From a virus (taxonomy: Duplodnaviria > Caudoviricetes): a DNA stretch of 24,066 nt. Below the pieces are notes generated by a model, which saw only the letters and a list, made by a program, of their open reading frames with translations, did not search any database and was not told the DNA's origin. Positions 1 through 24,066 of the stretch are shown piece after piece. Made by a program: the position numbers and the translations under genes. Where the stretch lies: the IMG/VR virus record IMGVR_UViG_3300020727_000077, positions 1 through 24,066 of that record. One strand, given 5' to 3'. Every line of letters starts with the position of its first letter. Within the stretch, counting starts at the first letter, position 1.

Positions 1-889
1 TGTTTGAAGTTAATTGGTCATAAGTACCAATCGAAGCCAATCCATCTGTAGATGCTGTTCCTGAAGTACCGAAAGCGGCAGTAGAAGTAGAGCCACCAGT
101 GTAAACAGAGTTAGCACCAGCATATTGATTCAAACCACGAATACCATTAGAACCGCCAGTAGGATTACCAGTTGGAGATACTTGATCATTGTTTTGAATC
201 ATAGCAATACCTTCTTGCTGACTAAATTCAAGCAACATATCATCTACAACATTGGACTCTAAGCCATCGATATCGTCAAGAGCGGCAGTACGGATTGGGA
301 ACTGTACGTTAATATCTTGAAGAACTACTTGCCAAATATTGGTGTTTTCAGTTGTTGGAGCACCGTTGTTTTGGATTGCATAACCCCATTGAGCACCAGC
401 ATTGCCAGTTTTTGCACGGAACTGATAAACAGAACCATCAGTAGTTACATTGCGTGAAACTCCACGAAGTGGATTCATCAAACGCATTTTGTGGAATACA
501 GGATCGTAGGCTGTACGACCACCGACATTGTAACCGCCACCATAACCAGCTGGATTACCGATTTGTGAGCCATCTTCTTTTAAGTAGGCTTGATATTGTG
601 ATTCATCTTCAAACATGACGAATTCTTTTTCAAGACGACCTTTTTTAACCATCTTCTTCAACTGCTCAGTAACTAGACGATTAACATCTTGCTTTACTGA
701 TTTAGCTGGAGAACGCATGATTTCAGGAGCTTGCACTTGTGAAATTTTGGTTTCTAAAGCAATAACCTTTTCAGAGAATTCCGCTTTAGCGGCTTCAACT
801 GCGGCAACTGCTTCCTCTTTTACTGCTTGGATTTTGGCTTCGTTAGATACTTCAATAGCATCTAGCTTTTCCGTGATTTGCTCAATCAT
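1..889 (-). CDS. HK97-fold major capsid protein, N-terminal part (runs off window start)
   Basis: Not in the ORF track. ATG at 889 with AAGGA RBS, open to the window edge: MIEQITEKLDAIEVSNEAKIQAVKEEA...MRLMNPLRGVSRNVTT...IRTAALDDIDGLESNVVDDMLLEFSQQEGIAMIQ. Coiled-coil N-terminal delta-like region; lies directly downstream of the prohead protease. Confidence 0.93.
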   Translation of the reverse strand, partial: MIEQITEKLDAIEVSNEAKIQAVKEEAVAAVEAAKAEFSEKVIALETKISQVQAPEIMRSPAKSVKQDVNRLVTEQLKKMVKKGRLEKEFVMFEDESQYQAYLKEDGSQIGNPAGYGGGYNVGGRTAYDPVFHKMRLMNPLRGVSRNVTTDGSVYQFRAKTGNAGAQWGYAIQNNGAPTTENTNIWQVVLQDINVQFPIRTAALDDIDGLESNVVDDMLLEFSQQEGIAMIQNNDQVSPTGNPTGGSNGIRGLNQYAGANSVYTGGSTSTAAFGTSGTASTDGLASIGTYDQLTSN

Positions 890-899
890 AATAATTCCT

Positions 900-1691
900 T
901 TATTTGATGCGTTTAGATAATGCTTTCTTAATCTCTCTTAGCTCTAGAGCTTTAAGGATTTCGTCAGCTTCATTTACCACCGCTTCCAATTCACTTGGTT
1001 GTGGGGTTTCTTTAATAATCTTCTTGGTAGCATCACGCAACTCTAGAATTTTTTTAAAGACGGAAGATGCGGTGGTCGCACCCTTCTTGGAAAGTCCTGC
1101 CTCACGCAAGGCTTCCTCAACTAATCTAGGGTTAAGATGCCCTTCAGCATCAAAACACTCTAATTTATGGATTTCAGCATTTGGATTATTTGGATACATA
1201 ACAACTGAAACTTCACGCAAACCACCTTTAGTGATTTGGAAAAAAGATTCTTCATCATTATCATCATCTGTGGGGTCTCCGTATTGATCAACAAATTGGG
1301 CTTCATCTGCATAAGCACCAACAGAAACTCCACCAAAAAGATTTGGAGAGTTTTTTAATACTTCATATAGATCGGAACCTGTGGTGGTGTTCATAAACAA
1401 CTCACCTTTAGCAGTCATACCTTGTTTGTCAAAATTAAATTCATTCCATTGACCTACAGGCATGCCCATATCATTGTGATTTAAAAACATAGGCAAGGGT
1501 TTGCCGCTTTGTGCAAACTCATTAGCCCATTCCATAAAACCTTCAGGCTGGTAATTAAACTTACGACCATCAGCCCCAGTTCTAGACCCCCAAGTTGTAA
1601 CAACAGCCTCAAGTTGTCCGCTTGGGTTTTCCTTTGAGGATTGGTTGAGCTTTAACTTTGCTTCGCAGATTAGATTTAGGTTTTGATTCAT
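900..1691 (-). CDS. HK97-family prohead maturation protease
   Basis: MFLNHN (catalytic His), GVSVG (catalytic Ser) and LREVSVVMYPNNPNA motifs; sits between portal and capsid. Confidence 0.95.
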   Translation of the reverse strand: MNQNLNLICEAKLKLNQSSKENPSGQLEAVVTTWGSRTGADGRKFNYQPEGFMEWANEFAQSGKPLPMFLNHNDMGMPVGQWNEFNFDKQGMTAKGELFMNTTTGSDLYEVLKNSPNLFGGVSVGAYADEAQFVDQYGDPTDDDNDEESFFQITKGGLREVSVVMYPNNPNAEIHKLECFDAEGHLNPRLVEEALREAGLSKKGATTASSVFKKILELRDATKKIIKETPQPSELEAVVNEADEILKALELREIKKALSKRIK

Positions 1692-1824
1692 TTATAGCCC
1701 CATTGTTGATAGCTTGATTATTATCTTGTATTTTTGGGGACGGCACAGGTTTTTTTGGTAGTTTAACATTACTTTTATGAATCTGATAACCAAAAAGACC
1801 AATTATTTTATTAACTGTTTTCAT
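1609..1824 (-). CDS. small basic Lys/Pro/Asn-rich hypothetical protein
   Basis: ATG overlaps the portal TGA (ATGA coupling), fills the portal-protease gap and overlaps the protease by 83 nt. Confidence 0.45.
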   Translation of the reverse strand: MKTVNKIIGLFGYQIHKSNVKLPKKPVPSPKIQDNNQAINNGAINESKPKSNLRSKVKAQPILKGKPKRTT

Positions 1825-3266
1825 GTTTTCCCTATATTCATTTTTTTGGTTTGATTACCACCGCCACCGCCAGTATCTTGTGGTGAAGAACCCGGCAATG
1901 CTTGTACTTTAGCAGTTTTTGTAGCAATTGGAACATTATCTGAAGAAATAGCTTTTGCATTAACAGATAATAAGTCATCAGCACCATCCATTTTAGGCAT
2001 ATTCATATATTCTCTAGCTTCATTAGGCGTCATAATACCACCCGCAACTCCAGCATTTACAAAGTTCATTTGGTCTAATGCCGCACCTTTTAAGAAATCT
2101 TTTGTATCAAAACGAATTGCTAGATTTGGATAGCCTTTTAATAATGATTGCTTAAACTTTTGCTCAATGCTAATAATCATTGGGTACATGGTAGTTTTAT
2201 AGAATTCATCTAGCATGGTTTGTGTGTTATTAAACTTGCCAGCCGATAATCCAAGCATTTCAGGAGGTACACCAAACAGCCCGCAGATTCTTTTAGTGGT
2301 TTGGTCTTTTAGCTTAGCGGCATCTGCATCTTGTAGTGTCAGCATCTTAACAGGCTCATACTTCATACCGTTATCAAGCATAATACTTTGACCTGGTTTG
2401 CTTAAATCAGTAGGTTTAGAGCCAGTCATACTAGACCATGCTTCTGCCAATCGACCTTTGATTTCTTTAAATTTCACATCTGGAATAACTTGGTCAGTCA
2501 CGAACATACCGCTAGGTTTTGCACCATTTTGCATAACAAAGTTGGCATATAAATCAATATCTTGATCTAAGGCAACCAATTCAGTAGCCAGAATGCCTTT
2601 GTTGAAACCAGCAGAACCTTGCCAAGCGGCTTCTGAAATATGAATTACTTGATGTGCGGCTAATGGCTCATCCCGATTAAAACCATAACTAGGTGTAGAC
2701 AAGCGATAAGTAGGGTATCTTGCTGGATTCATTTGCGTTGTTATCAGCGTGGAATCCAAGTTATATAGTTCTATTGGTGTTTGTGAAGCATCACCTTGGT
2801 CTTTACGGAACAGTAGCGTAAAGGTTTCGCCAGATAACAGATACCACATACACCATTGATACCAAAACTCATATTGGCTTTGGAAATTATTAGGTTCTTG
2901 CAAAAGATTAAGAACTTGTTTTGCCTTTGCTTTATCCCTTGCTCCAGCTTTATCAGAAGCCAAAGCATCTTCAAAAATGCCTTCGTCTGTCTTATAAGCT
3001 ATGTAAATACTGCATTGTGCTAATGCTCTGGCAATAACTCCAACGCAAGACATAATTGTGCTGTTTCTTGTCAGCACAGACATATCTACAATCCGACCAG
3101 CGGATGTAGTTGAGCTTGTGGTTACATAAAGTAGCTGAAAATTTGCACCGCCTTTACCATCTTGGGTCTGGCGAACAATCTGATTACCTAATTGGGTTTG
3201 TCCAAAAAGGGTATTATTTTCTTTTACTACTGTTTTCTTAGTGCGGAAAATGTCTAAAACACCCAT
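1821..3266 (-). CDS. HK97-family portal protein
   Basis: NSTIMSCVGVIARALAQ, PNNFQSQYEFW, NGAKPSG, ICGLFGVPP and GIMTPNEARE motifs. Start placed at ATG 3266, which has a GGGAG RBS (track start is 3278). Confidence 0.96.
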   Translation of the reverse strand: MGVLDIFRTKKTVVKENNTLFGQTQLGNQIVRQTQDGKGGANFQLLYVTTSSTTSAGRIVDMSVLTRNSTIMSCVGVIARALAQCSIYIAYKTDEGIFEDALASDKAGARDKAKAKQVLNLLQEPNNFQSQYEFWYQWCMWYLLSGETFTLLFRKDQGDASQTPIELYNLDSTLITTQMNPARYPTYRLSTPSYGFNRDEPLAAHQVIHISEAAWQGSAGFNKGILATELVALDQDIDLYANFVMQNGAKPSGMFVTDQVIPDVKFKEIKGRLAEAWSSMTGSKPTDLSKPGQSIMLDNGMKYEPVKMLTLQDADAAKLKDQTTKRICGLFGVPPEMLGLSAGKFNNTQTMLDEFYKTTMYPMIISIEQKFKQSLLKGYPNLAIRFDTKDFLKGAALDQMNFVNAGVAGGIMTPNEAREYMNMPKMDGADDLLSVNAKAISSDNVPIATKTAKVQALPGSSPQDTGGGGGNQTKKMNIGKT

Positions 3267-3295
3267 ATAAACTCCCAATTTTTTACGATATTACC

Positions 3296-4957
3296 TCAAA
3301 AACTACGGAATCCAAAGCTATTTGATATGAATGGGTTATCTAATGAGCAATGTGCCGCAATAATCATAGCAATTATGCCATCAACTTTAGCAGATTTGTC
3401 AGCTTCATTTTTCCTAATTTTTATGTTGCCATTTACATCCTCATAAACTTCACAGTTGCCTAATTGCCACCCAAGAAAAGGGTTTCCATCATGACGGATT
3501 TGATTATTTAGTATTAGTTTCTCAACATATTTTGATGGATTTGATAAAACACTCATACCTTGTCCAACTTTTTTAACAGGAACCCCGTTATCGTGCAGTC
3601 GCGCAACTAATGAAGCCGCATTATAAGCATCATATCCCACCTCTTTCACATCATACTTTTCACATTGTTGCATTATGTAAGCAGAGATTTCCCTATCATC
3701 CATGACATTACCCTCAGTCAGTCTAAGTATCTTGGAATCTATTGCAACACGGAAAATATCTTGATAATGCTTAGGAATCATCTCGTAACCAGCTTGTGGT
3801 AGAAAGAATTGCCATTCAGCGTAGTAATCCATTTCGCCATAGCGCTTTAAGGTGCATACGGCATTTAAATCTCGTGTGGCGGCTAAGTCAAAGCCAATAA
3901 AGACTGCCTCTGGTTCTCTATCGTCAGGTTCGGATATAGCTTTATCCCACATATCTCTGTCTAGCCAAGCGGTATTAGCACTTACATAGATGTTTAGGGT
4001 TTTGCAAAGAAATTCGTTTAATACAGCAGGCTTATGCTTTGCTTCCTCTGCTCGTTGGGCGATTGCTTCCTCAAAGACGGATATTCCGTGCATAGGATTT
4101 GCTTTTGCCCAAGTATTAGGCTCACGCCAATCATCCTGTGGGTCTAAGCCATATAGCAATCCAAACCATCTAGGGTTATCACCAGCTTCCCCATTAAGCA
4201 TAGATTGCACCATGCTCATATCTTCATAAAACTTCGTGTCTTTAGTAAAAGATGCAGTTGTAATATAGATTCGCAATGGGTTTTGTCTTGCGACCATACC
4301 TGAATGTAATACCTCAATGGAATTTCTATCCACAATTTGAGCAGCTTCATCCACAATTACGCAAGATGGATTTTTTCCGTCTCCTGATTTTTTGGTGTCT
4401 CTAGAAAGGGCTTTAAAAGTGGATTGCGAATCTCCGCCCTTTTTTACTTCGTATCTTGATATGTTATAAAGTGCCTGTAAATCAGTAGGCATATTCTCTA
4501 CGAATCCTTTAGCGGCATCAAACACAATGGTAGCCTGCTCTCTATTGGTTGCTAGGGTAAATACCTCTGCTCCAGCTTCACCGCATAGCAACTCATATAG
4601 TGCTATTGCGGCTGTAATAGTTGATTTTCCAGCTTTGCGAGGAATAAAGACAATTACATCAGTAACCATCCTCTTGGTTCTATCCCTTTTTCCACGAAAG
4701 CCATAGATAGCACAAATAATAAAAATCTGAAAAGGCTCTAGGATTATGGGATCACCCGCTTGTGGTCCTTTGGTGTGCTTTAAATTTTGGCAAAAGGACA
4801 GAAAATGTTGTGGCACTCTTTCATCGAATTGCCATTCCCATTCTTTATTTTCGTATTGATTAATAAAGCGTTGGCAAGCTAAACGAACATCTCTGCAGAC
4901 ATTAATTTCGCCTTTTATTACATCGTGGGCATATTCAAGCCCAGTCTCCCACCTCAT
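3296..4957 (-). CDS. terL: terminase large subunit
   Basis: Walker A PRKAGKST, Walker B VIVDE, motif III ITTA, nuclease GFDLA and KVDGIIA. Confidence 0.97.
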   Translation of the reverse strand: MRWETGLEYAHDVIKGEINVCRDVRLACQRFINQYENKEWEWQFDERVPQHFLSFCQNLKHTKGPQAGDPIILEPFQIFIICAIYGFRGKRDRTKRMVTDVIVFIPRKAGKSTITAAIALYELLCGEAGAEVFTLATNREQATIVFDAAKGFVENMPTDLQALYNISRYEVKKGGDSQSTFKALSRDTKKSGDGKNPSCVIVDEAAQIVDRNSIEVLHSGMVARQNPLRIYITTASFTKDTKFYEDMSMVQSMLNGEAGDNPRWFGLLYGLDPQDDWREPNTWAKANPMHGISVFEEAIAQRAEEAKHKPAVLNEFLCKTLNIYVSANTAWLDRDMWDKAISEPDDREPEAVFIGFDLAATRDLNAVCTLKRYGEMDYYAEWQFFLPQAGYEMIPKHYQDIFRVAIDSKILRLTEGNVMDDREISAYIMQQCEKYDVKEVGYDAYNAASLVARLHDNGVPVKKVGQGMSVLSNPSKYVEKLILNNQIRHDGNPFLGWQLGNCEVYEDVNGNIKIRKNEADKSAKVDGIIAMIIAAHCSLDNPFISNSFGFRSF

Positions 4958-5451
4958 GAAGCAAATGGTCCTTTAAGAAATTGCGATACAGGACTATTAC
5001 TTTCTACCTTGCCAGATGAGAGCCTGCCTCTAGGGGTAAGCCCTAACTCATTCATTAACTGGATAATTAATGTGGTTGCTTTATTGCGAATGCTTAACCA
5101 AGGGCTAGGAGCAAGAGTAGCATTATTGTTTTGCGGTATTACAAGTCGGCTTTGTCTTTTACCGCTATCGTCTTTAAACTGTAGCATCTTGGAACAGTCC
5201 ACATAAACCTCTATTTGGTCTGCCAGCATGGATAAAGCGTGTTTATCTTGGTCATTTCCAATGCCATAAACTGAATGTAGAAATTCCGCAGTTTCATCTA
5301 TGAACTGTTGTTTATCCCATGCGTCAGGATTATCCAACCATTCGGCTCTAGGAATTCTTTTTCTAATACTGTCAGGCAAAGTGGCTAAGTCGCCTCTGGT
5401 TCTAGACTTTGTGCCATCGACTATGTGAAGCTCTGGTGGTTTTTTATTCAT
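4954..5451 (-). CDS. terS: terminase small subunit (P27-like)
   Basis: KPPELHIVDG N-terminus and SPWLSIRNKA...ELGLTPRGR C-terminal motif; ATGA-coupled to terL. Confidence 0.9.
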   Translation of the reverse strand: MNKKPPELHIVDGTKSRTRGDLATLPDSIRKRIPRAEWLDNPDAWDKQQFIDETAEFLHSVYGIGNDQDKHALSMLADQIEVYVDCSKMLQFKDDSGKRQSRLVIPQNNNATLAPSPWLSIRNKATTLIIQLMNELGLTPRGRLSSGKVESNSPVSQFLKGPFAS

Positions 5452-5457
5452 GGGTGC

Positions 5458-5487
5458 ATCCTAGCCTAAGACACCCCCCTCTGTCAA
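5458..5487 (-). promoter_or_regulatory. putative sigma70-like promoter for terS
   Basis: TTGACA (5487-5482), 18-nt spacer, TAGGAT (5463-5458), then only 6 nt before the terS ATG. Confidence 0.45.
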
Positions 5488-5541
5488 ATTACATTACACT
5501 TGATTTATGGTCATGATGAATCCAAGAGCATGTGTGCTACT

Positions 5542-5985
5542 TTAAGTTTCAACGGAAATATTGCTTTGACTGACCACATACCCATAGTCGGACAAGCTGT
5601 AAACGGTTTTTTTATTTGTGTAATGTTCAACGATACCCTTTTGTTCCAATACTGTCTTGTGTGAATGGCACTCTACACATAACGATTGGAATAGGTTGTT
5701 GGTAAACGCATGGTCTCCTATCTGTGCCCATGGAAAGACATGATCAACTACATTAGCTTGACATACTCTGCCAGCCAATAAACAACTTACGCAAAGTGGA
5801 GAACGACTCAGTTGTATTCGTTTGGTTTGCTTCCAGAATGGGCTTTTGTATTGCTGTTGCCTATCCCATCTTTCCTGTGATACTTCCTTTCTTATTCCAT
5901 GCTTTTCACAGAATGAGCTTTTACCTATTCGTTGTTCTTTACAACCTAACTCTATGCACTTGGTATAGGTAGGTAAGGTAGGCAT
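5542..5985 (-). CDS. packaging-associated HNH endonuclease (HK97 gp74-like)
   Basis: PLCVSC...VVDHVFP...NLFQSLCVECHSHKT; N-terminal CxxxGC...FCEKH; immediately upstream of terS. Confidence 0.9.
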   Translation of the reverse strand: MPTLPTYTKCIELGCKEQRIGKSSFCEKHGIRKEVSQERWDRQQQYKSPFWKQTKRIQLSRSPLCVSCLLAGRVCQANVVDHVFPWAQIGDHAFTNNLFQSLCVECHSHKTVLEQKGIVEHYTNKKTVYSLSDYGYVVSQSNISVET

Positions 5986-6407
5986 TATGGTGTTGGATCC
6001 TCTACGATATGTATAGGGTTATTGTCTATCCAAATATCTATATCTACACCAATGCTTTTAACATAGTCTAATTTAGCTTTGCCCATGGTAAAGATAATGT
6101 GATCTTTGTCTAATACTTTCCCAATACTATCCATAAGCTGTTCGTTTTGCTTTTCGCCAGTATGATGGGTTACACAATACACATCCCATTTACGCATCCA
6201 GCACATATAAATAAAAGTATCCCAAAATTTAGGGTCTGCGGAATAAGTATTATGGTAATCTAGAGCAACGGAAAGATTTTTCTCTCTCTTTTCCTCTTTA
6301 AAACCGCTTGCATGGGCGGCTGAAGCTACTTGTAATGCTTTGGATTTCGTTGTGAATGGTCCTTTTGATCCCCAATACCAGCCATCTTGCTTTTTAATAA
6401 CAGGCAT
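5985..6407 (-). CDS. HAD-like domain protein with short N-terminal basic module
   Basis: VALDYHNT resembles HAD motif I, CVT motif II, K...IDIWIDNNP motifs III/IV. Start placed at ATG 6407 with GGAG RBS (track start is 6428). Confidence 0.6.
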   Translation of the reverse strand: MPVIKKQDGWYWGSKGPFTTKSKALQVASAAHASGFKEEKREKNLSVALDYHNTYSADPKFWDTFIYMCWMRKWDVYCVTHHTGEKQNEQLMDSIGKVLDKDHIIFTMGKAKLDYVKSIGVDIDIWIDNNPIHIVEDPTP

Positions 6408-6418
6408 AAGAATCTCCA

Positions 6419-6613
6419 TTATTTCCAATCGCCTTTGTTGCCACGATTACCAAGTCTCCATTGTAAAGTAAAGTCATCAGAATATCTCCACCATTTTGGC
6501 TGCATTGTATAACTATTACAATATTCTCTAAATGTTCGTAAACCCCATTCTTTTCGCCATGCTAACAACTGTCTAATACCGCATCTATAAATTTCTTTTT
6601 CAACTTTGTTCAT
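6419..6613 (-). CDS. hypothetical protein
   Basis: 64-aa Trp/Arg-rich ORF tightly packed in the operon. Confidence 0.7.
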   Translation of the reverse strand: MNKVEKEIYRCGIRQLLAWRKEWGLRTFREYCNSYTMQPKWWRYSDDFTLQWRLGNRGNKGDWK

Positions 6614-7484
6614 TTTGTGCCTTAACGAATTCTTTTAATGTTTCGGATTTGATGTTTGGATTTACTACTTTCAATGTCATTCCATAGTTATTTTTTTCTA
6701 AATTATCCCAGTCAATATCTTTTCTTCTAATAAGCTGTGTATCAAAACCTTTCCATTGATTTGCTACCACATGTTGTGGTCTGCCATATCTTCTGTCCGT
6801 TTTAACGACTCCAGGCCACATTCTTTCTAATGATTTAGCCATTGTTAAACGACCATCGTTCTTATAAAGAACATCAGTATTTCCGCCTTTCATGGTCATA
6901 GTTGCCATTTTTTCTATCAAAAACGCATTCATTAATACGGTACACCATCCACCAGAAAGCACTTGTAAGCATAAATCGGTATCCTCGTTGTATCTTCCAC
7001 GCCAACGATAATCTAAGTCATTTCTTATAAGCAAAGTGCTATAAACATGGCAGTTTAGGTAAAAAGGTGGCATTTTGTTTATTGCAAAGAATGTATAGTT
7101 CATTCCAGCAATAGCAATGTTTTCGTATCTATCCGTAAAATCTTCGGTTGCTTTAAATGCTGGTAAAGAATTGCATATAATACGCTTTCCTTTTTGCAAC
7201 CTACGCATAAAGCGTATATTGTCATCCAATATCCAGTGCTTAAAATGACCATTTTTCTTGCTATGTTCCCAACAGAAATTTCTTGCTGGTATTGATCCAA
7301 GACCTAAATTGCTAAAAGGAAGGGCTAATATGCGGTCAGAACCATATCTTTCTGCATATTCATTTTTTTCTTGTGGCTCCACTACCAAAAAGAAATCAAC
7401 ATTATCTTTTATAAGAAACTTTGCGGTTAAGCAATTCTCATATCTACCTTTAGAGATTACATAAACTGGATATCTTGTATTCAT
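6600..7484 (-). CDS. TAGT / GREB1-like GT-A glycosyltransferase
   Basis: YPVYVISKGR, VVEPQE, ARNFCWEHS, HWILDDNI, RYNEDTDL and MKGGNT motifs typical of TET-associated glycosyltransferases. Confidence 0.82.
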   Translation of the reverse strand: MNTRYPVYVISKGRYENCLTAKFLIKDNVDFFLVVEPQEKNEYAERYGSDRILALPFSNLGLGSIPARNFCWEHSKKNGHFKHWILDDNIRFMRRLQKGKRIICNSLPAFKATEDFTDRYENIAIAGMNYTFFAINKMPPFYLNCHVYSTLLIRNDLDYRWRGRYNEDTDLCLQVLSGGWCTVLMNAFLIEKMATMTMKGGNTDVLYKNDGRLTMAKSLERMWPGVVKTDRRYGRPQHVVANQWKGFDTQLIRRKDIDWDNLEKNNYGMTLKVVNPNIKSETLKEFVKAQNEQS

Positions 7485-8245
7485 TTTCTAATTAAAGGAA
7501 AGTCAAACTTTTTCCAAATATGCCCTAAATCATGGTTAGGTCTACCCCATTTTTTACTCATGGTAATTAAATGAGGCCAATTTTTCATTAGCACTTTTGT
7601 TCTTTGCAGTCTGCCATCATCTTTATAAAGATCGCAGTTACCGCCTTTATTTGATCCGCTAGTTACAGTATCGAACACATATACATTCATTGAAACAGTA
7701 CATAAATGCCCTGAAAGAACTTGCAATGTCATGTCTGTATCCTCGCCCAAGCATCTCCACCTATGAGGAACGGAATTATTAAACAAAATACATCCATAAA
7801 CTTGTTGGTTTACTTGAAAAGGCTTGCTTTTAGAAAATGCAAACACTTTGCTTGATAAGCCAATGATACCAATATTGGAATACATATCGCTAAATTGCTC
7901 TATTTTTTTAAATGCTTCGCCAGCATTTACTCTGCTACCTTTGCCTTTTGTGTAATAGTAGATTTGTTTTAAATCGTCATCCAGTTGCCAATGCCATTGA
8001 TGACCTTCTGCTTGACTATGATCTCTTATAAAATTGCGTACAGGCACAGGACCTAATTTTTGCTCAGAAAATGCTTCTGGAGTAACAATAATCCTGTCTT
8101 TACCATATTTTTCTATATATAAATCAGCTTCCTGAGGTTCGACAGCGATTCTAAAATTTACTTTATCTTCAATTAAAAAATCGGCTGTCGTGCAAGCATC
8201 CCATCTACCTTTGGAAAGGATATAAACAGGGTATTTAGGCATCAT
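7481..8245 (-). CDS. TAGT / GREB1-like GT-A glycosyltransferase (paralog)
   Basis: YPVYILSKGR, AVEPQE, VRNFIRDHS, HWQLDDDL, GEDTDM and NKGGNC; colinear with the 6600..7484 protein. Confidence 0.82.
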   Translation of the reverse strand: MMPKYPVYILSKGRWDACTTADFLIEDKVNFRIAVEPQEADLYIEKYGKDRIIVTPEAFSEQKLGPVPVRNFIRDHSQAEGHQWHWQLDDDLKQIYYYTKGKGSRVNAGEAFKKIEQFSDMYSNIGIIGLSSKVFAFSKSKPFQVNQQVYGCILFNNSVPHRWRCLGEDTDMTLQVLSGHLCTVSMNVYVFDTVTSGSNKGGNCDLYKDDGRLQRTKVLMKNWPHLITMSKKWGRPNHDLGHIWKKFDFPLIRK

Positions 8246-8891
8246 ACATCACCGAAGATACATCCTCTTTTTCTCTATGAGGCCACCAATACGACCAAGT
8301 CAATCCATCTGGTTTTCCAGTATTCATTCCTGAAATTTCAGCAAACTTTTGTCTGTCCTCAGCATTACGGAACTGTATGCTAATTCGCAAAGCATTTTCT
8401 TTAGGCTCATAGTCAGGCATACCTATCCATTCCGCCGCTTCCTTAATGGATGCTATTTCGTTAGATGGGCGAGTAACCATTACAAGATTAGCTAACATCA
8501 TTTCGTCATAACCTGTTCCGAGCAATCCTTCTACATCCATTTCCATAATTTCTTTAAGAATTTTTGATAATTCTCTGTCATCAACTTCTGCTAACCTACC
8601 TAATTCATTGTCTCCAGCAAGTACTTTAAGAGCTTTGGTGCTGTTCGCATCTATTTCCAACCTAATCACAGGCACCTCTTTTAAACCTAGCTTACGGCTT
8701 GCTTTAACGACACCATGACCAGCAAGAATTGTATAGTCTTTAGCTACTACAACATTTCTATAAAACCCATGTTGTTCTATGCTTTTCATTAAATGCTCAA
8801 GCTGATCATCTGGATGCTCTCTATAGTTTTTTGGGTGATTTTTGAGCTTTTCAATATCAACATGCTTTGGCTCATGGATTTTTACAGTCAT
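8235..8891 (-). CDS. ParB/Srx N-terminal domain protein
   Basis: HPKNYREH...SIEQHGF...ILAGHGVVKA...EVPV...GDN, plus an extra C-terminal EWIGMPDY...QFRNAEDRQKFA...SYWWP domain. Confidence 0.88.
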   Translation of the reverse strand: MTVKIHEPKHVDIEKLKNHPKNYREHPDDQLEHLMKSIEQHGFYRNVVVAKDYTILAGHGVVKASRKLGLKEVPVIRLEIDANSTKALKVLAGDNELGRLAEVDDRELSKILKEIMEMDVEGLLGTGYDEMMLANLVMVTRPSNEIASIKEAAEWIGMPDYEPKENALRISIQFRNAEDRQKFAEISGMNTGKPDGLTWSYWWPHREKEDVSSVMYDA

Positions 8892-9133
8892 TTGCTCTCC
8901 TGTTTAGGTAATGGTGTTGAATAATATTTATATAACCAAACTCGTTTTCTTTGTTTTGGGTTGTCATTTGGAATAGACTCTCTACTTAAATATCTTTGTC
9001 TAAGTAAGTATGATAAAGCCATAGATATTTCGCTTGACTTTAAATCTTTAATAAATTCTTTTAAGTCAGCTAACGTCATATCTTGTGAATGTTGCAAAAA
9101 AGCATTTCTTACTTTGGTTGCGGCATTAGCCAT
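8888..9133 (-). CDS. small winged-HTH-like DNA-binding protein
   Basis: MTLADLKEFIKDLKSSEISMALSYLLRQRYLSRE...VWLY pattern. Start placed at ATG 9133 with AGGGG RBS (track start is TTG 9193). Confidence 0.6.
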   Translation of the reverse strand: MANAATKVRNAFLQHSQDMTLADLKEFIKDLKSSEISMALSYLLRQRYLSRESIPNDNPKQRKRVWLYKYYSTPLPKQESK

Positions 9134-9167
9134 AAAATATCCCCTATTAGTATTAGATAGGGGATAT
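9134..9167 (-). terminator. hairpin / putative intrinsic terminator that contains the downstream RBS
   Basis: Perfect 11-bp inverted repeat ATATCCCCTAT (9137-9147 / 9157-9167), 9-nt loop, short T run after it on the minus strand; just after the DUF932 stop. Confidence 0.6.
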
Positions 9168-9193
9168 ATTACAGGATAAAGTATTATTGTCAA
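9166..9193 (-). promoter_or_regulatory. sigma70-like promoter for the HTH-ParB-GT-HNH operon
   Basis: TTGACA (9193-9188), 16-nt spacer, TAATAT (9171-9166). Confidence 0.6.
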
Positions 9194-10164
9194 GCAACTA
9201 ATAGCTGTATTGCCTTTGCTTTAACCGCATTACCTGTGCCAAACCAAGTGCTATTTAATCTAGCATCCTGCGTTCTTGATGGCAGGTGATGGTCATAATA
9301 TTCCGTAACCGCATTTAACATTCCCCATTTAGTTTTTCCAACAAGTTCCGATCCTTTTGCTTCTCCGTCAAATAAATTAAGAATTTTTGCAAAACCTTTG
9401 GTTTTTCTAACCTCAAACATAGGATATTCCATGCTTAAAGGGGTTTCCATTAACCTTACAATAAAATCCTTTGCTGATTGACTGCTCATTTTTTGATTTT
9501 GCAAAAATTTACCCATTGCCATAAAAGCAGAGAATGACTCAACCGCTAACCCTAGTTTTGCTTTCATTAAGTTATGGTCAAATTCTCTAGAATGTGTAAA
9601 TGATACGCAGTCGGCACCATCGGCTGTAGCCATAGATAAAGTGTTGTTACAAACAACTCTAACCGAGGTAAACCTAGCAGTTGTAGCTAGTGACCTATCA
9701 CATGATGTTGAAAGCAACAAGAATCCACCTATTCCATCATCTTTGGTAATTTCACCGAATTTGCCAGTTTCCGCTAAAGCCCATAAGCGTTTACCGCCAA
9801 ATAAAGTTCCAGCAGTATGTAATTTAAAGCCTGATTCCTCAACTAAATCTTTAAAGAAATCAAGCACTTCAGTTGGTTGAACAGGCTTATAACGATCCGA
9901 AACAATAGACATTGGTGCTTTTGTATCACTACGATAAAGCACATTTTGTCCAGCAAAAGATTCTAAATTGTGATGTTCATTATCATCTTTAGTTTCAAAG
10001 TGAACTGGTGAAGATTCTAAACTCCAGTCCATTCCAGCAGCCTTTCTCCAAGTTGTCATGTCTGCATTTTGGTCAAGTTTCTGACCTAAGCTATGCCAAG
10101 GTGTTTCGCCTACAAAAGCCATTTCAGCGAATCCGTTTTCTCTAATTGTTAATTCATGTGCCAT
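9190..10164 (-). CDS. DUF932 family phage/plasmid protein
   Basis: MAFVGETPWHSLG, AGMDW, RYKPVQ, TAGTLFGGKRLWALA, RVVCNNTL and WGMLNAVTEYYDH motifs. Confidence 0.9.
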   Translation of the reverse strand: MAHELTIRENGFAEMAFVGETPWHSLGQKLDQNADMTTWRKAAGMDWSLESSPVHFETKDDNEHHNLESFAGQNVLYRSDTKAPMSIVSDRYKPVQPTEVLDFFKDLVEESGFKLHTAGTLFGGKRLWALAETGKFGEITKDDGIGGFLLLSTSCDRSLATTARFTSVRVVCNNTLSMATADGADCVSFTHSREFDHNLMKAKLGLAVESFSAFMAMGKFLQNQKMSSQSAKDFIVRLMETPLSMEYPMFEVRKTKGFAKILNLFDGEAKGSELVGKTKWGMLNAVTEYYDHHLPSRTQDARLNSTWFGTGNAVKAKAIQLLVA

Positions 10165-10166
10165 TT

Positions 10167-10280
10167 TTAAATCCTTTTCGTAAGATTAAATAAGTCAAGT
10201 ACTGATACATCCATAAAACCTATTGCAAACATAATTCCAAAGAAAGCCCCTAATAAGCAAGCAAAGATAAAATCTCTCAT
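10167..10280 (-). CDS. small membrane peptide (37 aa)
   Basis: Below the track cutoff. MRDFIFACLLGAFFGIMFAIGFMDVSVLDLFNLTKRI; ATGA-coupled to the upstream gene and fills the gap. Confidence 0.65.
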   Translation of the reverse strand: MRDFIFACLLGAFFGIMFAIGFMDVSVLDLFNLTKRI

Positions 10281-10444
10281 AATGTTTCATCCTCAAAAAG
10301 CTCACACCAGCTACGAACTTTGGAATCATATTGGTGTTGAATAACAGCAATAGTATTATCAAGACTGTCAAAAGCTGGAATTACCGCAACTTTTACTTTT
10401 CTTCCATTTTCAAGATAAAGCATGTAGTTTTTAGTAATTTCCAT
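10277..10444 (-). CDS. hypothetical protein
   Basis: ATG 10444 with GGAAGG RBS, 2 nt after the upstream stop. Confidence 0.65.
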   Translation of the reverse strand: MEITKNYMLYLENGRKVKVAVIPAFDSLDNTIAVIQHQYDSKVRSWCELFEDETL

Positions 10445-10446
10445 GA

Positions 10447-10638
10447 TTAAACCTTCCAATGGTTGATGGCGGAAGCGATTGCCATAGATTTATTAGGAGC
10501 AAAGTCAATTATTTGACCTTGATTAGCAATTACCCAAGCATTCCGTTTTTTAGCAACATAAAAAACATCGGATTCCTTGGTTGACATTAAAACCCTAAAA
10601 ACAGTTTTTGATACTGGGATTATTTGTAGATTTTGCAT
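10447..10638 (-). CDS. hypothetical early protein
   Basis: ATG 10638 with AAGGA RBS; first gene after the repeated promoter motif. Confidence 0.7.
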   Translation of the reverse strand: MQNLQIIPVSKTVFRVLMSTKESDVFYVAKKRNAWVIANQGQIIDFAPNKSMAIASAINHWKV

Positions 10639-10679
10639 TTTATTTCCTTTTTTCGTGTTATGGAATTGGTTTCCATACA

Positions 10680-10695
10680 AGTATTATATAACGAA
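10680..10695 (-). promoter_or_regulatory. early promoter motif, copy 1 (TTCGTTATATAATACT)
   Basis: 16-nt sequence identical to 13159-13174, containing a perfect TATAAT. Confidence 0.7.
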
Positions 10696-10765
10696 TCTCA
10701 TAGATTATTACGAACTAAATCAGTTTTTTAAAACTTTTTTGATTTATTTTTCTATGTGAAATGTA

Positions 10766-10841
10766 TGGTGGGGAGTAGCCACGAAAAGGTCGGTTCTTTA
10801 AGCCGAAGCAGATTATAGAGATGCCGCTCTTACTACCCCCC
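10766..10841 (-). ncRNA. tRNA-like 76-nt small RNA with ACCA end; candidate CI/C4-type antisense RNA
   Basis: GGGGGGUAGU pairs with GCUACUCCCC followed by ACCA; internal hairpins AGAG/CUCU and UCGG/CCGA; intergenic, after ssb; no canonical T-loop. Confidence 0.65.
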
Positions 10842-10849
10842 GTAGATGG

Positions 10850-10865
10850 GAGGGGTTTCCCCCTC
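10850..10865 (-). other. GNRA-tetraloop hairpin GAGGGG-GAAA-CCCCUC
   Basis: Perfect 6-bp stem between the ssb stop and the small RNA; no U tract. Confidence 0.6.
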
Positions 10866-10872
10866 GTAATTC

Positions 10873-11139
10873 CTAAAACGGTATATCGTCATCCTCAATA
10901 CTGTTAATTCCAGCACCGCTTGGCACAGGTTTACCAGTATTAGATTCTTTTGGTTTTGGCTCAAATAAAGATACCCAACCATCAAAACCTACAGGAATAG
11001 AATCTATTTTAATAGATAATTGACCTTTGTCGTTTTCAAAGCATACACCCATTTGATGCCATTTGGTCTTTTCTTCACCATTTCGGTCTTTGTAAGTGCC
11101 ATTTTTTGTTTTTACTTCATATTTTAAAACCGCCATCAT
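10873..11139 (-). CDS. short single-stranded DNA-binding protein
   Basis: YKDRNGEEKTKW motif and acidic SSB tail EDDDIPF; follows the exonuclease and annealase. Confidence 0.75.
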   Translation of the reverse strand: MMAVLKYEVKTKNGTYKDRNGEEKTKWHQMGVCFENDKGQLSIKIDSIPVGFDGWVSLFEPKPKESNTGKPVPSGAGINSIEDDDIPF

Positions 11140-11867
11140 TTTTCTCCTGAGAGGATTTTTAGTCTAGTTTCCACTTCTGCTAGAAACACTTTTACTGCTA
11201 ATTCCATATCGGCAATCGTATCGTTGCTTCTATGGCATCGCTTAACAAACAAACGACTCTTTTCAGGCACTCTAGGGTCAAAAGAAACAAAATCGCACCA
11301 TTCCCTATTTGTTACCCACATTTGGCATTGCATTTGTAAATAATAAGCACTAGGTACTTCATCATTCCAAATATAACTAAGATGCGTAGAGGTTTTTGGG
11401 CATTTTATTTCTATAAGCCCATCTTTACCTACCAAACCATCAGGGCTACATCCAACCCAAGCAATATTAGGATGTTTCCAAAACCCAGTTTTATCTACGA
11501 ATGTTTCACGGGAAACTTCGTATGCTTGTCTTGCTTGCGGTTCGGTTTGAGTCCCCCATTCCATATACTCATTTGTATAGCCATTATCATCAAGTTTTTT
11601 TGAGTATCGTTCCGCAACAATTTTTTCAATAAAGCTTTGTCTAGTTTTGGATGGTGCGTCTCCCCTACCTTTTTGCATTACTACACCAATATTGCTACCA
11701 GAAACATGACCAAGTTTTGCTAACCGCCACTCGTCAGAACCTTGCTCAAGCAGTCTTTCTGGGTATTCAAGGGTAACCATGCCAGCAAACGGAATAGGTT
11801 CTATATTGGCGGTAAAAGAACCATCCTTTTCGGCAATAATTCTGTCATCAGTAGTAAAAGTTGTCAT
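11136..11867 (-). CDS. YqaJ / lambda-exonuclease family recombination nuclease
   Basis: EQGSDEW, MEWGTQTEPQAR, CSPDGLV, IEIKCP, QMQCQMWV and WCDFVSFDPR motifs. Confidence 0.93.
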   Translation of the reverse strand: MTTFTTDDRIIAEKDGSFTANIEPIPFAGMVTLEYPERLLEQGSDEWRLAKLGHVSGSNIGVVMQKGRGDAPSKTRQSFIEKIVAERYSKKLDDNGYTNEYMEWGTQTEPQARQAYEVSRETFVDKTGFWKHPNIAWVGCSPDGLVGKDGLIEIKCPKTSTHLSYIWNDEVPSAYYLQMQCQMWVTNREWCDFVSFDPRVPEKSRLFVKRCHRSNDTIADMELAVKVFLAEVETRLKILSGEK

Positions 11868-12103
11868 TTTCTTGCTTTCATCATTGCGTCAGCAAATTGA
11901 TAAGCAGTATTGGCAATCAATTCTTGATAATTTTTATCTGCTTGAAAATTGCTAGTTTTGTAAGTGTCATCATTTTCTTCGCTTGAATGGTAATTTTCCC
12001 AAACTTTAAAAGCCAATGGCATAGCTTTAGCCGCAAAGTAATCACGCAAACCCATTCCGTTATGTTCAGGATTGAATGTAGGGTTATATGGAAATGCTTT
12101 CAT
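11864..12103 (-). CDS. conserved phage hypothetical protein
   Basis: AFP...GMGLRDYFAAKAM...AYQFADAMMKAR pattern common in lambdoid early regions. Confidence 0.8.
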   Translation of the reverse strand: MKAFPYNPTFNPEHNGMGLRDYFAAKAMPLAFKVWENYHSSEENDDTYKTSNFQADKNYQELIANTAYQFADAMMKARK

Positions 12104-12640
12104 TTATGCCCCCAATTCTTGTTTGCGTTTGTCTTTTACCACTTCTAGTTGTCGTAATGCTGATGGGTCATTTGCAACTTGCTTACAAGCCTGTATATAC
12201 ACAGTCTTTAAATCATCCAAAGTGGTGGCATTTTCTATGTCGAACAATAATTTTTGGACAGTATTAGGATCAACTGGATCCTCGCTTGGCAAATCCTCTC
12301 CAGCATAAATATATAAGCCAATTCCAAAAAGTGCTATTGTTTTGACCAAACAGCGTTGCATTGCAGTATTTACATCCATAGCATTTGGATTAGGAATTGC
12401 TTTGTTTTGGTTATTAATTACTGGCATTTGACAAGTCATAGATTTGCCAAAAGCGGTAACTGTGCAATAAACCATAAGCGATTCTGCAAAATAAGTAGGC
12501 TCTCCAAAAACCCAAGTTGCTGTTGGATCATTCTCTAAAAGCTGATCTACCGCCCATGTCCAAGAAAGATATGTAAACCGACCCTTTTTTTCTGTGTGTT
12601 CGTTTACATTAATTTTGCGTAACTCAATAAATGTTTTCAT
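12104..12640 (-). CDS. Sak-type (DUF1071, Rad52-like) single-strand annealing protein
   Basis: INVNEHTEKKGRFTYLSWTWA, VNTAMQRCLVKTIALFGIGLYIYAGEDLP. Confidence 0.9.
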   Translation of the reverse strand: MKTFIELRKINVNEHTEKKGRFTYLSWTWAVDQLLENDPTATWVFGEPTYFAESLMVYCTVTAFGKSMTCQMPVINNQNKAIPNPNAMDVNTAMQRCLVKTIALFGIGLYIYAGEDLPSEDPVDPNTVQKLLFDIENATTLDDLKTVYIQACKQVANDPSALRQLEVVKDKRKQELGA

Positions 12641-12650
12641 GTCTTATCCT

Positions 12651-12812
12651 TTATAAAAAATCTATATCATTAACTTCAAGTCGTATAAATTCAGCTATTT
12701 CCTTTCGGTCACCAAGATTAAGCTCGTCAATCTTAATAAAAGCTGCTTCCTGAGTATCAGCCTCAATAACAAAGGTAATTTGGGCAGTTTCTGTAATTAT
12801 GTAAGTAGCCAT
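12651..12812 (-). CDS. small acidic hypothetical protein (53 aa)
   Basis: Below the track cutoff. MATYIITETAQITFVIEADTQEAAFIKIDELNLGDRKEIAEFIRLEVNDIDFL; AGGTGA RBS; fills the gap. Confidence 0.7.
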   Translation of the reverse strand: MATYIITETAQITFVIEADTQEAAFIKIDELNLGDRKEIAEFIRLEVNDIDFL

Positions 12813-12813
12813 C

Positions 12814-13113
12814 TTAATCACCTAATCCAGAGTTGTATTCATCAATGGCATGGGATTCAGCAAATTTTTCCATATATTCATGGCTAATATAATACAACTT
12901 GCGACCTAATGCTTCCCAGTTGCCTTGATTTACAAAGTCAATAATAGTTGCTTGGTCATCTGGATTTGCTTCAGAAATTGCTTCTGCTAGATGATGAACT
13001 AAAGCTGGATCATATTCTTTAGTATTTAACAATTCAGCAGTTCTGTGGTCAATAAAGTCTCCAGAATCATCATCCTCTGGTTCGTAATAAGCATCTTCTC
13101 TATTCATTCCCAT
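12814..13113 (-). CDS. acidic hypothetical early protein
   Basis: First gene of the leftward operon; GGGAG RBS; DAYYEPEDDD N-terminus. Confidence 0.8.
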   Translation of the reverse strand: MGMNREDAYYEPEDDDSGDFIDHRTAELLNTKEYDPALVHHLAEAISEANPDDQATIIDFVNQGNWEALGRKLYYISHEYMEKFAESHAIDEYNSGLGD

Positions 13114-13158
13114 TTTATTTCTCCCTTTTCATGGTAGGCTACTAAATTGTAACCTAGT

Positions 13159-13174
13159 AGTATTATATAACGAA
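13159..13174 (-). promoter_or_regulatory. early promoter motif, copy 2 (TTCGTTATATAATACT)
   Basis: Identical to 10680-10695; lies in the divergent intergenic region. Confidence 0.7.
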
Positions 13175-13182
13175 ACTAGAAA

Positions 13183-13548
13183 ATGTATACCTTTTTTATT
13201 CCATATCCACCATCCGTAAATTCCTATTGGGGTTTTAAAGGTCACAGAAGATTTCTTACACCTAAAGCTAATGAATTTAAATCGTCAGTAGCTCAAATAG
13301 TGAGCTTAAATAAAATAAATCTTGGTACTGCCAGATTGCAAATTGAAATAATTTTGTACGCAACAGATAAAAGAATTCGTGATATAGACAATTCAATAAA
13401 GTCATGCCTTGATGCACTTGTTCAAGCTAGTGCGTTTGCTGACGACTCACAAGTGGATGTTTTGACTGTAAAGCGTGGTGAAGTCATTAAAGGAGGTAAA
13501 GCAAAAATAATTTTAAAAGTATTACACTTTCCTAAAATTGATATATAA
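13183..13548 (+). CDS. rusA: RusA-family Holliday junction resolvase
   Basis: PYPPSVNSYW, DKRIRDIDNSIKSCLDAL and FADDSQV catalytic motifs. Confidence 0.92.
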   Translation: MYTFFIPYPPSVNSYWGFKGHRRFLTPKANEFKSSVAQIVSLNKINLGTARLQIEIILYATDKRIRDIDNSIKSCLDALVQASAFADDSQVDVLTVKRGEVIKGGKAKIILKVLHFPKIDI

Positions 13549-13555
13549 TAGTTCT

Positions 13556-13634
13556 TGTAGGGCTAGGTTCATTACCGAAAAATCGCTTCATCGCCGATTG
13601 CCCTACATTTTTTGTGATGCCTTTGATGAAAGGA
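13556..13634 (+). promoter_or_regulatory. structured 5' leader / attenuator of the replication initiator
   Basis: TATAAT at 13544-13549. TGTAGGGC/GCCCTACA stem enclosing two sub-hairpins, followed by T6; loops complementary to the RBS-proximal sequence. Confidence 0.65.
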
Positions 13635-13637
13635 TTT

Positions 13638-14390
13638 ATGAATTACTATCCGTTTCATATTGGGGATTATATTTCCCATACTAGCCACCTTACGGATGAG
13701 GAAGATTTGGCATATCGCAGAATGATTGATCTTTATTATCATTCCGAACAACCTTTTCCAGATGAATTTTTTGTCGCTAGGCGAGTTAAATCCAATCCAG
13801 CAGTAGCTTTAATTTTGCTACAAGAATTTTTTGAGTTACAGGATGACGGTTGGCATAACAAGCGTGCAGACGAGGAAATTGCCAAATATCAAGCCAAAGC
13901 TGATTCCGCTAGAAATGCAAACAGAATTAAATCAGAAAAGCATTCAATTCTGAAATCAACTCTGGAATCAGAACCGAATCAGCTCCTAACCAATAACCAA
14001 AAACCAATAACCAATAACCATATTAAAAACATAGACCCACCAGACGGTGTGTCTGTTGATTTATGGAAAGATTTTTTGGTTTACAGGAAACGGATGAAGT
14101 CTCCAGTAACCCCTAGAGTATTAGCCAGACTTATTAAAGAAGCTGATATAGCAAAAATGTCCTTATCCGATGTTTTAGAAACCATTATTTTTAAGGGTTG
14201 GAAATCTTTTGATGCCTCTTGGGTTGCTCAAAAACAATCAGGTAGTGCCCCACAATCTAACCAAGCATGGAGAACTAATGACAATTTAATGATTGCTAAA
14301 GCTAACGAATTGGGCTTGCATACAGTAGGACTACAACGATTCGAAATTATTAACAAGATAGACGCTACTTTAAGGAGCAGAGGATTATGA
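13638..14390 (+). CDS. DUF1376 (YdaU-like) replication initiator
   Basis: MNYYPFHIGDYISHTSHL...AYRRMIDLYY...WHNKRADEEI; C-terminal WKDFLVYRK...GWKSF. Start at ATG 13638 with AAGGA RBS (track start is GTG 13614). Confidence 0.85.
   Translation: MNYYPFHIGDYISHTSHLTDEEDLAYRRMIDLYYHSEQPFPDEFFVARRVKSNPAVALILLQEFFELQDDGWHNKRADEEIAKYQAKADSARNANRIKSEKHSILKSTLESEPNQLLTNNQKPITNNHIKNIDPPDGVSVDLWKDFLVYRKRMKSPVTPRVLARLIKEADIAKMSLSDVLETIIFKGWKSFDASWVAQKQSGSAPQSNQAWRTNDNLMIAKANELGLHTVGLQRFEIINKIDATLRSRGL
13949..14020. repeat. putative replication origin repeats inside the initiator gene
   Basis: Three imperfect ~12-nt GAAATCA/GAATCAG units (13949-13984), then five 7-nt (T/A)AACCAA units, the last truncated (13987-14020). 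Confidence 0.6.
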
Positions 14391-14638
14391 CAAAAAAAGA
14401 TAGGCAACAGTTGGAATATGACATTTATTATGCTTGCGAATGTTTAGATGAAGTTTTTGCAATGATCCAAGTTGTTCGTGATTTGTTTGAACAAGACACA
14501 AGCACAGAAATAAATAAGTGGAAAGTTCGCAAAAGTTTAGGCGGTATTATGTCTTTGCTAATAGATATTCAATGCAATCTAGAACAGTCTATAGAAAATA
14601 AAACAGTAGAAAAGGAAGATGACGATGGTAGATGCTGA
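14387..14638 (+). CDS. hypothetical protein
   Basis: ATGA-coupled to the initiator; GAGGA RBS. Confidence 0.75.
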   Translation: MTKKDRQQLEYDIYYACECLDEVFAMIQVVRDLFEQDTSTEINKWKVRKSLGGIMSLLIDIQCNLEQSIENKTVEKEDDDGRC

Positions 14639-14963
14639 TATTTCCCCATTTAAAGCCTTAGATTTTATTAGGGATAATGCTCAAAAATTAGGCAATTTAA
14701 AAGGTGCGGTATACGCACATACTGAGCTTAGAAAAACTAAAAAAGCTAGACTTATGCTAATGGCTAAAGATTTAAAAACACAATCCGAAAAGGAGGCTTA
14801 CGCTTATGCACAAGAAAGCTATGAACAACATATTTTAGATACTGAAGAACTTATTGCTATGTATGAAACATTGCGTGTTTTAATGTTGGCGGCTGAATCT
14901 AAAATTGAAGTTTGGAGATCATTGGAATCTACCGCTAGAGCAGAAGGAAAATCTACCCAATGA
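14619..14963 (+). CDS. conserved helical phage hypothetical protein
   Basis: KEAYAYA...KIEVWRSLES pattern; operon packing. Confidence 0.8.
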   Translation: MTMVDADISPFKALDFIRDNAQKLGNLKGAVYAHTELRKTKKARLMLMAKDLKTQSEKEAYAYAQESYEQHILDTEELIAMYETLRVLMLAAESKIEVWRSLESTARAEGKSTQ

Positions 14964-15310
14964 ACGCAAATGAACCAGTAGCGTGGATTGCAGTAGGCGA
15001 TAACACAAGTGTATTTTTTGATTTAGATTGTGCTTTATCTATTGATGACAACCCAACACCACTTTACACCCATCCAGAAAAAGAACTAGACGAACAGTTT
15101 AAAAAAGGTTTTGAAGCTGGCAAAGAAGAAGGTTGGAAAGCCCATAAGTTTCACCATCCAGCAAAAACACTAACAATTAGCGATAGGGATATTTTAAAAA
15201 TAATTCACGATAAATTTACTAAGTTTGGTTTTGAAGCAGATTACATCGTGGAAGATACCGAATTAATTGATTTTGTTAGAGCAATACTAAGAAAGGCACA
15301 AGAGAAATGA
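14960..15310 (+). CDS. modular nin/Ea-region protein (EPVAW...PLYTHP), copy 1
   Basis: Shares N-terminal, central and C-terminal boxes with the next gene. Confidence 0.8.
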   Translation: MNANEPVAWIAVGDNTSVFFDLDCALSIDDNPTPLYTHPEKELDEQFKKGFEAGKEEGWKAHKFHHPAKTLTISDRDILKIIHDKFTKFGFEADYIVEDTELIDFVRAILRKAQEK

Positions 15311-15736
15311 AAAATGAACCAGTAGCGTGGATGTTTGAAAAAGATGGTGCATATATGTGCATTAAACACGACAGCAGAGTTAATTATGATGGCGGTATTC
15401 CACTCTACACCCATTTAGCAAAGACACTAAGGCATGAAAATCACGATTTGGATAGAGGTGCTTGGACTGTTGGACAAACAGAATCACAAGAATTTATTGA
15501 GTCATCCGATTTTAACCATGATGTACGGCTTTATCTAAATGGTGATTTTGAAACTGACGCACAACGACTAAATTATTTACAGCATATTGCAGATAGACTT
15601 AATACCCATCCAGCAAAGACACTAACAGATGAGGAAATAATCAAAGTATATGAAGATATGCTTGGAGTTGCGTCTGCTAGAAGTTCTGCTATTGACTTTG
15701 CTAGAGCAATACTAAGAAAGGCACAAGAGAAATGAA
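15277..15736 (+). repeat. 35-nt exact direct repeat at gene ends
   Basis: TAGAGCAATACTAAGAAAGGCACAAGAGAAATGAA at 15277-15311 and 15702-15736; a second 21-nt repeat AAATGAACCAGTAGCGTGGAT at 14968-14988 and 15312-15332. Confidence 0.9.
15307..15735 (+). CDS. modular nin/Ea-region protein (EPVAW...PLYTH), copy 2
   Basis: Same boxes as copy 1 with different inserts. Confidence 0.8.
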   Translation: MKNEPVAWMFEKDGAYMCIKHDSRVNYDGGIPLYTHLAKTLRHENHDLDRGAWTVGQTESQEFIESSDFNHDVRLYLNGDFETDAQRLNYLQHIADRLNTHPAKTLTDEEIIKVYEDMLGVASARSSAIDFARAILRKAQEK

Positions 15737-15896
15737 CGCAGAACTATATCTTGCACTGCAAAAAACTTTAAAAGCTTATCACGATGCTAGCCTAAAGAAT
15801 AATACTCAACAAGCCTATGAATTAAGTATTGACCTTGTGGAATTAGCACAATGTTTAGAAGAATATTCTTGCGATGCGAATAAATCTAAGTCCTGA
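15732..15896 (+). CDS. hypothetical protein (54 aa)
   Basis: Below the track cutoff. MNAELYLALQKTLKAYHDASLKNNTQQAYELSIDLVELAQCLEEYSCDANKSKS; ATGA-coupled. Confidence 0.7.
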   Translation: MNAELYLALQKTLKAYHDASLKNNTQQAYELSIDLVELAQCLEEYSCDANKSKS

Positions 15897-16353
15897 AGAA
15901 CTAAGGGTTGTTAAATTTATTGGAAAAGCTCGTAGGGATAATGCACAGAAATTTAATAAAGATAAGCAAATATTGCAACAAGACCCTTATCAACTAGACA
16001 TAGATGGTTTTATGGGTGAATTTATAGTGGCTAAAGCATTTAATTTAATGCCAGATTTTGAATTAAGCCAAAAAAAGAAGCCTTACGATTTAATAGATAG
16101 TGATGGACTAAAAATAGATGTTAAATCTAGTAGGATAGATAATATAAAGCTAAGAGTTGCGGAATATCACGATAAAAGCCCTTGCGATATTTATGTTCTT
16201 TGTATAGTAGATGATCTTGGCGGTGATATTCGTTGTTGGGGTGCTTGGAACTTTATTAAAAACAATGCTTATAAAGAACAATTCAATGATAGATTTGGCA
16301 AAATTTCCACTTGTTATGCTATAAGTCAGCATTTATTGAATAAATATGAATAA
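15874..16353 (+). CDS. putative PD-(D/E)XK-fold nuclease
   Basis: GFMGEFIVAK...PYDL...KIDVKSS matches the E...D...DxK signature. Confidence 0.6.
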   Translation: MRINLSPEELRVVKFIGKARRDNAQKFNKDKQILQQDPYQLDIDGFMGEFIVAKAFNLMPDFELSQKKKPYDLIDSDGLKIDVKSSRIDNIKLRVAEYHDKSPCDIYVLCIVDDLGGDIRCWGAWNFIKNNAYKEQFNDRFGKISTCYAISQHLLNKYE

Positions 16354-16627
16354 ATCGCAAAAGGAGTTATATGGCAAGATTGCTAGATTGGGATGCTCAT
16401 TATGTAGGCATCTTATGCTTGGTGAAACGCCAGCAGAATTGCATCACATTAGACGAACTTCTAAAAGAAGTAATGCCCCTGTTATCCCATTATGTCCCTA
16501 TCACCATAGAGGAGCAAATACCAGTATTCACGGAATGGGTAGAAAGCGTTTTGAAAGAGAATACGAAATCACGGAAGAACAACTTTTGGTACAGACAAAG
16601 ATATTAATAGGAGAAGATTATGAATGA
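16346..16627 (+). CDS. Ref/DUF968-like Zn-binding HNH nuclease
   Basis: LGCSLC...AELHHIR...VIPLCPYHHRG...IH...FEREY...EEQLL. Confidence 0.8.
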   Translation: MNKSQKELYGKIARLGCSLCRHLMLGETPAELHHIRRTSKRSNAPVIPLCPYHHRGANTSIHGMGRKRFEREYEITEEQLLVQTKILIGEDYE

Positions 16628-16823
16628 ACATATTTGGACAGCAAGTGGTACTGATATTGAAGAACGCTGGAAATTACAAGGATGGGTTCGACCTTCTGAA
16701 ACTCCAGAAACTCAGGCAAAGTTTAAGTATTACCAAGAATTGCCATTACGCAAATTAGATGATGTTGCAAAAGTTCGTTACGAAGAAGTTTTAAAACGAA
16801 ATAAAGTAGTTCGTATTAAGTAG
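16620..16823 (+). CDS. hypothetical protein
   Basis: AGGAG RBS; last gene of the rightward operon; 8-nt convergent overlap with the endolysin. Confidence 0.75.
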   Translation: MNEHIWTASGTDIEERWKLQGWVRPSETPETQAKFKYYQELPLRKLDDVAKVRYEEVLKRNKVVRIK

Positions 16824-17397
16824 CTAATTTTTGCATTACCATTCGGATTTTAGCTTTACGATCATCTATACCAAGCGTGCCACCATTGATACGCTTGGTC
16901 ATAGTTTCAATATCCATCGTATCGGCTAAATCATTTAAGCCTTTTTTATTCCAAAACCAGCCAGCACTTAAAGCCGCATATTCAGGAGTAATAACCCATT
17001 CAGGATTGCTAAGCAAATCCACACTAAGACCAGATCCGCAGTTGGCATAGTTGTCTTTGCCAGTAAGTTGTATAAGCCCACGACCATGATACTTCCAACC
17101 ATCGCTATCTTCAACATTCCCCATTCTCCCACCATAGACTTTATTGGCTATTTTTTCAGGATTATTGGCATATTTTTCAGCCGTATCCATATCAGGAAAT
17201 CTTGAAGGCCAAGTTCTCATTAAAGCACTTGCGGAATAATGTAAGTTTTCTTCTAATACTCTAAAACCATTAGATTCGTGCATACATTGACCAATAAAAC
17301 AGGCTTGTCTTTGCTTGCTATTAATTCCATATTTTGCAAAAGTATCCTCTAAAGGCTTTTCCCATTGTTGGTTTATACCAATAGCATCTAAATTCAT
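16816..17397 (-). CDS. glycoside hydrolase family 19 endolysin
   Basis: FIGQCMHES, EENLHYS, DGWKYHGRGLIQLTGKDNY, SAGWFW and TKRINGG motifs. Confidence 0.95.
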   Translation of the reverse strand: MNLDAIGINQQWEKPLEDTFAKYGINSKQRQACFIGQCMHESNGFRVLEENLHYSASALMRTWPSRFPDMDTAEKYANNPEKIANKVYGGRMGNVEDSDGWKYHGRGLIQLTGKDNYANCGSGLSVDLLSNPEWVITPEYAALSAGWFWNKKGLNDLADTMDIETMTKRINGGTLGIDDRKAKIRMVMQKLAT

Positions 17398-17789
17398 AAT
17401 CCAGCCTGTTCTTTAATCCAATCTTGTAGCGATACTAATTGTTGCGTTGTGTAGGCACAAGCAAGTAGCTGGTCGGAGGTGCTTCCATTAGCTGTGCTGG
17501 AGGTATTGGAAAGGGTGGGCATTTGACCGCTACTGGAGTTGTGCAACCCACCATAATAAGACTTAAGAGCAGATAGCTTAGCTTCATAGGTTTCCTTAGA
17601 TGCTTTATTAATTAAATCTTGTTCTTTGATTTTTGCTTGATTTTCTGCAATTTGTTTTTCAGCGATTGATTGTATTTCTGCTTTATATATCTGAAAACGA
17701 TTATGCTCAATATAGCCATAAAAGCAACCAGATAAAAGTAATATAGCAAATCCAATTTTGACATAAGAAAGTATTGAAAGTGGAAACAT
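17394..17789 (-). CDS. i-spanin (Rz-like)
   Basis: N-terminal hydrophobic anchor, coiled coil, C-terminal LQDWIKEQ; contains an embedded lipoprotein gene. Confidence 0.85.
   Translation of the reverse strand: MFPLSILSYVKIGFAILLLSGCFYGYIEHNRFQIYKAEIQSIAEKQIAENQAKIKEQDLINKASKETYEAKLSALKSYYGGLHNSSSGQMPTLSNTSSTANGSTSDQLLACAYTTQQLVSLQDWIKEQAGL
17435..17587 (-). CDS. o-spanin (Rz1-like lipoprotein) embedded in the i-spanin
   Basis: Alternate frame with AAGGA RBS: MKLSYLLLSLIMVG-CTTPVAVKCPPFPIPPAQLMEAPPTSYLLVPTQRNN; lipobox-like Cys and Pro-rich mature part. Confidence 0.88.
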   Translation of the reverse strand: MKLSYLLLSLIMVGCTTPVAVKCPPFPIPPAQLMEAPPTSYLLVPTQRNN

Positions 17790-17971
17790 TATTCAATCGG
17801 CTTATTAGTTATAAAGCGAAGTATAGCAACGATAATGCCAATACCAATAAGGCTAATGCCATAATATTTTGGATCAATAAGGTTTTGGACATAAGAAAAA
17901 TTATCAAATAAAGCTCCAAATATTACAAGAGCAAAAGAAAACCACATAGTTTTAGATTTATGTGCTTTCAT
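17789..17971 (-). CDS. putative holin
   Basis: 60 aa, two hydrophobic helices, KSKTMWF...LRFITNKPI; within the lysis cassette. Confidence 0.75.
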   Translation of the reverse strand: MKAHKSKTMWFSFALVIFGALFDNFSYVQNLIDPKYYGISLIGIGIIVAILRFITNKPIE

Positions 17972-18201
17972 TTATCTGCCTTTTGCTCCAATTTTTCATA
18001 GAGTTTATCAAGTAATACTTCTATTCGATCAAAACGAACAGTCATATCACCTTTTTTTACATAATTTGTAGGAAGATCAATTTCAATTTCTTTAACATCT
18101 TCTTTAAGAGTTTGTACGGAGTCCCATATTTGACGACACCACCAGCCTACTGCGGCTAATATTGCACCGCCAGCTAAATTAAAAAGGGTTTGACCATCCA
18201 T
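17968..18201 (-). CDS. membrane-anchored lysis-cassette protein (holin/antiholin-like)
   Basis: One N-terminal TM segment followed by a coiled coil ending KLEQKADK. Confidence 0.65.
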   Translation of the reverse strand: MDGQTLFNLAGGAILAAVGWWCRQIWDSVQTLKEDVKEIEIDLPTNYVKKGDMTVRFDRIEVLLDKLYEKLEQKADK

Positions 18202-18244
18202 AAAACACCATTATTAGAGTTATTAAGAATCTTATTTTATGAAT

Positions 18245-18673
18245 TTAAAGCAATTTTACTACTTCTTCTGGTTTTACAAAAGCATCAGAATTATGTTCTG
18301 TATTTTCCCACCAGAGAAATTGATTCTTTGCTAAATATACTCTATCTTTTAAAAGATTGTTATTAATAGTATGTCCATAAATTAATGGATCGCTTACTGA
18401 CCATAATACTATTCCAGCTTTATTTTCAGACCACGCAAGATGCTGAAAAAAACTATCTACTCCTATCCAAGTATTACATTCTTTAATTAATAGCCTTAAT
18501 TCATTTATTGGAAGATTTTTACGGAAATCATCGACAAGTTGTTTTTCTCCTTCAATCCCTATTTGGACAATAGGTTCATTTATTAAAGATATAAGCTCTT
18601 TCCAAAATGGATAGTTTTTAGGATTTCTTTTACCGTTTATTAGCTTTTTAGCATAAGGGTGAATAATGATCAT
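18245..18673 (-). CDS. GT9 (heptosyltransferase-like) C-terminal domain protein
   Basis: IIIHP...KNYPFWKELI...IVQIG...WIGVDSFFQHLA...GIVLW. Confidence 0.8.
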   Translation of the reverse strand: MIIIHPYAKKLINGKRNPKNYPFWKELISLINEPIVQIGIEGEKQLVDDFRKNLPINELRLLIKECNTWIGVDSFFQHLAWSENKAGIVLWSVSDPLIYGHTINNNLLKDRVYLAKNQFLWWENTEHNSDAFVKPEEVVKLL

Positions 18674-19644
18674 AGATAAAGTTTCCTATAAGCATTTTCT
18701 AAGCTATCAGTCCATTTCCATTGATCCATTTTTTTATAAATATTCCAATGTTCTATATCCCCAAAAAGTGCTTTAGCTTCTGCAATAGATCGACAAGGAA
18801 TAATCTCAGGATAACAACCAAAAATAACAGGGTTTGGTATATCAGGAAGGAGCTTATTAAACACAATATGATCGCCAAGCCCACAATTAAGGATAATAAT
18901 AGTCTTATCTCTGTAGTTGATGATATTGCGATAAATTTGATCATCGTGAGCATACATTTCCTTTTTAGATTCGCTACGAATACCGCCTTCTGGATTTTTT
19001 AAATGCCATGTAACTGCGTGTGGTGCGGCAAGGATTCTATAGCCTTTTTGCTTTAATCCATAAGTGAACAAAGTTTCTTCTCTATGAGCAACTCTAGAAA
19101 GCCCTAAGTTGTAATCTTGAACTCCAGCACGATAAAGAAATGAACAATGAAGATGATCTACTTCTTTAATTTTAGAAATATTTGACCATTGAATATTTGG
19201 TTCAGTATCAATATTTTCTATTTTGCCAGTAGGAAAATATCCCTCAAATTGAAGCGGTGGAGTAAGAATAGAACCACCTACTGCTCCAATACTATCTATT
19301 GCTGTTGCGTAACTAAATAAATTTTTTAATACATCTGGTTCTGGAATAGCATCATCATCTACTCTCCAGACCCAATCAAATCCCATTTCATTGGCTTTCT
19401 GATGGATATGATGCTGACCTTTTTTTTCAGCAAATACCCATTCCCAAGCTATCTTTTTAAAATCTAATATCTGAAAGAAATGCTGATAAATCAATTCTTG
19501 TCGCATATCTTTTGGTTCATCATTATCATCAAATATCACCAGTTTATCGACTGGTTTAGACTGATTTATGATGGCACTTAAAACCAATGGAAGGGTAGTA
19601 AAGTATCTACCCCTAGTTGCTACTGAACATAGAACTTTAGGCAT
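18670..19644 (-). CDS. GT2-like glycosyltransferase with C-terminal GT9 N-domain-like segment
   Basis: LVIFDD, VWRVDDDAIP and HREETLF motifs; C-terminal IILNCGLGDHIVF. Confidence 0.8.
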   Translation of the reverse strand: MPKVLCSVATRGRYFTTLPLVLSAIINQSKPVDKLVIFDDNDEPKDMRQELIYQHFFQILDFKKIAWEWVFAEKKGQHHIHQKANEMGFDWVWRVDDDAIPEPDVLKNLFSYATAIDSIGAVGGSILTPPLQFEGYFPTGKIENIDTEPNIQWSNISKIKEVDHLHCSFLYRAGVQDYNLGLSRVAHREETLFTYGLKQKGYRILAAPHAVTWHLKNPEGGIRSESKKEMYAHDDQIYRNIINYRDKTIIILNCGLGDHIVFNKLLPDIPNPVIFGCYPEIIPCRSIAEAKALFGDIEHWNIYKKMDQWKWTDSLENAYRKLYL

Positions 19645-20872
19645 TTTCCCACCTACAGATCATTAAATTGCATGAATTATTTTGATCAACTGCTCTTAAA
19701 TGGCTAGTAATGTTGCCATGCTCATCTATATATTCAAACTTGAAATCAGGGAAATCAGCTTCAGTAAGCCCATGCAATTTGTGATGCTCACCCCAAAATC
19801 CTTTTGGCTCATTGTGGGGAACAGTAATTAGTAAAACTTTACAATGGCTTTGCAATAACTTTACAATCTCTAGCCCATTATCAAGGTGTTCAATGACTTC
19901 AAAAGCTATGATGGTGTCATATTGCCCAAGTTCATAGGAATTAATATCAGCCCATTCAAACTTAGCAGTTGGCAACCATTGTTGGTTTTTGGCTATATTT
20001 ACAATAATAGGGTCATAATCTAAGCCAAGATATTCAATATCTGATGGGAAGAATTGAACTCCATAGCCTGTAGAGCATCCAATTTCAAGGACATTCTTAC
20101 CAAATAGATTTTCATTAGCCCATTCATATCTTTGGGTTTCTCTAGGGAATACTGTATCATCTTTTAGAAATATTGCTCTTTCATAATTGTTTGAAAGTCT
20201 CCAGTAGTACCATTCTTTGTTGTATTTCTCTGCCAGCTTTAATTGATTAAGCAAGAACTTATCATACCAATTTTGGACTAAGGATGGGTCTAGCATTGTT
20301 CCTTCAGCTTTGTGATAGATGGGGAAAGTTCCATTGTTTCCACAATCTACAAGACTAAAGCCAGCTTGTTCTGCTTTTAGGCAAAACTCTATATCTTCAC
20401 ATCCACCAGTACCATAATCTTCATTAAGAAAATTAATAGTGTTGAAAACTTTGCAATCAATCAAAGCACAAAAGAAAATACCAAATCTTCTTTTAGTGAT
20501 TTCTGAATATTGACCTAATACATAATTGACATCACCCTTATCTAGCATATTCAACCATCTATTCTTTGGTTGTTCTAGCAAAATTGTGTCATTATTTAGC
20601 AAGATGATTTTGCTTGCTGAAGTTGCTTTGATGCCTTCATTAGTAGCTTTGGCAAAGCCTAAAGGTTCATCATTCCAAACCACTTTTAGATTAGGAATTG
20701 ATGTTTCTAAATAATGTAAATACCTAGAAGTATTGTCTATGCATCCATTAGCTGATATGACTAATTCAACATCAGCCATATCAGTCCATTTGATTATGGA
20801 ATCAATGCAGGGTTTAAGGTATTTTTCGCAGTTGTTATATGTTGGTATTACTATTGTATATTGTATTGTCAT
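19637..20872 (-). CDS. GT2 glycosyltransferase fused to class I SAM methyltransferase
   Basis: IVIPTYN, ILLNNDT and GGCEDIEFC; then VLEIGCSTGYG, YLGLD and FEVIEHL. Confidence 0.88.
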   Translation of the reverse strand: MTIQYTIVIPTYNNCEKYLKPCIDSIIKWTDMADVELVISANGCIDNTSRYLHYLETSIPNLKVVWNDEPLGFAKATNEGIKATSASKIILLNNDTILLEQPKNRWLNMLDKGDVNYVLGQYSEITKRRFGIFFCALIDCKVFNTINFLNEDYGTGGCEDIEFCLKAEQAGFSLVDCGNNGTFPIYHKAEGTMLDPSLVQNWYDKFLLNQLKLAEKYNKEWYYWRLSNNYERAIFLKDDTVFPRETQRYEWANENLFGKNVLEIGCSTGYGVQFFPSDIEYLGLDYDPIIVNIAKNQQWLPTAKFEWADINSYELGQYDTIIAFEVIEHLDNGLEIVKLLQSHCKVLLITVPHNEPKGFWGEHHKLHGLTEADFPDFKFEYIDEHGNITSHLRAVDQNNSCNLMICRWENA

Positions 20873-20875
20873 ATT

Positions 20876-21370
20876 TTAACTATACCATTTAGCTACTGGT
20901 TGTTCAGGAAATACTGCATCCCATGTAGGGTTTACGGCAATCTTACGGATTGCATTACGATATATTAAAAACTCATTTTGATTAGTCAAATAGGGGTTAT
21001 TGGCTGGGTTGGTAACATCAGGAATAGTTGTCCAATCAGTAGCATATAGCAGTTGGCTGGCAGTAGCTTGGTTTTGAGTAGTCAAAGTGTCGTGCATTTG
21101 CTGTATCTGCTCTGGGGTTAATTGTGCTACCTCTACTGTGTAAACCCAGTTTAAAGGTTGTGCTGGGTCTGTTATTAAAATATAAGGAGTAGCTGGTACT
21201 AAGCATTGAGTTGTGGGGTCATAGTCAAGATAAGTATTCACATACATACAGTTGTTTTCAACCATAAACTGTTCATTTGGTCCGCTAGAAGGAAAAGAAG
21301 TATCAGGATACATAGACTGGTAATCAGCTACATCAACCACTTGTCCATTTTCAATTTTAGCTATTAACAT
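20876..21370 (-). CDS. tail fibre assembly chaperone-like protein
   Basis: C-terminal LLYATDWT...YRNAIRKI...FPEQP; follows the lectin tail gene. Confidence 0.7.
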   Translation of the reverse strand: MLIAKIENGQVVDVADYQSMYPDTSFPSSGPNEQFMVENNCMYVNTYLDYDPTTQCLVPATPYILITDPAQPLNWVYTVEVAQLTPEQIQQMHDTLTTQNQATASQLLYATDWTTIPDVTNPANNPYLTNQNEFLIYRNAIRKIAVNPTWDAVFPEQPVAKWYS

Positions 21371-21378
21371 ATAAATCC

Positions 21379-23358
21379 TTATTGATTGGGGAATGCTGCA
21401 GTAGGTGGTGTAAAGTTAGCTGTATAACGAGCTATGCCGTTAGTAATCCGAATATCGTCTAAATAGCAGTTTGAGCTATTAGTAGGAGTTGGCAAATAAG
21501 CACCAATGCCTAAGTTATTGGATACATAGTTTGTAGAATCTGTGGTCCAGGTAGAACCTTGCTGAGTTCCATTTACAAACAAGCGTGTGTTTGTTCCGCT
21601 TCGAGTTAACGCAATGTGATACCACTGTCCGGTAGATAGGGCACTACCAGTAATTTGAGTTACGTTACTAACATAGTATGTCATTGCAGAACTAGCTAAT
21701 TGCAATACTGGCGCTGCTTGTGTACCTGTTGAGCGTTGGTCGTAAAAGTCACCGTTAGCCGTAGAGTTTAAATACAACCAAAACTCAATCGTAAAGTTAG
21801 CAGTTCCAAGCGTTGTATACGGCTGAGAAGGAACAGTCATGCCGTTACTACTTGCTGCATAAGATACTGAGCCTGTTCCATACTTAACTACGCTAGTGCT
21901 AACTTTGGGGTTAGATGCGGTAATTAAATCATTTTTACCGGCATTGTCATAAATACCAGCATTAGTGCCATTTAACAAAATTGATGTATTAGTAATTGCC
22001 GAAATTGGTGCGGTAGGAGGCGTAAAAGGCGCAGTATATAAACCAGTTCCTTTAAGGATTCGGAAGTTAGAAATGTAACCAGTAATAGGCAACGTAGTAT
22101 TGTTGTCTGCGCCTAAGTTTGGGTTTGTTCCTGTGTAGCTTGAAGTATCGGCTACTGTTCCACCTTGCTGACCATTAACAAAAAGATAAAGTTGTCCAGA
22201 TGTTCTTGATGCTGCAATATAATTCCAAGTATTCAAATTAAATAATACTGTGCTATTAATAAGGGTTGTGTTTGAAGTTATAATTTTACTAAGATTAATT
22301 ACACCTCCAGTTTGCTGGGTAATTACAAAAGCTCCGCTACTACCAGAATTATTGGCTGTAAGAAATATAAAAAAAGCACCAGCTACAGTAGGATAAAACC
22401 AAAATTCAACAGTAAAGTCTCCTGTTCCAAATGCAAATGCTGCATTGTTTGGAAAAGTTAGTCTTGACGCACCAGGGAAATATAAACTTCCACCATTAGT
22501 TCCTGTTGAATATGCAGAAGTTGGAGCATAAGGACTCCAGGGTTGTGCAGATGGTGTTCCAGTAACGGTAAATGCAAAGTTGTTGCTAGAGTTATCTACA
22601 AACCTATTTGATTGGCAAGTAAGTAATTTAGTGTTTGTAATAGCAGTAAGTGGTGTTGTAGAAGGTGTAAAGTTGCTTGTATACACAGCTGTACCGTTTA
22701 CTAGTCTTGCATTAGAAACATACCCAACCAAATAGTTTCCAGCAGTTGCTCCATTGCTTGCAATAGTTACACGACTTGCTGCATAGTTATTTGCATCTAC
22801 ATAACTAGAGCCTTCTTGCACTCCATTTAAAAACATTTTAGTTACTAATGTAGACCTAGAAACTGCAACATGATACCAAGTGCCTACTGTTAATGCTGTT
22901 GTTCCTGTAATTTGTGCTGCATTGGAAACAAAATAAGTAAGCACATTAGAAGCAGAAACATAAATTGCTGGTATTACCGCATTAGCTGTTCCACTATTTC
23001 TTTGGTCAATAATGTATTGAATTGCGCCTGTTGTAGTTAAATAAACCCAACATTCCATTGTAAAATCGCCAGTACCGTAAGTAAAAGCAGCATTAGTAGC
23101 TACAGTTAAATAAGAAGCAGTAGGGTTGTAGTTACTCCAATACCCAGCAGCTTGACTAAATGGTGTATATGTTCCTTGTGTGGGTGTGCCTGTTCTAGTA
23201 ACAGTAAAGTTGTTTGTCGATGAATCTAAGAAAGTATTGTTCTGCGCCCCATTAGTTCCATCGCCATGAAGCAATAAAGCTACTTGGTTAAAGTTTGCGT
23301 CACTAGTTGGTGCTACTGTTTGATTACCAGCGGCAGCCCTTAACATTTTACTAAGCAT
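21379..23358 (-). CDS. virion/tail protein with three LamG (ConA-like lectin) domains
   Basis: Three repeats G(T)xDFT(M/V/I)ExWxY...W(Y/N)(H/Y)(V/I)AxxR...F(L/V)NG...YTxxFTP. Confidence 0.88.
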   Translation of the reverse strand: MLSKMLRAAAGNQTVAPTSDANFNQVALLLHGDGTNGAQNNTFLDSSTNNFTVTRTGTPTQGTYTPFSQAAGYWSNYNPTASYLTVATNAAFTYGTGDFTMECWVYLTTTGAIQYIIDQRNSGTANAVIPAIYVSASNVLTYFVSNAAQITGTTALTVGTWYHVAVSRSTLVTKMFLNGVQEGSSYVDANNYAASRVTIASNGATAGNYLVGYVSNARLVNGTAVYTSNFTPSTTPLTAITNTKLLTCQSNRFVDNSSNNFAFTVTGTPSAQPWSPYAPTSAYSTGTNGGSLYFPGASRLTFPNNAAFAFGTGDFTVEFWFYPTVAGAFFIFLTANNSGSSGAFVITQQTGGVINLSKIITSNTTLINSTVLFNLNTWNYIAASRTSGQLYLFVNGQQGGTVADTSSYTGTNPNLGADNNTTLPITGYISNFRILKGTGLYTAPFTPPTAPISAITNTSILLNGTNAGIYDNAGKNDLITASNPKVSTSVVKYGTGSVSYAASSNGMTVPSQPYTTLGTANFTIEFWLYLNSTANGDFYDQRSTGTQAAPVLQLASSAMTYYVSNVTQITGSALSTGQWYHIALTRSGTNTRLFVNGTQQGSTWTTDSTNYVSNNLGIGAYLPTPTNSSNCYLDDIRITNGIARYTANFTPPTAAFPNQ

Positions 23359-24066
23359 TATGCATTACCTACTAAAGTACCATAAATAGTTGAACCTATT
23401 TTCCACAATTCAATATTAGTTGTTACTGTTGTAGAAAGAGTAGGTGCTGAACTACCAATCCAAGTAACAGGAACACTTGACCAAGTTATAGTATTTGAAC
23501 TAGCAGTAATTTGTAGTGTAAGACTAGCACCAGCAGTCCAAGTACCAGCAGTAGGAGTAGATGTTCCTGATAATGTCCAAGTCTGAATAGTTCCATTTGT
23601 AGGACTTAACGCTGGAGTTGTGCCTGTAACTGCATAAACTGTTTCAATAAGCCCAGTAAAAGTTGGGTTAGTAGCTAAAGCAACTACAGTCCCACTTCCA
23701 GAAGTTGTATAGCTTGTTCCCCATGCTGACCCTGTTGAGTTTGCAATGCCAGCACTAGGATAAACCATTGCTCCTGAGTAGCCTGAGTACCCAGAAATTC
23801 CGCTTCCACTATACCCAGATATGCCACTTCCTGAGTACCCGCTTATCCCGCTTGCCCCGCTATAGCCGCTAAATCCGCTAACTGTTACACCTGAGTATCC
23901 AGAATAGCCACTTATTCCAGAACCACTATATCCTGAGAAACCTGAAACTGTTGCACCAGAATATCCTGATGTTCCGCTATACCCGCTAAAACCAGAAACA
24001 GTTGCACCACTATAACCAGACCAGCCCGAGATTCCACTTCCCGAAAATCCTGAGTATCCACTAACC
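23358..24066 (-). CDS. tail-fibre-like protein with Ser-Gly-X repeats, C-terminal part (starts beyond window)
   Basis: The track ORF frame stays open to the window end: VSGYSGFSGSGISGWSGYSGATVSGFSGYSG...SGYSGAMVYPSAGIANSTGSAWGTSY... Confidence 0.85.
   Translation of the reverse strand, partial: VSGYSGFSGSGISGWSGYSGATVSGFSGYSGTSGYSGATVSGFSGYSGSGISGYSGYSGVTVSGFSGYSGASGISGYSGSGISGYSGSGISGYSGYSGAMVYPSAGIANSTGSAWGTSYTTSGSGTVVALATNPTFTGLIETVYAVTGTTPALSPTNGTIQTWTLSGTSTPTAGTWTAGASLTLQITASSNTITWSSVPVTWIGSSAPTLSTTVTTNIELWKIGSTIYGTLVGNA

Follow-up and report, generated by a model that had tools for sequence, protein, structure and literature searches.

Whether and how a folded RNA leader controls the translation of a phage replication initiator is the question raised by this locus, which lies in a 24 kb stretch of DNA (the window, meaning the whole sequence analysed) from a viral record that is linear and about 63% complete. 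Terminase-, portal- and lysis-type open reading frames (ORFs) are found in the window together with two divergent early operons, and a search of the window for tRNA and tmRNA genes found none. The early operons (13113/13183) are separated by only 69 nt, with no repressor ORF between them. The gene in question (13638..14390, plus strand) encodes 250 amino acids from the ATG at 13638 and matches DUF1376 in Pfam (E 4.3e-23). It likely encodes the replication initiator, a role assigned at the level of the family because PHROGs ties the product to primosomal proteins (E 2.5e-26) and to O-like replication initiation proteins (E 5.1e-18). The upstream neighbor of the leader is the rusA Holliday-junction resolvase gene (13183..13548, plus strand; in the ORF list, Pfam RusA E 7.7e-12), the stop codon of which overlaps the -10 box of a predicted sigma-70 promoter, ATTACA-17 nt-TATAAT (13521..13549, plus strand), matching the consensus at 10 of 12 positions. 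A transcript from this predicted promoter would start at approximately 13556-57, the first bases of stem P1 of the leader. A similar TATAAT-centred stretch is common to the early promoters (13156-13183, minus strand; 13528-13555, plus strand; 10673-10700, minus strand), the first two of these forming an inverted pair and the third being the similar stretch near 10680.

Every motif that an earlier note on this DNA had named is present in the window sequence at the position it gave. The TATAAT box (13544-49, plus strand) is followed on the same strand by a three-way junction (13556..13607) that corresponds to positions 1-71 of the int-alpA model of Rfam (RF02996); the junction is real, with covariation among 57 relatives. 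Stem P1 comprises 8 bp (13556-63/13600-07) and P2 comprises 3 bp (13566-68/13574-76). P3 had been read as 13581-85/13595-99; the junction itself stands, and the Rfam alignment and the closest relative favor a GAAAA linker (13577-81), a P3 of 4 bp (13582-85/13595-98 in the Rfam alignment) and a 1-nt J3/1. The P3 loop, CTTCATCGC, occupies 13586..13594, and a U6 tract (13608..13613) lies directly 3' of P1. The 60-nt element folds better than its shuffled counterparts (z -3.7, with 1 of 200 shuffles as good). The minimum-energy fold (-17.3 kcal/mol) keeps P1 and replaces P2 and P3, and the three-way junction as drawn in the earlier note (-16.2 kcal/mol) lies 1.1 kcal/mol above it; because P1 alone is retained in that fold, P2 and P3 rest on comparison. 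In the alignment of 57 related sequences two-sided changes occur at all four pairs of P3 and at five of the eight pairs of P1, and the covariation score was reached by 0 of 500 shuffles; the GGC/GCC and GG/CC pairs of inner P1 and P2 were fixed by the search pattern and are uninformative on covariation. A hammerhead ribozyme, suggested by the CGAAA 3' of P2, was dismissed, as the CUGANGA core of that ribozyme is absent.

The strict form of the search pattern matches an estimated 2,200 stored IMG/VR stretches, of which 120 further loci were taken; removal of two that could not be parsed, one that was too short and five duplicates left the 112 copies compared here. A loose pattern applied to bacterial genomes gave 120 loci, 14 of the 100 tested matching model R1, and these loose-pattern matches are mostly chance. 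Model R1 was built from 57 sequences, that of the window included, and it finds the RNA in 13 of 80 loci encoding initiator relatives, one of the 13 being identical to the window; in 12 of the 13 the RNA lies directly before the ATG. A TAnnnT box falls no more than 12 nt upstream of P1 in 69 of the 112 copies, vs. 14% of control windows, and because this -10-like box adjoins P1 in so many copies the RNA likely begins at P1. The window leader has no match among annotated phages; relatives of other leader copies are found in cultured phages, where the RNA is unannotated. In six close relatives of the initiator gene that are without the RNA (L009, L011-L014, L017), the initiator directly follows an ORF of 65-66 amino acids, which we take to resemble a Cro-type helix-turn-helix protein.

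Judged from alignment and predicted pairing, the leader is a divergent relative of int-alpA. The Rfam search recommended by the earlier note gives, for a 121-nt query, a full-length alignment to positions 1-71 of RF02996 with all three stems paired and no broken pairs flagged; its score of 28.8 bits (E 1.3e-4) lies 7 bits below the gathering cut-off of 35.8 bits, and for this reason the leader is filed as a divergent variant and not as a formal member of the family. RF02996 was not matched at gathering level in the whole window, nor at E ≤10 in a search of the phage's own genome, and an E-value search of Rfam over 801 nt missed the junction, int-alpA being seen only with the 121-nt query. A near-identical relative of the window leader scores 32.1 bits, and among 20 loci from the strict pattern 19 match RF02996, 10 of them above the cut-off. 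The Rfam consensus holds a strongly conserved core of CUAG, CGAAAAG and CUG. The window shares the three-way junction with CUAG, CGAAAA and the closing UG, and differs in an A for the final G of CGAAAAG, the missing C of CUG, the 1-nt J3/1 and the 3-bp P2. Rfam lists the family as type Gene; sRNA, and it presumably originates from the Weinberg 2017 survey. No functional study of int-alpA was found in the literature searched, the accessible parts of which carry it only as a table entry and as gene order, and no paper was found there for the motif strings or for the accession RF02996.

The proposal of the earlier note that the leader is a loop-to-RBS pairing element controlling the initiator gains support from strong covariation between the P3 loop and the region downstream. 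In the window this loop can pair with site 1, GTGATG (13614..13619, plus strand; 6 bp with one G.U, -5.9 kcal/mol), and with site 2, TGATGAA (13624..13630, plus strand; 7 bp with one G.U, -6.9 kcal/mol), which touches the Shine-Dalgarno sequence AAGGA (13630..13634, plus strand; AGGA at 13631-34). In 87.5% of the 112 copies five or more Watson-Crick bases of the P3 loop are matched in the downstream region of the same copy, vs. 19% for swapped loops and 12% for upstream controls, and the loop finds two downstream sites of at least four bases in 87%, vs. 27% when swapped. To limit relatedness, a set of 30 loops sharing no 5-mer was compared separately: the loop matches its own site 1 at five or more bases in 21 of the 30 (swapped 3.9%) and its own site 2 in 17 (swapped 8.3%), while a coding-region control was matched in none, and 0 of 100,000 permutations reached as high a value for either site. 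When 25 hand-picked initiator-type leaders were aligned by sequence only, the loop-site 2 pairs held in 89% of cells, and four of the five pairs show changes on both sides; the loop-site 1 pairs held in 73% of cells in a MAFFT alignment, a weaker result because that alignment is out of register there. The same does not hold for the P2 loop, for which downstream pairing had also been claimed: at five or more bases it matches in 21% of copies (14% swapped) and it finds two sites in 22% (23% swapped), which is background. Two leaders (L019 and L020) keep TTCATT in P2 although their sites are of the GAC type. The TTCAT that had been noted in both hairpins is indeed present, but sharing of this kind occurs in 2 of 112 copies, namely those of the window and of its closest relative, and in 2.1% of swapped pairs; these comparisons indicate that the P2 copy is a coincidence and that the P3 loop alone pairs downstream. 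Among the 112 copies there are 81 distinct P3 loops, and such diversity, despite a triple constraint on each loop, suggests selection for new specificities. Where two leader copies occur on one contig their loops differ in five of five cases, which is not evidence in itself because loop diversity makes this expected by chance.

A hairpin that was missed in the earlier reading, P4 (13620..13633, plus strand; CCTT/AAGG or CCTTT/AAAGG), came from a site-centred fold test. Its 3' arm holds the Shine-Dalgarno sequence and its loop presents site 2; in the window its stability is -1.1 or -3.1 kcal/mol depending on the register. The statistics for P4 refer to the 94 copies that have both sites, the other 18 of the 112 being without one or both. 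Site 2 sits in a P4 loop in 70 of the 94, vs. 23% for shuffled sequences, with 53 distinct pairs of arms, and P4 is found in 21 of 26 unrelated loops and absent in 24 of the 94. In 65 of 66 cases the start of the Shine-Dalgarno sequence falls inside P4. When the loop pairs with site 2, at least one base of the Shine-Dalgarno sequence is included in 59 of 86 copies, and in 83 the pairing overlaps that sequence or falls within 1 nt of it. The two sites are anchored differently. Site 2 follows the start codon (standard deviation of the distance 3.7 nt to the ATG vs. 6.3 nt to P1). Site 1 keeps a fixed distance from P1, starting 10-16 nt 3' of its GCC in 96 of 109 copies. It stays single-stranded, outside any enclosing stem, in all but 4 of 94 (null 21% enclosed), and its pairing with the loop is flush at the loop's 3' end in 81 of 94, as would be expected of a stacked pseudoknot. 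Folding the whole downstream segment gave no signal (mean z -0.14, with 5 of 109 below -2), and P4 is revealed by the site-centred test alone.

P4 and site 2 lie beyond the Rfam model, whose 71 positions end at site 1 and include no loop-site pairing. The consensus tail, UAAGG, is complementary to the consensus loop, CCUUA, and the site-1 pairing may for that reason already be drawn in Rfam. In the accessible portion of its main text PMC5737381 does not name int-alpA, and the site-1 pairing may be described in its supplement. For a comparison beyond the training copies, the Rfam model was used to pick 11 over-cut-off int-alpA copies from five bacterial genomes, five of which copies had been seen earlier so that the check is not fully blind. 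By script both sites are found in nine of them and P4 in seven; a further two have a P4 recognizable by eye, and two are degenerate. The downstream layout of the window leader matches that of these copies.

Taken at the level of comparison, the leader is likely an RNA element that switches initiator translation by means of one loop and two targets. In the arrangement that we favor, with a probability of roughly 0.4, site 1 would be the cis pseudoknot partner of the loop and site 2 a loop-loop target whose binding shuts the RBS. Transcription would start at P1. On a read-through mRNA site 1 would emerge first and capture the mRNA's own P3 loop as a pseudoknot, leaving the weak P4 alone over the RBS, and the initiator would be translated. 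The U6 tract is predicted to be a leaky terminator giving an RNA of about 58-60 nt without site 1. Short copies ending or trimmed there would keep a free loop, accumulate, and bind site 2 of new mRNAs in trans, locking P4 and turning initiator synthesis off. Phage replication would thereby be braked in a dose-dependent and sequence-coded way, in a manner akin to that of the self-antisense RNAs c4, CI and IsrK. Antisense RNAs usually recognize hairpin loops, and trans-acting copies are favored because site 2 is presented on such a surface, because site 1 is the earlier of the two to emerge and in 74 of 109 copies matches or exceeds site 2 in strength, because termination at the U tract would yield an RNA without site 1, and because 81 loop codes in 112 copies suggest specificity groups. 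Against trans action count the fact that strong U tracts are in the minority, the 18 of 112 copies without one or both sites and the 24 of 94 without P4. The kiss between loop and site, of 5-7 bp (mean 5.6 bp), is weak for a two-molecule interaction. The energy model does not reproduce the ON state, because the local fold of the window buries the Shine-Dalgarno sequence either way (unpaired probability 0.04 with site 1 occupied or not). Other genes do not appear to form a trans regulon: 6-mer matches to the loop occur in 1.7% of own and 2.2% of swapped comparisons (p 0.80) across 1035 other RBS windows at 69 loci, and upstream targets showed no enrichment in five bins to -600. In the window, a TGATGAA complementary to the P3 loop (11877-11883, minus strand) begins 16 nt before the YqaJ start codon; the window holds 10 such sites, and this one likely reflects chance, because the family test for other RBS targets was negative.

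The covariation fits cis and trans action alike, and the main rival of the trans model is a possible, less favored switch acting purely in cis, in which the same molecule would flip between the site-1 pseudoknot (ON) and the site-2 kiss (OFF). The trigger could be folding kinetics, or a host or phage protein or a small ligand binding the conserved junction core, the CUAG, CGAAAAG and CUG of the Rfam consensus. All of the covariation and P4 data fit such a switch equally; neither site is more than about 30 nt from P1, pairings of 5-7 bp suit cis contacts, and the U tract is absent from many copies. A timed flip would however call for a consistent order of energies, and none is seen (site 1 stronger in 58 copies, site 2 in 33, the two equal in 16, of 109), nor does a cis switch give a reason for the 81 loop codes.

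The trans repression model also differs in sign from a further reading, doubtful on present comparisons, in which binding of the loop to site 2 would pry P4 open and free the Shine-Dalgarno sequence (ON) while site 1 served as an OFF decoy. In the window site-2 pairing does invade P4 and leaves the AGGA at 13631-34 free, and the local fold buries the Shine-Dalgarno sequence by default. Precedents exist, as the repZ pseudoknot opens an occluded RBS (from the part of PMC4705826 available) and IsrK activates in trans (likewise for PMC4825925). Family-wide, on the other hand, site-2 pairing covers at least two Shine-Dalgarno bases in 51 of 86 copies and overlaps or comes within 1 nt of the sequence in nearly all, and no upstream leader peptide was noted. 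The analogy to plasmid rep leaders drawn in the earlier note accordingly holds in part: pseudoknot control near the RBS fits, and the Shine-Dalgarno overlap points to repression and not to activation.

That the structure is nothing but a rusA terminator or a loop-driven attenuator, with loop complementarity incidental, is very unlikely. An 8-bp P1 followed directly by T6 does resemble a terminator, but the loop-site covariation, which contradicts this as the sole function, and P4 would be left unexplained; a promoter-like box stands right before P1 in more than half of the copies, and the U tract is missing from most. A strong U tract (at least five T in 8 nt) is present in 48 of 112 copies, the window included, and TTTT precedes site 1 in 30 of 94; a simple terminator scan of the window did not call the U6 tract. 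Part of the transcripts may still terminate at P1 and the U tract, and most copies would need processing to yield a short RNA, because so few have a strong tract. Attenuation as the earlier note envisaged it is also disfavored, since the U tract comes ahead of both sites, which would be unavailable when termination is decided.

Feedback by the encoded protein is argued against because the downstream genes are mutually unrelated. Among the 60 of 109 downstream proteins that were scanned, families include DUF1376, HNH/NUMOD4 nucleases, AntA/Rha/P22_AR_N antirepressors and an integrase-domain protein, with 36 of the 60 falling in no family; by a motif of our own, about 33 of the 109 have initiator-like N-termini. 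The leader module is portable, with no fixed tie to the DUF1376 initiator. In four loci (L104, L157, L161 and L189) int-alpA-like copies are preceded by a GGTTTTTTTATGCC tract, which presumably resembles the end of C4 RNA; the Rfam C4 model has no match in L104 or L157, where genes for Rha or P22_AR_N antirepressors lie 3' of the copies.

The earlier note had further suggested that a 76-nt RNA toggles the leader by pairing with its CGAAAA junction. No coordinates were given for this RNA, which is taken here as 10768-10843 (minus strand). The minus strand there does carry a conserved single-stranded CCUUUUCGUG that could form 6 bp with the junction, but that duplex is predicted at -6.3 kcal/mol, vs. 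-13.8 kcal/mol for the RBS of a DUF932 gene (10173-10182), and the leader is not preferred over shuffles (p 0.47 and 0.37). The two RNAs also occur apart. The leader is present in none of five loci with the 76-nt RNA, some of which are too short to reach the initiator; L204 does reach it and carries the 76-nt RNA without the leader, and all 17 initiator-leader loci with at least 3.5 kb upstream are without the 76-nt RNA according to a two-sequence profile. The proposed toggle is thus highly improbable, and the 76-nt RNA is better regarded as a candidate for a separate trans-acting anti-RBS small RNA, a protein-binding site being the alternative. It has no Rfam match, and is seen in the window, in L441-L445 and in L204. 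It forms a conserved three-way junction with stem changes across five viral loci, one of them nearly identical to the window. Its CCUUUUCGUG is complementary to ACGAAAAGG motifs at ribosome-binding sites, found one to three times per relative against a background of 3 in 1.93 Mb of other phage DNA; in the window these are the DUF932 site and a version with a wobble at 13124-13133. L444, which shares a contig with L204, has ACGAAAAGG at the RBS of the initiator itself and lacks the int-alpA leader. In L444/L204 and in L004 ACGAAAAGG stands just before the initiator ATG in place of the leader, as if initiator control had been swapped between two RNA systems in close relatives. Least likely of all is an operator at the DNA level, in which a protein would bind loop and sites as one inverted and two direct repeats: the sites are near direct repeats beside a promoter, but each has its particular stem-loop setting, similar loops are found ahead of unrelated genes, and an A-to-G change in the loop relative to the closest relative is tolerated by both unchanged sites only as G.U.

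Several characterized systems resemble the favored trans model in part. The c4 RNA of phages P1 and P7 (RF01695) and the CI RNA of phage P4 are likewise three-stem phage RNAs in the leader of their own target operon, with a variable loop that gives specificity and a target over an RBS; the accessible part of PMC5320573 describes such loop-coded specificity for c4, and available portions of the same source and of PMC4825925 place these RNAs often before antirepressor or replication genes. Unlike c4 and CI, which have two targeting loops, the leader has one, P2 being at background, and no a1b1/seqA-like target lies upstream of it. Because a promoter-like box stands directly before P1, the 5' end of the leader would not depend on RNase P. 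The Rfam C4 and c4-2 models have no match in the window or in 20 relatives. In the case of IsrK of the Salmonella prophage Gifsy-1, one promoter gives both a short, terminated RNA and a read-through mRNA, on which the short form acts in trans (PMC4825925, in the part available). This two-isoform logic is that of the trans model; IsrK, though, activates through long pairing and an upstream ORF, whereas the predicted action of the leader is repressive, through a 5-7 bp pairing with a hairpin loop. In ColIb-P9 repZ and IncB repBA the replication initiator has an occluded RBS, and a loop pairs beside it (PMC4705826, in the part available), as the leader loop would beside its initiator RBS. The leader differs from them in that its loop has a choice of two targets, and neither a leader peptide nor an antisense RNA from the opposite strand was identified; the Rfam PK-repZ and PK-repBA models have no match in the window leader.

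The int-alpA family was already catalogued, and the leader is a variant of this orphan RNA family for which translational control is well supported. The covariation gives the family a concrete testable mechanism, in which one loop is shared between an unpaired decoy and a kissing target that covers the RBS. Should the trans model be true, phages would have in this family a widespread, RNA-coded level of control over replication and superinfection, and its leaders, with no fewer than 81 natural variants of the address, would amount to a compact translational repressor that can be programmed. More tentatively, int-alpA-type leaders may form a portable, RNA-only code for phage immunity or copy control, in which the site-1 decoy would disarm a transcript's own loop and short copies would repress. 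The targets would then be initiators, antirepressors and homing nucleases bearing the same address of 5-7 letters in an RBS hairpin, and in the present phage the leader would take the place of a repressor in controlling the initiator. Within the initiator gene itself two exact 13-nt direct repeats, 21 nt apart, occur at 13987-14020 and are possibly origin iterons.
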